This document shows, in pieces, positions 1 to 64,000 of a stretch of DNA of 64,000 bases. The notes beneath the pieces were generated by a model. It made no database searches. It was not told the DNA's origin and worked only from the letters and a program-made list of their open reading frames with translations. Positions within the stretch are counted from its first letter, which is position 1; every line of letters begins with the position of its first letter. Position numbers and translations under genes: made by a program. Source of the stretch: an uncultured Clostridia bacterium (GTDB lineage: Bacteria > Bacillota > Clostridia > TANB77 > CAG-508); contig CALXET010000001.1 of assembly GCA_944387405.1 (NCBI GenBank), forward strand, positions 256,969 to 320,968, in the 5' to 3' direction.

Positions 1-537
1 CTTATTTACAAAAGATTGATCTGTAATATTATCTTTTCTAAAGTTTATCATATTATATAAAAGACTTGTCGTATCACAATCTATATAATAACAGTCTTCA
101 CCATATATTTTTTCAGAAGAAACGTCATACATTAATGATGCAAATAAAGCTTGTGAAAAATTTGGTACATCAAAAATCGCATGTGTAAGCACTGGAAGAT
201 CTGCTTCTTCTTTATTTAATTTTGTAACTTTATCATCTTTAAACACGTATTTATAATCTTCATCTATATAAGTAATTTCTATATCCTTTTCTATTTTATC
301 TTTATTTTCATATGTTTTTTTAATGATTGCTCTATTATCTTTTCTCCAAATTTCTGTTACAAAATATTCATCTTTAATCCTTTCATAGAAATTTGTTATA
401 CTTGCATAATTTTCTTTGTATTCTTTAGAAATACTTCTAATAATTATTGCTTTACGCATTACATTTAAAACAAAAATTACTATACAAATTAAGAGAATTA
501 CTAAAATCAGTTTAATAATTTTTTCTTTAGATTTCAT
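1..537 (-). CDS. Hypothetical membrane-anchored protein, partial (N-terminal part; continues beyond window start)
   Basis: ATG at 535-537 (minus strand) opens a reading frame that runs off the window edge. The N-terminus is hydrophobic (MKSKEKIIKLILVILLICIVIFVL). This ORF is not in the supplied track because it is truncated. Confidence 0.5.
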   Translation of the reverse strand, partial: MKSKEKIIKLILVILLICIVIFVLNVMRKAIIIRSISKEYKENYASITNFYERIKDEYFVTEIWRKDNRAIIKKTYENKDKIEKDIEITYIDEDYKYVFKDDKVTKLNKEEADLPVLTHAIFDVPNFSQALFASLMYDVSSEKIYGEDCYYIDCDTTSLLYNMINFRKDNITDQSFVNK

Positions 538-602
538 ATAAAATCACTCCCCTTTTTTATATAGTAATTATACCAATATATGTTTTTTTGCAATATTTTC
601 CA

Positions 603-1172
603 TTAATATTTTTTATTCATATATTCATTTATTTTATCCTCATCTTCTCTCATTGCTAAAATAGTCTTTTCGAATAATTCTTCTAAAGACCATCCTAGCA
701 TTTCTGCTCCTTTTTTAATAGTATCTCTTGAACATCCAGCTGCAAATTTTTTATCCTTAAATTTCTTTTTCAAACTTGAAACTTCCATATCTTTAGTGCT
801 TTTTGAAGGTCTCATTTTAGCAGCAGCCCATATTAATCCTGTAAGTTCATCTGTTGCAAATAAAATTTTTTCCATAATAAGAGTAGGCTCTATATCTGAA
901 CACATACCATATCCATGACTACATATAGACTTAATCATACTATCATTAACATCATTTTCTTTTAAAAGTTCAACACATTTTTTGCAATGTTCATCTGGAT
1001 ATAATTCAAAATCAATATCATGTAAAAGTCCTACTATTCCCCAATATTCTTCATCTTCATTATTTTCTCTTGCAAAATATCTCATTACTCCTTCTACTGT
1101 TAAAGCATGTCTTATGTGAAATTCCTCTTTATTATATTTTTTTAAAATTTCAAATGCTTCATCTCTATTCAT
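603..1172 (-). CDS. HD-domain phosphohydrolase (YqeK-like HD superfamily hydrolase)
   Basis: Contains H...HD motif residues (IRHALTVEGV...VGLLHDIDFE). Size (189 aa) is typical of small HD hydrolases. Confidence 0.6.
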   Translation of the reverse strand: MNRDEAFEILKKYNKEEFHIRHALTVEGVMRYFARENNEDEEYWGIVGLLHDIDFELYPDEHCKKCVELLKENDVNDSMIKSICSHGYGMCSDIEPTLIMEKILFATDELTGLIWAAAKMRPSKSTKDMEVSSLKKKFKDKKFAAGCSRDTIKKGAEMLGWSLEELFEKTILAMREDEDKINEYMNKKY

Positions 1173-1202
1173 ATAAAAAGCCTTCTTTCTATATAATTTA
1201 TT

Positions 1203-2492
1203 TTAATTTTCTTTATTATTTAATACAACATCTAGTACTTTTTTTGAGGCATTTCCATCATCTAAATAGTTGTATGTATCATTAAATTTTTTATATTTAT
1301 CATCATATTTAAACTCTTTAGAAACTCTTTCAATTTCATCTATCAATTCATCATCAGTTCTTACTATCTTACCAGGAAGTTCTTTGTTAACATCAATGTA
1401 AAAGCCATTAGATTCGTCTCTATAATGCTCTAAATCATACATATAAAATATCATTGGTCTTTTTAAATTAGCATAATCAAAAAATACGCTAGAATAGTCA
1501 GTAATTAAAATATCTGAAATAATATATAATCCGTTTATATCGTCTATGTCAGATACATTATAAACAAATCCATCATATTTATCGAAATCAAAAGCATTAG
1601 CTATAAAATAATGAGGTCTAAATAATATTATATAATCATCACCTAATTTTTCTCTAAGTTTATCAAAATCAACTTCATTTTTATATACATATCCAACTCC
1701 TGTTTCATGTTGATTTGCTCTATATGTCGGAGCATATAAAATAATTTTTTTCTTTTTTATATTTTTTTCATATTCAAGATAATAATATCCTAATATCTTT
1801 CTTTTCATGTTTTCTACATCTTTTTTTGTATAATTAAATAGAAAGTCATTTCTTGGATATCCTTTTTCTATCATAATATTTTCTTTACCAATTTCTTTTA
1901 AGTTCCATGCTGATATAAATTTTTCACTAGCAAATTTAGATGGAGATATAAAATAAGTAAATTTTTCTGCTTCCATTTTATATCTTTTCTTCATTCCATC
2001 TACTGAATTTAATAAATTATCAAAATTTTTTAAATCACACCCTAATCTTTTTAGAGGTGTTCCATGCCAGCATTGTAGAAACACTTGATCTTTAGTAGGA
2101 TAAATCGAATCAGCAATTTTAAAATTAAAGAACCAGTATTTAGCTGTATGAAGATATTTTCTATATTCTTTACTTTCTCTTTTTACAAGTATAGTATTTT
2201 TATTATTTAGTAAAAATTTATATTTTTCAGGATTTTTAAAAACCCACACTAGTTTATAATCATCATATTTGTCGCTTTTTAAAATTTCTTCATATAATGC
2301 TTTTGGGCTACAAGTATAAGATACTCCATTAAAACAAGAAAATAGTATAGTTTTTTCATCTATCTTTTTTCCAATACCATCTATCTTATATTTAATTCCT
2401 CTTAAAAAATTAAAAGAATCTCTTACAATATCTCTATATTCACTATGTTTTTTTATAAAATTAGTTACTGCATTCTTTATTTTTTTATTCAT
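1203..2492 (-). CDS. CDP-glycerol glycerophosphotransferase family protein (TagF/TagB-like teichoic acid synthesis)
   Basis: Carries the C-terminal ILYAPTYR motif typical of the TagF family. Overall length (429 aa) and composition fit the family. Confidence 0.7.
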   Translation of the reverse strand: MNKKIKNAVTNFIKKHSEYRDIVRDSFNFLRGIKYKIDGIGKKIDEKTILFSCFNGVSYTCSPKALYEEILKSDKYDDYKLVWVFKNPEKYKFLLNNKNTILVKRESKEYRKYLHTAKYWFFNFKIADSIYPTKDQVFLQCWHGTPLKRLGCDLKNFDNLLNSVDGMKKRYKMEAEKFTYFISPSKFASEKFISAWNLKEIGKENIMIEKGYPRNDFLFNYTKKDVENMKRKILGYYYLEYEKNIKKKKIILYAPTYRANQHETGVGYVYKNEVDFDKLREKLGDDYIILFRPHYFIANAFDFDKYDGFVYNVSDIDDINGLYIISDILITDYSSVFFDYANLKRPMIFYMYDLEHYRDESNGFYIDVNKELPGKIVRTDDELIDEIERVSKEFKYDDKYKKFNDTYNYLDDGNASKKVLDVVLNNKEN

Positions 2493-2711
2493 TTTTTCTC
2501 CTTATTTTCTAATTTTTTATTATTTAAATTTTCATAGATTATATAACATTCTCTATTATTTTTCAAATATTTAAATAATAAAACGTAATGCATTATAAAT
2601 TTTATATATTCTCTTTCATTTAATAAAAAATATTATTAAATTTACTGGACTTTTTTATTAAATATATGTAATAATAATTATAATCTTATATTTAATACTT
2701 GGAGGTTAGAA

Positions 2712-3173
2712 ATGAATAAAAATAAATTAATAAAAGTAACAATATTATCACTAATTATGATTTTTTGCTTATCTAATATTATATTTGCAACATCGCTAAA
2801 TACAACTCAATCAAATACTACTACAACTTCAACAACAAATACATCAACAACTAACACATCAAATTCTACAACTACAACTACTAACACAATGTCAAATACC
2901 TCAGATACAAATACTTCTAATGAAACATCTGAAACATCAGTTACAAATACATCTAATACTAATACATCGGATACTAATTCTACTGATACAAGCTCTGAAA
3001 CAGAATCATCTTCTCCTGGAACAACTTCAACATCATCTCAAAGTTCATCTAGTACATCTACTCTTCCAGAATCAGATTTAGGAGTTTCAATCATATTAAG
3101 TATATTTATAATTGTAATTGGTATTTTACTTATTTTATTTGCAATTGCAATATTAATAAGACTAAAAAAATAA
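2712..3173 (+). CDS. Ser/Thr-rich (mucin-like) surface protein with signal peptide and C-terminal TM anchor
   Basis: N-terminal hydrophobic signal, a ~100-aa T/S/N low-complexity tract, a C-terminal hydrophobic helix and a basic tail (RLKK). Confidence 0.5.
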   Translation: MNKNKLIKVTILSLIMIFCLSNIIFATSLNTTQSNTTTTSTTNTSTTNTSNSTTTTTNTMSNTSDTNTSNETSETSVTNTSNTNTSDTNSTDTSSETESSSPGTTSTSSQSSSSTSTLPESDLGVSIILSIFIIVIGILLILFAIAILIRLKK

Positions 3174-3180
3174 ATTTAAT

Positions 3181-3212
3181 CATTTATAATATAAATAAAG
3201 AAGCTTAGCTTC
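3181..3212 (+). terminator. Rho-independent terminator after the S/T-rich protein gene
   Basis: Hairpin aagaagcttagcttctt followed by a T-run. Confidence 0.6.
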
Positions 3213-3459
3213 TTTATTTTTTATTTTATTTTGTTTTATTTTATCTTGTTTTTTATTTTATTTATATTATTTTATCTAATTTTTAATTTTACCTTTTAAT
3301 TATATGTTTATTTTGTCTGATTTAATTTAATTTCATTTATTTTTATTTCAATTATTTTTTTATTTATTTTTATAATGATTGAATATTATATGAATATAAT
3401 TTTGTTATATACACATAATAAATTTAAGTTTTAAAAAAACTTATTTAGGAGGTAATTTT

Positions 3460-3903
3460 ATGAAAAAGAAACATTTAATAATAACTAGTATAGTTTTTTC
3501 TATTTTACTAATATTATTATCTTGCAACATATTTGCTTCTGGAGTAACAGATGAAATGAAAAAGTCTGTCGATAAGACTCAAAATTCAGTAAAAAATGCT
3601 GGAAATATTATAGAAAATGCAACTAATGGAGCTGCAAATACTGCAAAAAATATGGTAGACGATGCTGGAAATAAGATAGAAAATGGAATGGAAACTGGTG
3701 AAAATATGATGCAAAATGTAGCAGGAAACATGACTTATGATACTACTGGAAATTATAATACAACTCAAACGACAGCAAATGAAACTGCATCTATGACATC
3801 AAATGTTTGGCTTTGGATGATACTTGCTGCAATCGCTATAGTAATAGTTGCTTTAGTTTGGTACTATACTTCACAAACAAATAATTCAAATAAAAATCAT
3901 TAA
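3460..3903 (+). CDS. Small secreted/membrane-anchored protein with Asn/Ala-rich repeats
   Basis: Good RBS (aggaggt) precedes the start. N-terminal signal/TM, repeated xNAxN motifs, and a C-terminal TM helix. Confidence 0.5.
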   Translation: MKKKHLIITSIVFSILLILLSCNIFASGVTDEMKKSVDKTQNSVKNAGNIIENATNGAANTAKNMVDDAGNKIENGMETGENMMQNVAGNMTYDTTGNYNTTQTTANETASMTSNVWLWMILAAIAIVIVALVWYYTSQTNNSNKNH

Positions 3904-4049
3904 AAATTGTAATAGTGTTTTTTCTCTTTCTTAATTTGATTTTTCTTTTTTAGGAGGCGAATAAGCACTATTACTTGTCTTATAATTATTTTGATGTTAT
4001 AATTTTTATTATAAAAAATATAACAATTAATATTAAATAGAGGTTACAT

Positions 4050-4508
4050 ATGGAAAGAAAATTAGTATCAAAAAATCCTGTTGCTAGACATAATTATGAT
4101 ATAAAAGATACTTTAGAAGCAGGGATTGTACTTACAGGAACAGAAATAAAGTCAATTAGACTTGGAAAAGTAAATCTTAAAGATAGCTATGTTAATATAA
4201 AAAATGGTGAAGCTTATATATATGGAATGCATATAAGCCCATACGAATACGGAAATATCTTTAATAAAGATCCTTTAAGAACAAGAAAACTTTTGTTAAA
4301 TAAAAAAGAAATTGAAAAATTATTTAATCTCGTAAAACAACAAGGTTTTTCATTAATTCCAATATCACTTTATTTTAAAGGAAGTTTTGTTAAAATAGAA
4401 CTTGGAATTGGAAAAGGAAAAAAATTATATGATAAGCGTAATGATATAGCAAAAAAAGAAGCCGAAATTAAGATTAAACGAGCTCTTAAAGAAAAAAACA
4501 GCATATAA
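4050..4508 (+). CDS. smpB: SsrA-binding protein SmpB
   Basis: The full-length sequence is characteristic of SmpB (…GIVLTGTEIKSIR…LLLNKKEI…). RBS gaggt precedes the start. Confidence 0.95.
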   Translation: MERKLVSKNPVARHNYDIKDTLEAGIVLTGTEIKSIRLGKVNLKDSYVNIKNGEAYIYGMHISPYEYGNIFNKDPLRTRKLLLNKKEIEKLFNLVKQQGFSLIPISLYFKGSFVKIELGIGKGKKLYDKRNDIAKKEAEIKIKRALKEKNSI

Positions 4509-4536
4509 TGTATTTGTTTATGCTGTTTTTATTTAT
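4494..4536 (+). terminator. Rho-independent terminator after smpB
   Basis: aacagcata…tatgctgtt stem followed by ttttattt. Confidence 0.7.
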
Positions 4537-4655
4537 TTTGCTTAGAAATGATTTTAAAAGAAATTGTATAATAAGAAAAATATAAAGAGATATGTTTTTT
4601 TGAGTTCAGCTCATTTTCATATCTCTTTTTTCTTTACCATATTAAACAGTTCTAT

Positions 4656-5363
4656 CTATCTATCTATTTCTCCATATAAATCACTAATATATTCTATATT
4701 TTCATCTTTAATTTCTGAAAACATATTAGTATTATTTTTGTTTTCTGAATTCACATTATAATCCCTAGAAACAGAACTAGCAGTCTCTGTTGTTGTTTGT
4801 AGTCCAATACTATACGAAAATTCATCTCTTCTCTTTCCAACAGAAATCTTTGCTGAACCGTCTTCATTAAATTGTATTCCTACAATATGCTCTCCATCTC
4901 TTAATTTAGTTCTTTTTCCATCTTCTTGAATATAATCTGCTATTGATGTTGCAATAATATTATTAGACATTTTTTCTTCATTTATCGCTTCATAATATTC
5001 TTCAAATTTTTTAAATAGATTATCATAATCTTGCATTAATATAGAATCTTTTCTAAATTCAAGACCTATATCACCTGTTCTATATAAGACATCTTGAATT
5101 TCTTCTAAAAATGAAGTTACTTCACTATATACTTCTTTATTGTCTCTACCTGTTTTCTCTACTATTTTATTGGTTAAAGCATTAGTTAAGTCAAATCCAT
5201 AATAACCTTCCCTTATAGTCTCATCACCAAAAGTTTCTATCATCAATCTTGCCATTAATTGCTCATTTTCATAAGAGCCTGCATTAGTACTTACTGAAGT
5301 ATATCCTTCATTTAATAATACTGTTGGTCCTTCAAAATTTCCATTTACATGTCCGAAGCTCAT
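4656..5363 (-). CDS. Hypothetical protein, C-terminal fragment of a frameshifted gene (continues from 5332..6711)
   Basis: The ATG at 5361-5363 has no RBS (pyrimidine-rich aattcctc lies upstream). It overlaps the upstream ORF by 32 nt in another frame. Confidence 0.5.
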   Translation of the reverse strand: MSFGHVNGNFEGPTVLLNEGYTSVSTNAGSYENEQLMARLMIETFGDETIREGYYGFDLTNALTNKIVEKTGRDNKEVYSEVTSFLEEIQDVLYRTGDIGLEFRKDSILMQDYDNLFKKFEEYYEAINEEKMSNNIIATSIADYIQEDGKRTKLRDGEHIVGIQFNEDGSAKISVGKRRDEFSYSIGLQTTTETASSVSRDYNVNSENKNNTNMFSEIKDENIEYISDLYGEIDR

Positions 5364-6711
5364 GAGGAATTGTTGTTTTACTATTTTCTATAGATGAATT
5401 TAAATCTGTTCCATTAAAAACACTTATTTTTCCAGAAGCAAGTCCAATATCATCTTCTGAAATATCATATTTTTCTACAAATTCTCTCATAGATTCATAT
5501 TGTGTATAACTAACTGGCAAAGAATATTGTGCCAATGCACTTTCATACGGAGAATTATTTATTTGTCCAGAAACATCTTTACCATTCTCATGATATTCAT
5601 AGTTAATATCTAATATTCTATATCTATAATTAAGCTCATCATAATTTAAATATTCAGCATTCTCTACTAAAGTATCTAAAACAGAACCCGCTATAAAAGT
5701 CTTTTCTTCATCTGTTAGATTATCGTTATTTGCAATAGTTTCTAATATTTCTTCTACACCCTCAGGAATATTTGGCGAAGAAGTATCTTCTTCCATAGCT
5801 TTTTCTTCACTATGTAAAGGAGCTGTTCTTTGTAAATCTTCATATACAAATACAACTTCATTTTTTTCAGAATCATAGTAAAAGTTAATATCACTACTAT
5901 CTCCTTCAAAAAAAGCTATCTCATCTAATTCCTTTGATATTTCCCAATTTTCGAAGTCCTGTTCTTCAAGCTGTTTTTGTATGCTCTCATATTTTGTTTG
6001 TAAATCTTTTTCTACTTCTTCATCTGCTGTTATATCTACTTCTCCAAATTGTTGTTCAATTTGTGATTTAGTAATAAATGGAACTTTTCCACCATCTATC
6101 AAAAATTTAATACCCAATGCAGATAATGATATAGTCGCTGCAGTTCCTGCAATAGCAAAAATTAATTTTAATGGTGGTTTTTTATTTCTATTACTTCTGT
6201 TTCTATTTTGATATTGATTATTATAATAAGGATCAGAAGTCGAAAAATGACCACTTGATCCATATGGATTATATTGTCCATATGATGAGCTTGAAGAAAA
6301 TGGATCTTCCCCGCCATAACCTCTATATGCACCTTGTCTACCAGCATTTCTTTTTCTTCCTATATATAATGTTTTAGGTTTATTATAAAAGTCATATAAG
6401 TCGGAAGCTTCCTCATATGCTACTGGACGTAGTTTATCTTCATTTTTTCTTGCAAAATAGCTCATTTTATTGTATCTGTTAATATATCTTTCCAAATATT
6501 CATTTTTATATAATACATCATTTCTTCTTATATATTTTTCATTAAGGAAGTCAATTATTTTATTCATAAAACTTATCTCATTACCTTTTGTAATGAAATA
6601 AGCTTTATGATTTCTTTTAACAGCAAATCCATATAAATTATTTGTTTCATCATCTAAATAAAATGCATAATGCCTATCTAACAATTCTACATTAAACAAT
6701 ATATTTTTCAT
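5332..6711 (-). CDS. Hypothetical membrane protein, N-terminal fragment of the same frameshifted gene
   Basis: 459-aa ORF with a central TM segment and a Gly/Tyr/Asn-rich low-complexity linker. It ends in a 32-nt overlap with the next ORF. Confidence 0.5.
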   Translation of the reverse strand: MKNILFNVELLDRHYAFYLDDETNNLYGFAVKRNHKAYFITKGNEISFMNKIIDFLNEKYIRRNDVLYKNEYLERYINRYNKMSYFARKNEDKLRPVAYEEASDLYDFYNKPKTLYIGRKRNAGRQGAYRGYGGEDPFSSSSSYGQYNPYGSSGHFSTSDPYYNNQYQNRNRSNRNKKPPLKLIFAIAGTAATISLSALGIKFLIDGGKVPFITKSQIEQQFGEVDITADEEVEKDLQTKYESIQKQLEEQDFENWEISKELDEIAFFEGDSSDINFYYDSEKNEVVFVYEDLQRTAPLHSEEKAMEEDTSSPNIPEGVEEILETIANNDNLTDEEKTFIAGSVLDTLVENAEYLNYDELNYRYRILDINYEYHENGKDVSGQINNSPYESALAQYSLPVSYTQYESMREFVEKYDISEDDIGLASGKISVFNGTDLNSSIENSKTTIPHELRTCKWKF

Positions 6712-6738
6712 TTGTTTCTCCTAAAATAAATTATTATT

Positions 6739-7668
6739 TTATGCTTTTCCTCCAGAACAAAATACATTATTGATTTTATCTAATACTGTTTTTCTAATTT
6801 CATCTCTTGCTGGTCCTAAATATTTTCTAGGATCAAAAATTGATGGATCTTCATTAAACACTCTTCTAATTTGAGCAGTCATAGCAAGTCTTAAATCTGT
6901 ATCTACATTTATTTTAGATACACCTTTTTCTCCTGCTTCTTTTAACATTTCGTTTGGACATCCTTTAGCTCCTGGAATATTTCCACCGTTATTGTTACAC
7001 ATTTCAACAAGTTCTGGAATTACTGAAGATGCACCATGTAATACTATTGGAGTATTTGGTAATTTTTCTTTAACTTTTGCTAAAATATCAAATCTTAATT
7101 TAGCTTCTCCTTTAAATTTATATGCACCATGGCTTGTTCCTATGGCAATTGCTAAAGAATCACATCCAGTTCTTTCAACAAATTCTTTTGCTTGGTCTGG
7201 ATCTGTATATCTTGCATCATCTGCTGCAACATTTACTTCATCTTCAATACCTGCTAATTTTCCAAGTTCAGCTTCTACTACTACACCTTTTGAGTGAGCA
7301 TAATCTACTACTTTTTTAGTAAGAGCTACATTTTCTTCGAAATCATATTTTGAACCATCTATCATAACTGATGTAAATCCATTGTCAATACACATTTTAC
7401 ATGTTTCAAAATCTGGTCCATGGTCTAGATGAAGTGCAATTGGAATATTTGTTGATTCTACAGCAGCTTCAACCATTTTTGTTAAATATTTAATTTGTGC
7501 ATATTTAATAGCACTTGAAGATACTTGAAGTATAACTGGTGATTTTGCTTCATCTGCAGCTTCAGTTATAGCTTGTATAAACTCCATATTATTAATATTA
7601 AATGCTCCTATAGCATAATGTCCTTTCATAGCTTTTTCAAACATTTCTTTAGTTGTTACTAATGGCAT
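6739..7668 (-). CDS. fba: Fructose-1,6-bisphosphate aldolase, class II
   Basis: Characteristic class II FBA sequence (HYAIGAFNINN…LHLDHG…). Confidence 0.95.
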   Translation of the reverse strand: MPLVTTKEMFEKAMKGHYAIGAFNINNMEFIQAITEAADEAKSPVILQVSSSAIKYAQIKYLTKMVEAAVESTNIPIALHLDHGPDFETCKMCIDNGFTSVMIDGSKYDFEENVALTKKVVDYAHSKGVVVEAELGKLAGIEDEVNVAADDARYTDPDQAKEFVERTGCDSLAIAIGTSHGAYKFKGEAKLRFDILAKVKEKLPNTPIVLHGASSVIPELVEMCNNNGGNIPGAKGCPNEMLKEAGEKGVSKINVDTDLRLAMTAQIRRVFNEDPSIFDPRKYLGPARDEIRKTVLDKINNVFCSGGKA

Positions 7669-7735
7669 AAAAATCCCTCCTAATATTATTTTCGTTGTTT
7701 GTTACATTTTATTTCTTATAAATTTATCTGTCAAG

Positions 7736-7764
7736 TTGCAAAAGAAAAAATAATATGCTATACT
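7736..7764 (+). promoter_or_regulatory. Sigma-A type promoter (TTGCAA-17-TGcTATACT) driving small KDRR ORF
   Basis: -35 TTGCAA at 7736-7741, 17-nt spacer, extended -10 TGCTATACT at 7756-7764. Confidence 0.6.
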
Positions 7765-7797
7765 TTATTAAAATTTACAAATGAGAGGTGATTACTT

Positions 7798-7944
7798 TTG
7801 ATAGTTATGGATCGAGATGGTAATCTTTTTGATGAAAGACGAAAAAATAAAGATAGACGTAAAAAAAATGAACCAGTTTCTACTGATAGAAGAACTAAAG
7901 ATAGACGTGTTGAAAATATCAATGAGATTAAAAGAAAAAGATAA
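7798..7944 (+). CDS. Small basic protein with four DRR/KDRR repeats (46 aa from ATG 7807; 49 aa from TTG 7798)
   Basis: RBS gagaggtg precedes the start and the reading frame is intact. Strong promoter upstream and a perfect terminator downstream. Not in the ORF track (too short). Confidence 0.5.
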   Translation: MIVMDRDGNLFDERRKNKDRRKKNEPVSTDRRTKDRRVENINEIKRKR

Positions 7945-7951
7945 TATTTAA

Positions 7952-7980
7952 GGGCGAATTAATTCGCCCTTTTTATTTTT
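7952..7980 (+). terminator. Rho-independent terminator
   Basis: Perfect hairpin gggcgaatt/aattcgccc followed by tttttattttt. Confidence 0.8.
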
Positions 7981-8007
7981 TAATTTTAACTTTTATTTTT
8001 AAAATTT

Positions 8008-8169
8008 TTAGCTATCTAACTTATAATCTCCACATATAGTTTCATCTTTTTCACCAGTTTTACAATTTTTAAATGGCTTTACTGTAATTTGATTTAAATT
8101 ACATTTATTATTCTCGTTTTGATATTTGCAACTACTTACTGTACAATTTATTATTTGTTTTCTATCCAT
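8008..8169 (-). CDS. DUF1540-like small cysteine-rich protein (53 aa)
   Basis: Translates to MDRKQIINCTVSSCKYQNENNKCNLNQITVKPFKNCKTGEKDETICGDYKLDS. RBS aaaggagg precedes the start. The CxVxxCxY…C pattern is typical of DUF1540. Confidence 0.55.
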   Translation of the reverse strand: MDRKQIINCTVSSCKYQNENNKCNLNQITVKPFKNCKTGEKDETICGDYKLDS

Positions 8170-8284
8170 ATTAAAACCTCCTTTTATTTTATATAATTAT
8201 TATTCTCAAAAAACAAAAAAATAAACTTTAAATATTCTTTATGTATTTAAAGTTTATTTTTTATTGTTTAATATTTAAAATTTC

Positions 8285-10945
8285 TTAAGCTGCATCATCC
8301 ATTTTTTCATCACTTGGATTACTACTCTCATCAGTAGTTTCTGCACTACTTTCAGAATCACTACCATCTACACTCTCTACTTTATCTGTATTAGTACTTG
8401 TTGAACTATCTTCATTTTGATTTTCTTGAGAAGAATTTTCATTACTATCTATATTATCCTCAATTTTATTTTCATTTGCATTTACATCATCACTATTATT
8501 GTTATTATTTGATGGCTTTTCTACTATAACTTCTTCTATAACTTTATCATCATTTTCTTTTTTCTCATTTTCAGTATTCTTACTTTCATCTACAGTATTT
8601 TTATTTACAGCTTTATTATTTTCATTCTTTTTTCCTTTATTTTTTGATGAATGATATGTACACTCAGTAGGTTCAGTACCTTTTATATAATATTCCTCAT
8701 ATGTATCTCCACAATATTTAGTAGCTTTTTTACCAGTTTTACTGCATACAGTACATGTAACTACTTTTTTAGGCTTTTCAAATCTTTTACCTTCAAGTCC
8801 TTCATGAATATCATCCATTACAGAAGACCATATTAAACCTGCAGGATTTCTTTTATTAAAATTAATTGTTTCATTTATATCAAATCCAAACCAAGTTGCT
8901 GCAGAATAATAAGAAGTAAATCCACATAGCCATCTATCATAATTTTCATTTGTAGTTCCAGTTTTAGCTGCAACATCCATATTTTTCATTTTGCAATATG
9001 TAGCTGTACCATATGTTCCATTAACAGGTTCTGTTAATAATTCTTTTACAACATATGCCGTTTCTTTTGAAAATACTTTCTTCTTTTTTTGTTTACTCTT
9101 AAGAACATTTTTCCCTTCCTGAGTTTCAATCTTAGTATAAAAAGTTGGTTCTATGTACTTACCATCATTTGCGATAGTTGCATATGCCGCAGCTGTTTCT
9201 AATGGTGTCATACCAGAATCTAAACCACCAAGTGCTAAAGCTAAGTTTTCATCTTTTTCTGTTAAAGTAGTAATACCCATCTTTTTCAAATATTTTATCG
9301 ATGTTTTAGGAGTAATCTTTTCCATCATTTTAACAAAAGGAATATTTTGAGATGACTCTACTGCTCTTCTTACAGTAATTTCACCTAAATATCCATCATA
9401 ATTTGTTGGATGGTAAGGCTCTTCTGATCCATCATTAAAGTCAGTTTCTTCATCTACAAAAGTAGTAGATGCTGTAAATATTTTCTTTTCTATTCCTGGT
9501 ACTAAAATAGCTAGTGGCTTAATCGCTGAACCTGTTTGTCTTTTAGCCTGTGTTGCTCTATTGAATCCTCTAGAAGTTTCTTTTTCTCCAAGGCCGCCAA
9601 CACATCCTACTACATAACCTGTCTTATTATCAATTACTACCATTGCAGCTTGTGAAGTTGCACCATCTGTATTTTTTGAATCTAATAAATACATTTTTTT
9701 ATTAAATTCTTTTTCCATTGTTTCTTGAATAGAATTATTTTGTGTACTATATATTTTTAAGTTTGCCATATATAAATAGTTTGTAGCAAATTCTTCAGAA
9801 ATATGCTTTCTTTCTGAAATATCTTTTATAACTTCAGATATTAATGCATCAGTATGATATGAATAAACATCAGGTTCTTTTTCTACATCAATATCGCCTC
9901 TTTTAAAATCTAGTCCTTTTTCTACTTCTTCTTTTGCTTTATTATAATCTTCTTGTGAGATATATTTAAGTTCAAGCATTTTGTTTAAAACTGTATTTGT
10001 CCTTTTCTTAATTTTTTCAGAATTATCTTCTCCTTCTCTAAATGGATTATAAGCATTAGGAGCATGATTTATTCCAGCTAAAAATGCACATTCTTCAAGA
10101 GACAAATCTTTAGCATGTTTTGAAAAATAATATTCAGCACCAGTTTCAACCCCATAAACATTTGGCCCTATATAAATAATATTTAAATATGCTTCTAATA
10201 TCTCTTCTTTTGACATAGCAACTTCTAATGCCATAGCTTTAGTCCACTCATCTACTTTACGAGTGACAGTTGCTTTAGTATTTCCAGTTAAATTTTTTAC
10301 TAATTGTTGAGTTATTGTACTTCCACCAAATGAAGCTTTTCCAAATGAAAATATATAATTTAGAGTTGCAGCACCTGTTCTTTTAATATCTACTCCTCCA
10401 TGCTTATAAAATCTTTCATCTTCTATCGCAACATATGCATTTTTTAAATTATCCGGCATCTCTTCAAAAGAAATATTTTTTCTATTTCTTTCGCTTCCTA
10501 TTTCACCAATTTTCTCCTCTGAAGTATCAACAATAATAGAAGGAGCATTTTTTATCATTTGTTTTGCAATACTTGTAAATCTTATAAGTGAAATAATAAA
10601 TAAAATAAATAATATTACAAGAACTATAATTAATACTCTAATAAGAATTTTAATTATCATTTTCTTTATTCTTGTTTTAGTATCTAGCTCTTCTTGCATA
10701 TTACCATCTATATCATTTTTATCATTTTTCTTTTTAGATGATCTTTTATTTATCTTTCTACTTGTAGCTCTACTATTTCTTCTAGAAGTAGAAGCTCTTT
10801 TTTCTTGAGAATCATTTATAATATCATCAATCTCATTATTTTTCCTTCTTCTTACTCTTTCTACATATTCTTCTCTACTTAGTCCTTCAGAAGAATGTCT
10901 TGATCTATTTTTTCTTCTATTTCCAGTTTTATTCACATACATCAA
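8285..10945 (-). CDS. Penicillin-binding protein 1A (class A PBP: transglycosylase + transpeptidase) with basic N-terminal and acidic low-complexity C-terminal extensions
   Basis: Contains GT51 motifs (EDERFYKHGGVD, GGSTITQQLVKN) and transpeptidase motifs (SAIKP, KTGTT). One TM helix. Confidence 0.9.
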   Translation of the reverse strand: MMYVNKTGNRRKNRSRHSSEGLSREEYVERVRRRKNNEIDDIINDSQEKRASTSRRNSRATSRKINKRSSKKKNDKNDIDGNMQEELDTKTRIKKMIIKILIRVLIIVLVILFILFIISLIRFTSIAKQMIKNAPSIIVDTSEEKIGEIGSERNRKNISFEEMPDNLKNAYVAIEDERFYKHGGVDIKRTGAATLNYIFSFGKASFGGSTITQQLVKNLTGNTKATVTRKVDEWTKAMALEVAMSKEEILEAYLNIIYIGPNVYGVETGAEYYFSKHAKDLSLEECAFLAGINHAPNAYNPFREGEDNSEKIKKRTNTVLNKMLELKYISQEDYNKAKEEVEKGLDFKRGDIDVEKEPDVYSYHTDALISEVIKDISERKHISEEFATNYLYMANLKIYSTQNNSIQETMEKEFNKKMYLLDSKNTDGATSQAAMVVIDNKTGYVVGCVGGLGEKETSRGFNRATQAKRQTGSAIKPLAILVPGIEKKIFTASTTFVDEETDFNDGSEEPYHPTNYDGYLGEITVRRAVESSQNIPFVKMMEKITPKTSIKYLKKMGITTLTEKDENLALALGGLDSGMTPLETAAAYATIANDGKYIEPTFYTKIETQEGKNVLKSKQKKKKVFSKETAYVVKELLTEPVNGTYGTATYCKMKNMDVAAKTGTTNENYDRWLCGFTSYYSAATWFGFDINETINFNKRNPAGLIWSSVMDDIHEGLEGKRFEKPKKVVTCTVCSKTGKKATKYCGDTYEEYYIKGTEPTECTYHSSKNKGKKNENNKAVNKNTVDESKNTENEKKENDDKVIEEVIVEKPSNNNNNSDDVNANENKIEDNIDSNENSSQENQNEDSSTSTNTDKVESVDGSDSESSAETTDESSNPSDEKMDDAA

Positions 10946-11337
10946 TCCTTTGTACTTAAATATTCATCTATAAGTTTTAATTTTTCTTTATCTTTTTCTC
11001 TTTTATTTTCTATAATCCATTTTCTTTGTATTTCTAATTTTAAAACATTAAAACCATCTATAACTTTAATGTCATTTAAATCAAAATCTTCAACTTTTAA
11101 TTCTATATTATTAGAAAGTTCATATAAATTTTCCATCTTAGTACTCTTTACTAGATTATATTTTTCTTTTAATTTGTTAAATAATTCTGGTTTTATTTTT
11201 AAGTCAATATCTTCAGTATCATTTTTTAAACCATACATTAAGTATGATCCTCCAGCAATTATACAAAACTTATCTTTAGGAAAACTTAAACTTTTAACAA
11301 TTTCTATAAATTCCTTTTTGTTCATTAAAAACCTCAA
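10942..11337 (-). CDS. Small protein with Pol-beta-type nucleotidyltransferase-fold signature (GGS…DIDL)
   Basis: Motif IAGGSYLMYGLKNDTEDIDLKI matches hG[GS]x9-13DhD. Its stop overlaps the PBP start (ATGA), which implies co-transcription. Confidence 0.35.
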   Translation of the reverse strand: MRFLMNKKEFIEIVKSLSFPKDKFCIIAGGSYLMYGLKNDTEDIDLKIKPELFNKLKEKYNLVKSTKMENLYELSNNIELKVEDFDLNDIKVIDGFNVLKLEIQRKWIIENKREKDKEKLKLIDEYLSTKD

Positions 11338-11459
11338 TTTATTTTAAAAATTATATTTAACATATTTTTTAATTTTTATTTATTTCAAATAAACTTATTA
11401 TTATTCGAAATTTTTATTTTATATTATTGTATACTAACTTATAATCTTTTTCAACAAAA

Positions 11460-11481
11460 CCGGCGGGGTCTTTTCCCCGCC
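11460..11481 (-). terminator. GC-rich intrinsic terminator of the GC-rich cassette gene
   Basis: ccggcgggg-tctttt-ccccgcc hairpin, followed on the minus strand by a U-rich tail. Confidence 0.7.
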
Positions 11482-11511
11482 ATAAAATAGTTTTGGTTAC
11501 TGTCTAATTTA

Positions 11512-12027
11512 CTATAAGAAGACAGCGCAAGAAATTTCATGCATCCTAGTTTCTCCATGCTCAAAAGTTAACGCAATCATGGTCCCCGGCATTTCCTCAA
11601 GGTTTACCCATGTAGCATCTGTTGTAAATGGTTTTAACCCATTTTCGTCAGTAATGCTTGCTTGCAAATAGTGAAAATTTCTTGTAGTGCGAATTGTCAT
11701 TTTTGTTCCAGGATATTTTCCCAGATACAGCTTTTTTGTTTTCGCACCGTTGTCTATGCGGCTATTTCCTCCTATTCTTTCTAACCGGAAGATCTTATTT
11801 TCATCAAGATCTATAAGATAGTATGACTGTTCAATCAAAACCGTTTTATATGTTCCTTTAATATATTCTACAAGACACATAGTCCTTACAGTAGTAGGAA
11901 CATATCCGATTTTTACATAGTCATCCCCTTTTTCTAGAATCTTGAAGTCTTTAAGCCCCATACCGTCTTCACATACAAGCAAAATGCTTTTTTTGCCATT
12001 TGTTTTTAGCATTTCAATCCGGTACAT
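11512..12027 (-). CDS. Hypothetical protein in a GC-richer (~38% vs ~25%) self-contained cassette
   Basis: RBS ggaggtaag precedes ATG 12025-12027. Own TTGACA-18-TATAAT promoter (12068-12097). GC-rich terminator downstream. No recognisable motif. Confidence 0.6.
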   Translation of the reverse strand: MYRIEMLKTNGKKSILLVCEDGMGLKDFKILEKGDDYVKIGYVPTTVRTMCLVEYIKGTYKTVLIEQSYYLIDLDENKIFRLERIGGNSRIDNGAKTKKLYLGKYPGTKMTIRTTRNFHYLQASITDENGLKPFTTDATWVNLEEMPGTMIALTFEHGETRMHEISCAVFL

Positions 12028-12067
12028 ATTCTTACCTCCTAATATTTTTTCCAAAGTATTATATAAC

Positions 12068-12097
12068 TTTTTGTCTTATTCTGTCAATTTTTTGCTA
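12068..12097 (-). promoter_or_regulatory. Consensus sigma-A promoter (TTGACA-18-TATAAT) for the GC-rich cassette gene
   Basis: Reverse-complement reads ttgacagaataagacaaaaagttatataat. Confidence 0.55.
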
Positions 12098-12113
12098 TAA
12101 CTAAAAATATACA

Positions 12114-12161
12114 CATAAATACTAATTTAAATTAGTATTATGTGTATATTTATTTTAAGTA
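12114..12161 (-). terminator. Long inverted repeat / terminator after the deaminase-like gene
   Basis: ~23-bp arms aaaatatacacataaatactaattt / aaattagtattatgtgtatattt, followed by a T-run on the minus strand. Confidence 0.5.
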
Positions 12162-12220
12162 TATTTACTTTATTTTATTTAATTTTATTTAATTTTGTTA
12201 TATTTATATTTAACTAAAAA

Positions 12221-14722
12221 TTAAACAATCTCTGGATTATCATTTATTATAGTATCTACAATAGTCTCATCTACTTTAAATGGAACTACATATCCTCCTA
12301 ATGAATTTGCCTTATCTTTTAGAGCTGTTACATCTGAATTTACATATATTCTAGCTTTTCCTTTACCATTCTTTGCTTCTTGAACTAAATTTGAAACTGG
12401 TGAATTACCATCAAAAGCTACTACGATAGATTTTCTTCTCTCAAATATCTCATAATTAAAGCTTTTATATATACCGAAACCTTCACTTTCATTAGATATA
12501 CAAACACCATTTAACTCATCTTCACTTATAAGTCTATTTTTCTCTTCTTTAGAAATGGCCTTTGGAATAATTGCATCAATCTCTAGATTTTTGTTATACT
12601 CTTTTGCAATATCTACTAGAGCTTTTTCATAACCTTGCATTTTATGTCCAACTACAAAATAAACTTTATTACTATCTACTTTATTTACTAATTCTTTAAT
12701 AGTGTTTAATCCACTTTCATTAATTACTGTTTTTCTATGTTTTGTATTAAAACTTCCACCAGCAATTATTATAGGAACTTTATCTATTGGAAGTGCTTTT
12801 ATTTTATTTTTTAATTCTTCTTCTGAGTTTAATTTATTATTAACTCTTAAGTCAATCTTTGGAACTATTTTTTTATATTTTTCTTCTAAATCTAATATAG
12901 TTTCTCTAATACTTCTTCCGTTACATATTTTTTCGAATTTCTTTTTCTTCTCTTCAAAATAATCGTCATTATAAGATATAATCTCATCTTCAACTTTTCT
13001 CATCTTTTCAAAATCATCATTTGAAAGTCCTATTAAATTTTGAAGACTTAATTGTTCATCTATTGTATCTACACCATATATTCCGCACCCATCTGTTCCT
13101 TGAACACATTTAATTCCATTTTCTAAATATTTTTTTAATGGATGATGCTTTAAATTAGTCAAGTTATTTAATCTAACATTTGACGTAAATTGGAACTCTA
13201 ATACTACTCCTGTCTCTTTCATCTCACATATAAGTTCTTTTCCTTCTTTTGAATTAAGATTAGCAGTATATAAACCATGACCTATTCTAAATCTAGGGAT
13301 CTTTTTCCCAGGGCTTACAGATTCTTTTACACACTCAATAGATTTTTTTACATTATCTCTTAATGAATCATTCTCTCCGGCATGTATTCTTATAGTAAAT
13401 CCCTCATCTTCATTATTTGCATATTTAACTAATTCTTTAATCATTGGTTTTAGTTCTGATATATCATTTATTTCTTCTCCTATAAAATCAGAACCTACTA
13501 CATACGGATCTTTTGCAACTGCATATAAGGCAACTAAATTATCTGCTAAATAATTGTCTGTAACTCCTTCTTCTTTTTTTATTGTTAAAGGAATTCTTCT
13601 AAGTCCCATTAAAAACCTAATTTTCACACCTGTATCTTCTTCGATTTTTGGAAGAACATCATGTGCATCTTCTAAAACTTTTATTGCGGGTTCTCCTAAT
13701 TTATTTAAATCTGTATCTGTAATTTCAGTATAATATATTCCTTGTTTTTTATATTCTCTTGCTATCCATAAATACTTATCTTGTCTTAATGTATTATTTG
13801 CATACTTACTTTTAGGCTTTGCATCTTCAAGCATTTTAAATAGATAATTTTTAATATCTTCTTCAGGAATTTTTTCAATATCTTCTTTATTTATTTTAAT
13901 TAAATCATCCGAAGTTTTTCCTTTACAAAATACATATCTATATAAATATAATTTTTCTAAGTTTGTAAATACTGCTTGGCCATCTTTTAATATTACTAAA
14001 CTGTTTCTTATTTTTGATATATTTTCTTTTGCATTTTCTATATTATTTAAAATTAAATCTGCAAAATTGATAAATGTATTATCATCAATTCTTCTAGTTA
14101 AATATTTTCCTGTAAGTCCACAATTTTCATATTCTTTTTCTACAGGAATCCTTCTTTTTAAAATTATCTCTTCTTGCTTTTTAGTAAGTTTTAAATTTAA
14201 TTTTTTAATATAATATAAAGGATATCTAAGCTGCCTTTTAATCCCCAGTGCAATTAAAACATCTGGTGACAAATTAGCATTCATATGTGTATGTAAATCT
14301 GTTCTAAATTTAAGTTTTTTAAGAACATATGATTTTAAGATAGTTTGGTGAATATTCAATTTATAATCTTTCGTCTGAGACATTAATGTTTTAGATATAA
14401 CAGGAATTCTTGCTTTAACTTCAATTCTATCATTATATATATTGGCAATTTTCATTCCTCCTAATCTTAAAATATAAACCTCCTCATTATCTCCATTTAA
14501 AGATGCTGGTATTATTCCTTTAATTATTTTCATGTCGTTTTCATCTTTTTCTATTGGAAGATTACATATCTTTGCTATATTTGATATTAAATTCCCTGTT
14601 TTATGATTTGGTGTACGTATTATAAAACAAAGCTCATCTATATTTTCTGTCTTATATAAATGAACTTGTATGTCTTTTTCTTTATCTAAGTAAAATTTAT
14701 TAAAATATATTAATTTTTCCAT
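12221..14722 (-). CDS. Large multidomain adenosine/AMP-deaminase-like protein (amidohydrolase core) with extra N- and C-terminal domains. The C-terminal domain may be a LOG/SLOG-like Rossmann fold.
   Basis: The core carries DLHTHMN (HxH), IRIHAGEN (HAGE), FRIGHGLY (RIGHG), EFQFTSNVRL (≈vCPiSNv.l) and VQGTDGCG (≈TDDP). The ORF is intact at 833 aa. The C-terminal ~200 aa reads IIIAGGSF…VVGHKMQG…VVAFDGNSPVSNLVQEA. Confidence 0.6.
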   Translation of the reverse strand: MEKLIYFNKFYLDKEKDIQVHLYKTENIDELCFIIRTPNHKTGNLISNIAKICNLPIEKDENDMKIIKGIIPASLNGDNEEVYILRLGGMKIANIYNDRIEVKARIPVISKTLMSQTKDYKLNIHQTILKSYVLKKLKFRTDLHTHMNANLSPDVLIALGIKRQLRYPLYYIKKLNLKLTKKQEEIILKRRIPVEKEYENCGLTGKYLTRRIDDNTFINFADLILNNIENAKENISKIRNSLVILKDGQAVFTNLEKLYLYRYVFCKGKTSDDLIKINKEDIEKIPEEDIKNYLFKMLEDAKPKSKYANNTLRQDKYLWIAREYKKQGIYYTEITDTDLNKLGEPAIKVLEDAHDVLPKIEEDTGVKIRFLMGLRRIPLTIKKEEGVTDNYLADNLVALYAVAKDPYVVGSDFIGEEINDISELKPMIKELVKYANNEDEGFTIRIHAGENDSLRDNVKKSIECVKESVSPGKKIPRFRIGHGLYTANLNSKEGKELICEMKETGVVLEFQFTSNVRLNNLTNLKHHPLKKYLENGIKCVQGTDGCGIYGVDTIDEQLSLQNLIGLSNDDFEKMRKVEDEIISYNDDYFEEKKKKFEKICNGRSIRETILDLEEKYKKIVPKIDLRVNNKLNSEEELKNKIKALPIDKVPIIIAGGSFNTKHRKTVINESGLNTIKELVNKVDSNKVYFVVGHKMQGYEKALVDIAKEYNKNLEIDAIIPKAISKEEKNRLISEDELNGVCISNESEGFGIYKSFNYEIFERRKSIVVAFDGNSPVSNLVQEAKNGKGKARIYVNSDVTALKDKANSLGGYVVPFKVDETIVDTIINDNPEIV

Positions 14723-14864
14723 ATATACTTTTATCCCTTCTACTTAATTATTTTTTCTGCTAGTTAATTTAATATTTTATCATATTTTTAATATAATTCC
14801 AATAGATTTTAGTAAAAAAGTTTAGTTTATGTAAACAAAAGAAGTCTAATAGATAGAAGTAAAT

Positions 14865-14906
14865 AAAAGCTTCTCTTTATAAAAATATAAATAGAAGCTT
14901 TTATTT
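14865..14906 (-). terminator. Terminator after mgtA
   Basis: aaagcttctc…gagaagcttt inverted repeat with a T-rich tail. Confidence 0.5.
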
Positions 14907-14924
14907 TTATTTATTAAATTTTTA

Positions 14925-17555
14925 TTAAATCCATTCTCCATTATTTCTAGACATATAAATCTTTTTAGCAACTAAAGCTACAACACAATATAGAGCAGTT
15001 ACTCCAAAGATTAATCCTATATATTGAACAGGAAGTACTACAAGTCCAATAGCCTCTCCTAAAATAGTAGATGGAACTATTAACGCAGCAATACATAGTA
15101 AAATTGATGATGCATATACTGCCTTATGTGCTCTACTTTGTATAAATGGTAATTTTGATGTTCTTATTATATGCATTCCTATTAAGTTAGAAATTATACT
15201 ATAAGAGAACCATACTGTTTGGAATAGTGCAACATCTGCTCCTCTTAATCCAAATCCAAACCAAAGTGATAAAAATACTAAAATATCAAAACATGAACTA
15301 ACAGGTCCCATGAATAATGTAAACCTCTTTAATCCTTTTATATCCCACTTTCTTGGTTTTTTCAAATACTCTTTATCAACATTATCAAATGGAAGAGTAA
15401 GTTGTCCAAAATCATATAATAAACTTTCAACTAATAATTGAATTGGCGTTTCTGGTAAAAATGGTAAAAATATACTTGCAATAATAACTGATACAACTTC
15501 ACCGAAATTAAAGCTAACTGCCATTTTAATATATTTCATTAAGTTAGCAAATGTTTTTCTTCCTTCTGTTACACCATCTAATAAAACATTTAAATCTTTT
15601 TCAAGCAGAATAATATCTGCAGATTCTTTTGCAATATCTGCACCTGTATCTACTGATATACCTACATCTGAATTTATAAGTGAAGGACTATCATTAATAC
15701 CATCACCCATATATCCTACAACATTGCCTGCATCTTTTAATATTCTTATAACTCTTGCTTTCTGTATAGGAGAAAGTTTTGCAAAAATATTAGTTTTCTT
15801 TAAGACCCTTTTTACAGCTAAATCTGACATCTTATCTAGCTGACTTCCTGTAACAATTTGATTTGAATTAATTCCGACTTTCTTACAAATGCAATTTGTT
15901 ACTTCTACATTATCACCTGTTAAAACCATAACTCTAATTCCAGATTTATTCATTCTTTCAATAGCTTCTTTTGCAGATTCTTTTGGAGGATCTAAAAATC
16001 CAATAAATCCGATTAAAACCATATCTTTCTCATCTGATACTTTAAAAGGTGAAATATTTTCAATCTCCTTATTCTTTTTAACACAGACAGCAATTACTCT
16101 TAGACCATCTTTATTTAAACTTTTAGTCATATCTCTTATACGTTCTTTAGCATCATTTGTAACTGGTAATATTTGATCTTTATATTTAGCTCTTGTACAA
16201 ATACTTAAAATTTCTTCAACTGCACCTTTTGTAATTAAAAGTTTTTCTCCTTCTCCTTCTACTACAACAGATAATCTTCTTCTTGTAAAATCAAAAGGAA
16301 TTTCATCTACTTTTTTATATGTTTTTGTATATTCGCTCATATCATTTTTAAGTGCTCTTTCAATTACAGCTTCATCAATATTTCCTTTAAGACCTGTTTG
16401 AAAATAAGCATTTAAAAAAGCATGTTTTAAAACTCCAAGATCTTCTGCTCCTTTTACATCTAAATACTTTTCAAGAACAATTTTATCTTCTGTTAAAGTT
16501 CCTGTCTTATCAGTACAAAGAATATTCATTGCACCAAAACTTTGAATAGAATCTAGTTTTTTTACAATAGTCTTTTTCTTAGACATTCTTACTGCACCTT
16601 TTGATAAGCTAGATGAAAGTATTACTGGAAGAAGTAATGGAGTAATACATATTGCAACAGCTACTGCAAAAGTAAATGCCATAACAGTTTCATGTTTTCC
16701 TGCATTAATCATAAATACGATTGGTATTAGTATAATCATTAGTTTTATTAGTAGTTTACTAATATTCTCTGTACCCTTTTGAAAATCTGATTTTTCTTTT
16801 CCTGTTAAAGTGTGTGCAACTTTTCCAAAATAAGTATCGTCTGCAGTATATACTACAACACCTTTTGCACTACCACTTATAACATTTGTACCCATAAAAC
16901 AAATAGTATTTAAATCAACAATTGACTCTATTTCATTTTCAGATATTTTGCTTTCTACATTTTTTTCAACACTATCAGATTCACCTGTTAAAGAAGATTG
17001 TCCTACATATAAATCTTTTGATTCAATAATTCTTAAATCTGCTGGAATCATATCTCCTGCAGAAAGCTTTATAACATCCCCTACTGTTACATCTTTTACT
17101 GGAATTCTTGATTCTTTTCCATCTCTTATTACAGTAGTCGTTGTAGCAACCATCTCTTTTAGTTTTTCAGCCGCTTTATTAGACCTATATTCTTCTATAA
17201 AATCTAATAATGTACTTACTATAACTAAAATTATAATTACTATAATATTTGCATAGCTAGGCTCATCTGCTAAGTATATGTCCGTATAACAAAGTACAAT
17301 TGCAATTCCTAGTAAAATACTATTAAATGCACTAAATAAACTTTCAAAAAAGTAATTATACCATCTTTTTGGTCTTGCTTTTTTTATAATGTTTTCCCCA
17401 TATGCTGAAATTCTTTTTGTAGCTTCATTAGAAGATAATCCTTTTTCTGTAACTTTATACTTGTTTACAAAATCTTCTTTAGACATTGTTGCAACTTTTG
17501 CATACTGAGAGTTAACATTATTATTTGCCTCTTCGACTTCTTTATCTTTAGCCAT
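14925..17555 (-). CDS. mgtA: P-type Mg2+-transporting ATPase (MgtA/MgtB family)
   Basis: DKTGTLT phosphorylation motif, TGDN, GDGINDSPSL. 876 aa with ~10 TM helices, and MgtA-like N-terminus. Confidence 0.8.
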   Translation of the reverse strand: MAKDKEVEEANNNVNSQYAKVATMSKEDFVNKYKVTEKGLSSNEATKRISAYGENIIKKARPKRWYNYFFESLFSAFNSILLGIAIVLCYTDIYLADEPSYANIIVIIILVIVSTLLDFIEEYRSNKAAEKLKEMVATTTTVIRDGKESRIPVKDVTVGDVIKLSAGDMIPADLRIIESKDLYVGQSSLTGESDSVEKNVESKISENEIESIVDLNTICFMGTNVISGSAKGVVVYTADDTYFGKVAHTLTGKEKSDFQKGTENISKLLIKLMIILIPIVFMINAGKHETVMAFTFAVAVAICITPLLLPVILSSSLSKGAVRMSKKKTIVKKLDSIQSFGAMNILCTDKTGTLTEDKIVLEKYLDVKGAEDLGVLKHAFLNAYFQTGLKGNIDEAVIERALKNDMSEYTKTYKKVDEIPFDFTRRRLSVVVEGEGEKLLITKGAVEEILSICTRAKYKDQILPVTNDAKERIRDMTKSLNKDGLRVIAVCVKKNKEIENISPFKVSDEKDMVLIGFIGFLDPPKESAKEAIERMNKSGIRVMVLTGDNVEVTNCICKKVGINSNQIVTGSQLDKMSDLAVKRVLKKTNIFAKLSPIQKARVIRILKDAGNVVGYMGDGINDSPSLINSDVGISVDTGADIAKESADIILLEKDLNVLLDGVTEGRKTFANLMKYIKMAVSFNFGEVVSVIIASIFLPFLPETPIQLLVESLLYDFGQLTLPFDNVDKEYLKKPRKWDIKGLKRFTLFMGPVSSCFDILVFLSLWFGFGLRGADVALFQTVWFSYSIISNLIGMHIIRTSKLPFIQSRAHKAVYASSILLCIAALIVPSTILGEAIGLVVLPVQYIGLIFGVTALYCVVALVAKKIYMSRNNGEWI

Positions 17556-17654
17556 TTTTTTGCTCCTCTCTTTAGTATTTTTATAAATTATATCACTAAT
17601 TTTTTATAATGTTTATCATACTTAAGATTATTTTATACAATTATTTCTATAATA

Positions 17655-17700
17655 ACCAAAAAAGTACTTATAATCAAAGGATTACAAGTACTTTTACAAT
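17655..17700 (-). terminator. Terminator after the suf genes
   Basis: agtacttgtaat…attataagtact hairpin, followed by tttttt on the minus strand. Confidence 0.5.
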
Positions 17701-17731
17701 AATATTAAATTTTTGTAATATTTTTATTAAA

Positions 17732-18646
17732 TTACTTCAAGAAACCATTAATAATCTGTTTTTCAGCTTCTTCTTCAGAAAGTCCAAGTGTCATTAATTT
17801 AATTAATTGATCACCTGCTATCTTTCCTATAGCAGCTTCATGAATAAGGTTTGCATCAATATTATTAGCAGTAATTTCTGGAATAGAAGTTACTTTTGCA
17901 TTATCTTTGATAATAGCATCACATTCAACATGTGAGAAACATTTTGCATTTCCATAAATTTTAGATTCAAATACTTGTGAAGAATTCTCTGTTGCAACTG
18001 AACGAGAAGTAACTTGAGCTTTCGAATTATCACCATTTAATTCTACATCAAATGTAGTTTTAGCAACTTGATTTCCATGAGTCATAAGTTTTTCAGTAAC
18101 AATAAATGAAGCATTTTCTCCTATCTTACCTTTTGTTTCTCTTATTGTAGAATCTACTCCTTTAATTTGATAAGATTCCATCTCAAGACTTGCACCATCT
18201 TTTAAGTATACTTCTGTTACTGGGTTTAGTATTCTTTTTCCATCACCATTTCCTTCACCATAATGTTTCTCGATATATCTTACTCTAGCACCTTCTTCTA
18301 AATAAAATCTATGAATTCCATCATGTTCAGAATCTTTATGATGATCATTATGAATACCGCATCCAGCTATAATTATAACATTTGCATTTTTTCCTATATG
18401 AAAATCATTATATACTACATCTTTAATACCACTTTCAGTAATAATTACTGGAATATGTACAATTTCATAGTTTGCATTTTCCTTTACATAAATATCTATT
18501 CCTTGAACATCTTCTTTTGTCACAATATTAGTGTTTTCAGTAACTTTTCTTTCTATTCCTTTACCATTTTTTCTAATATTGTATGCACCTTTGTATTCTG
18601 ATTCTCCTGAAATTGTCTCTAATAAGTTTTTATCTACATTTTCCAT
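17732..18646 (-). CDS. Fe-S cluster assembly protein SufB/SufD family
   Basis: Conserved C-terminal SufBD segment (…HEAAIGKIAGDQLIKLMTLGLSEEEAE…). Immediately downstream of sufC. Confidence 0.75.
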   Translation of the reverse strand: MENVDKNLLETISGESEYKGAYNIRKNGKGIERKVTENTNIVTKEDVQGIDIYVKENANYEIVHIPVIITESGIKDVVYNDFHIGKNANVIIIAGCGIHNDHHKDSEHDGIHRFYLEEGARVRYIEKHYGEGNGDGKRILNPVTEVYLKDGASLEMESYQIKGVDSTIRETKGKIGENASFIVTEKLMTHGNQVAKTTFDVELNGDNSKAQVTSRSVATENSSQVFESKIYGNAKCFSHVECDAIIKDNAKVTSIPEITANNIDANLIHEAAIGKIAGDQLIKLMTLGLSEEEAEKQIINGFLK

Positions 18647-19359
18647 TAATTATCACCTCCTTGTAATTTATAACAAGCAGATTCTTTTACTACCTTGTTA
18701 AATAATTCTTCTTTAGGACCAAAGTCTTCTACTTTTCCACCACTTAATAAAATTATATCATCAGAAATATTTAATATTCTCTCTTGGTGAGAAATAATTA
18801 AAATTGTCCCTTTAGAATTATTTCTTGATTTTTCAAATACCTTTATTAAATTATTAAAACTCCATAAATCAATTCCCGCTTCTGGTTCATCAAATATAGT
18901 AAATTTAGAATTTCTAGATACTACTGATGCAATTTCTATTCTTTTAAGTTCTCCACCAGATAAAGACCCATCTACTTCTCTATCTACATATTCTCTAGCA
19001 CATAGTCCTACACTTGATAACACTTCACAAGCTTCAGCTTTTGTCATTTCTCTTCCTGCAGAAAGTTTTATAATGTCAAACACAGTAATTCCTTTAAATT
19101 TTACTGGTGATTGAAATGCAAACCCGATACCAAGTTTTGCTCTTTCGTTAATCTTCATATTTGTTATATCTTTTCCTTCAAATATAACTTGTCCAGAATC
19201 TGGCTTTTCTATTCCCATTATTATTTTTGCTAAAGTAGATTTACCAGATCCATTAGGACCAGTAATTGATATAAACTTATCATCATCTAATTTTAAATTT
19301 ATGTTATCTAAGATTTTTCTATTATCTCTTGTAAAACATATATTTTTAAGTTCTAACAT
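18646..19359 (-). CDS. sufC: Fe-S cluster assembly ATPase SufC
   Basis: Walker A GPNGSGKST, ABC signature LSGGE, Walker B. Matches the SufC N-terminal pattern. Confidence 0.85.
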   Translation of the reverse strand: MLELKNICFTRDNRKILDNINLKLDDDKFISITGPNGSGKSTLAKIIMGIEKPDSGQVIFEGKDITNMKINERAKLGIGFAFQSPVKFKGITVFDIIKLSAGREMTKAEACEVLSSVGLCAREYVDREVDGSLSGGELKRIEIASVVSRNSKFTIFDEPEAGIDLWSFNNLIKVFEKSRNNSKGTILIISHQERILNISDDIILLSGGKVEDFGPKEELFNKVVKESACYKLQGGDN

Positions 19360-19599
19360 TTTCCCTCCTTCTCATATTTTATAAAATTTATATAAAATAT
19401 AATTAATTTTAAATTAATATTAATATCAAACTTATCTAAATAATTTATCAGCCGCTTTAAAATAAACTTTTTAGATATAATTCGATTTTTTACCTTATAT
19501 ATAATATCATCATTTACTATTTATATCAAGAAAAAATTGCTATAAAGCTTTAAACTAAAAACTTATATAGCAATCTTTATTTTAACATATTTTAATTTC

Positions 19600-20814
19600 T
19601 TATTTAACATATTCATCTAAAGTAGAATCAATTGTATCTATTATAGCTTGTTTATCCATATCTTTTCCTATGAAAACAAGTTTAATAATTCTATCTCCTA
19701 CTTTATAATCCCATTCTTTTTCAACATCAGGATTTAATCTAATTATTTCTTCTTGCTGATCTTTTGGAAGAGTAGCTATCCATGCTCCTCCTTCATAAGC
19801 TTGTACTTGTTTTCCAGCTTGTTCAAATATATATGACATATCATTTTCATCAGAAAACCAAAGTATTCCTTTTGCTCTTATTATTGATTTTGGCATATTA
19901 CAAGCGAATTTATCAAATTTTTCTTTGTTTACTGGTTTTCTTGAAACATATACAAATGAGCTTATTCCATATTCTTCAGTTTCTGAATCGTGATGATGGT
20001 GATGGTGATGAGAATGTTCATGTTCATGGTCATGATCGTGTTCTTCGTTTTCATCTTCATCATCTTCTAAATCAGCATTTATTTCTTCAAGCCATCCTGC
20101 AGTAGTGCAAGCTTCTTCAAAATTAAATCTCTTAGTATTTAATAATTCACTTATATCTACTTTACTATAATTTGTTTCAATTATTTTTGCTTTTGGTTGT
20201 AATTTTTTAATAATAGCTCTTACTTTATTTAGTTCATCTTCAGATACTTCATCAATTTTATTTAAAACTATTGTTGTGCAAAACTCAATTTGTTGAATTA
20301 ATAAATTTGCAATATCTTCTTCATCATTTATATTTTCTTTTTCTAAGGCATCTCCTGCACCAAATTCAGATGCAATTCTTAAAGCATCTACTACAGTAAC
20401 TATATTATCTAGTTCGCATAACTTTGGAAGTCCATATTCTAAAGTTGACTCTCCAAGTGCTGTTATAGTTTGTGCTATTGGAATAGGTTCGCAAATTCCG
20501 CTAGCTTCAATTAAAATATAATCAAAATTTCTAGTTTTAATAAGATCTACTATTTGTTGCATTAAATCTACTTTTAAAGTACAACATATACATCCATTTT
20601 GAAGTGGTACTAAACTATCATCTTTTTCTTTTACTATACCACCTTTTCCAATTAAGCTAGCATCAATATTTACTTCTCCTATATCATTTACTATTACAGC
20701 TACTTTATAACCTTGTTGGTTATTTAATATATGGTTTATTAATGTTGTCTTTCCTGATCCCAAATATCCTGTAAGTAATGTAATTGGTACTGTTTTAATA
20801 TCATTTTTGTTCAT
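19600..20814 (-). CDS. CobW/COG0523 family G3E GTPase (ZigA/YeiR-like zinc metallochaperone) with a His-rich tract
   Basis: GYLGSGKTT P-loop, GCICCTL (CxCC), and a HDHDHEHEHSHHHHHHHD stretch. Located in the Zur locus. Confidence 0.85.
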   Translation of the reverse strand: MNKNDIKTVPITLLTGYLGSGKTTLINHILNNQQGYKVAVIVNDIGEVNIDASLIGKGGIVKEKDDSLVPLQNGCICCTLKVDLMQQIVDLIKTRNFDYILIEASGICEPIPIAQTITALGESTLEYGLPKLCELDNIVTVVDALRIASEFGAGDALEKENINDEEDIANLLIQQIEFCTTIVLNKIDEVSEDELNKVRAIIKKLQPKAKIIETNYSKVDISELLNTKRFNFEEACTTAGWLEEINADLEDDEDENEEHDHDHEHEHSHHHHHHHDSETEEYGISSFVYVSRKPVNKEKFDKFACNMPKSIIRAKGILWFSDENDMSYIFEQAGKQVQAYEGGAWIATLPKDQQEEIIRLNPDVEKEWDYKVGDRIIKLVFIGKDMDKQAIIDTIDSTLDEYVK

Positions 20815-20892
20815 TTAACTTTCCTCCTATTTATTAAACATATGTATTATATAATCATTTTTATTTTTTATCAAACAAAATTTCTACTAATA

Positions 20893-21399
20893 CTACTGCT
20901 CTTCACAAATAATATTTGATACCAATGTAAATATAATAAATAAAACTAAATTTGCAATTACGATCATTGCTCCTGCACTAATATTATATATGTATGAAAA
21001 ATATAATCCAAATATAAATGCAATAACTGAAACTACAGCTGAACTAATTACAACTTTTTTAAAAGATTTAAATAATCTCATAGAAGTAAGAGCCGGGAAT
21101 ATTATTATACTACTTATTAAAAGTGTTCCCATAAGTCTCATTCCTACAACTATAAGTACAGCTGTAAGTATTGCAATTAAATATGTATAGAAATTAGTAT
21201 TTAATCCATTAGCTTTTGAAAAATCTTCATCAAAAGTTATTGAAAATATTTTTCTATAAAAAATTAAAAATAGTGATATTACTATAATGCTTACAATTAT
21301 ACTTAATATTACATCACTTTCTGTCATTGCTAATATACTACCAAACATATAATTATATACATCTGTATTCATTCCGATTAGAAGCAGATGTAAAAGCAA
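20893..21399 (-). CDS. znuB: Zinc/manganese ABC transporter permease (ABC-3/ZnuB family), C-terminal fragment of a frameshifted gene
   Basis: DVYNYMFGSILAMTESDV matches the conserved ABC-3 mid-region. It overlaps the N-terminal fragment in another frame around 21353-21399. Confidence 0.65.
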   Translation of the reverse strand: MLLHLLLIGMNTDVYNYMFGSILAMTESDVILSIIVSIIVISLFLIFYRKIFSITFDEDFSKANGLNTNFYTYLIAILTAVLIVVGMRLMGTLLISSIIIFPALTSMRLFKSFKKVVISSAVVSVIAFIFGLYFSYIYNISAGAMIVIANLVLFIIFTLVSNIICEEQ

Positions 21400-21718
21400 C
21401 TCCTATTGCTAAACTACTACTTGCAATTAAAGCAATTGCACTATCTGTATTTATTTTTTTATTACTTCCTATTTTAAGAAGAATAATTGAAGCAATTATT
21501 ACAACCGGAATAGATATTATCATTGGGCTCCATCCCATAACTACAGAAACTGTAAGTATTCCAAATCCTACATGTGATAATCCATCACCTATCATAGAAT
21601 ATCTTTTAAGGACTAAACTTACTCCAAGAAGAGCTGCACAAAGGCTTACTAATATTCCTACAATTAAAGCTCTTCTTATGAAAGTATATTGCATCATTTC
21701 TATTATTACATCAATCAT
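21353..21718 (-). CDS. znuB: ZnuB-family permease, N-terminal fragment (true start MIDVIIEMMQYTFIRRAL at 21718)
   Basis: N-terminus typical of ABC-3 permeases. RBS ggggag precedes the start. Stop at ...NRNEYRCI after the frame change. Confidence 0.65.
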   Translation of the reverse strand: MIDVIIEMMQYTFIRRALIVGILVSLCAALLGVSLVLKRYSMIGDGLSHVGFGILTVSVVMGWSPMIISIPVVIIASIILLKIGSNKKINTDSAIALIASSSLAIGVAFTSASNRNEYRCI

Positions 21719-22280
21719 TTTTCTTTTCTCCCCCTTCCAAAATAAATTTAGAAGAAAGATCATCAAAAACTTTCTTTCCATTTTTAATTTCAATTATTCT
21801 ATCTGCATATTTTACTGCTCTATCTATATCATGTGACACCATAATAATTGTTAAATCTTTCTTTTTATTTAACTCTTTTAACATTTTATATATTTGTCTT
21901 GAAATTACTGGATCAAGACCATTTGTTGGTTCATCTAATACTAAAATATCTTTAGAACTACAAATCGCTCTTGCAATTAATACTCTTTGCATTTGTCCAC
22001 CAGATAAGTCTCTAAAGCATTTTTTTCTGATATCATATATATTTAAATCTTGCATTGCTTTTTTAGAAACTTCTTTATCTTCTTTTGAATACCAAATCTT
22101 AAAAATATTATTAGTCGTAGTACCACTTATTACAACTTCTTCTATTGAAGCTGGAAAATTTTTTTGAATATCATTTTTTTGTGGTAAATATCCAATTTTA
22201 GCATTTCTTATAATTTCTCCTTTTTGTGGTTTTATAAGTCCAACTATTGATTTTATAAGTGTACTCTTCCCGAGATCCAT
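21711..22280 (-). CDS. znuC: Zinc ABC transporter ATP-binding protein, C-terminal fragment (frameshift inside Walker A)
   Basis: Begins KSTLIKSIVGL (second half of Walker A). Also has the LSGGQ signature and Walker B ILVLDEPT. Confidence 0.7.
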   Translation of the reverse strand: MDLGKSTLIKSIVGLIKPQKGEIIRNAKIGYLPQKNDIQKNFPASIEEVVISGTTTNNIFKIWYSKEDKEVSKKAMQDLNIYDIRKKCFRDLSGGQMQRVLIARAICSSKDILVLDEPTNGLDPVISRQIYKMLKELNKKKDLTIIMVSHDIDRAVKYADRIIEIKNGKKVFDDLSSKFILEGGEKKND

Positions 22281-22395
22281 TTTCTCCTACAATACACAAA
22301 AAGTCGCCCTTTTTTACTTTTAAGTTAATATCTTTTAATACTTTATCTTCTATTGAATAGTCAAAAGATAAGTTTTTTACTTCTATCAAATTCAT
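22198..22395 (-). CDS. znuC: ZnuC N-terminal fragment
   Basis: …GDFLCIVGENGS then out of frame. Observed ggatctCgggaagagt versus expected ggatctgggaagagt (GSGKS). Confidence 0.7.
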   Translation of the reverse strand: MNLIEVKNLSFDYSIEDKVLKDINLKVKKGDFLCIVGENGSREEYTYKINSWTYKTTKRRNYKKC

Positions 22396-22425
22396 TTTTT
22401 TTATTTATTCCTCCAAATAAATTTT

Positions 22426-23400
22426 CTAATTTAAAGCTTGCTTTAAAACTTCTGCATTTCTTTTCATTAAGCTTACATATGTCTCTCCATTTTCAAAATC
22501 CTCTTTAGATATATTATGAAGAGTTTGTATCTGCATCATTTTTGCTCCCGTTTCTTCTGATAAAGTTTTAGCAACTTTGCCATTACTTAACTCTATATAT
22601 AGCACAACTGGAATATTCTCTTTATTTATAAGATCTACTAAATATGCTACTTGACTACTAGTAGGAACAGTCTCTTCTGCACATCCATTAAAAGCAGCAC
22701 TTACTTCTAAACCAAATTCTTCTATAAAATATAGCATAGGCATCTTGTCCCCAAAAACAAGTCTTTTTCTTTTGCTATTATCTACTATCTCTTGTATTTC
22801 ATTTTTTACACCATTAATCTCATTTTTATAATTTTCTGCATTTTCTTTATAGAAAGATTCATTTCCTTTATCTATATTTGATAATCCTGATTCGATAAAG
22901 TCTATCATTTTAGTAGCATTTTCTAAAGAAGTCCAAATATGTTCATCATATTCTCTTTCATCAATTTCTTTATTTTCAGAATGGACATGATTATGACTAT
23001 CTATAGTACCATCAATTTTTACTTCTTCTAATAGTTCAATACTATCTATTAATCTTAAAGTTTTAACTTCTTTTGGTAAGTTTTCTACTACCTTAGTACT
23101 CCATGGCTCTAATGTACCACCAACATAAATAAATAAATCTGCATTTTCAATTTGAATTATATCTTGTGCACCTGGTTCAAATCCATGTGAATCTATTCCA
23201 GGTCCTAATAGAAATATAAGATTTACTTTGTCTTTTGCAATTTGTCTTACAAAATCATATGAAGAAAATGTTGTTACAACAACTGTTGGTTTAGAATTAT
23301 CCTCATATTTATTTATATTATCTGTTTTAAACATTAAATAAATAACTCCAATTAATATTATAATAAGTAATATTAATGAAATAATCTTTTTTAATCTCAT
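22426..23400 (-). CDS. znuA: Zinc ABC transporter substrate-binding protein (ZnuA/AdcA family)
   Basis: N-terminal signal/TM. Cluster-9 SBP architecture with a His/Asp/Glu-rich loop (DSHNHVHSENKEIDEREYDEH). Confidence 0.8.
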   Translation of the reverse strand: MRLKKIISLILLIIILIGVIYLMFKTDNINKYEDNSKPTVVVTTFSSYDFVRQIAKDKVNLIFLLGPGIDSHGFEPGAQDIIQIENADLFIYVGGTLEPWSTKVVENLPKEVKTLRLIDSIELLEEVKIDGTIDSHNHVHSENKEIDEREYDEHIWTSLENATKMIDFIESGLSNIDKGNESFYKENAENYKNEINGVKNEIQEIVDNSKRKRLVFGDKMPMLYFIEEFGLEVSAAFNGCAEETVPTSSQVAYLVDLINKENIPVVLYIELSNGKVAKTLSEETGAKMMQIQTLHNISKEDFENGETYVSLMKRNAEVLKQALN

Positions 23401-23449
23401 TTTTCTCTCCTATTATTAACAAAATTTTAACTTTAAATTATGATGCACT

Positions 23450-23860
23450 CTATTTAGTTTTACTGCACTTTTTACATGTGCCATAAAGAATAGTTTTAAT
23501 ATTATCAATTTTAAAGCCATATTTATCTATAATCTTTTTTTCAATTGAAGAAAAAATCTCGCTATCTAAATGTGTAATCTCTCCACATATATTACATTTT
23601 AAATGATAATGTTCATTACACTTTTTACCTATATATTGAAAACAAGAAGATGATTTTTCTTCAGAATAATATTTTTTAATAATCCCTTCTTTTACAAGGT
23701 TATCTAAATATCTATAAATAGTAGTTTGGCTCGCTTTAAATTCATTTTTATTTAGATACATTAATATATCATTTGCTGTTATTTCTTTATCTTTATTATT
23801 CTCAATAAATTCTAATATTGCCACTCTTTGTTTTGTTTTATATTTTTTTAATTCATTCAT
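23450..23860 (-). CDS. zur: Fur-family transcriptional regulator, probably Zur
   Basis: Winged-helix N-terminus, HxH and CxxC…CxxC zinc-site pattern. Sits upstream of znuA with a Fur/Zur box at its promoter. Confidence 0.75.
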   Translation of the reverse strand: MNELKKYKTKQRVAILEFIENNKDKEITANDILMYLNKNEFKASQTTIYRYLDNLVKEGIIKKYYSEEKSSSCFQYIGKKCNEHYHLKCNICGEITHLDSEIFSSIEKKIIDKYGFKIDNIKTILYGTCKKCSKTK

Positions 23861-23896
23861 ATAATTCCCCGCTTTCTATATGAGCATAAAAAACAT

Positions 23897-23925
23897 AATA
23901 TGAAAATGATTTTCATTTTCATATT
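23897..23925. promoter_or_regulatory. Zur/Fur-type operator (13-3-13 palindrome, core 7-1-7 TGAAAATgATTTTCA) overlapping the zur promoter
   Basis: aatatgaaaatga-ttt-tcattttcatatt is a perfect inverted repeat. It lies immediately downstream of the -10 TATAAT (23924-23929, minus strand), with -35 TTGACT at 23947-23952. Confidence 0.65.
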
Positions 23926-23974
23926 ATAAATCCTATACATATAAAAAGTCAACAAAAATTTAATAATTTTCTTA

Positions 23975-24470
23975 TAAAAAAAATTAGCACTTATGTTTTT
24001 CATAAGTGCTTTTGGGGAAGAAAAAATTACTAGACTAATTATTAGCCTCAACTATGTTTACATTATATATTCAAATTATTAAAATAAACTTAAAATTTAA
24101 ATTATTATTTAAATTTGCTTTTAATTTTTTAATTTTCTTAAATTTATAAAAAAAATTAGCACTTATGTTTTTTCATAAGTGCTTTTGGGGAAGAAAAAAT
24201 TTACTAGACTAATTGTTATCATTAATCTATGCTTACATTATATATTTGAATTATTAAAATAAGCTTAAAAATTTAAATTATTATTTAAATTTGCATTTAA
24301 TTTTTTTATTTTTCTTAAATTTATTAAAAAAAAATTAGCACTTATGCTTTTCATAAGTGCTTTTGGGGAAGAAAAAATTTACTAGACTAATTGTTATCAT
24401 TAATCTATGTTTACATTATATATTTGAATTATTAAAATAAGCTTAAAAATTTTAATTTTTTAAAATAAAT
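23975..24470. repeat. Tandem direct repeat, ~175-bp unit × 3 (third copy truncated), each with a strong hairpin
   Basis: Unit starts at ~23984, 24157 and 24335. Conserved hairpins agcacttatg(N5-6)cataagtgct at 23986-24010, 24158-24183 and 24337-24361. On the minus strand each is followed by a T8-9 run. Confidence 0.8.
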
Positions 24471-24984
24471 ATTTTTTAGATTTTAAAAGTGCAATTATTG
24501 AATGAGCATCTTTAATAGTTCCGTTATCAATCAATTTATATACCTTCTCTTTGTTAACTTTATAAGAAGTTAAATACTCATCATCATCTAACTTTAAATC
24601 TTTAACTTTTCTTACGTTTAAAGCTAAAAATAAATAGGTTTTACTAGTACAACAAGCAACATCTCCAAAAAAAGATCCAAGAGAAATTAATTCTTCATCA
24701 GTTACACATCCTGTTTCTTCTAAAAGCTCTCTTTTTGCCGCATCTAGTGGTGTCTCATTTTCTAATATTCCTGCTGGTATTTCTATTGATTCAGATTCCA
24801 TTGAACCAATTCTTGGTTGCTTCGTTAAATAAATATCCCCATTGCTATCTACTGCAACAATTGCTACACCATCTCTTTTAGTAATTATTTCTCTTTGTAT
24901 TTTTTCTCCATTATCTAATTTTATTGTTAGATTATCAAATTTCAAAAAACCTGAATATATTTTTTCTCTTTTTACTATTTCCAT
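24460..24984 (-). CDS. NUDIX hydrolase (ADP-ribose pyrophosphatase-like)
   Basis: Nudix box GILENETPLDAAKRELLEETG. Confidence 0.8.
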   Translation of the reverse strand: MEIVKREKIYSGFLKFDNLTIKLDNGEKIQREIITKRDGVAIVAVDSNGDIYLTKQPRIGSMESESIEIPAGILENETPLDAAKRELLEETGCVTDEELISLGSFFGDVACCTSKTYLFLALNVRKVKDLKLDDDEYLTSYKVNKEKVYKLIDNGTIKDAHSIIALLKSKKYLF

Positions 24985-25093
24985 ATTATGCTCCTTTTTA
25001 TAATCTTTATTTTTGTTTTAAAATATTAGAATAATATAATAAGTAATTATATATTAATATAATATAGATTATATCTTATTAAAGTAAAAAATA

Positions 25094-25113
25094 AAAGGCA
25101 ATATTGCCTTTTT
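25094..25113. terminator. Hairpin terminator aaaggcaat/attgccttt
   Basis: Perfect 9-bp stem, flanked by A-runs on one side and T-runs on the other. Confidence 0.6.
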
Positions 25114-25123
25114 AATTTATTAA

Positions 25124-25699
25124 TTAGTTCATTGAAACAACTTTATTATTATATATTATAAATATTGTTGTATTAGTATTTATCTCCTCATCTCCATATT
25201 TATCTTTCGTTTTTATTTCAATTTGAGCTTTTACTTCATATAATCCACTATCTAATTTTTCAACTTCTTTTATTTTTTTAATTTTAATTGAATATTCATC
25301 ATAATTATCATCAATGTTGTCTAATATATATTCTAATCCATCTTCAGCACTTTCTAATTGTTCTTTAACATCATCATCGTCTTCGTCTATATTATCATAT
25401 TCTTCTTTAAAATCTTCTGGAACCCCATTACAATTGTACCATGCAAGTGAAGCTTTTAAATCCATTGAATCTAGTACTTTTGAAATGTCTCCTGAAGTTA
25501 TTCCTTCTATATATGCTTCTACAACATCTATTGGTTTTATTTCTTTATCTTTCTCTTCATCTTCCTCATTATTGCTATTATTTACAAAAAGAACAACTGC
25601 AACTATTGCAGCAATTAATACAATTAATGCGATAACAACCATTACTATATGAGATTTTATCCAAGTAGACAAACTCTTTCTCTCTTTTTTTTCTTCCAT
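25124..25699 (-). CDS. Membrane-anchored protein, paralog 1 of a tandem triplet
   Basis: N-terminal TM and an acidic DEDDDDV tract. The C-terminus …YNNKVVSMN is shared with the other two paralogs. Confidence 0.6.
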   Translation of the reverse strand: MEEKKERKSLSTWIKSHIVMVVIALIVLIAAIVAVVLFVNNSNNEEDEEKDKEIKPIDVVEAYIEGITSGDISKVLDSMDLKASLAWYNCNGVPEDFKEEYDNIDEDDDDVKEQLESAEDGLEYILDNIDDNYDEYSIKIKKIKEVEKLDSGLYEVKAQIEIKTKDKYGDEEINTNTTIFIIYNNKVVSMN

Positions 25700-25789
25700 A
25701 TGAAACTCCTCCTATAATTTTTTATAATTATATTAAAAGACTATAAAATATGCAATGTAATAAAAAAATATTTTCCATACAAACAAATA

Positions 25790-25815
25790 AAAGGCAAGAT
25801 TTATTCTTGCCTTTT
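25790..25815. terminator. Hairpin terminator aaaggcaagat…cttgccttt
   Basis: Inverted repeat with A/T flanks. Confidence 0.55.
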
Positions 25816-25830
25816 AAGTAACTAATTAAA

Positions 25831-26367
25831 TTATTCCATTGTAACAACTTTATTATTATATACTATAAATGTTGTTGTATTAGTATTTTCATCTTCATCT
25901 CCGTCTTTATCTTCTGTTTTTGTTTCAATTTGAGCTTTTACTTTATATAATCCGCTATCTAATTTTTCAACATCTTTTATTTTTTTAACTTTAATTGAAT
26001 ATTTATCATAGTTATCATCAATGCTATCTAATAAATATTCTAATCCTTTTTCAGCACTTTCTAATTGATCTTTAACATCATCATCGTCTTCGTCTATATC
26101 ATCATATGCATCTTTAAAGTCATCTTCTTCGCCGTCACATTCATCCCATGCCATTGCAGCCTTTAAATCCATTGTCTTAACTAATTTATCTAAATCACCT
26201 TTGTTCATAGCACTTATATAAGATTTAACTGCTCTTTTTGGTCCTCCAGTTATAAAGCTAATAACTATTATTGCTACAATTATTACTGCAGCTATTATTG
26301 CAACTAATTTAACATGTGATTTAACCCATGCAATAATTGTTGCTAAAACGTTTTTTACTTTTTCCAT
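25831..26367 (-). CDS. Membrane-anchored protein, paralog 2 (very similar to 25124..25699)
   Basis: Long stretches identical to paralog 1 (DDIDEDDDDVKDQLESAE…KLDSGLY.VKAQIE…YNNKVV). Confidence 0.6.
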   Translation of the reverse strand: MEKVKNVLATIIAWVKSHVKLVAIIAAVIIVAIIVISFITGGPKRAVKSYISAMNKGDLDKLVKTMDLKAAMAWDECDGEEDDFKDAYDDIDEDDDDVKDQLESAEKGLEYLLDSIDDNYDKYSIKVKKIKDVEKLDSGLYKVKAQIETKTEDKDGDEDENTNTTTFIVYNNKVVTME

Positions 26368-26506
26368 ACTTGTTTCCTCCCAAAAAATTTATATTGTAAT
26401 TATATTAAATAACATATAAAAATACAATACATTTTAAATAAAATTTTAAAAAATTATTTTGTTATATTATATTTAGGCTTTTTATAAATATAACCTTGAA
26501 AGCATT

Positions 26507-27088
26507 CTATTCTGTTACATCTTTTTCTTCAGTAGTCTGCAATGAAACAACTTTATTATTATAGATATAGCAAACAGCTTCTTTTTCTCTTACAGTTTCA
26601 TTTCCTTGATAAGCAAACTTTTCAGTTGTTTTTATCTCAGCTTTTATTAAGCCTCCTGCATCTTTTACCTCTTCATAACCATTAACACTATTTAACTCTG
26701 TAGTGCAGTAATCTAAATATTCAGTTTGAAGTCTTTTTAGCATGTCCATCTCATTTTTAGCCTCATTTTCATATTCTTGGACTTGCTCATCTTTTACTTC
26801 TTTATAGTTTTCATCAAATTTACTTAAATCATCACCACATTCAAGCAATGCAGCTTTTCCTCTTGAATCAATTATATTTAAATATTTTTCAGAATCGTAA
26901 TTATTATGAGAATCAAAATATTCACTTATAATACTTTTAATATTATTAAGTTTTTCTTCTTCTTGTTTATTTTGATTATTCTTATTTAAAAATATCACTC
27001 CTGCTATAACTACTAAAATAAGTACTATTACTAATATAACTAAAAAAATAACTCTTTTTTTTGATACATCACTTTTTTCTTTTTTCAT
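26507..27088 (-). CDS. Membrane-anchored protein, divergent paralog 3
   Basis: Same architecture as the other two. C-terminus …CYIYNNKVVSLQ. Confidence 0.55.
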   Translation of the reverse strand: MKKEKSDVSKKRVIFLVILVIVLILVVIAGVIFLNKNNQNKQEEEKLNNIKSIISEYFDSHNNYDSEKYLNIIDSRGKAALLECGDDLSKFDENYKEVKDEQVQEYENEAKNEMDMLKRLQTEYLDYCTTELNSVNGYEEVKDAGGLIKAEIKTTEKFAYQGNETVREKEAVCYIYNNKVVSLQTTEEKDVTE

Positions 27089-27159
27089 TTTAACCCTCCT
27101 AACTCCACTTTTTTTGATTATATGTTAAACAAAAAAATATTACAAGCAAAAATAAATTA

Positions 27160-28194
27160 TTATTTGATTTTTCCTCCTCCTAATAATACATTATCATCAT
27201 AAAATACAGCTGATTGTCCAGGAGTTTTTCCTCTTTGTGGATCATCAAATATTAGTAATAATTCTTTATCTGATATTATTTTTAAAATTGCTTTATATGA
27301 TCTCTGTGAATATCTTATTTTAGCAGATACTACCATACCACTTTTAATTTTATTTGTAAGGAAATTATAATTTTCAACTATAACCTCTTTACTATAAAGA
27401 TTTTCTTCATTCCCAACAATAACTTCATTTTTATCTTTATTAAATCCAATAACATATAACGGATTCTTATATGCAATTCCAAGGCCCTTTCTTTGTCCGA
27501 TTGTATATTTATATAATCCATCATGTCTTCCTAATATATTTCCATCTATATCTACAATGTTTCCCTCTTTTCTTTTCAAACCAGATTCTTCTAAAAATTT
27601 AATATAATCATTATTATTTATAAAACAAACATCTTGACTATCTGGCTTTTCAGAAACTTCTAAAGAAACACTTTTTGCGATCTCTCTTATTTCCATTTTA
27701 TCTTTAAAATCGCCTAGTGGGAATATTATATGATCTAATATTTCTTTTTCAATTCCATATAAAAAATAAGTCTGGTCTTTAGTAGTAGAATTTGATTTCT
27801 TAATAACTTTTTGCCCATATTTCTCGTCATATTCAATTTTTGCATAATGACCAGTAGCAATATAATTTATCCCAAGACTTTTTGCAATTTCATACATTTT
27901 CTTAAATTTAATAAATTTATTACATTCAATACAAGGATTTGGAGTATTACATTTTGCATATTCACCTATAAAGTCATTTATAACAAACTTTTTAAAATCT
28001 TCTTCAATATTTTCAAAAATATGTTTGATTCCGAGTTTCTTGCATACTTTTTTTGCATCTTCCAAATTAGATTCTAGACTTTTAAACATATTAAGAGTTA
28101 TACCAATTACTTCATATCCTTGATTTTGAAGTAAAATAGCAGCAGTGCTACTATCTACTCCACCACTCATTCCTAATAAAACTTTTTCTTTCAT
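27160..28194 (-). CDS. mnmA: tRNA-specific 2-thiouridylase MnmA
   Basis: PP-loop SGGVDSS and the overall MnmA sequence pattern. Confidence 0.95.
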   Translation of the reverse strand: MKEKVLLGMSGGVDSSTAAILLQNQGYEVIGITLNMFKSLESNLEDAKKVCKKLGIKHIFENIEEDFKKFVINDFIGEYAKCNTPNPCIECNKFIKFKKMYEIAKSLGINYIATGHYAKIEYDEKYGQKVIKKSNSTTKDQTYFLYGIEKEILDHIIFPLGDFKDKMEIREIAKSVSLEVSEKPDSQDVCFINNNDYIKFLEESGLKRKEGNIVDIDGNILGRHDGLYKYTIGQRKGLGIAYKNPLYVIGFNKDKNEVIVGNEENLYSKEVIVENYNFLTNKIKSGMVVSAKIRYSQRSYKAILKIISDKELLLIFDDPQRGKTPGQSAVFYDDNVLLGGGKIK

Positions 28195-28213
28195 TATACT
28201 TCCTTTTCTTTAT

Positions 28214-29821
28214 TTAATTATTATAAAATTTATCTCCAACAAAATGATATTCTATATCTGTTAAATCATTTTTAAAAGAATTTATATCTTCACCTTCATC
28301 TATCTTATTAGTTACATTATATATATTAGTATATTCGCCTTCTAATACTTTTCCGCTTAAATCCATTAATTTATAATTAATATTATCAGTATATGATAAG
28401 CTATTAAATTTAATCTCTTGTGGCAAATCTGCACATATTAAAAGTCCTTTGTCAATCAAAACAGGATTAATATAATCAAACTCTTTATCTATAATTTGTT
28501 TAAAATTCTTATCAATTAAAGTATATTTATTATTTTGTTTTTTTACAATATATCCTCCACTATATACATAAATATCTTTATATTTGTCTGATAAGACGTT
28601 TCCATTTTCGTCCATAAAATAAATTGAATTTTCATTATAATCTTTCATTAAAATATTATTATCATAAAATTCTAGAATTTGAGCATTTCCCTTAACTTCT
28701 ACTCTGTCCATATTTGATGTATAATAACCTTGAATTCCTGCTGAATTTTTATAAAATGGCAAATAACCATTACTATAAACATATAAATAATCAGCATCAT
28801 AATCCAAGTTATCACAGTCTATTGTAATTTTAACATTTTTATCTCCAGTTCTTTTTATTAATTCATGTCTATTTACTCCATTAGTTTGAGAAGATATTTT
28901 TATATATACGTCATAATTCTCATTTAATGGATATGTATATCCACCAGATTCATATGCATGTATTTTTCTTTTATTTTCTGTTTTAGCCATTATTAAACTA
29001 TCATCAAAATCTTTTTCTTGTTTTAATGTCTTTCTATATATTTCTTCTAATTTTTCCATTTGAGCTTCATAATCATTAACATCTATATCATTTTTATATG
29101 AAAATACTACTCTTTCATTTTTTAAAATTATATAACCACTATTTTCATCACATACAAGTGCTACATCAAATTGCTTATTATTTTTTTCTATTTTTACAAA
29201 TGGAGATGCATATTCATATTTAAAATCTATAACTTTTTGCCCATTTTGATTAATATATCCCCATTTACCGTTTTGCTCTACATTTATATATAAATCATCT
29301 ATATTAACTTCTGAAACATATTCAAAAAAATCTTCTTTATATTCTGTTTGACCAATATTATCTTTTTCGTTTAATTCTTCAACAGAATCTTTATATGTTA
29401 AAGCATAAATACCAAACAATACTATAGCAGCAATAATTATTGATAAAAATATCATAAATATTGTACTATTTCTTTCTATTACATTTTCCCTTAAAACTTG
29501 AATACATATTAAAAGAGCTGCTAAAAGATATAATATAGCAATAATATCAATCTTAAAAATATAAAAAGCTGAAGCAATTACAGAAATTGCATATGCAAAA
29601 GCAAATACACTATTTTGCCTATTTGCTATAAGTAATGAAAGGTTCGCGATTGCAACTATTATCATAATTGCCAATGTCATATAACTTATTTGATTCATTA
29701 CTATTAGTTCATTTTGAGAAGCTCTCGTTACATTTGGAGCAATAAAAGAATAACAAAGTATAATAACTCCAAATAAAAAATTCATAAGAGCCGCTACTGC
29801 ATTTAAAACTTTACTTTTCAT
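28214..29821 (-). CDS. Multi-TM membrane protein with extracellular WG-containing (KWGYI) repeats
   Basis: ~5 N-terminal TM helices. NGKWGYINQNGQKVIDFKYEYA is a WG-type repeat. Confidence 0.5.
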   Translation of the reverse strand: MKSKVLNAVAALMNFLFGVIILCYSFIAPNVTRASQNELIVMNQISYMTLAIMIIVAIANLSLLIANRQNSVFAFAYAISVIASAFYIFKIDIIAILYLLAALLICIQVLRENVIERNSTIFMIFLSIIIAAIVLFGIYALTYKDSVEELNEKDNIGQTEYKEDFFEYVSEVNIDDLYINVEQNGKWGYINQNGQKVIDFKYEYASPFVKIEKNNKQFDVALVCDENSGYIILKNERVVFSYKNDIDVNDYEAQMEKLEEIYRKTLKQEKDFDDSLIMAKTENKRKIHAYESGGYTYPLNENYDVYIKISSQTNGVNRHELIKRTGDKNVKITIDCDNLDYDADYLYVYSNGYLPFYKNSAGIQGYYTSNMDRVEVKGNAQILEFYDNNILMKDYNENSIYFMDENGNVLSDKYKDIYVYSGGYIVKKQNNKYTLIDKNFKQIIDKEFDYINPVLIDKGLLICADLPQEIKFNSLSYTDNINYKLMDLSGKVLEGEYTNIYNVTNKIDEGEDINSFKNDLTDIEYHFVGDKFYNN

Positions 29822-30728
29822 TTGTTACCTCATTTATTAAATTATGATTAGCTTCTTTATTATCTATTTTTTCTTTTTTATTTTTCGTGTAATCCTCTAA
29901 TCTAGTAATAAAATAAATTATTATTCCTGAAACGATAGCTAAAAGCACTCCTATAATAGTTTCCTTAACACTCGTAAAGTCAGGAATAAACATCACAAGA
30001 GATGTAATAGAAAATCCTATTATAGCATAATATGTCATCCCATAGAAATTCTTAAATAAATATGTAATTATTCCTGCTGTAGTAAATGCAAGTATAACAT
30101 ATCCTATTCCAAAAGGAATTATTATTCCTAAATCAAAAGCAAGTAATCCAGACATGATTTTTTCTAAAACGCCCATATATTCTAATATATGAATTGTAGT
30201 CATTCCTGGCATAACAGCCCCAAAAGAATATATCGCTCCATAAATAATAAGCTCAATTGTTGATATATATTCTGCCGTTTTACCTGCTTTAATAGTATTT
30301 GCAAAATTAGTTAATATAATTGTAAATATTAAAGCAATTACCATACTTATTAGATATTTCTTTTTAAAACCTTTTTTATTTGCAACTTTAATTAGTGTTG
30401 GAATACCACCAATAATTATTCCAAGTAAAACACATCTAAAATATGCTTCATAATTTGCTAAACAGTACAAAACAAATTTGCCAAATATTATTACACTAAT
30501 TCCTATACCAATTACTATTGGCAAAATATATTTTAAATTTGATTTAAAATGTTTAAAAGGATTTGCTATTATTTCCATGCATCTATCATATATTCCTAGA
30601 ATAATAGCAAAAGTTCCTGCTCCTGCTGTCATTGCTGAAATGCCAATTATCATTCCTTTTACCATTTTCACAATGAATTCAACCATAATAAAACTTCTCT
30701 TTCTTTTACATATATAATTTATTATCAT
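29811..30728 (-). CDS. Polytopic membrane protein, DUF368-like (true start probably MVEFIV… at ~30686)
   Basis: Two internally repeated halves of ~4 TMs with a Gly-rich loop (GISAMTAGAGT / AVMPGMTT), resembling DUF368. Confidence 0.4.
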   Translation of the reverse strand: MIINYICKRKRSFIMVEFIVKMVKGMIIGISAMTAGAGTFAIILGIYDRCMEIIANPFKHFKSNLKYILPIVIGIGISVIIFGKFVLYCLANYEAYFRCVLLGIIIGGIPTLIKVANKKGFKKKYLISMVIALIFTIILTNFANTIKAGKTAEYISTIELIIYGAIYSFGAVMPGMTTIHILEYMGVLEKIMSGLLAFDLGIIIPFGIGYVILAFTTAGIITYLFKNFYGMTYYAIIGFSITSLVMFIPDFTSVKETIIGVLLAIVSGIIIYFITRLEDYTKNKKEKIDNKEANHNLINEVTNEK

Positions 30729-31308
30729 AAATAAACTTTTCTACATCATCATCTAATATTTTATAAGAATTATTATTTATACTACTCTTACTATCTTTTA
30801 TTATGTTTTTATTTTTTACACTATTTCTTATAGCTGTTGAGCTAATATTTTTAGTAATATCAGTACTTATAAAATAGACATTAGACAATCCATTTACTTC
30901 TTTATTTTCTATTTTTTCATTTCTCTCAAAAACAATATATTTATACTTTTTTAGTTTCTCAAAATTTTTCCATTTTGGTAATTTACAAAAATTATCTGAT
31001 CCCATTAGAAAATAAAAATCATCTTTTTTAAATTTATCTTCAATAATTTTAAATATATCAATCGCATACTTTTTTTCTTTAAAATTCTTTTCTATATCTG
31101 AAACTTCAAACTTGCTTTCTTTATTGCAAATTATTTCAATCATCTTAATTCTAGTATCTATTGGTAATAGCTCTTTTTTTTCATAAAAATCCCCAATAGG
31201 AACAAATATAACTTTATCTAATCCAATTTTATCTATAGCAAGCTTTGCAAGATATGTATGTGCTAAGGTTGGAGGATTAAAAGATCCTCCAAAAAATCCT
31301 ATTTTCAT
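30706..31308 (-). CDS. nadD: Nicotinate-nucleotide adenylyltransferase
   Basis: GGSFNPPTLAH (HxGH-type) motif. Typical NadD size. Confidence 0.9.
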   Translation of the reverse strand: MKIGFFGGSFNPPTLAHTYLAKLAIDKIGLDKVIFVPIGDFYEKKELLPIDTRIKMIEIICNKESKFEVSDIEKNFKEKKYAIDIFKIIEDKFKKDDFYFLMGSDNFCKLPKWKNFEKLKKYKYIVFERNEKIENKEVNGLSNVYFISTDITKNISSTAIRNSVKNKNIIKDSKSSINNNSYKILDDDVEKFIYDNKLYM

Positions 31309-31309
31309 A

Positions 31310-31987
31310 TTATCCCTCTATATTCTCTAATACTTTCTCTAATATTTCTTTACTAATTTCTTCAACTGTTCTTATATTTCCATTCTTAACACATTTTATC
31401 TCATTCCAACCATATTTATCAACTAAGCTACAAGCAGCATTGTAGCTATCTATAATATGTTTTTTATCTCTCTCATGAATATCTTTTTTAGATTCGTGAG
31501 TAAATTTATTTTCTCTATTTTTCATTAATTCAAATGATTTTTCAGGTGGCATATTTAAAAAGAAAACTAAATCTGGTTTTGGAATTTGATAAATGCCAAA
31601 CTCTAAGTCAAATAACCAATCTAAAAATTTATGTCTTTCTTTTTCATCTTTAATTTTTCCAGCTTGATGAACCATATTTGCAGTTGTATATCTATCAGCA
31701 AGTATTATTCCACCATTTTTGTAATACTCTTCAAAATCTTTTTTATAAGTAGCATATCTATCAACAGCGTAAAAAGTTGATGCTATATATGGACTGATTT
31801 GTTTTGCATCTTCTCCGAATTCACCAGATAAATACATTTTTACAAGTGAAGATGATGGACTATCATAATTCGGAAAAGAAACTGTCATATATTTAATATT
31901 TCTTTTAGTAAGATTCTCTTTAAGTTTTTCAAATTGAGTCTGCTTTCCACTTCCATCTGTCCCATCTATTACAAATAATTTTCCCAT
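31310..31987 (-). CDS. Thymidylate kinase family protein (start probably MGKLFVIDG)
   Basis: P-loop FVIDGTDGSGKQTQ and DRY motif ILADRY. RBS gaagaggt precedes the internal ATG at 31985-31987. Confidence 0.6.
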   Translation of the reverse strand: MGKLFVIDGTDGSGKQTQFEKLKENLTKRNIKYMTVSFPNYDSPSSSLVKMYLSGEFGEDAKQISPYIASTFYAVDRYATYKKDFEEYYKNGGIILADRYTTANMVHQAGKIKDEKERHKFLDWLFDLEFGIYQIPKPDLVFFLNMPPEKSFELMKNRENKFTHESKKDIHERDKKHIIDSYNAACSLVDKYGWNEIKCVKNGNIRTVEEISKEILEKVLENIEG

Positions 31988-32099
31988 ATTAACCTCTTCT
32001 TCCATTAAAAAACATAATATAAGAATACTCTTATAATATGTTTTTTATAAAATTATTTTTCTATTCTTTTTTCTATATTTCAATCTATAATAAGTATTA

Positions 32100-32537
32100 T
32101 TATTTTTTATTTTTCTTTAATATATTTTCTTGATTTTCTCTTTTATCTGAATTAGATTTAGAATTATCTATAGAGTTGTTTTTATTATTAATTCTCGGAG
32201 TTTCATTCCACATCCACACAAGAGAATCATCATAAGATTTCAAATTAAGTCGTCTTGCATTTAAATCATCAATCCACAAATAAGTTATATAACACATAAG
32301 TATCAAGAAAAATTCTACTGCAATTGACATATAAACCTCATATCTACTTTCTTCAGGAACTAAATCAATGCTTAAACAACTGTTAATTAATAGTATAACT
32401 GAAAAAATTAATAAACCTATTGCTATATATGGATTCTTAAGTTCTTTTGCTAAAGCAATACAAATTAAAACTATTGCAAGTGTTACTAAAATAATGTTTA
32501 AATTTATAACAATCATTTTTATCCCCCTATAATACAT
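32100..32537 (-). CDS. Hypothetical small membrane protein
   Basis: 3-4 predicted TM helices with a basic/N-rich tail. Confidence 0.5.
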   Translation of the reverse strand: MYYRGIKMIVINLNIILVTLAIVLICIALAKELKNPYIAIGLLIFSVILLINSCLSIDLVPEESRYEVYMSIAVEFFLILMCYITYLWIDDLNARRLNLKSYDDSLVWMWNETPRINNKNNSIDNSKSNSDKRENQENILKKNKK

Positions 32538-32547
32538 TAGATATTTC

Positions 32548-34383
32548 TTAATTCCACATAGCTCCCATTGGTCCTATAGTTTTAGCTGCTTCTTCTGCCC
32601 TTTCTGCCTCATCAATGGCAGCAGTTAAACTGCTTTCTTTATATCCTAGCTCATTAATTATTTCTGCCCTTCTATTATAAGCCTCGTCTAATCTTACTTG
32701 CCTACTTTCTTCTGAATATTCAACTCCATCTTTTACGCTTCCACCGCCAATCATTTTTCCTGCTACTATTGTTAAATCTGGAGTCTTATCATTTTCTTCT
32801 TTAGCAATTTGCTTTTCTATCGCTAAAAGTTCTTTTAGTAGTGAAATTCTTCTATTTAGAGCTTTATCTAGTGATGTAGATTCATTTCCTGTCTGTCTTT
32901 CTTTTGCTGCTTCATCTTTATCGTGAATATCATATTCTTTTCCTTGCATATAAATTTCACCTGGATAATCTATTTCTACACCATCTCTGTCAAAGTCTAA
33001 TCCTGTACCATGATTTGTTACAACATCTGATACTCTTTCTCCATCAAGACCTATATACATAATATAATCTTGGTCATCCATCTTCTTTTCTCCAGCTCTT
33101 ACTATTTGGATTACATCATATCTATTACTATCTGGATTAGTTTTTCCTGCTTTAGACTCTCCTGCAAGAAGATCAGTATATCCTGAATGAGCCGTATCTT
33201 TTAATGCTGGAGCAACTCCGTTCATCAATGGATTTATACTATAACCTTCAAGTTCCATATATGATTTTGCTCCATCTGGAGTTTCTAACCTCTGCTCATT
33301 TGGGCTTGTACCTTCTCCAACCTCTTCTAATAATTTAAAATTATTATTTGGTAATCTTACAGCTATAGTATCATTAGTATAGCTTAATTTTCTATTAGTC
33401 ATTTCAGAACCTTGATCTACTGATTTAAATCTAATTATTCCTAAAATATTATCTGGGTCTTCACCTATTGCTTCTGCTATTTCTCTTTTTTCTTCTTCTT
33501 CTTTTTCTTCTTGATGCTCTCTTTCATCTTTAGTTACTGCCTTTAATACTAAATCTCCTTTTTCACCTTCATTAAGAACAAGCTCTGTTCCTTCTAATCT
33601 TTTATCTAAATCTCTTCTTAATTCTGCTTCAAGTTCGGAAGTATCTCCATACATTTTATATTTTTCAATATCTTCTGCCAAATCTCTTTCAAGCATCTCT
33701 ATATATTTTTCATCAAACTTTCCACCTTCTCTTGTAACTTCCATTCTGTCTTCTAAAGTTGTTATTTCAATATCACCATTTTCCAAGTCAGTTACTAAAG
33801 TTCCTGTTTGATCTTCTATAGTAGATATATCTCTATCTCTTTCATCTAGAGGAATCATTTCCATTCCTGGAAGAGTAACAATTTCTTCATCAGTGCCAAA
33901 ATCAAAATCTTGCTCTTCTTCTGGAAGTGGCTCGATTTCACCTTCTTGCACTGCATCTTCAATTATCTCTTGTTTCATTGCTTCAGGTTTTAACATTCCT
34001 TGTTCTTGAGCTATTTCTATACTTCTATCTTCTATTGATTCAAGTGTAAGACCTCTTGCTAATAACTCTTTGATTTGAGGTCTCTCAAGGCCTGATATTG
34101 CCTCAATTCTATCTTTTGACAATACTTGCTTACGAACTTCTAGTACTTTACTTAAATCATCATCTGGTCCCTCTAAGTCAAGTACTACTACATTTTCTAA
34201 TTTCTTATCATCTGCTAATAATAATTCTATTTCTTTTTCTATACCTTTTAACTTCATATCATCAGGTAATTTATATTGTGTATAACTTCTAATCATTCTT
34301 AAAGTATCAAGTTCGTCCTGTATTCTTGTCTTTTCTTTAGGAAGCATTTGTTTTCTTTCTTTTTTAGCCATCATTTCCTCCAA
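32548..34383 (-). CDS. Hypothetical acidic protein (611 aa), no TM, no recognisable motif
   Basis: Long intact ORF, strongly acidic, with good codon periodicity. Confidence 0.5.
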   Translation of the reverse strand: MEEMMAKKERKQMLPKEKTRIQDELDTLRMIRSYTQYKLPDDMKLKGIEKEIELLLADDKKLENVVVLDLEGPDDDLSKVLEVRKQVLSKDRIEAISGLERPQIKELLARGLTLESIEDRSIEIAQEQGMLKPEAMKQEIIEDAVQEGEIEPLPEEEQDFDFGTDEEIVTLPGMEMIPLDERDRDISTIEDQTGTLVTDLENGDIEITTLEDRMEVTREGGKFDEKYIEMLERDLAEDIEKYKMYGDTSELEAELRRDLDKRLEGTELVLNEGEKGDLVLKAVTKDEREHQEEKEEEEKREIAEAIGEDPDNILGIIRFKSVDQGSEMTNRKLSYTNDTIAVRLPNNNFKLLEEVGEGTSPNEQRLETPDGAKSYMELEGYSINPLMNGVAPALKDTAHSGYTDLLAGESKAGKTNPDSNRYDVIQIVRAGEKKMDDQDYIMYIGLDGERVSDVVTNHGTGLDFDRDGVEIDYPGEIYMQGKEYDIHDKDEAAKERQTGNESTSLDKALNRRISLLKELLAIEKQIAKEENDKTPDLTIVAGKMIGGGSVKDGVEYSEESRQVRLDEAYNRRAEIINELGYKESSLTAAIDEAERAEEAAKTIGPMGAMWN

Positions 34384-34529
34384 AATTTTATATTTTTTAC
34401 ATTTATATTATACATTTCATGTTGCATTTTTTCAATCTTTTTATTTTTATTTTAACACATAAAAAGATAAACTAAAAAAGAGAAAATATTTAATGCTTAA
34501 ATATTTCCCCTTTTAAATTTTACATACAA

Positions 34530-35345
34530 TTATTCATTTTCTTCTTTAAGTTTATTACGTTTAATCATTCTCTCATTTTGGACATTTAAAGCTAATAATT
34601 CAACAATTCCGATTGCAACTATTCCAGTTATAACTAAACTACTTATTGGAATTCTAATTATAGCAACTACTGCTACTAAGAATAATTCAGTAATAATTAA
34701 TTTTAACAAATCTTTAATAAATACTAATTTATCATATTTCACTGCTCTTAATGCAATAAATAACAATATTAATACTACAGCTATAGAAAGTGGAACAATA
34801 AATTTCTTAAGTGTGTCTAAAACATCTATCGCTTTAATATTAGTAAGATCAACTTTAATACTTTCAGTATCTGCAAGTTCTTCTTTTGTATACTCTAAAT
34901 TATATTCCTCTTTTATTTTAGAAATCGCATCTTCTACTTCTTTGTCTTCCATATTTTCTATATCAGAAAGATTATATTTATCAATTATTTCACTTAATTT
35001 TAGATTTTTTAAAGAATAATTAGTATTATATTTTTCATTAATCTTATTTAATACATTTGTAATTTCTTCGTCAGTAAATTCTTTTGAATCTATTGCAACT
35101 ATTGTTTTAAATAAAGATGATGTTCTTAAAATATATTTATCACTTATTACAGAATCTATTAAATCATCCATCTCATCTTCATTATATGGTACATCCAAAA
35201 TAACTTCTAATCTTTGATGATCAATGTTCTCTATGCTATATTCAAATCCTTTTAGAGCAACTACAACAGCACCTGCAATAATTGCAATTATCATAATTAT
35301 ATAAATAAAATTATTTTTTATTATATTTCCTAATTTTGTTTTCAC
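34530..35345 (-). CDS. SecF-like membrane protein, divergent and apparently C-terminally truncated
   Basis: N-terminal TM, ~150-aa extracytoplasmic domain, three C-terminal TMs ending in NVQNERMIKRNK (≈ SecF NDTIVVFDRIREN). Adjacent to a SecD-like gene in the queA-tgt neighbourhood. Confidence 0.4.
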   Translation of the reverse strand: MKTKLGNIIKNNFIYIIMIIAIIAGAVVVALKGFEYSIENIDHQRLEVILDVPYNEDEMDDLIDSVISDKYILRTSSLFKTIVAIDSKEFTDEEITNVLNKINEKYNTNYSLKNLKLSEIIDKYNLSDIENMEDKEVEDAISKIKEEYNLEYTKEELADTESIKVDLTNIKAIDVLDTLKKFIVPLSIAVVLILLFIALRAVKYDKLVFIKDLLKLIITELFLVAVVAIIRIPISSLVITGIVAIGIVELLALNVQNERMIKRNKLKEENE

Positions 35346-36799
35346 TACTTTTTACCTCCAATCTTCTTTATGTCATTTTGCAAATTAAATAAATTGTTAG
35401 TAAAAATTAGATTATAAGGCATTAGAGCAAGTAATCCCCAAAATAGAACTACACCAACTGATTTAAGTTCAACACTTGTAGCAAATACAAATACTACAGC
35501 ACAAATTAAAATTGGCATAATCTTTAATGCATAATTTATTAAAACTTGTGCAAAAGATGTTTTTAAATCTTTCTTTAATAATTTATTTATAAATACATAA
35601 TTTATTAAGCAAACTGCAAATATTGAAACTAAAGCAAATACCGTAAGTGGCTCTCTTGCAAATCTAACTAAAAGTAAATATACTGCTACAAATCCTATTT
35701 GACTTATTACTCCAAGTAATCCTTTTCCTTTATATTTAATAATAAAGTATATACTCATTATTACTAAAATTGCTAAACAGATTCCTGCACCTATTAATAT
35801 TGCTAACTTATTAGTCTCATTTTCTAAATAAGTCGTATAATTTGCAACATATTTTATTGGTAATAATCCAGAATTTATATTTGTTTCATAAATTCTAATA
35901 CTACTTTCATAAAGTTCTCTTTGATTTTCCTGAATATTTGTATAAACAGGAATTGTTAAATATGTATATGTACCGCTTGGATCAAAATATGTAGTATATA
36001 CTGTTTGTCCATCAAGTTGAACATCTAAAGTTTTAGGTTCAGACTCTTCATCCCCATTTTCTACTTTAATATATGTTTTTGTTAATTCTCCAAGTTTATT
36101 AACACCTTCATTTGTTAAATTTATTTGTAGTCCATAATCATAAGTTATTCCTGCTTCTGTTCCATTTTCAAGACTATCTTGACTAATTGTAGAATATGAT
36201 TGTACAGATGAAATCATATCTCTTGTCATTAAAACTTCTTGAGTTTCTGTATCTACTAATTGCACATCACCTTGTGCTGTTACATAATCTGCAACTGAAT
36301 TTGCTTGATCATTATATGGAACATATATATTAATATCTCCAGTTTCATAATCTACAACTATTTCACTATCATTAATCTCAGCACTTGCTAATCTTTTTTC
36401 GATAATTTCTTTTACTTTGTCATAATTTGAATTTGTTAATATTTCTTTTGGATTTACTGGTACTTCAGTAGATTCTTTCTCACTTTCAGATGATTCATTT
36501 GCATCTTCAGTATTTTCAGAAATTTCTTCATCATCTGATACTGTTTGATTAACTTCTGTAGAAGTTTCATCTGACACATCTTCATCTTTTTCTTCTGCTG
36601 GCTCAGTAGAGTCATCTACTGAAAATGTTAATACACTCATTTTATCAAGTTCTCTACTTAATTCATAATCAGGAATGATATTTTCCCATGAGTTTAAATT
36701 CCTACGTAAAATTCCAACAAAAGAAATTGCTGCAATTAATACTATAATAAGTATTAATAAAATCATCCATAAAATTTTTGTTGACTTATCTTTTTTCAA
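35345..36799 (-). CDS. SecD-like membrane protein, highly divergent
   Basis: Topology is 1 TM, ~300-aa periplasmic domain, then 5 TM. P1-like segments read KVKEIIEKRLAS…INIYVP, YGLQINLTNEGVNKLGELTK, LDVQLDGQTV and SGLLP. The TM spacing mirrors SecD, but the AVDANV/ERIRE residues are replaced. Confidence 0.45.
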   Translation of the reverse strand: MKKDKSTKILWMILLILIIVLIAAISFVGILRRNLNSWENIIPDYELSRELDKMSVLTFSVDDSTEPAEEKDEDVSDETSTEVNQTVSDDEEISENTEDANESSESEKESTEVPVNPKEILTNSNYDKVKEIIEKRLASAEINDSEIVVDYETGDINIYVPYNDQANSVADYVTAQGDVQLVDTETQEVLMTRDMISSVQSYSTISQDSLENGTEAGITYDYGLQINLTNEGVNKLGELTKTYIKVENGDEESEPKTLDVQLDGQTVYTTYFDPSGTYTYLTIPVYTNIQENQRELYESSIRIYETNINSGLLPIKYVANYTTYLENETNKLAILIGAGICLAILVIMSIYFIIKYKGKGLLGVISQIGFVAVYLLLVRFAREPLTVFALVSIFAVCLINYVFINKLLKKDLKTSFAQVLINYALKIMPILICAVVFVFATSVELKSVGVVLFWGLLALMPYNLIFTNNLFNLQNDIKKIGGKK

Positions 36800-37106
36800 T
36801 GTATTTACCTCCTATAATAAATTAGGCTAAATTAAAAATTAAATCAAAGATAAAGTTTAAATTTAAAAATAATAATCAGATAATTTTAAATAAAAACATT
36901 TTAAAATACTTTTAATTTTACTAATTTATTTCTTTAGTCTTTTCATTTGTAAATTTTATATTAAATATATAAAAATATCAACTCTTTTTATATTAAATTT
37001 ATATTAAAATATTAAATATTAAAGATAAATATAAAAAAATAATATTAAAATCAAAAGATCTTAATATTATTACCACTTATAATAAATTAATAAAATAAAA
37101 ATGAAA

Positions 37107-37496
37107 CTATTTTATTAAATTAACCCCTATTACGCCTCCAATCATTCCTGATATAAAAGAAACAATCATCATTATTACTGAATTTATATTTATAGAGTAA
37201 TTATTAGATAAAATACTAGAAAAAATATAAAGTATACTAAAATAAGAAATTCCTATTATTCCACCAATAATTAAACCTTTTTTTCTTGTTTTAATACAAG
37301 TAATTGAACTACCAATTAAAATACTTGTTCCAGTAATCACTATTATCACTGGAGTAATAGTGCTTTCCGATAAATTAGTAAGAGAAAGTAAAAGCCCAAA
37401 TATCAGAAATGATATAATTGTCATAGCAAAAGAAATTAATAATCCTCTTAAAATATTTATAAATAAATTTTCATTAATATTATCTATCTTTTCCAT
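37107..37496 (-). CDS. Hypothetical 4-TM membrane protein
   Basis: Hydrophobic 129-aa ORF with an RBS. Confidence 0.5.
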   Translation of the reverse strand: MEKIDNINENLFINILRGLLISFAMTIISFLIFGLLLSLTNLSESTITPVIIVITGTSILIGSSITCIKTRKKGLIIGGIIGISYFSILYIFSSILSNNYSININSVIMMIVSFISGMIGGVIGVNLIK

Positions 37497-37565
37497 AAAA
37501 AAACCTCCTTAATAATTTATATTAAGGAAGTTTTTTTATATTCTTATATTTTTTATTATAATCTA

Positions 37566-39134
37566 CTAATTTGACGTTCCTCCACCTGCATATAGATTTA
37601 TAACATCTTTTAGTAATAAAGGCTCTGACTGTGATGCACTTATTGCATAATATGTTGTTGTCTCATCTCTAGTTACACTATATATATAATCATAAATAGC
37701 TGTTGTTTGCATAGCACCTGTTTCTGCTGACATAACAGCATATTTACCAAGTGCTGATTTTACTACTAATCCTTTAAATCCAAGACCAGCTTCTTCTGGA
37801 ATTATTAAAACATTCTCTCCTGAAGAATAAGCTGATTCTGCATTAGAACATCCAAATCCAACATAATTTGAATTTGTTGCATCTAAAGTATTTGAAACTG
37901 AAACTTCTTTATTACCTTTATCATCTTCTTTTATATCTACGACAAACATTCCATATCTTCCATCTCTTTCAACAGGAATACATTTATCAAAGAATATATA
38001 TGGATTTGTTATACCTTGCTCTTGATATGCTGTAATATCTCCTACTCCAATTGATGAATACTCAGCAGGAATTACTGTCTCTCCAGTATCTAATATTACA
38101 CCATAACTATCAAGTTTTTTAATTATGTATAATCCCTTTTGTGCATCTAAAACAGAAATACTATCATAATCAAGTGAAATTACCTCATTAGTTAAGAAAT
38201 TTTCACCATCTTGTTTTACTTCTATTATTCCATATTTTCCATCTGATGAAACAATATATTTATCTATATCTTGTAAGTACTCTATTGTATCAAAATTCAT
38301 ATCTGTTATATTTGAATTATTATTTATTGAATATAATCCATATTTAGCACCTGATTGTGAGCCAGAATTTGATTTAGATACAATTGCAATACCTTCAACT
38401 AATGCTCTTTGATTTTTATATATTGTACTTGGTGTATATCCTTTTGATGATATTTGTGAGTTACACGTGTCTATTAAATACTTTAATGAATATAATCTAT
38501 ATTGTGTTGGCGAATCAGCAACAACTATATTATTAAAACCTTTAATAATCATTTCTGTTGGTGCAAATAATTCATCATTTATAAATTTAACTTCATTTTG
38601 GGCAGTATAATTTTCATATTGTGATTCTTCGCTTGTAAGTTCTGAATTATTTCCATTAGTTTCTGGTGGTTCTACTACTTTAAAAAATTCTTTTGATCCA
38701 GCAGAAAAACTTACATCTTCTCCGTTTGGATATGTTACATGACATTTTTCCTTGTCTTGAGTAACTTTTAAAGATTCTCCCATTGTATATGTATATCCTT
38801 GAATATCTGCAAGTGTTTCTATTGAAAAATAAACTGTTCCACTACTATCTGTTAAAACTAAATTTTTAGTTTCCACTTTATTGTCTTTAACATAGTCAAT
38901 AGTACCAAGCAGATAAGTTTCATTATTTACATTTATTTGGCTTTCTTTTACTTTATATTGAACATCATCTATTGAAATTTTTAACGTTTTAGCATCTTGA
39001 ACCATAAATACTATCAATAATATAAGTACAAAAACAGATATTATAGATGTAATTATTATTGATATTTTTAAAATCTTTTGTGTTTTTACTGAGCCATTTT
39101 CTTCCTCTACTTTTGTTTCCATAAAAACCTCCAA
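37566..39134 (-). CDS. Membrane-anchored extracellular protein with WG-type repeats (DGKYGIIE / DGRYGMFV / GKYAVMS)
   Basis: N-terminal TM. Repeat family shared with 28214..29821. Lies directly downstream of tgt. Confidence 0.5.
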   Translation of the reverse strand: MEVFMETKVEEENGSVKTQKILKISIIITSIISVFVLILLIVFMVQDAKTLKISIDDVQYKVKESQINVNNETYLLGTIDYVKDNKVETKNLVLTDSSGTVYFSIETLADIQGYTYTMGESLKVTQDKEKCHVTYPNGEDVSFSAGSKEFFKVVEPPETNGNNSELTSEESQYENYTAQNEVKFINDELFAPTEMIIKGFNNIVVADSPTQYRLYSLKYLIDTCNSQISSKGYTPSTIYKNQRALVEGIAIVSKSNSGSQSGAKYGLYSINNNSNITDMNFDTIEYLQDIDKYIVSSDGKYGIIEVKQDGENFLTNEVISLDYDSISVLDAQKGLYIIKKLDSYGVILDTGETVIPAEYSSIGVGDITAYQEQGITNPYIFFDKCIPVERDGRYGMFVVDIKEDDKGNKEVSVSNTLDATNSNYVGFGCSNAESAYSSGENVLIIPEEAGLGFKGLVVKSALGKYAVMSAETGAMQTTAIYDYIYSVTRDETTTYYAISASQSEPLLLKDVINLYAGGGTSN

Positions 39135-40259
<1,125 letters not shown>

Positions 40260-40285
40260 TCATCTTCTCCTTAAATTAATTTTTA

Positions 40286-41308
40286 TTATAAAATAATCAT
40301 TGCATCTCCAAAACTAAAGAATCTATATTCTTTCTCTACAGCTTCTTTATATGCTTTTAAAATAAAATCTTTTCCTGCTAATGCTGATACAAGCATTACT
40401 AAAGTAGACTCAGGTAAATGAAAATTAGTAATTAGACTATCAATACACTTAAACTTATATCCTGGATAAATAAATATACTAGTATCTCCTTCTGTTTCTT
40501 TAACAAAACCATTTTCATCTGCTATAGATTCCAAAACTCTACAAGATGTTGTTCCTACACTAATAATTCTTTTTCCATTCTTCTTTGCATTATTTATTTT
40601 ATCAGCATCTTCCTTTTTTATATAAAAATGCTCAGAATGCATATCATGCTCTTCAACATTTTCTACTTTAACAGGTCTAAATGTTCCAATCCCAACATGA
40701 AGTGTAACATTTGCGATCTCTACACCTTTTTGTCTTATTTTTTCTAAAAGTTCTTCTGTAAAGTGAAGTCCAGCTGTTGGAGCTGCTGCAGACCCATCAT
40801 ATTTTGCATATACTGTTTGATATCTATCTTTGTCTTTTAACTTTTCTTTAATATAAGGTGGAAGTGGCATTAGTCCAATTTGATCTAATATCTCATTAAA
40901 TATACCATCATATTTAAAAGTAACTTGTCTATTTCCGTTTTCAAGTACATCATCAATAGTAGCTTCTAATATTCCATCTCCAAATATTACTTTTGCACCC
41001 TTTAATAATTTTCTACCTGGTCTTACAATAACTTCCCAAGTATCATCATGTATTCTTTTTAAAAGTAAAAATTCAACATTAGCTCCTGTTTCTTTTTTAC
41101 CATATAATCTTGCTGGAATAACTTTAGTATTATTTCTTACTAAGCAATCTCCTGGATTTAAGTAATCTATAACATCTTTAAATACTTTATCTTCTATCGT
41201 TTGTTTTTCTCTATTTAGCACCATTAATCTTGATTCATCTCTTTTTTCAGATGGATGTTGTGCTATTAATCTTTCTGGTAAATCATAATCAAAATCTGAA
41301 ACTTTCAT
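40286..41308 (-). CDS. queA: S-adenosylmethionine:tRNA ribosyltransferase-isomerase
   Basis: N-terminus [19 protein letters not shown] is typical of QueA. Confidence 0.95.
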
Positions 41309-41322
41309 TTTATCTACTCCTT

Positions 41323-42714
41323 TTATTCTGTTATTACTACTTCTTTTACGGTTCCAATAGCTGGACTTTGAGTATCTCTATTAAATAGAGATTTAATAAT
41401 GTTAAAAATTCCTACAAATATATTTGCTGGTTCTTTATAGAACTCAACTTCTTGAGATTTATCAAAATCACTTTTATTAAACGGCATAGTTGAATATACT
41501 ATATCAGTTAATCCGACATAACTTGTTCCATCTCTTATTTCTTTTCTCATATAATCTTTATACCATTCTTTAAGTCCATCTGTTCCTTTATCACTATATC
41601 CATATTTTTCAGAATCATGAAGAGCCGGAAACGAACTCTGATCTTCATATTCTCCTAAATTTCTTTCTAAAGTATGTAAAAATTCATGTACAAATACTTC
41701 TTCAGGGAAAGTATCTGACATTATATCATATTTGTACATAGTTGTTCTTTCTATATCATTTGGAAGTCTTATGTTTGAAAATCCAATATCTCCATATCTC
41801 ATTCCACCAAGTCCTATCCATTCGTTTACAGGGATTTCTACTCCTGTTCTTACATCTCCCATTCTAGTTGCTATAAATATATGGTCATATTCCCCATTTT
41901 CAATATAATTATCAATTAAATCAAATACATCCTCAGGTTCTATATAATAATAATTTTCTTTACTATATGATAACGTCTTAAGAGGATTCTCTATCTCTAT
42001 ACACTCAGTCTCAATATCCATTTTTCCTTCTGAGAAATCTTCCATTGTAGTTTTAAATCTTTCTAAGTTTTGTTTAATTATATATTTATCTTCCTCTGTC
42101 ATAGAAACTTTATATCTTTTTCCATTTAAAGTAGCATCAATATCATCTAACATAAAACATGCAATATTCCATTTATTATCTTTTACATCTGTCTTTTCTA
42201 CTTTAATATCTGAAAATGTAGCTTTTCCAATAGCCTCACCATAAATGCTTCCTAGTCTAAATGCAATATTTACTTCTTCTCTATTTTTAGAATTAAAAAT
42301 AAGTTCTACTTCTTTAAAATCTGTATTTCCTGTTACAACATTACTCTGCTCTTCTGTATCTATAATAGAAATACATGCACCTATATTTTTTCTTAATGAT
42401 TCATCTGCGTTTAACTCCTCATTATTCTCCGCATCTTTTCCAGTAACATTTTCAGTTTTAATCTTACATGAAACTTTATATCCTGTATTCGGCTCAACAT
42501 CTAGCTTTTTATAAAAAACTGAATCATTATATTCTGTATTTTCAATGCAAAAATTTTTGTCTTCTCTATAGAAATCTGTACCTGATAATTCTACTTGTGC
42601 CTTCGTAAAATCTGCAAAATAATATTTTGAATAAAAATAATATGTAACATATAAAATACCTACTACAATTAAAATAAATACTATTTTTCCTAATATATCA
42701 AAAAACTTTTTCAT
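41323..42714 (-). CDS. Hypothetical membrane-anchored protein with HExxH motif (putative zinc metallopeptidase-like)
   Basis: N-terminal TM and a large extracellular region. Single VHEFLHTLE motif near the C-terminus. Confidence 0.4.
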
Positions 42715-43298
42715 TTCTCCTCCAAAACCTTTTTTATTGATTCTTCTAATTCTTTAAAATCTTTATTGTTGTATATTACATAATCTGCTTTATTTATATA
42801 AAAATCATCTTCATTTTGTATTAAAAGTCTTTTTTTCGCAAATAATTCATCGATTCCATCTCTTAAACATATTCTCTTTACTTTATTGCTTTTCTCTGCA
42901 ATTATCGCAATTACTTTATCACACAACTTATCTACTCCTGCTTCATATAATAATGGAGCATCTATTATCACTAAATCTTTATCTTTAATTTCTGATAAAT
43001 CTTTCTTCATTTTTTTCACAACATAATTAAAAGTTAAATTATTCAAACTTTCTCTTTTTGCCTCATCTTGATAAATAATCTCTGCTATTTTCTTTCTGTT
43101 TAACATATTATCTTCAAGCAAGCATTCTTTTCCAAATAATTTAACCATTTCTCTATAATAATCTGAATTTACATCATTAGATAATTCTTTTGCCACTTTA
43201 TCCGCATCTAAAATCTCTGAATTATATAATTTTTTTATTATTTTACATACAGTAGTCTTACCAGATCCACTAGATCCTGTAATTCCTATTACTCTCAT
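42711..43298 (-). CDS. coaE: Dephospho-CoA kinase
   Basis: GITGSSGSGKTT P-loop and the CoaE pattern. Confidence 0.9.
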   Translation of the reverse strand: MRVIGITGSSGSGKTTVCKIIKKLYNSEILDADKVAKELSNDVNSDYYREMVKLFGKECLLEDNMLNRKKIAEIIYQDEAKRESLNNLTFNYVVKKMKKDLSEIKDKDLVIIDAPLLYEAGVDKLCDKVIAIIAEKSNKVKRICLRDGIDELFAKKRLLIQNEDDFYINKADYVIYNNKDFKELEESIKKVLEEK

Positions 43299-43315
43299 AA
43301 CGCATAAGTCTCCTT

Positions 43316-43750
43316 TTATAAAGAATTTATAGCATTTCTTGCAAGCTCATCACATCTGTTATTATATTCGTTATCACTATGTCCTTTTACTTTAATAAAT
43401 TCAATATTGTGAATTCTTGTAAAATCATATAATGTCATCCATAACTCTTTGTTTTTTACTGGTTCTTTTGAAGATGTCCTCCATCCATTTTTCATCCAAT
43501 TATTTATCCAACCATTTTTAAAAGCATTTACAACATATGCACTATCACTATATATCTTTACATTACACTCATGTTTCAGTAATTTTAATGCCTCAACCAC
43601 AGCTGTAAGTTCCATTATATTATTTGTAGTCTCTTTATTTGCTCCTGATATTTCTTTTTTATGTTCATTATACATCAAAATAGCTCCCCATCCTCCTGGA
43701 CCAGGATTACCACTACATGCTCCATCAGTATATATAACAATGTTTTCCAT
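43316..43750 (-). CDS. rnhA: Ribonuclease HI
   Basis: [16 protein letters not shown] and a conserved DEDD-type RNase H core. Confidence 0.9.
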
Positions 43751-43848
43751 TTTGCTCTCCTTGTAAAAAAACAGTATTTATGGTATTATATCAGTAATTT
43801 GTTAATTATACAATAATAATTATATTAATATTTAAAGGAGTTATTATC

Positions 43849-44313
<465 letters not shown>

Positions 44314-44332
44314 TGGAAAATTTGATAACTTT

Positions 44333-45106
44333 TTGACATCAAATAATATTTTAGCTTTAGAATATATTTCAATTCTAGAAAAACTAAATAGTAATATTAC
44401 TCCTATTACAATTACAAGAAAAGATAATAATTATAATGATACTAATTTAAATAAATCTAAAAACATATCTTCTGCAACTTCTATTAGAAATAATATTTTA
44501 GAAAATAATAGTATATTAAATATAAAAAATTATATTACTGATAAAACATATAATTGTTTAAATGAATTTTTAACAAAATATAATAAATTTCCTTATCTTC
44601 ATGATTTTGAAAAAGAAATCTTTTTTGTATTAAAAAGAATGTCTATAAAAGAGATATCAAATATACCAGACGTTACAGAAGGGTTAGAATATAAAATTAA
44701 AGAATCTGTTTTAAATTCTATAGATTTAGAAGATTTAATTACTAAAATAAAAACTAAAAGATATACATATGCAAGAATTTGTAGAATACTTGTAAATGCT
44801 ATTCTAGGAATTACAAAACAAGATTTTGAAATGTCTAAAAAGATAACCCCTTATGCAAGAGTTTTAGGATTTTCAAAAAAAGGTAAAACTTTGCTTTCAA
44901 AAATAAGCAAGGAAAATAAAGATATTAATTTAATAACTTCTGTAAAAAAATTTGAGAACTCATGTACAGATATAAATTTAAGAAGATTATTGGAAATAGA
45001 TATTTTATCTACATATTTATATAATAGTGCTTTATATTCTAATACTAAAACAAATAAAGATCTTACTTTAATAAATGATTATAATCAAAAAATTATTGAA
45101 ATATAA
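44333..45106 (+). CDS. tmcAL: TmcAL C-terminal fragment
   Basis: The upstream frame reads LALEKISDGKFDNFLTSNNILALEYIS, matching the YlbM segment …LDLSKPNNILGYHY… Indel around 44290-44320. Confidence 0.75.
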   Translation: MTSNNILALEYISILEKLNSNITPITITRKDNNYNDTNLNKSKNISSATSIRNNILENNSILNIKNYITDKTYNCLNEFLTKYNKFPYLHDFEKEIFFVLKRMSIKEISNIPDVTEGLEYKIKESVLNSIDLEDLITKIKTKRYTYARICRILVNAILGITKQDFEMSKKITPYARVLGFSKKGKTLLSKISKENKDINLITSVKKFENSCTDINLRRLLEIDILSTYLYNSALYSNTKTNKDLTLINDYNQKIIEI

Positions 45107-45158
45107 TATTTTAAAAAGAAAAAAAGAATAAATATAAATAAAATACTTGGAGAATCTA

Positions 45159-46109
45159 ATGAGAAAATTAATTGTAGATTTAAAAAATAATAATAAAAAA
45201 TTATCTGACTATCTACTTGATACTTTTAATGGGCTAACTATAAGTTTGTTTTATAAAACTCTAAAGAAAAAAGATATTAGAGTAAATAATATTAAAGTTA
45301 CTAAAAATATAGAACTTCATGCTGGAGATGAAGTTTCAATATATTTAACAGATAATTATTTATTTAAAAACTTTAATAATAATAACGGTAATAATAAAAA
45401 TGATTTAGATAATAACACTAAAAAAATAGATATATCTAAAAGTATCATATATGAAGACGATAATATTTTAGTTATAAACAAACCTCAAGGAATATCCGTA
45501 ACTGAAAGCAAACTAAAAGAAACAACTTTAACAGATATCTTAAAATCAATATATGGAAATAACATTAATCCTTGCCATAGATTAGATAGAAATACTGCTG
45601 GACTAATGGTATACGCTAAAAATGATGAAAGTTTAAATATACTCCTTGAAAAGTTTAAAAACAAAGAAATCAGAAAAAAATATATTTGTGATGTTTATGG
45701 AATATTAAACAAAAAATCAGGCACATTAAAATCATATCTTTTTAAAGATAATAAAAAGTCTACTGTGCTTGTTTCAGATGTAAAGAAAAATGGTTACTCA
45801 GAAATCATAACTAAATATAAAGTGATTAATGAAAATCTAAATGATAATTATTCTACTCTAGAAGTTGAGATAATTACAGGTAAAACTCATCAAATAAGGG
45901 CTCATTTATCTCACATAGGACATCCAATTATAGGTGATGGTAAATATGGTTTAAATACCATAAATAAAAAATTTAAAGAAAAATATCAAAGATTGTGTAG
46001 CTATGAAATTACTTTTTGTTTTAAAAGTGACGGCGGTATTTTAAATTATTTAAATGGTAAAACTATTAAAATAAAACAAAGTAAAATAAAGCAATGTAAA
46101 ATAAAATAG
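45159..46109 (+). CDS. RluA-family 23S rRNA pseudouridine synthase with N-terminal S4 domain
   Basis: HRLDRNTAGLMV catalytic motif. RBS ggagaa precedes ATG 45159. Confidence 0.85.
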   Translation: MRKLIVDLKNNNKKLSDYLLDTFNGLTISLFYKTLKKKDIRVNNIKVTKNIELHAGDEVSIYLTDNYLFKNFNNNNGNNKNDLDNNTKKIDISKSIIYEDDNILVINKPQGISVTESKLKETTLTDILKSIYGNNINPCHRLDRNTAGLMVYAKNDESLNILLEKFKNKEIRKKYICDVYGILNKKSGTLKSYLFKDNKKSTVLVSDVKKNGYSEIITKYKVINENLNDNYSTLEVEIITGKTHQIRAHLSHIGHPIIGDGKYGLNTINKKFKEKYQRLCSYEITFCFKSDGGILNYLNGKTIKIKQSKIKQCKIK

Positions 46110-46130
46110 AAAAAATAATGTAAAATAAAT

Positions 46131-46156
46131 AAAAATAGAGCTTTTACTCTATTTTT
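46131..46156. terminator. Bidirectional terminator (perfect 10-bp stem aaaaatagag/ctctattttt)
   Basis: Lies between convergent genes, with A-runs on one side and T-runs on the other. Confidence 0.75.
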
Positions 46157-46236
46157 ATTTATTCTTATTTATATTTAATTAATCATCTTTTTTCTTATTT
46201 TATCTTGTTTTATATTTTTTCATTTATTTTTTCTTT

Positions 46237-48981
46237 TTACTTTTTCTTTTTGACTTTAGATTCTTTTTTATCCTTTTTGCCCTTAGAAGAAGTTTCTTCT
46301 TTTTTGTCTACGTTTTCGTTATCTTCTACTTTATCTAACTCTTCTATATTGGTATCACCATATACTTCTTCTTCAATTATACTTTCAATATCATTTTCTA
46401 TATTTTCTTTATCTTTATCTTCTTTTTGCTCTATTGCTATTTTTCCCGTAGAATCCGTTTTTTCTTTTACATCACTATTTTCTGTATTTTCATTATCGTT
46501 TATATCTGTTTTTTTATCTTCTTTTTTTGCTTTATTATTATTATTATTATTATTATTTTGTTTTAAGTCTATATCATACTCTTCAAAATAAATATATACT
46601 GTTTTTGGATCTTCAGCTATAGTATTAGATTCATTAAAATATTTATTAGTTTTAAACTTAGTTTTCTTAGCTAAAGTAAAATCAAACTTATCACAATCTA
46701 TTAAAACTTTTGAAGATAAATTCATTCCTTTAGGAAGTGTATTATTAATGTTATCAAAGAAAATAATATTTGACATATATACAAGAGGCATTTCTTCTTT
46801 TATATTTAATTTAATTAATTTAATTGCACTTTCCTCTTTATGTTTATACTGTTCTAATTCTTTTTCTATATTTACATTATAAAATTCAAAACCTGATGTA
46901 TGAACTCTATCGTTTATAGGAATAATTCTATAAATTGGCATATCATAGACTGATTTTATTTTTAGTAAAGATTCATTTAAAGAATTAACTATCATTTGCA
47001 ATCTTTCAGTAAAATCAAATACATCAATTTTTTTATTAATATTTAATATTTGATATTTATCTTTTTCATTTTCTCTATGACTTTTATTTCCTATATATTT
47101 TACTTGTGTCATGTCATCTCTCATAGAACCAAAAACATCGAAAGTATCTTCTTTTCCCTGAAGAGCAGTCCTTGCATATTCTTTTTTAAGCTCCATAAAA
47201 ACTTGCTCAATTACGTCTTTATCCATATCACCTGCTTTTAGCATATTTATAATTGGAAGTAAATCTGAATCATAAGCAACAAATAAATTATCTAATTCAT
47301 TTTTTGATAATTTCACTCTTTGACTTTTATCAGCTGTAATACCTAGTTCACCAAAATCAGATTCAAAATCAAATTTTCTTTTATATTTTTCTCTTGATGT
47401 AGCAGGCACTTCATTTCCTACCTCTAATTCAAGGACTTCGTCTTTATTTGCAAACTTCCAAAAATCAAAAATACTCTTTTTATGTTTATCAATTTCATTA
47501 ATATATAAAGTTGCATTTTCAATTTTTTTACTTAAATTAATTAATTTTAAATCTAATGCTTTTATATCTTGTCTTATATCATTTATATTTCTATGAGATT
47601 TCTCATAAATCTTATTAATACTAACTAAATCATCTATTGTATAAAACTTCTTTTCAATGTTTATATTTTCTTTTAATTCCTGTTCTTCTTGTACCTTTTT
47701 ATTTCTCTCTTCTCTGTTTTTCTTAAAATCGTCTTTTAGTTTTTGTAGTTCTTTTCTATTTTCTTCTTCTTGTTCTTTATCTTTTAATTTCTTTTTTCCG
47801 CCTTTAAAAAAGTATTTAACTTTACCAAAGAAAGTCTTTCTATATTCTAAATAAGTAGAAATTTCTTTCTGTTTTTTAAAATATTCTGATTCTTTCTCTT
47901 TTACTTCTTCTTTCATTATTTTAAGTTTTTTCTCAGATTCATATACATCTTTAGTTAAAGTTTTTATTTCTTTTTCAGTCTCTAAATACTTTTCTTTTAC
48001 GAATTTTGCTAGATCATCATATGTAATCGCTTTATCATCATATGTAAATTCTAATGCATTACTATTATCAATTTGAGTTCTAAAAACATATCTATTAGAA
48101 AGTTCTGTTTGAAGAATAAATAAAGCTTTTACAAGTTTATAAAACCTCTCAGCTTCTATTTTTGACTTTAAAACAACTTTATATGTTGTTTTAAGATTTT
48201 CATACACATATGTTTCTCCAATGATTTGCATAGATATTTCATCTTTTTTATCATAAACTTCATAAACTAGTGGCCAATTTTTTGTAAACACCCATAAATA
48301 ATTTTCTATATCATTGATTTGCTTATTTGTCAAAATTTCTTCATTGTAATTAACATAGCTTATAGGAACGTATATTTTTTCGTCTCTTTTTTTAGATCTT
48401 GGACTTAATTTATCTATTTCAATTTGCTTTTTTAATAAATAAAAAAACTCTGAATATGTATCTTCTTTTGTAGATACAAGCATAAAATATTTATTAGACT
48501 GTTCAGAATAATAGATCTGCCATAATTGATTTCTTGGGTAAAATACTTTAAATGGTATCTTATTGTTCATTTCATTTTGTCTGTCATTAATTTCATAAAA
48601 TTCTTCTATAGAAAAATCCTCTAACATTTTGAAAAAATCTTTTTGTCTTTCAAAATCTTCACCATTTTCTGGTTTTTTTAAGTAAACTCCTAATGGTAAT
48701 GCTTTTGAATACTTTTCTCTTACTGGATCATCTCTATAAGCTGGTGTACAATATATATCTATATCTTTTATTGGAACATATTTATATACTTTTAATTCCT
48801 TGTCATTATTAAGTCTAGATGGATTAAAACTAACTGGCTCTACTTTAGTCAAAAAATTCGGTAAATCCTCTATATCAAGACCAAGGAAATCTAACTTTTC
48901 TTTTAAATCTTGTTTTGCAGCCAAACTTCTGTACCTTCCCTCTTTTTCTATTCTTTTTCTTTTAACATAACAATTTATCAC
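46237..48981 (-). CDS. Large hypothetical coiled-coil protein (914 aa) with poly-Asn and K/E/D-rich C-terminal tail
   Basis: Intact long ORF. K/E-rich heptad-like central region. No TM and no Walker motifs. Confidence 0.5.
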   Translation of the reverse strand: MINCYVKRKRIEKEGRYRSLAAKQDLKEKLDFLGLDIEDLPNFLTKVEPVSFNPSRLNNDKELKVYKYVPIKDIDIYCTPAYRDDPVREKYSKALPLGVYLKKPENGEDFERQKDFFKMLEDFSIEEFYEINDRQNEMNNKIPFKVFYPRNQLWQIYYSEQSNKYFMLVSTKEDTYSEFFYLLKKQIEIDKLSPRSKKRDEKIYVPISYVNYNEEILTNKQINDIENYLWVFTKNWPLVYEVYDKKDEISMQIIGETYVYENLKTTYKVVLKSKIEAERFYKLVKALFILQTELSNRYVFRTQIDNSNALEFTYDDKAITYDDLAKFVKEKYLETEKEIKTLTKDVYESEKKLKIMKEEVKEKESEYFKKQKEISTYLEYRKTFFGKVKYFFKGGKKKLKDKEQEEENRKELQKLKDDFKKNREERNKKVQEEQELKENINIEKKFYTIDDLVSINKIYEKSHRNINDIRQDIKALDLKLINLSKKIENATLYINEIDKHKKSIFDFWKFANKDEVLELEVGNEVPATSREKYKRKFDFESDFGELGITADKSQRVKLSKNELDNLFVAYDSDLLPIINMLKAGDMDKDVIEQVFMELKKEYARTALQGKEDTFDVFGSMRDDMTQVKYIGNKSHRENEKDKYQILNINKKIDVFDFTERLQMIVNSLNESLLKIKSVYDMPIYRIIPINDRVHTSGFEFYNVNIEKELEQYKHKEESAIKLIKLNIKEEMPLVYMSNIIFFDNINNTLPKGMNLSSKVLIDCDKFDFTLAKKTKFKTNKYFNESNTIAEDPKTVYIYFEEYDIDLKQNNNNNNNNKAKKEDKKTDINDNENTENSDVKEKTDSTGKIAIEQKEDKDKENIENDIESIIEEEVYGDTNIEELDKVEDNENVDKKEETSSKGKKDKKESKVKKKK

Positions 48982-49149
48982 AGTATATCATACTATAAAT
49001 TATTTTCCAATAATTTTTTTATAAAAGTTATCAAAAAATTTTTTGCTTTTCATAAATAAAAATTATGAATTTAAACATAAAAATAGAAATATATATTAAA
49101 TTATATATCTCTATTTTTATTTTTTATTAATTTGAAACATAAATTAATA

Positions 49150-50907
49150 TTATTTAAATGATTTTACATCTTCTTTTAATCTATTTATAAAATCATCTAA
49201 ACTCATCTTGCCTATATCTCCTTCTTTTCTAACTCTTACTCCAACTGCATTAGCTTCTACTTCTTTTTCACCTAATATTAACATATATGGTATTTTATGA
49301 AGTTGTGCTTCACGAATTTTATATCCTATCTTTTCTTGTCTATCATCAAGCTCAACTCTAAATCCTTCATCTTCTAACTTTTTACAAACTTCTTTAGCAT
49401 AAGAAATTTGACTATCAGAAATTGGCATAACTTTTACTTGTACAGGAGATAGCCATACAGGAAAAGCTCCTGCAAAATGTTCTGTAATAATTCCGATAAA
49501 TCTTTCAAAAGATCCGAATAAAGCTCTATGAATTAAAATAGGTGTCTTTTTATTTCCATCACTATCTATATAAGATAAATTAAATCTAAGTGGTAATTGG
49601 AAATCTACTTGAACTGTTCCCATTTGCCATTCTCTTCCTAAACAATCTTTCATTTTAATATCGATCTTAGGACCATAGAATGCTCCATCACCTTCGTTTA
49701 TTTTATAATTATCTTTTCCACAAAGATCATCTAAAACATCTCTTAAATTAGCTTCAGCTTTATTCCATAGTTCAATATCACCCATATAATCGTCTGGTCT
49801 TGTAGATAATGTAAGTTCAAAATCAAGTCCAAATATTCCATATAAATATTTTGCAATTTCAATAATATCTTTTATTTCTGAGCCTATTTGTTCTTCAGTA
49901 ATAAAGTTATGAGCATCATCTTGTCTAAACATCCTAACTCTAAATAATCCATTTAATTGTCCTGATTTTTCATTTCTATGAATAACGTCTATATCATTAA
50001 ATCTTAATGGTAAATCTTTATAACTTCTTAGCTTAGATGCATATATCTTTATAGCATTAGGACAGTTCATAGGTTTTAATGCTTGTTCTTTTCCATCTGA
50101 ATCAGTTAATACAAACATATCTTCTTTGTAGTGATCCCAATGTCCTGAAGTTTTCCAAAGTTCACTACTATTTAATTGTGGCCCTGAAAACTCCATATAT
50201 CCTCTTTTTTCATGTTCTTTTCTCCAAAAGTCTATTAGTATATTCATCATCTTAAATCCTTTAGGAAGCCAATATGCCATTCCAGGAGCTGTTTCATCAA
50301 AGAAGAATAAATCTAATTCTTTTCCTAGTTTTCTATGATCTCTTTTTTTAGCCTCTTCAATCATATTTAAATATTCATCAAGTTCGCTTTGTTTTGGAAA
50401 AGATATTCCATAAATTCTTTGAAGCATTTTATTTTTTTCGTCACCTCTCCAATATGCACCAGATGATGATAATAGTTTAATAGCTTTTATGCATCCTGTA
50501 GATGGAAGGTGTGGTCCTCTACATAAATCTGTAAAATCTCCTTGTTTATAAAAAGATATAACTTCTCCTTCTGGAAGCTCTTCAATAATTTCTACTTTGT
50601 AGTCTTCATTATTTTCTTTCATTAGTTTAATAGCTTCATCTCTTGGAAGTTCAAACCTTTCAAGTTTTAAATCTTCTTTAATAATTTTTCTCATTTCGTC
50701 TTCAATTTTTACCAAATCGTCCTCTGAAAATGGTTTTTCCACATCAAAATCATAATAAAATCCATGCTCTATTGCAGGTCCTATTGTTAATTTTGCATCA
50801 GGAAATAATCTTTTAACAGCTTGAGCCATAACATGAGCTGTCGTATGCCAATACATACTTTCTTCAACTTCTGCAGTTCTTCCACCGCCTAATTTAATTT
50901 TAAACAT
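49150..50907 (-). CDS. thrS: Threonyl-tRNA synthetase
   Basis: Class II aaRS motifs and editing domain HTTAHV. Preceded by a T-box leader. Confidence 0.95.
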   Translation of the reverse strand: MFKIKLGGGRTAEVEESMYWHTTAHVMAQAVKRLFPDAKLTIGPAIEHGFYYDFDVEKPFSEDDLVKIEDEMRKIIKEDLKLERFELPRDEAIKLMKENNEDYKVEIIEELPEGEVISFYKQGDFTDLCRGPHLPSTGCIKAIKLLSSSGAYWRGDEKNKMLQRIYGISFPKQSELDEYLNMIEEAKKRDHRKLGKELDLFFFDETAPGMAYWLPKGFKMMNILIDFWRKEHEKRGYMEFSGPQLNSSELWKTSGHWDHYKEDMFVLTDSDGKEQALKPMNCPNAIKIYASKLRSYKDLPLRFNDIDVIHRNEKSGQLNGLFRVRMFRQDDAHNFITEEQIGSEIKDIIEIAKYLYGIFGLDFELTLSTRPDDYMGDIELWNKAEANLRDVLDDLCGKDNYKINEGDGAFYGPKIDIKMKDCLGREWQMGTVQVDFQLPLRFNLSYIDSDGNKKTPILIHRALFGSFERFIGIITEHFAGAFPVWLSPVQVKVMPISDSQISYAKEVCKKLEDEGFRVELDDRQEKIGYKIREAQLHKIPYMLILGEKEVEANAVGVRVRKEGDIGKMSLDDFINRLKEDVKSFK

Positions 50908-50989
50908 ATAAATTCCTCCTTTGCCTATAAGGCTTTAAAAAAATTTATTTGAAGCTATTTTATTACTTTAGAGGATTTTTGAGTAAATA

Positions 50990-64000: not shown

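What the first reader, a model, noticed from the sequence alone, without database searches (positions are those of the whole stretch)
11440..12100. Self-contained GC-richer (~38%) single-gene cassette with consensus promoter and GC-rich terminator in a ~25% GC chromosome
The 171-aa ORF (11512-12027) is visibly richer in G/C codons than everything around it. It is driven by a perfect TTGACA-18-TATAAT promoter with a strong RBS, and ends in a ccggcgggg/ccccgcc terminator that is atypical for this genome. This moron-like arrangement suggests recent horizontal acquisition from a higher-GC Firmicute. The protein has no recognisable motif and sits next to the deaminase-like gene.
Basis: seen in the sequence. 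Interest (0 to 1): 0.55.

Follow-up and report, generated by a model that had tools for sequence, protein, structure and literature searches.

The report
Hypervariable GC-rich single-gene cassette
A small self-expressed gene of unknown, structurally new type sits at a fixed chromosomal slot in very AT-rich gut Clostridia. Close relatives carry very different versions of it, and every version keeps G/C-rich codons that the host otherwise barely uses, so it is a long-resident, fast-turning-over accessory gene and not a fresh import.

Summary
A 171-aa gene (11512-12027, minus strand) has GC3 0.33 against 0.12 for native genes (z 8.8). It carries the window's only perfect TTGACA-18-TATAAT promoter, an AGGAGG ribosome-binding site and a G/C-rich terminator.

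The interpretation, recent import from a higher-GC Firmicute, is not supported. All 13 sampled contigs of the species complex carry a cassette at this slot. Allele classes are only 44-56% identical in protein, and for the 56% allele the flanking proteins are 89-97% identical (dS 1.4 vs 0.27-0.6; dN/dS 0.23). One contig carries two cassettes in tandem.

The family is tiny: 14 clusters among 1.84 billion representatives. It has no annotation and no hit in phages or plasmids. The AlphaFold model is confident and all-beta, with no match in PDB or BFVD. Members were found only in 26-30% GC contigs, at three conserved slots. All have the same promoter, ribosome-binding site and terminator layout and GC3 of 0.20-0.65, and alleles cluster by slot.

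Arg codon 3 is CGG in every allele that has Arg there. That codon occurs once in 17,314 native codons.

Best reading: an autonomously expressed, balanced-polymorphic accessory cassette, probably a conflict-type binding protein, whose G/C-rich codon usage is maintained in place. Its function is unproven.

The parts
12082..12087 (-). -35 hexamer TTGACA of the cassette promoter
   Evidence: 12/12 match; only perfect match in the window. TTGACA(T) is present in all family members examined.
12058..12063 (-). -10 hexamer TATAAT (in context TATATAAT), 18 nt after the -35
   Evidence: TATATAAT recurs upstream of most homologues examined in three different chromosomal slots; two have GTATAAT instead.
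12035..12040 (-). Shine-Dalgarno AGGAGG, 7 nt upstream of the ATG
   Evidence: Read. (A)GGAGG(T) is conserved in all homologues.
11512..12027 (-). Coding sequence, 171 aa, for a cytoplasmic all-beta protein of an unannotated family. GC 0.362, GC3 0.331. Stop codon TAG.
   Evidence: dN/dS is 0.2 between alleles. AlphaFold2 with 15 sequences gives pLDDT 91.1 and pTM 0.85, with 14 strands.
12019..12021 (-). Codon 3, CGG (Arg), invariant at the nucleotide level across the family
   Evidence: CGG in 12 of 12 sequences that have Arg there, while the other invariant Arg uses 5 different codons. Two further alleles also start ATGTACCGG. CGG occurs once in 17,314 native codons of the window.
11451..11482 (-). 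Intrinsic terminator: stem GGCGGGG/CCCCGCC, loop AAAAGA, then GGUUUUGUUG
   Evidence: (-19.3 kcal/mol, z -3.97). The L085 allele has a different G/C-rich hairpin at the same place.
11326..12220 (-). The whole variable block (the 'slot') between the stop of the deaminase-like gene and the start of the 127-aa gene. This is the only part of the roughly 9-kb syntenic region that is hyperdivergent between relatives.
   Evidence: Sliding identity between the window and L085 is 0.45-0.72 here and 0.72-0.99 (mostly 0.85 or more) in the flanks. See also alignment A3.
12105..12151 (-). Native A/T-only terminator hairpin of the upstream 833-aa deaminase-like gene (context, not part of the cassette). Homology with the second cassette of L099 begins at 12115.
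   Evidence: -19.3 kcal/mol, z -6.4; L099:813-1083 matches window 12115-11846 at 96.7%.

Best explanation
The region is an autonomously expressed accessory gene cassette: a sigma-A-type consensus promoter, a perfect Shine-Dalgarno, a 171-aa ORF and a strong G/C-rich terminator. It belongs to a tiny, unannotated family restricted to a clade of very AT-rich uncultured gut Clostridia.

It occupies a fixed intergenic slot between the 833-aa adenosine-deaminase-like gene and the 127-aa/PBP1A operon. The slot behaves as a replacement islet. Every sampled genome of the species complex has a cassette there, but as deeply divergent allele classes, sometimes two in tandem. These classes are older than the surrounding chromosome and appear to be exchanged between lineages by homologous recombination. 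The family behaves the same way at two other conserved slots.

Shown: the gene is real and under purifying selection; the architecture is conserved; there are deep allele classes with conserved flanks; alleles cluster by slot; and the G/C-rich codon usage is family-wide and, in the window, confined to the coding sequence and terminator.

Inferred, step 1: because the alleles diversified inside AT-rich genomes to synonymous saturation and still have GC3 of 0.2-0.65, the G/C-rich codon usage is actively maintained. Selection on the mRNA or its translation is the likelier cause. It is not a leftover from a donor.

Inferred, step 2: the combination of a strong constitutive promoter, no conserved catalytic residues, conserved N- and C-terminal thirds around a variable middle, tandem paralogues and balanced allele classes points to a binding protein in a genetic conflict. 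That could be orphan immunity to a competitor's toxin or an anti-phage or anti-element factor. The variable middle (about residues 85-145) would set specificity.

Inferred, step 3: the invariant rare CGG at codon 3 probably limits or gates translation initiation and early elongation.
For: Architecture. The same layout, TTGACA(T)-N17/18-TATAAT ... (A)GGAGG(T) ... ATG TAY CGG plus a G/C-rich hairpin, is seen in all family members examined.

Real protein: dN/dS 0.20-0.26. AlphaFold2 pLDDT 91.

Small clade-restricted family: one 98% cluster in 5.8 billion proteins. 14 clusters in 1.84 billion representatives. Profile searches add only close kin. No hits in IMG/VR, INPHARED or PLSDB. All contexts are in 26-30% GC contigs next to core genes.

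Deep alleles at a conserved slot: the P0002 allele is 56% identical while the flanks ATPase, deaminase-like gene, N127 and PBP are 97/89/90/96%. dS is 1.44 against 0.27/0.60/0.32. The divergence is confined to 11.3-12.25 kb. The same holds at the other slots, with 34% against 85-95% and 36-49% against 80-93%.

No steady hypermutation: the window and L061 cassettes differ by dS 0.089, below the flanks at 0.17-0.25.

Mosaic and tandem structure: L099 carries a 44% allele followed by a cassette 97-98% identical to the window's, next to a 79%-identical deaminase 3' end. L089 has three paralogues in tandem.

Alleles cluster by slot.

GC3 of 0.20-0.65 against neighbours at 0.07-0.24, mostly 0.16 or below. 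The shift affects all codon families. Non-coding DNA of the window block has GC 0.14, against 0.164 for host intergenic DNA.

Rare codons: 20 observed against 4.5 expected, and CGG at codon 3 is invariant.
Against: There is no functional evidence at all. No member sits beside a toxin, secretion, phage or defence gene in the 12 contexts examined, and there are no consistent PADLOC, PHROG or Pfam hits.

Balancing selection is inferred from only three allele classes at this slot and from MAG or metagenome contigs. L099 is a 1.1-kb contig and could be chimeric.

dS near 1.4 is close to saturation, and the NJ tree has no support values.

An unsampled GC-richer reservoir cannot be excluded. The triplet-parsimony test of gains against losses is confounded by base composition. 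Polarised recent substitutions (8 AT>GC against 10 GC>AT) do not discriminate.

Averaged over the family, the non-coding parts of the cassettes are somewhat G/C-richer (0.24-0.32) than host intergenic DNA.
Confidence: 0.55

Rival explanations
1. The cassette is a recent, moron-like horizontal import from a Firmicute of about 37% GC (or a mobile element of one). It brought its own promoter and terminator and has not yet ameliorated to the host's composition.
For: GC1/GC2/GC3 of 0.42/0.34/0.33 looks like a genome of roughly 36-38% GC. The unit is self-contained. About 4% of genes in this clade (32 of 775) are similar G/C-richer small orphans, and the 16 whose flanks I inspected have a TATAAT-like -10 box, usually a GGAGG, and G/C-rich terminators, as expected for a stream of imports. 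The slot is absent from 79 other species of the clade, so the insertion is lineage-specific.
Against: The slot is occupied in all 13 contigs of the species complex. Allele classes there differ at saturated synonymous sites. Alleles cluster by slot. No homologue was found outside 26-30% GC hosts among 1.84 billion representatives, and none in phage, plasmid or viral collections. GC3 ranges up to 0.65 within the same family in hosts with GC3 of 0.11-0.15. No integrase, transposase, tRNA or repeat lies at the borders. The window's variable block has host-like non-coding GC.
Confidence: 0.12
2. An old import or imports from an unsampled GC-rich reservoir, followed by slow and uneven amelioration. 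The family entered the clade with GC3 of at least 0.65 and the different alleles are at different stages of decay. Hypervariability comes from relaxed or diversifying selection plus recombination.
For: GC3 spans 0.20-0.65 across alleles. Slot-c alleles have the lowest GC3 (0.20-0.24). GC2 stays host-like at 0.26-0.36 while GC3 is high. Recent polarised changes in the window allele are compatible with host mutation rates.
Against: No reservoir was found in about 15 billion proteins. Sister alleles in one slot (L089b at 0.41, L124 at 0.65) would need very different decay rates in similar hosts. The window and L085 alleles have turned over their synonymous sites (dS about 1.4), yet both sit at 0.33-0.35 with gains roughly equal to losses.
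Confidence: 0.18
3. A local, non-selective G/C-biased process. One option is GC-biased gene conversion at a recombination hot slot. The other is transcription-associated A>G mutation on the non-template strand driven by the very strong promoter. Either would make these loci both G/C-rich and fast-diverging.
For: G/C-richness and hyperdivergence are coupled in three unrelated families: this one, a 225-aa family after RecG (38% against 88-92% for RecG, PRK and RNHCP), and a 190-aa family (45% against 85%). The third-position shift is asymmetric: A 0.47>0.29 and G 0.07>0.23, against T 0.43>0.35 and C 0.035>0.14. It is extreme in L123 and L124. The loci show mosaic recombination.
Against: In the window the 5' non-coding part of the variable block is as AT-rich as any host spacer, at 0.14. 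Short-term synonymous divergence of the cassette is not elevated (0.089 against 0.17-0.25; the window and L001 are equal). Swapping non-homologous alleles creates little heteroduplex for biased repair. C3 also rises, which one-strand adenine deamination does not explain.
Confidence: 0.12

Closest known systems
Phage 'morons' (Juhala, Hendrix and colleagues, lambdoid phages; from my own knowledge)
   Same: A single extra gene forms an independent transcription unit with its own sigma-70-type promoter and factor-independent terminator. It is inserted between two genes and has a base composition different from its neighbours.
   Different: It is not in a phage or prophage. The flanks are PBP1A, a P-type ATPase, Suf/ABC and CobW-type chromosomal genes. 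The family has no hit in PHROGs, INPHARED or IMG/VR. It occupies the same slot in all relatives, as divergent alleles.
Replacement-type flexible genomic islets or balanced polymorphic loci flanked by conserved core genes, such as capsule or O-antigen loci and pherotype or bacteriocin-immunity loci (from my own knowledge)
   Same: The chromosomal position is fixed. Flanks are conserved and recombining. Allele classes are deeply divergent, older than the surrounding genome, and shared across lineages.
   Different: Here the unit is a single 0.65-kb gene of one cytoplasmic family, not a multi-gene surface-structure locus. It also carries an unusual, persistent codon-composition signature.
Orphan immunity-gene arrays or acquired interbacterial defence clusters (Ross et al. 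2019, Bacteroidales; from my own knowledge)
   Same: Small cytoplasmic proteins without catalytic motifs. Tandem arrays of divergent paralogues, each with its own promoter. Atypical GC content. High inter-strain variability.
   Different: No homology to any known immunity family. No cognate toxin, recombinase or mobile element in any of the 12 contexts examined. The host is a Firmicute. Arrays hold only 1-3 genes, all of one family.
Rare-codon translational control: Streptomyces bldA/TTA (from my own knowledge), and the near-unassigned or reassigned CGG of low-GC Firmicutes (Shulgina & Eddy 2021, PMC8629427; Oba et al. 1991 for Mycoplasma capricolum, as cited there)
   Same: A codon almost absent from native genes (CGG 1 in 17,314, CGC 0) is conserved at a fixed early position (codon 3) of an accessory gene. 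The host's GC content of 0.26 lies in the range where CGG is unassigned or reassigned in other Firmicutes.
   Different: No tRNA inventory is available for this organism. No regulated tRNA is known. Comparative columns suggest CGG still means Arg here.
Integron gene cassettes
   Same: Single-gene units in short arrays at a fixed site, with highly variable content between relatives.
   Different: Each unit has its own promoter. The 3' element is a simple terminator hairpin, not an attC site. No integrase lies within +/-10 kb.

Membership tests
Phage moron | Own promoter and intrinsic terminator flanking a single ORF | tested here: met
   Conserved in homologues.
Phage moron | Base composition differs from neighbouring genes | tested here: met
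   GC3 0.33 against 0.12, z 8.8.
Phage moron | Located inside a phage or prophage genome, between phage genes | tested here: not met
   Flanks are PBP1A, the N127 gene, the deaminase-like gene, a P-type ATPase and Suf/CobW genes. No PHROG hit for the protein. No hit in phage collections.
Recently acquired genomic island | Presence/absence polymorphism among close relatives (strain-specific) | tested here: not met
   All 13 contigs of the species complex carry a cassette in the slot. No empty site was seen.
Recently acquired genomic island | Identifiable donor lineage or homologues with matching native composition | tested here: not met
   14 clusters in 1.84 billion representatives, and all examined contexts lie in 26-30% GC hosts.
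Recently acquired genomic island | Mobility genes, a tRNA or direct repeats at the borders | tested here: not met
   No tRNA in the window. No integrase or transposase among neighbouring genes. Borders are ordinary A/T-rich spacers.
Integron gene cassette | attC recombination site, promoterless ORF and a nearby IntI integrase | tested here: not met
   The unit has its own consensus promoter. The 3' element is a 7-bp G/C stem terminator. No integrase in the flanks.
Balanced or replacement polymorphic locus | Same position, conserved flanks, and allele classes whose synonymous divergence exceeds that of the flanks | tested here: met
   dS 1.44 against 0.27-0.60, with aa identity 56% against 89-97%. 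Repeated at two other slots.
Balanced or replacement polymorphic locus | Allele classes shared across lineages (recombination breakpoints around the unit) | tested here: inconclusive
   In L099 the second cassette is 97-98% identical to the window/L061 allele, beside a 79%-identical deaminase 3' end and a 44% first cassette. This rests on one 1.1-kb metagenomic contig.
Polymorphic-toxin immunity protein or orphan immunity array | Homology to a known immunity family, or adjacency to a toxin gene in at least some genomes | tested here: not met
   No Pfam, NCBIfam or PADLOC hits for 21 members. None of the 12 contexts contains a toxin or secretion gene.
Polymorphic-toxin immunity protein or orphan immunity array | Small cytoplasmic protein, in tandem arrays of divergent paralogues, hypervariable between strains | tested here: met
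Known anti-phage defence system | Match to a PADLOC model | tested here: not met
   (only single-member chance-level hits).
Rare-codon (bldA-like) translational control | The codon is virtually absent from native and essential genes | tested here: met
   CGG 1, CGC 0 and CGA 3 in 17,314 native codons.
Rare-codon (bldA-like) translational control | The codon is conserved at the synonymous level in the controlled genes | tested here: met
   Codon 3 is CGG in 12 of 12 sequences, against 5 different codons at the other invariant Arg. Two more alleles agree.
Rare-codon (bldA-like) translational control | A dedicated cognate tRNA that is limiting, regulated or supplied in trans | not testable with these tools
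   Only 64 kb of the genome is available and it holds no tRNA gene. The complete MAG OZ006973.1 could not be scanned.
Diversity-generating or hypermutation target | Elevated short-term mutation rate in the target, and a nearby reverse transcriptase with template repeat | tested here: not met
   The cassette dS between close strains is equal to or lower than that of the flanks. No reverse-transcriptase domain among neighbours. Divergence spans the whole ORF.

The most novel reading that the evidence does not exclude
This would be a codon-gated conflict gene. The family's G/C-rich codon usage, rare in the host, and above all the invariant CGG at codon 3 would be maintained by selection as a translational gate. 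The host uses CGN codons about once per thousand codons and CGG essentially never. The mRNA would be made constitutively from a consensus promoter, but the protein would accumulate only when a CGG-decoding tRNA (or G/C-ending-codon tRNAs generally) becomes available. That supply could be developmental, or could come in trans from an infecting phage or element that carries tRNA genes.

This would be a mirror image of Streptomyces bldA/TTA control, used as a sensor in a hypervariable immunity or defence-type protein family. More broadly, a whole class of small, hyperdivergent, G/C-rich autonomous genes in these AT-rich Clostridia (about 4% of genes) would share this logic.
Probability: 0.1. Interest if true: 0.85.

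Novelty: new variant of a known kind. Interest (0 to 1): 0.58.

Why it matters
Compositional outliers with their own promoter and terminator are routinely read as recent horizontal imports. Here the same signature belongs to a gene family that seems to have lived and diversified for a long time inside genomes of 26-30% GC while keeping GC3 of 0.2-0.65. In this clade, G/C-richness also goes together with extreme allelic divergence in at least three unrelated small-gene families.

If that holds up, it is a natural case of codon or GC content being held far from mutational equilibrium in specific genes. That bears on the debate over selection, biased gene conversion and mutation in bacterial GC content, and it cautions against composition-based calls of horizontal transfer in extreme-GC genomes.

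The protein itself is a confidently predicted all-beta fold with no detectable relative in PDB or BFVD. It belongs to a hypervariable family with tandem arrays, which is the profile of an undescribed immunity or defence-type factor in an uncultured but widespread gut lineage.

The invariant CGG at codon 3, in a host that virtually lacks CGG, links the locus to the question of unassigned or reassigned arginine codons in low-GC Firmicutes, and that link can be tested.

Tried and rejected
1. Homology-based function. Pfam, NCBIfam, PHROGs, PADLOC and PDB sequences were searched with the single protein and with 15-21 family members. Only scattered chance-level hits appeared; the best PDB profile hit is an OB-fold telomere protein at E 0.11.

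2. Structure-based function. A single-sequence AF2 model was useless (pLDDT 38). The alignment-based model is confident, but Foldseek against PDB and BFVD gave no hit with E below 0.07 or TM above 0.3.

3. Prophage, plasmid or viral origin. tblastn against INPHARED and PLSDB and a pattern scan of IMG/VR found nothing.

4. Structured RNA in the region. Rfam gave only a chance miRNA-like hit on the neighbouring A/T hairpin.

5. Hypermutation or a DGR-type target. Rejected because short-term dS is not elevated and there is no reverse transcriptase nearby.

6. Functional link to the neighbouring deaminase-like gene. Rejected because family members at the other two slots are not next to it, and 79 other species have the deaminase-like gene without the cassette.

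7. CGG reassigned to Trp or Gln, as in other low-GC Firmicutes. Not supported: CGG aligns with an invariant Arg column and a Lys/Arg column. However, the one allele lacking CGG at codon 3 has CAA (Gln) there.

8. An SD-sequestering or otherwise conserved 5' mRNA structure involving the CGG. No consistent fold appeared across 11 alleles.

9. Polarising recent substitutions to detect amelioration. With 18 sites the result is compatible with both models. Synonymous variation within allele classes was nil. The triplet-parsimony gains/losses test is confounded by composition.

10. Looking for empty sites or wider synteny. The N127 protein search of JGI metagenomes found nothing. A promoter-RBS-start DNA pattern recovered only two further family loci (L112, L121) among 17 hits.
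Full report
OBSERVATION. The feature is real and lies on the minus strand. The ORF runs from the ATG at 12025-12027 to a TAG at 11512-11514 and encodes 171 aa. Its GC is 0.362 and its GC1/GC2/GC3 are 0.42/0.34/0.33. The 51 native ORFs of the window average GC3 0.1185 (sd 0.024, maximum 0.179), so the gene is an outlier at z = 8.8 with a binomial P of about 2e-13. The deviation is mainly at third codon positions. TTGACA (12082-12087), 18 nt, then TATAAT (12058-12063) is a 12/12 promoter match and the only perfect one in the 64 kb, with 0.18 expected by chance. AGGAGG lies 7 nt before the ATG. The terminator is GGCGGGG-AAAAGA-CCCCGCC plus a U-run at 11451-11482 and folds at -19.3 kcal/mol. The upstream gene ends in an equally stable hairpin made only of A and T (12105-12151), so the G/C-rich stem is indeed foreign in style. 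Two other ORFs in the window (54240-54782 +, 54962-55570 -) show the same kind of anomaly.

THE PROTEIN. No Pfam, NCBIfam, PHROG, PADLOC or PDB-sequence match exists for the protein, or consistently for any of 21 family members. A word-indexed search of 5.8 billion proteins found one cluster at 98% identity. An exhaustive HMMER scan of 1.84 billion representatives found 14 clusters, all 148-179 aa apart from one 63-aa fragment. Profile searches added only close kin and a 148-150-aa sub-type. Members share MYRKE...G.GIKNFKI...YYVLD...R...MPG...LDF...FLN, with conserved N- and C-terminal thirds and a variable middle. The invariant residues are G24, Y70, D73 and R81, which gives no obvious catalytic set. 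AlphaFold2 with the 15-sequence alignment gives a confident all-beta model of 14 strands, pLDDT 91.1 and pTM 0.85. Foldseek finds nothing in PDB or BFVD, with best E 0.07 and TM 0.3 or less. Between alleles dN/dS is 0.20-0.26. This is a real, constrained protein of an undescribed family.

THE LOCUS IN RELATIVES. The same arrangement is P-type ATPase, 833-aa deaminase-like gene, cassette, 127-aa gene, PBP1A. It recurs in independent assemblies:
- Near-identical alleles at 96-98% in L001-4, L103-4 and the complete MAG OZ006973.1 (L061).
- A 56%-identical allele (P0002) in four contigs, L085-88. Their flanking proteins are 97% (ATPase), 89% (deaminase-like), 90% (N127) and 96% (PBP) identical to the window's.

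Synonymous divergence of the cassette between the window and L085 is 1.44, against 0.27, 0.60 and 0.32 for the flanks. In a sliding comparison the hyperdivergent block is exactly 11.3-12.25 kb. Within that block the promoter, 5'UTR and first five codons, and the last codons, are much better conserved than the rest. Between the window and L061 the cassette is less diverged (dS 0.089) than the flanks (0.17-0.25), and between the window and L001 it is equal. There is therefore no steady hypermutation. The pattern is one of discrete allele classes.

A 1.1-kb contig (L099) shows the deaminase 3' end at 79% nt identity. It is followed by a third allele class (P0003, 44% aa, GC3 0.48) and then, in tandem, a cassette 97-98% identical to the window/L061 allele. 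The homology starts at window 12115. In 79 other species that carry the deaminase-like gene (55-68% identity) there is neither this synteny nor any family member within 6 kb. The insertion is thus specific to this species complex, but it is neither strain-specific nor recent.

THE FAMILY ELSEWHERE. Members occupy two more conserved slots:
- Slot b lies after PRK-RNHCP and before a convergent U32 peptidase, with 1-3 cassettes in tandem (L089/90, L097, L100-102, L123, L124-127).
- Slot c lies after RNase Y and a 212-aa sigma factor (L091, L121, L128).

At these slots too, flanks are 80-95% identical while cassette proteins are 34-49% identical. An NJ tree groups alleles by slot, so they diversified in place rather than being drawn at random from an outside pool. 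All 12 clusters whose context I could read lie in contigs of 26-30% GC, next to core genes. None lies next to integrases, toxins, secretion genes or phage genes. No member is found in IMG/VR, INPHARED or PLSDB.

COMPOSITION IS A FAMILY TRAIT. All cassettes examined have TTGACA(T)-N17/18-TATAAT (mostly TATATAAT), (A)GGAGG(T), an ATG TAY CGG start and a G/C-rich hairpin terminator. Their GC3 is 0.20-0.65; the highest is L124/P0011 with GC 0.50 and GC3 0.65. Neighbouring genes have GC3 of 0.07-0.24, mostly 0.16 or below. The shift affects all codon families. It is larger for A>G (0.47>0.29 and 0.07>0.23) than for T>C (0.43>0.35 and 0.035>0.14). In the window the non-coding DNA of the variable block is as AT-rich as any host spacer, at 0.14 against 0.164 +/- 0.05. 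Averaged over the family the spacers are somewhat richer, at 0.24-0.32 including promoter and terminator elements.

The slot-a alleles have saturated synonymous divergence, cluster together, and still sit at GC3 0.33, 0.35 and 0.48. The simplest reading is that G/C-rich codon usage is maintained inside these AT-rich genomes and is not residual donor signal. I hold this at roughly 60-65%. An unsampled GC-rich reservoir with slow amelioration, or a local G/C-biased process, are not excluded (searches were indecisive).

A WIDER CLASS. In about 0.9 Mb of loci from this clade, 32 of 775 ORFs have GC3 of 0.28 or more. Nearly all of them are small (about 90-250 aa) and most look like orphans. The 16 whose flanks I inspected have a TATAAT-like -10 box, usually a GGAGG, and a G/C-rich terminator. 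Two unrelated families among them are also hyperdivergent at conserved positions. A 225-aa family after RecG is 38% identical, where RecG, PRK and RNHCP are 88-92%. A 190-aa family next to the deaminase-like gene is 45% identical against 85%. An AT-rich HEPN-MNT pair inserted in L061 shows that accessory genes here are not automatically G/C-rich.

THE CGG CODON. Native genes of the window use CGG once, CGC never and CGA three times in 17,314 codons. The cassette has 20 codons from the host's 22 rarest, against 4.5 expected. Arg at codon 3 is CGG in 12 of 12 sequences (about 10 allele classes), and in two more alleles found later. The other invariant Arg (R81) uses AGA, AGG, CGT, CGA and CGG. 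That indicates a synonymous constraint. Low-GC Firmicutes with CGG usage of this order include lineages where CGG is unassigned or reassigned to Gln or Trp (Shulgina & Eddy 2021, PMC8629427). Here CGG aligns with an invariant Arg and a Lys/Arg column, so it most likely still means Arg. No conserved mRNA structure explains the constraint. Whether a CGG-decoding tRNA exists could not be tested, because the window holds no tRNA gene.

INTERPRETATION. Shown:
- An autonomous, constrained gene of a new, clade-restricted all-beta family.
- A fixed slot with deep allele classes and a mosaic, tandem structure.
- A family-wide G/C-rich, rare-codon coding sequence.
- An invariant CGG at codon 3.

Inferred: the slot is a replacement-type, balanced polymorphic islet exchanged among relatives by homologous recombination. 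The protein is most likely a binding component of a genetic conflict, of the orphan-immunity or defence type, because it is small, cytoplasmic, lacks catalytic invariants, has a variable middle, occurs in paralogue arrays and has a strong constitutive promoter. No direct evidence supports that function, and no toxin or phage gene is ever adjacent.

COMPARISON AND NOVELTY. Membership as a phage moron fails because there is no phage context. The 'recent import from a higher-GC Firmicute' reading is not supported. Integron cassette, DGR target and known defence or immunity families also fail their defining tests. I rate the finding a new variant of a known kind, namely an autonomous hypervariable accessory cassette. 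It has two unexplained features: codon composition held far from the host equilibrium, and a conserved near-unused codon at position 3.

Noticed in passing
window 54240-54782 (+) and 54962-55570 (-): Two convergent small ORFs (180 aa with a C-terminal hydrophobic segment, and 202 aa) with GC3 of 0.38 and 0.39, against about 0.12 for native genes. Each has a TG-extended TATAAT promoter, a GGAGG and a G/C-rich terminator. Neither has a Pfam hit. Each holds 34-36 codons from the host's 22 rarest, against about 5 expected. They show the same kind of anomaly as the target but belong to different families.
   Followed up: partly
L061 5143-5834 (OZ006973.1), corresponding to the window spacer 14723-14924: The closest complete genome carries an extra AT-rich two-gene insert between the P-type ATPase and the deaminase-like gene. 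By eye it looks like a HEPN-like 129-aa gene overlapping a 106-aa minimal nucleotidyltransferase (GS...DIDI), that is a HEPN-MNT toxin-antitoxin pair. It is absent from the window, so the neighbourhood is an accessory-gene hot spot. Domains were not checked against Pfam.
   Followed up: partly
window, all native ORFs: CGN arginine codons are almost unused in native genes: CGC 0, CGG 1, CGA 3 and CGT 18 in 17,314 codons. CCC, CTG, CTC and TCC each occur 6 times or fewer. This is the usage range in which CGG is unassigned or reassigned in other low-GC Firmicutes (PMC8629427). The organism is a candidate for a genetic-code check.
   Followed up: partly
window 12221-14722 (-): An 833-aa protein with a central adenosine-deaminase domain (PF00962, E 4e-19; far below the NCBIfam equivalog cut-offs). 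About 300 N-terminal and 250 C-terminal residues are unassigned. There is a weak PADLOC match to the deaminase part of a CARF-ADA model (3.7e-8). It is conserved at 55-68% identity in at least 79 other species of the clade, without conserved synteny. Its 3' end becomes markedly more divergent towards the cassette.
   Followed up: partly
window 10942-11325 (-): A 127-aa gene whose stop overlaps the PBP1A start by one base. It matches phrog_12854 (unknown function, 2.8e-13) and carries a GGS...DID motif reminiscent of minimal nucleotidyltransferases. The pairing with PBP1A is kept in all relatives of the species complex.
   Followed up: no
L089 910-1587 and L124 6830-7507; L021 5178-5765 and L032 4861-5433: Two other small orphan families are both G/C-rich (GC3 0.34-0.50) and hyperdivergent at conserved positions. 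A 225-aa family after RecG is 38% identical, where RecG, PRK and RNHCP are 88-92%. A 190-aa family next to the deaminase-like gene is 45% identical against 85%. This suggests that G/C-richness and rapid allelic turnover are coupled across the clade.
   Followed up: partly
window 11512-11514, compared with L001 2782-2787: The window allele ends ...VFL-TAG. The 98% allele reads CAG (Gln) at that codon and stops one codon later, and all other family members also have one residue after FL. A C>T change has removed the last residue in the window strain and in L061.
   Followed up: no
L091 3288-3776 and L121 3207-3940: The spacers downstream of the slot-c cassettes are unusually long (489 and 734 nt) and G/C-richer (0.31-0.36) than host spacers (0.16). 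No ORF of 80 aa or more lies in the L121 spacer. They may be decayed cassettes or hold small unannotated genes.
   Followed up: no
L124 10001-10495 (P0011): This is the most extreme family member, with GC 0.50 and GC3 0.65 (G3 0.42, A3 0.12) in a 207-kb contig whose neighbouring genes have GC3 of 0.11-0.15. It is also the only allele without CGG at codon 3; it has CAA (Gln) instead.
   Followed up: partly

Follow-up and report, generated by a model that had tools for sequence, protein, structure and literature searches.

The window, as we call the whole 64,000-nucleotide stretch of DNA that was analysed, contains a gene for an uncharacterised variant of an adenosine deaminase (ADA)-type enzyme, which the source databases annotate only as 'adenosine deaminase'. 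The protein combines an ADA barrel with a C-terminal domain of the SLOG superfamily. The gene behaves as a core gene that a lineage of uncultured gut Clostridia has inherited vertically, and not as a mobile defence gene. We give about even credence to the proposal that it specifies a constitutively encoded ADA-family deaminase, which probably acts on adenine nucleotides and is gated by a ligand of the SLOG domain.

Gene and domain organization

The reading frame lies exactly where a preliminary description of the region had placed it, and its composition is in line with the flanks. At about 25% G+C, stop codons are expected at about 9% of random codons, and therefore the ORF of 833 codons is no chance frame (chance probability estimated at about 1e-33). 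In the order of the polypeptide, the modules are the N-domain, the ADA barrel with an insert, a coiled linker and the SLOG domain (Table 1). The extra domains that had been suspected on both sides of the ADA domain are thus seen in the predicted structure, as a beta-rich N-domain and an alpha/beta C-domain.

Table 1. Features of the ADA-SLOG gene and its product (window coordinates)
Feature	Position	Strand	Basis or remark
Coding sequence, complete	12221..14722	(-)	833 aa + stop, ATG start, listed ORF
N-terminal beta-rich domain, aa 1-104	14411..14722	(-)	Predicted structure, pLDDT ~70-88
Conserved linker motif IP.I.KTLMSQTKDYK, aa 105-137	14312..14410	(-)	Conservation; pLDDT <50
First ADA barrel strand, TDLHTHMN (H144/H146), then helices, aa 138-185	14168..14311	(-)	Profile alignment
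~135-aa insertion, mostly helical, aa 186-320	13763..14167	(-)	Substitutes profile positions 48-77
ADA catalytic core, aa 321-567	13022..13762	(-)	Alignments to solved ADAs, Foldseek, invariant residues
K/E-rich helical linker, aa 568-644	12791..13021	(-)	Predicted helices 568-600, 605-617
SLOG-superfamily C-domain, alpha/beta, aa 645-833	12224..12790	(-)	SLOG-type Rossmannoid fold
Intrinsic terminator, 19-bp AT-rich hairpin then U5	12103-12149	(-)	Sequence and folding energy
Two overlapping candidate sigma-70-type promoters	14774..14835	(-)	Consensus matches only
Shine-Dalgarno-like GAAGGG	14735..14740	(-)	12 nt upstream of ATG, read from sequence

According to the promoter, ribosome binding site and terminator predictions, the gene forms a monocistronic unit. 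The candidate promoters, which match the consensus as TTTACA-18-TAAAAT and as TTGGAA-17-TAAAAT with a TG, sit downstream of the hairpin and T-run that come after the upstream P-type ATPase gene. The long-stem terminator attributed to the gene in the preliminary description is confirmed by a folding energy of -20 kcal/mol (z = -5.54), which none of 200 shuffled sequences equalled. It was overlooked by a simple G+C-based scan. An upstream riboswitch or other Rfam element was detected neither in the window nor at 8 diverse loci; the T-boxes that the Rfam scan of the loci returned belong to pheS.

The N-domain has predicted strands at residues 5-13, 18-24, 30-36, 65-75, 81-87 and 90-95. It has no match in Pfam, NCBIfam or PADLOC, and a Pfam CARF match was sought without success in residues 1-135. 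Among 77 species, 21% of its columns are invariant, and dN/dS is 0.05 for residues 1-137. Kinship with PGDYG, modules A and B or the 157-aa protein, which are partner modules of the distant relatives, was rejected, with hhalign probabilities all below 1%. In the linker that follows, P107, I109, K111, M114, Q116, T117, K118 and Y120 are invariant in the 77 species, and the motif is seen again as LMAQT in relatives of 30% identity. The K/E-rich linker in front of the SLOG domain is the least conserved part of the protein (6% invariant columns in the 77 species, dN/dS 0.17).

ADA domain

The assignment of the central domain is borne out by Pfam A_deaminase (PF00962), which matches in two stretches with E=4e-19 and 69.3 bits against a cut-off of 27. 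The HxH end aligns by itself to profile positions 3-47, and the only other Pfam match is a weak one to Amidohydro_1. The predicted structure retrieves bacterial, Plasmodium and mammalian ADAs in Foldseek with a probability of 1.0, and is weak around the HxH strand (pLDDT <50 for residues 105-145).

All hallmark segments named in the preliminary description are found in the expected order. The core motifs are VGSDFIGEE, RIHAGE, RIGHG, FTSN and GTDGCG.YG. In the HMMER alignment to Plasmodium ADA, IRIHAGEN pairs with SVHAGE, FRIGHGLY with RIGHG, EFQFTSNVRLNN with EVCPISNVLLNN, and VQGTDGCGIYG with VNSDDPGMF. From the last pair it follows that D544 is the metal-ligand Asp, and that G545 stands in place of the second Asp of the TDDP motif. 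This is the sole change among the hallmarks, and G545 is invariant even at 30% identity. The residue that is replaced corresponds to Asp296 of mouse ADA, which contacts the purine.

H144 and H146 are conserved in all sequences that cover the HxH region. Together with H447-E450, H482, D544-G545 and the GxDxxGxE equivalent (G410, D412, G415, E417), they are also invariant in relatives of about 30% identity. From these conserved metal and catalytic residues, the ADA core is predicted to be a catalytically intact aminohydrolase. The insertion after the first barrel strand carries the invariant block KDGQAVFTNLEK.Y.YR..F, in which K246-K257, Y259, R262 and F265 do not vary among the 77 species; R262 is invariant in the distant relatives as well.

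SLOG domain

The C-domain has a SLOG-type Rossmannoid fold, with the motifs IIIAGGSFN, GHKMQGYEK, AIIPK, GIYKSFNYEIFERR and AFDGNSPVSNLVQEAKNGKGK. Its best structural matches are the MoCo carrier protein, which is non-enzymatic, and TRPM domains. None of the Pfam, NCBIfam, PADLOC and PDB sequence models detects the domain, a word search returned fragments of the same family only, and a profile search against the PDB gave only non-significant matches to IMPDH. A profile of the domain itself finds only 183 representatives among 1.84 billion sequences, and each long one that was scanned also has an ADA domain.

Two loops are invariant, AGGSFN behind strand 1 and G692..G697.E699 behind strand 2. 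With their conserved small or polar residues, they most likely form a nucleotide-binding site. The SLOG domain has the top share of invariant columns in the protein (34% in the 77 species) and a dN/dS of 0.09, and judged by these values it is functional.

Distribution and gene context

The gene is present in at least 110 species of the genome database, all of them uncultured gut Clostridia. Database searches gave more than 5,600 matches, of which the best 120 are full-length (788-853 aa) and 67-99% identical. The identity of the protein correlates with the identities of Ffh, PheT, HtrA and a neighbouring small deaminase (r = 0.72-0.87), at the conservation level of PheT, and dN/dS is 0.10 for the gene, compared with 0.03-0.20 for its neighbours.

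The gene context is identical in 14/14 independent contigs that encode a 99%-identical protein. In the window, the neighbours are PBP1A, a P-type ATPase, SufBD/SufC, CobW, ZnuA, FBA and two small ORFs. As conserved partners they were discarded, since only one near-identical genome has them too. Elsewhere, the gene is found with pheST, with ylxM-ffh-rpsP-rimM-trmD or with HtrA, and the contexts are stable yet lineage-specific. There is no universal partner gene, and the most frequent neighbour cluster occurs in 20/81 loci. A small CDA-fold deaminase (TadA/GuaD-like) is located directly upstream in 16/81 loci.

The flanking ORFs of 180 and 131 aa have no identity in Pfam, NCBIfam or PADLOC. The preliminary description had placed the gene beside a horizontally acquired cassette. 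Such a cassette is not evident; both small ORFs are ordinary in composition and keep the same order in the 14 contigs. Its suggestion of a novel purine enzyme is still a live reading. The loci surveyed show no consistent linkage of the gene to a purine-salvage operon. Homologs that are universally syntenic with purine-salvage genes and lack the C-domain are not what is found, and the closer relatives all keep this domain. Searches of the phage and viral collections INPHARED, IMG/VR and BFVD gave no relatives, and the search of the PLSDB plasmids gave ordinary add genes only and no full-length relative.

Proposed function

In our preferred reading, the ADA-fold centre of a three-module enzyme would convert an adenine-containing compound to its hypoxanthine form. 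Rather than plain adenosine, its substrate would be AMP, ADP, ATP or a related adenine nucleotide. The TDGCG motif, the lid of about 135 aa with its invariant Arg/Lys block and further invariant arginines suggest a phosphorylated substrate and an enzyme other than an ordinary Add. For the substrate class, it is the conserved basic residues and the motif change that point this way. The SLOG domain, which lacks the LOG hydrolase motif and keeps the glycine-rich loops, would bind a nucleotide-type ligand and gate the deaminase allosterically; a sensor is its most likely role. The gating logic would be akin to the ATP/GTP control of eukaryotic AMP deaminase, or to the control of Cad1 by cyclic oligoadenylates via CARF. 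Physiologically, the enzyme may adjust or interconvert the adenine nucleotide pool.

Distant relatives

Relatives of about 30% identity occur in conserved multi-gene modules. Some lie beside a plasmid relaxase (Mob_Pre) gene and TnpV, others adjoin resolvases and cas9-cas1 (type II), and the partner domains are shuffled, being encoded in some cases by neighbour genes and in others within fusions. Downstream of one distant relative lies a Nudt16-like Nudix gene, and NUDT16 is cited as an IDP/ITP-clearing enzyme (PMC11645235). Because the distant relatives sit in shuffled multi-gene modules, the ADA-SLOG architecture is probably at work in conflict or mobile systems too. As their contexts look mobile or conflict-related, a conflict function may even apply to the whole family, the gut Clostridia clade included.

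A broader and speculative reading, which we consider possible rather than likely, is that the ADA-SLOG proteins form a class of their own, a new one, among ligand-gated nucleotide deaminases, and that the distant relatives and their partners (PGDYG, Zn-phospholipase-C-like, ~157-aa and SecA-like proteins) constitute an undescribed conflict or mobile-element system. The gut Clostridia protein would then be a fixed regulator of the adenylate pool, as a bacterial counterpart of AMP deaminase. Alternatively, it would be a resident ATP-to-ITP switch under the control of a nucleotide messenger that the SLOG domain binds. A literature search on ADA+SLOG or PGDYG found no paper.

Alternative functions

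The protein could be a single-protein immune sensor-effector. Its SLOG domain would respond to a signal of infection, for example an isomer of cyclic ADP-ribose or some other nucleotide messenger, and switch on the deaminase, which would convert ATP/dATP to ITP/dITP and cause growth arrest, in the manner of Cad1 and RdrB. The sensor-plus-ADA layout parallels that of Cad1, the modules of the distant relatives, shuffled beside Mob_Pre/TnpV or resolvases/cas9-cas1, are typical of conflict systems, and the sole PADLOC match is to CARF_ADA (E=3.7e-8, to 1e-11 in relatives). However, this match is confined to residues 319-560 and to ADA positions 338-556 of the model. At 80 loci of this clade, the 8 kb to each side of the gene contain no signal-generating partner (TIR, cyclase, Cas10). 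The gene has a fixed position within lineages, conservation and dN/dS values like those of housekeeping genes and a presence in at least 110 species, and it is without relatives in the phage, plasmid and viral-contig collections. An immune role of the gut Clostridia protein is therefore unlikely.

Alternatively, the protein could be a bifunctional catabolic enzyme, with an ADA domain that produces IMP or inosine from AMP or adenosine and a SLOG domain that works as an N-glycosidase of the LOG/PpnN type, so that hypoxanthine and ribose-5-phosphate become available for salvage or fermentation. SLOG domains can also be enzymes, and hence a second catalytic activity may be present. Read as sequence, the AIIPK motif and the loops that follow strands 1 and 2 are similar to the CGS, GGGxxG and GVIP motifs of LOG, and the domain is extremely conserved. 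Yet the LOG profile (PF03641) finds no match in it even at E values up to 10. In a manual register, the loop at the position of PGGxGTxxE reads DGNSPVSNL, with N756 for the Arg of the RK motif of LOG, and this loop differs between distant relatives. The non-enzymatic MoCo carrier protein and the TRPM domains as top structural matches also speak against a glycosidase. Of the LOG/SLOG-like C-terminus in the preliminary description, the SLOG fold thus stands, but the LOG part, with the catalytic motif lost, does not. A bifunctional enzyme appears quite improbable.

It is also conceivable that the protein is an ordinary purine-salvage Add, and that the extra domains serve only for oligomerization or stability. 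This would agree with the name in the databases, and with the Salmonella and Vibrio Add enzymes as the closest solved profile relatives (E=2e-17). In contrast, the score against canonical Add (NCBIfam TIGR01430, PRK09358) is 55.9 bits and fails the equivalog cut-off of 216.55, and the other NCBIfam Add equivalog models are also far below their cut-offs. Where Add has TDDP, the protein has an invariant TDG.G. Moreover, purifying selection acts on its roughly 500 extra residues as strongly as on the core, and the ligand-loop residues of the SLOG domain are invariant. We consider this explanation very doubtful.

By analogy with eukaryotic ADAL/MAPDA, the enzyme might sanitize N6-modified adenine nucleotides (m6AMP, i6AMP, t6A-derived), the SLOG domain helping to recognize the modified AMP as LOG enzymes do with cytokinin nucleotides. 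ADAL and MAPDA turn up in the fold and profile searches (8qch, 6iv5, 6ijn). With Gly instead of Asp beside the metal ligand, the purine pocket would be altered, and the conservation pattern suits a housekeeping role. However, bacterial and Plasmodium ADAs outscore ADAL, and the context has no pointer to RNA turnover. Such a role is very improbable.

Significance

More than 100 species encode the enzyme, whose rate of evolution is as low as that of a tRNA synthetase subunit, and it is thus probably important for the physiology of its hosts. These are uncultured Clostridia with small genomes that live in the gut of humans and farm animals. Should the SLOG domain gate the deaminase, the protein would be a third sensor-plus-ADA design beside Cad1 and RdrA/RdrB, and the first found to be fixed as a core gene. 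It would also offer a tractable handle on the ligands that SLOG domains sense, and a case of a conflict-type architecture recruited to housekeeping, or of the reverse. Finally, the variant TDG.G active site, together with the large insertion that forms the lid, could give the enzyme a substrate specificity that is new to the ADA superfamily.

Comparison with known systems

RdrB of the RADAR system is also a large ADA-family protein (about 800-900 aa) with insertions, and the preliminary description had drawn the analogy to a defence effector. The analogy is not supported. RdrB is absent from the PADLOC matches (E up to 1), the PDB sequence matches and the Foldseek matches. The window contains no adjoining gene for the AAA+ ATPase RdrA, and there is no conserved partner in 80 loci. 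More generally, neither the window nor the 80 homologous loci contain a defence neighbour (RdrA, CARF, CRISPR, TIR or other) that would point to a defence island, and the gene behaves as a core gene. Membership in RADAR (RdrB/RdrA) and in Cad1 systems (CARF and type III CRISPR-Cas) was rejected. KomA of the Kongming system is an ordinary PF00962 deaminase with the metal-ligand residues His15/His17 near the N-terminus, and SLOG is unmentioned in its description (10.1101/2024.12.20.629578). Kongming membership was rejected as well, as the HAM1-like KomB and SIR2 KomC neighbours are absent at the loci surveyed.

Cad1/CAAD of type III CRISPR systems (9c67, 9ebt) shares with the ADA-SLOG protein the fusion of a Rossmann-like sensor to an ADA domain. 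Cad1 turns ATP into ITP once cA4 or cA6 is bound (PMC11645235). The sensor of Cad1 is a CARF domain and N-terminal, whereas the putative sensor here is a SLOG domain and C-terminal. The sequence similarity to 9c67 is marginal (E=0.097-0.12). Unlike Cad1, the ADA-SLOG gene behaves as a core gene, and cas genes are found neither in the window nor near the gene in the focal loci.

The functional model proposed here is that of eukaryotic AMPD, which is likewise a large member of the ADA superfamily, has additional regulatory regions and is controlled allosterically by nucleotides. The fold comparison, which gave nothing for RdrB, did return weak matches to AMPD2 (8hub, 8hu6). However, the ADA-SLOG protein has no AMP_deaminase Pfam match, and the regulatory parts are unrelated. 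With bacterial and Plasmodium Add (PF00962; 6n9m, 6ii7), it has in common the barrel, the HxH, GxDxxGxE, HAGE and GHG motifs and the metal-ligand Asp. In contrast to Add, it is 2.5 times longer, with the N-domain, the insertion of about 135 aa and the SLOG domain, and has an invariant Gly for the second Asp of TDDP.

The SLOG superfamily comprises the MoCo carrier protein, TM1055/TIGR00725-like proteins, TRPM LSDAT, DprA, LOG/PpnN, ThsA-SLOG and YpsA. A precedent is YpsA of Bacillus subtilis, from a SLOG protein family that is mostly conflict-linked but has, in Firmicutes, a branch 'institutionalised' for housekeeping (PMC6459960). YpsA itself consists of SLOG without a deaminase domain, and acts in cell division. 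In comparison with the superfamily, the clade described here is tiny, does without the LOG catalytic motif, and is tied to an ADA domain in all long members scanned.

Gene and transcription signals

The reading frame of the ADA-SLOG protein, an adenosine-deaminase-type (ADA) enzyme with a C-terminal SLOG domain, appears in the ORF listing on the minus strand, with the same coordinates and length as in the preliminary description. As the G+C content of the genome is only ~25%, a frame of 833 aa is not due to chance. The gene is a transcription unit of its own, with the long-stem terminator that had been proposed for it located 3' of the stop codon. No riboswitch was found upstream, and comparison of the whole 64-kb window with Rfam returned zero families at the gathering score, with no tRNA, riboswitch or leader.

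The two small ORFs downstream match nothing in Pfam, NCBIfam or PADLOC, and among the genome loci they recur only in a near-identical one (L057). The smaller one and the start of PBP1A share 4 nt. On the other side of the gene lies a probable zinc-homeostasis cluster, in which the CobW-family GTPase carries a His-rich stretch (HDHDHEHEHSHHHHHHH).

Features of the window and of loci with relatives (L-numbers denote genome loci)
Feature	Position	Strand	Description
ADA-SLOG coding sequence	12221..14722	-	ORF, 833 aa
Hairpin and T-run			after upstream P-type ATPase gene, 5' of promoter-like sites; read from sequence
Two promoter-like sites	14774-14835		upstream of ADA-SLOG gene
Ribosome-binding site			GAAGGG, upstream of ADA-SLOG gene
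Terminator	12103-12149		19-bp AT-rich hairpin and U5; dG -20 kcal/mol, z -5.5
Promoter	12087..12058		perfect TTGACA-18-TATAAT; serves the 180-aa ORF
Two small ORFs	10942-12054	-	180 aa and 131 aa, between ADA-SLOG gene and PBP1A
Zinc-homeostasis cluster (probable)	19600-23400	-	CobW-family GTPase, ABC-3 permease, ZnuA-type binding protein
Window context			upstream CobW, SufC, SufBD, P-type ATPase; downstream PBP1A, FBA
Context 1			upstream pheS-pheT; downstream ylxM-ffh-rpsP-rimM-trmD-rplS
Context 2			upstream HtrA, M23 peptidase, small CDA-fold deaminase
Basic module	L082:1-4063, L083:1-8603, L084:3-4019, L085:226-4453, L123:57-3559, L128:2157-5899, L147:7419-15556		upstream gene ~300 aa (about 170-340 aa), ADA-SLOG gene, downstream gene ~157 aa (150-157)
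Shuffled partner domains	L120 (978 aa), L127; L129, L134, L135 (~aa 800-975); L081:7082-7750, L114, L130:7084-7587, L128:4769-5344		

Domain architecture

The Pfam A_deaminase match of the protein is far over threshold (E=4e-19), and the ADA active site is intact. The HxH strand aligns with the start of the Pfam profile, and the HAGE, GHG and (C/F)xxSN elements and the metal-ligand Asp all pair with those of solved ADAs, while Gly545 stands where TDDP has its second Asp. The closest profile match is bacterial Add (E=2e-17); Cad1, ADAL and AMPD are far weaker, RdrB is absent from the matches, and Foldseek with a full-length model (pLDDT 77.9) agrees. Relative to ADA, there is a ~135-residue insertion after strand 1 (aa 186-320), containing an invariant block (KDGQAVFTNLEK.Y.YR..F) that AF2 does not place confidently.

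The C-terminal domain, which no Pfam model matches, has a SLOG fold, and the preliminary description was right to suspect one. This identity follows from the relatives listed for the domain (MoCo carrier protein, TM1055, the N-terminal domains of TRPM2/3/5/7/8, DprA, ShosA, LOG, YgdH, PpnN and ThsA-SLOG), and from weak LSDAT-type SLOG Pfam matches in the homologous region of a distant relative, P0387. A profile of the domain retrieves 183 representatives among 1.84 billion proteins, mostly fragments, and every long representative that was scanned has an ADA domain. The SLOG domain also has the highest share of invariant positions among the domains. Residues 1-104, at the N-terminus, make up a beta-rich module for which no relatives were detected; the linker after it (KTLMSQTKDYK) is very conserved. 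The protein is best classed within the ADA superfamily, as an enzyme whose SLOG domain represents a new clade and whose N-domain is likewise new.

A core gene in gut Clostridia

Relatives occur in at least 110 species of the genome collection. All 80 loci retrieved come from uncultured Clostridia-type (Bacillota) genomes, and every named sample source is human or animal gut. Identity to the query is 55-68%, except in a circular 1.8-Mb MAG, where the match reaches 96%. The neighbourhoods are housekeeping ones, which differ between sub-lineages and are stable inside each; the gene order of the window is kept in 14/14 independent contigs with a 99%-identical protein. Pairwise identity correlates with that of the adjacent Ffh, PheT, HtrA and small deaminase (r = 0.72-0.87), and its level is that of PheT (81.5% against 84.7%). 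The dN/dS ratio against the closest genome is 0.10 (neighbours, 0.03-0.20), with constraint in every domain, and no full-length relative was found in plasmid, phage, IMG/VR and BFVD collections. All modules are strongly constrained. Taken together, these data match what is expected of a core gene passed on vertically rather than of a gene in a defence island, and the suggestion that the protein is a defence effector is not supported for the focal clade.

The only recurrent neighbour of nucleobase-related function among 81 loci is a 153-aa CDA-fold deaminase, which in 16 of them (e.g. L002, L004, L005, L023) is the next gene upstream, with the same orientation. It matches dCMP_cyt_deam_1, with a sub-threshold TadA match, and by eye its motifs (GGPFGAVI...HAE...CEPCPMC) resemble those of the guanine deaminase GuaD.

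Shuffled partners in distant relatives

Representatives at ~30% identity retain the whole ADA-SLOG architecture and lie in conserved modules; in the basic form, no partner protein can be assigned to a family of Pfam or PADLOC. The module continues in L083 and L147 with a SecA-like P-loop protein (886-911 aa), another copy of the 157-aa gene and a gene of ~131-136 aa. The upstream partner is built of two halves, one of which is Zn-phospholipase-C-like (MPGFVIHLAIAGEH...). Each half also stands alone, and the Zn-phospholipase-C-like one is elsewhere N-terminally fused to the ADA protein. PGDYG (PF14083), of which the papers of the literature searched make no mention, likewise occurs as free neighbour proteins or as C-terminal fusions. 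One module locus (L082) also has Mob_Pre, TnpV and DUF6414. In six loci (L121, L122, L124, L125, L130, L155), ADA-SLOG-like genes lie beside a serine resolvase and a 233-aa gene (e.g. L121:5984-14275), with a cas9-cas1 locus on the other side in L121, L122 and L124. Conflict or mobile systems typically show such shuffling of partners, and the basic module with its partners may be a so far undescribed multi-gene system. Within 8 kb, these partners are absent from the window and from 79/80 focal loci; the exception is a homolog of the 157-aa partner ~1.1 kb downstream of the ADA-SLOG gene (L076:11618-12049).

A group of ~900-aa ADA-like proteins, with no SLOG domain found by the SLOG profile, is encoded divergently from an adjoining NAPRTase (L146, L148, L150:4353-10112, L151, L158), with NAD synthase beside it where the contig reaches far enough. 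These neighbours suggest a link with NAD salvage.

P0387 (1016 aa, with ADA and the weak LSDAT-type SLOG match) has a sub-threshold Nuc_deoxyri_tr2-like match at its C-terminus. A Nudt16-like Nudix gene lies 3' of the P0387 gene on the same strand (L081:11213-11737); NUDT16 is cited in PMC11645235 as clearing IDP and ITP. Some 1 kb upstream of the P0387 gene there is a homolog of the 157-aa partner, 80 aa in length.

Two loci are irregular. In L085:1246-4453, ADA-SLOG is split into overlapping ORFs of 300 aa (N-domain and HxH) and 773 aa, owing to a frameshift, pseudogene formation or assembly error. In L153:3-12836, a ~4,278-aa open frame with ADA-like and PGDYG-like (aa 3294-3424) regions represents a giant polyvalent protein or else an artefact of assembly.

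Possible function

Five arginines (R262, R369, R376, R445, R479) are invariant down to 30% identity and, with the TDG.G motif, lead us to suspect a phosphorylated or otherwise non-standard substrate. At about even confidence, we propose that the substrate would be an adenine nucleotide or derivative, that the SLOG domain would gate catalysis by binding a nucleotide-type ligand, and that the protein would thereby serve purine nucleotide pool control.

Among the alternatives, an immune switch like that of Cad1, the CARF-ADA protein of type III CRISPR systems, is unlikely. A bifunctional deaminase and N-glycosidase is slightly less probable again. The LOG hydrolase signature PGGxGTxxE is absent, the loop there reading DGNSPVSNL in a manual register and varying in distant relatives, in contrast to the invariant Gly/Ser loops that follow strands 1 and 2; a putative ligand-binding role of the SLOG domain is therefore favoured over LOG-type catalysis. 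That the protein is an ordinary Add with decorations appears doubtful; all NCBIfam 'adenosine deaminase' equivalogs are far under cut-off. Least probable is a sanitiser of modified AMP.

In the searchable literature, with the 2015 survey of SLOG systems left out, no account of the ADA-SLOG family was found. It deserves attention for its abundance in gut bacteria, for the way it parallels Cad1 and for the partner modules, so far unexplained, that accompany its relatives. For another SLOG protein, YpsA, an 'institutionalised' branch has been proposed in Firmicutes (PMC6459960), and the focal clade, too, looks like an 'institutionalised' branch of its family in Bacillota.
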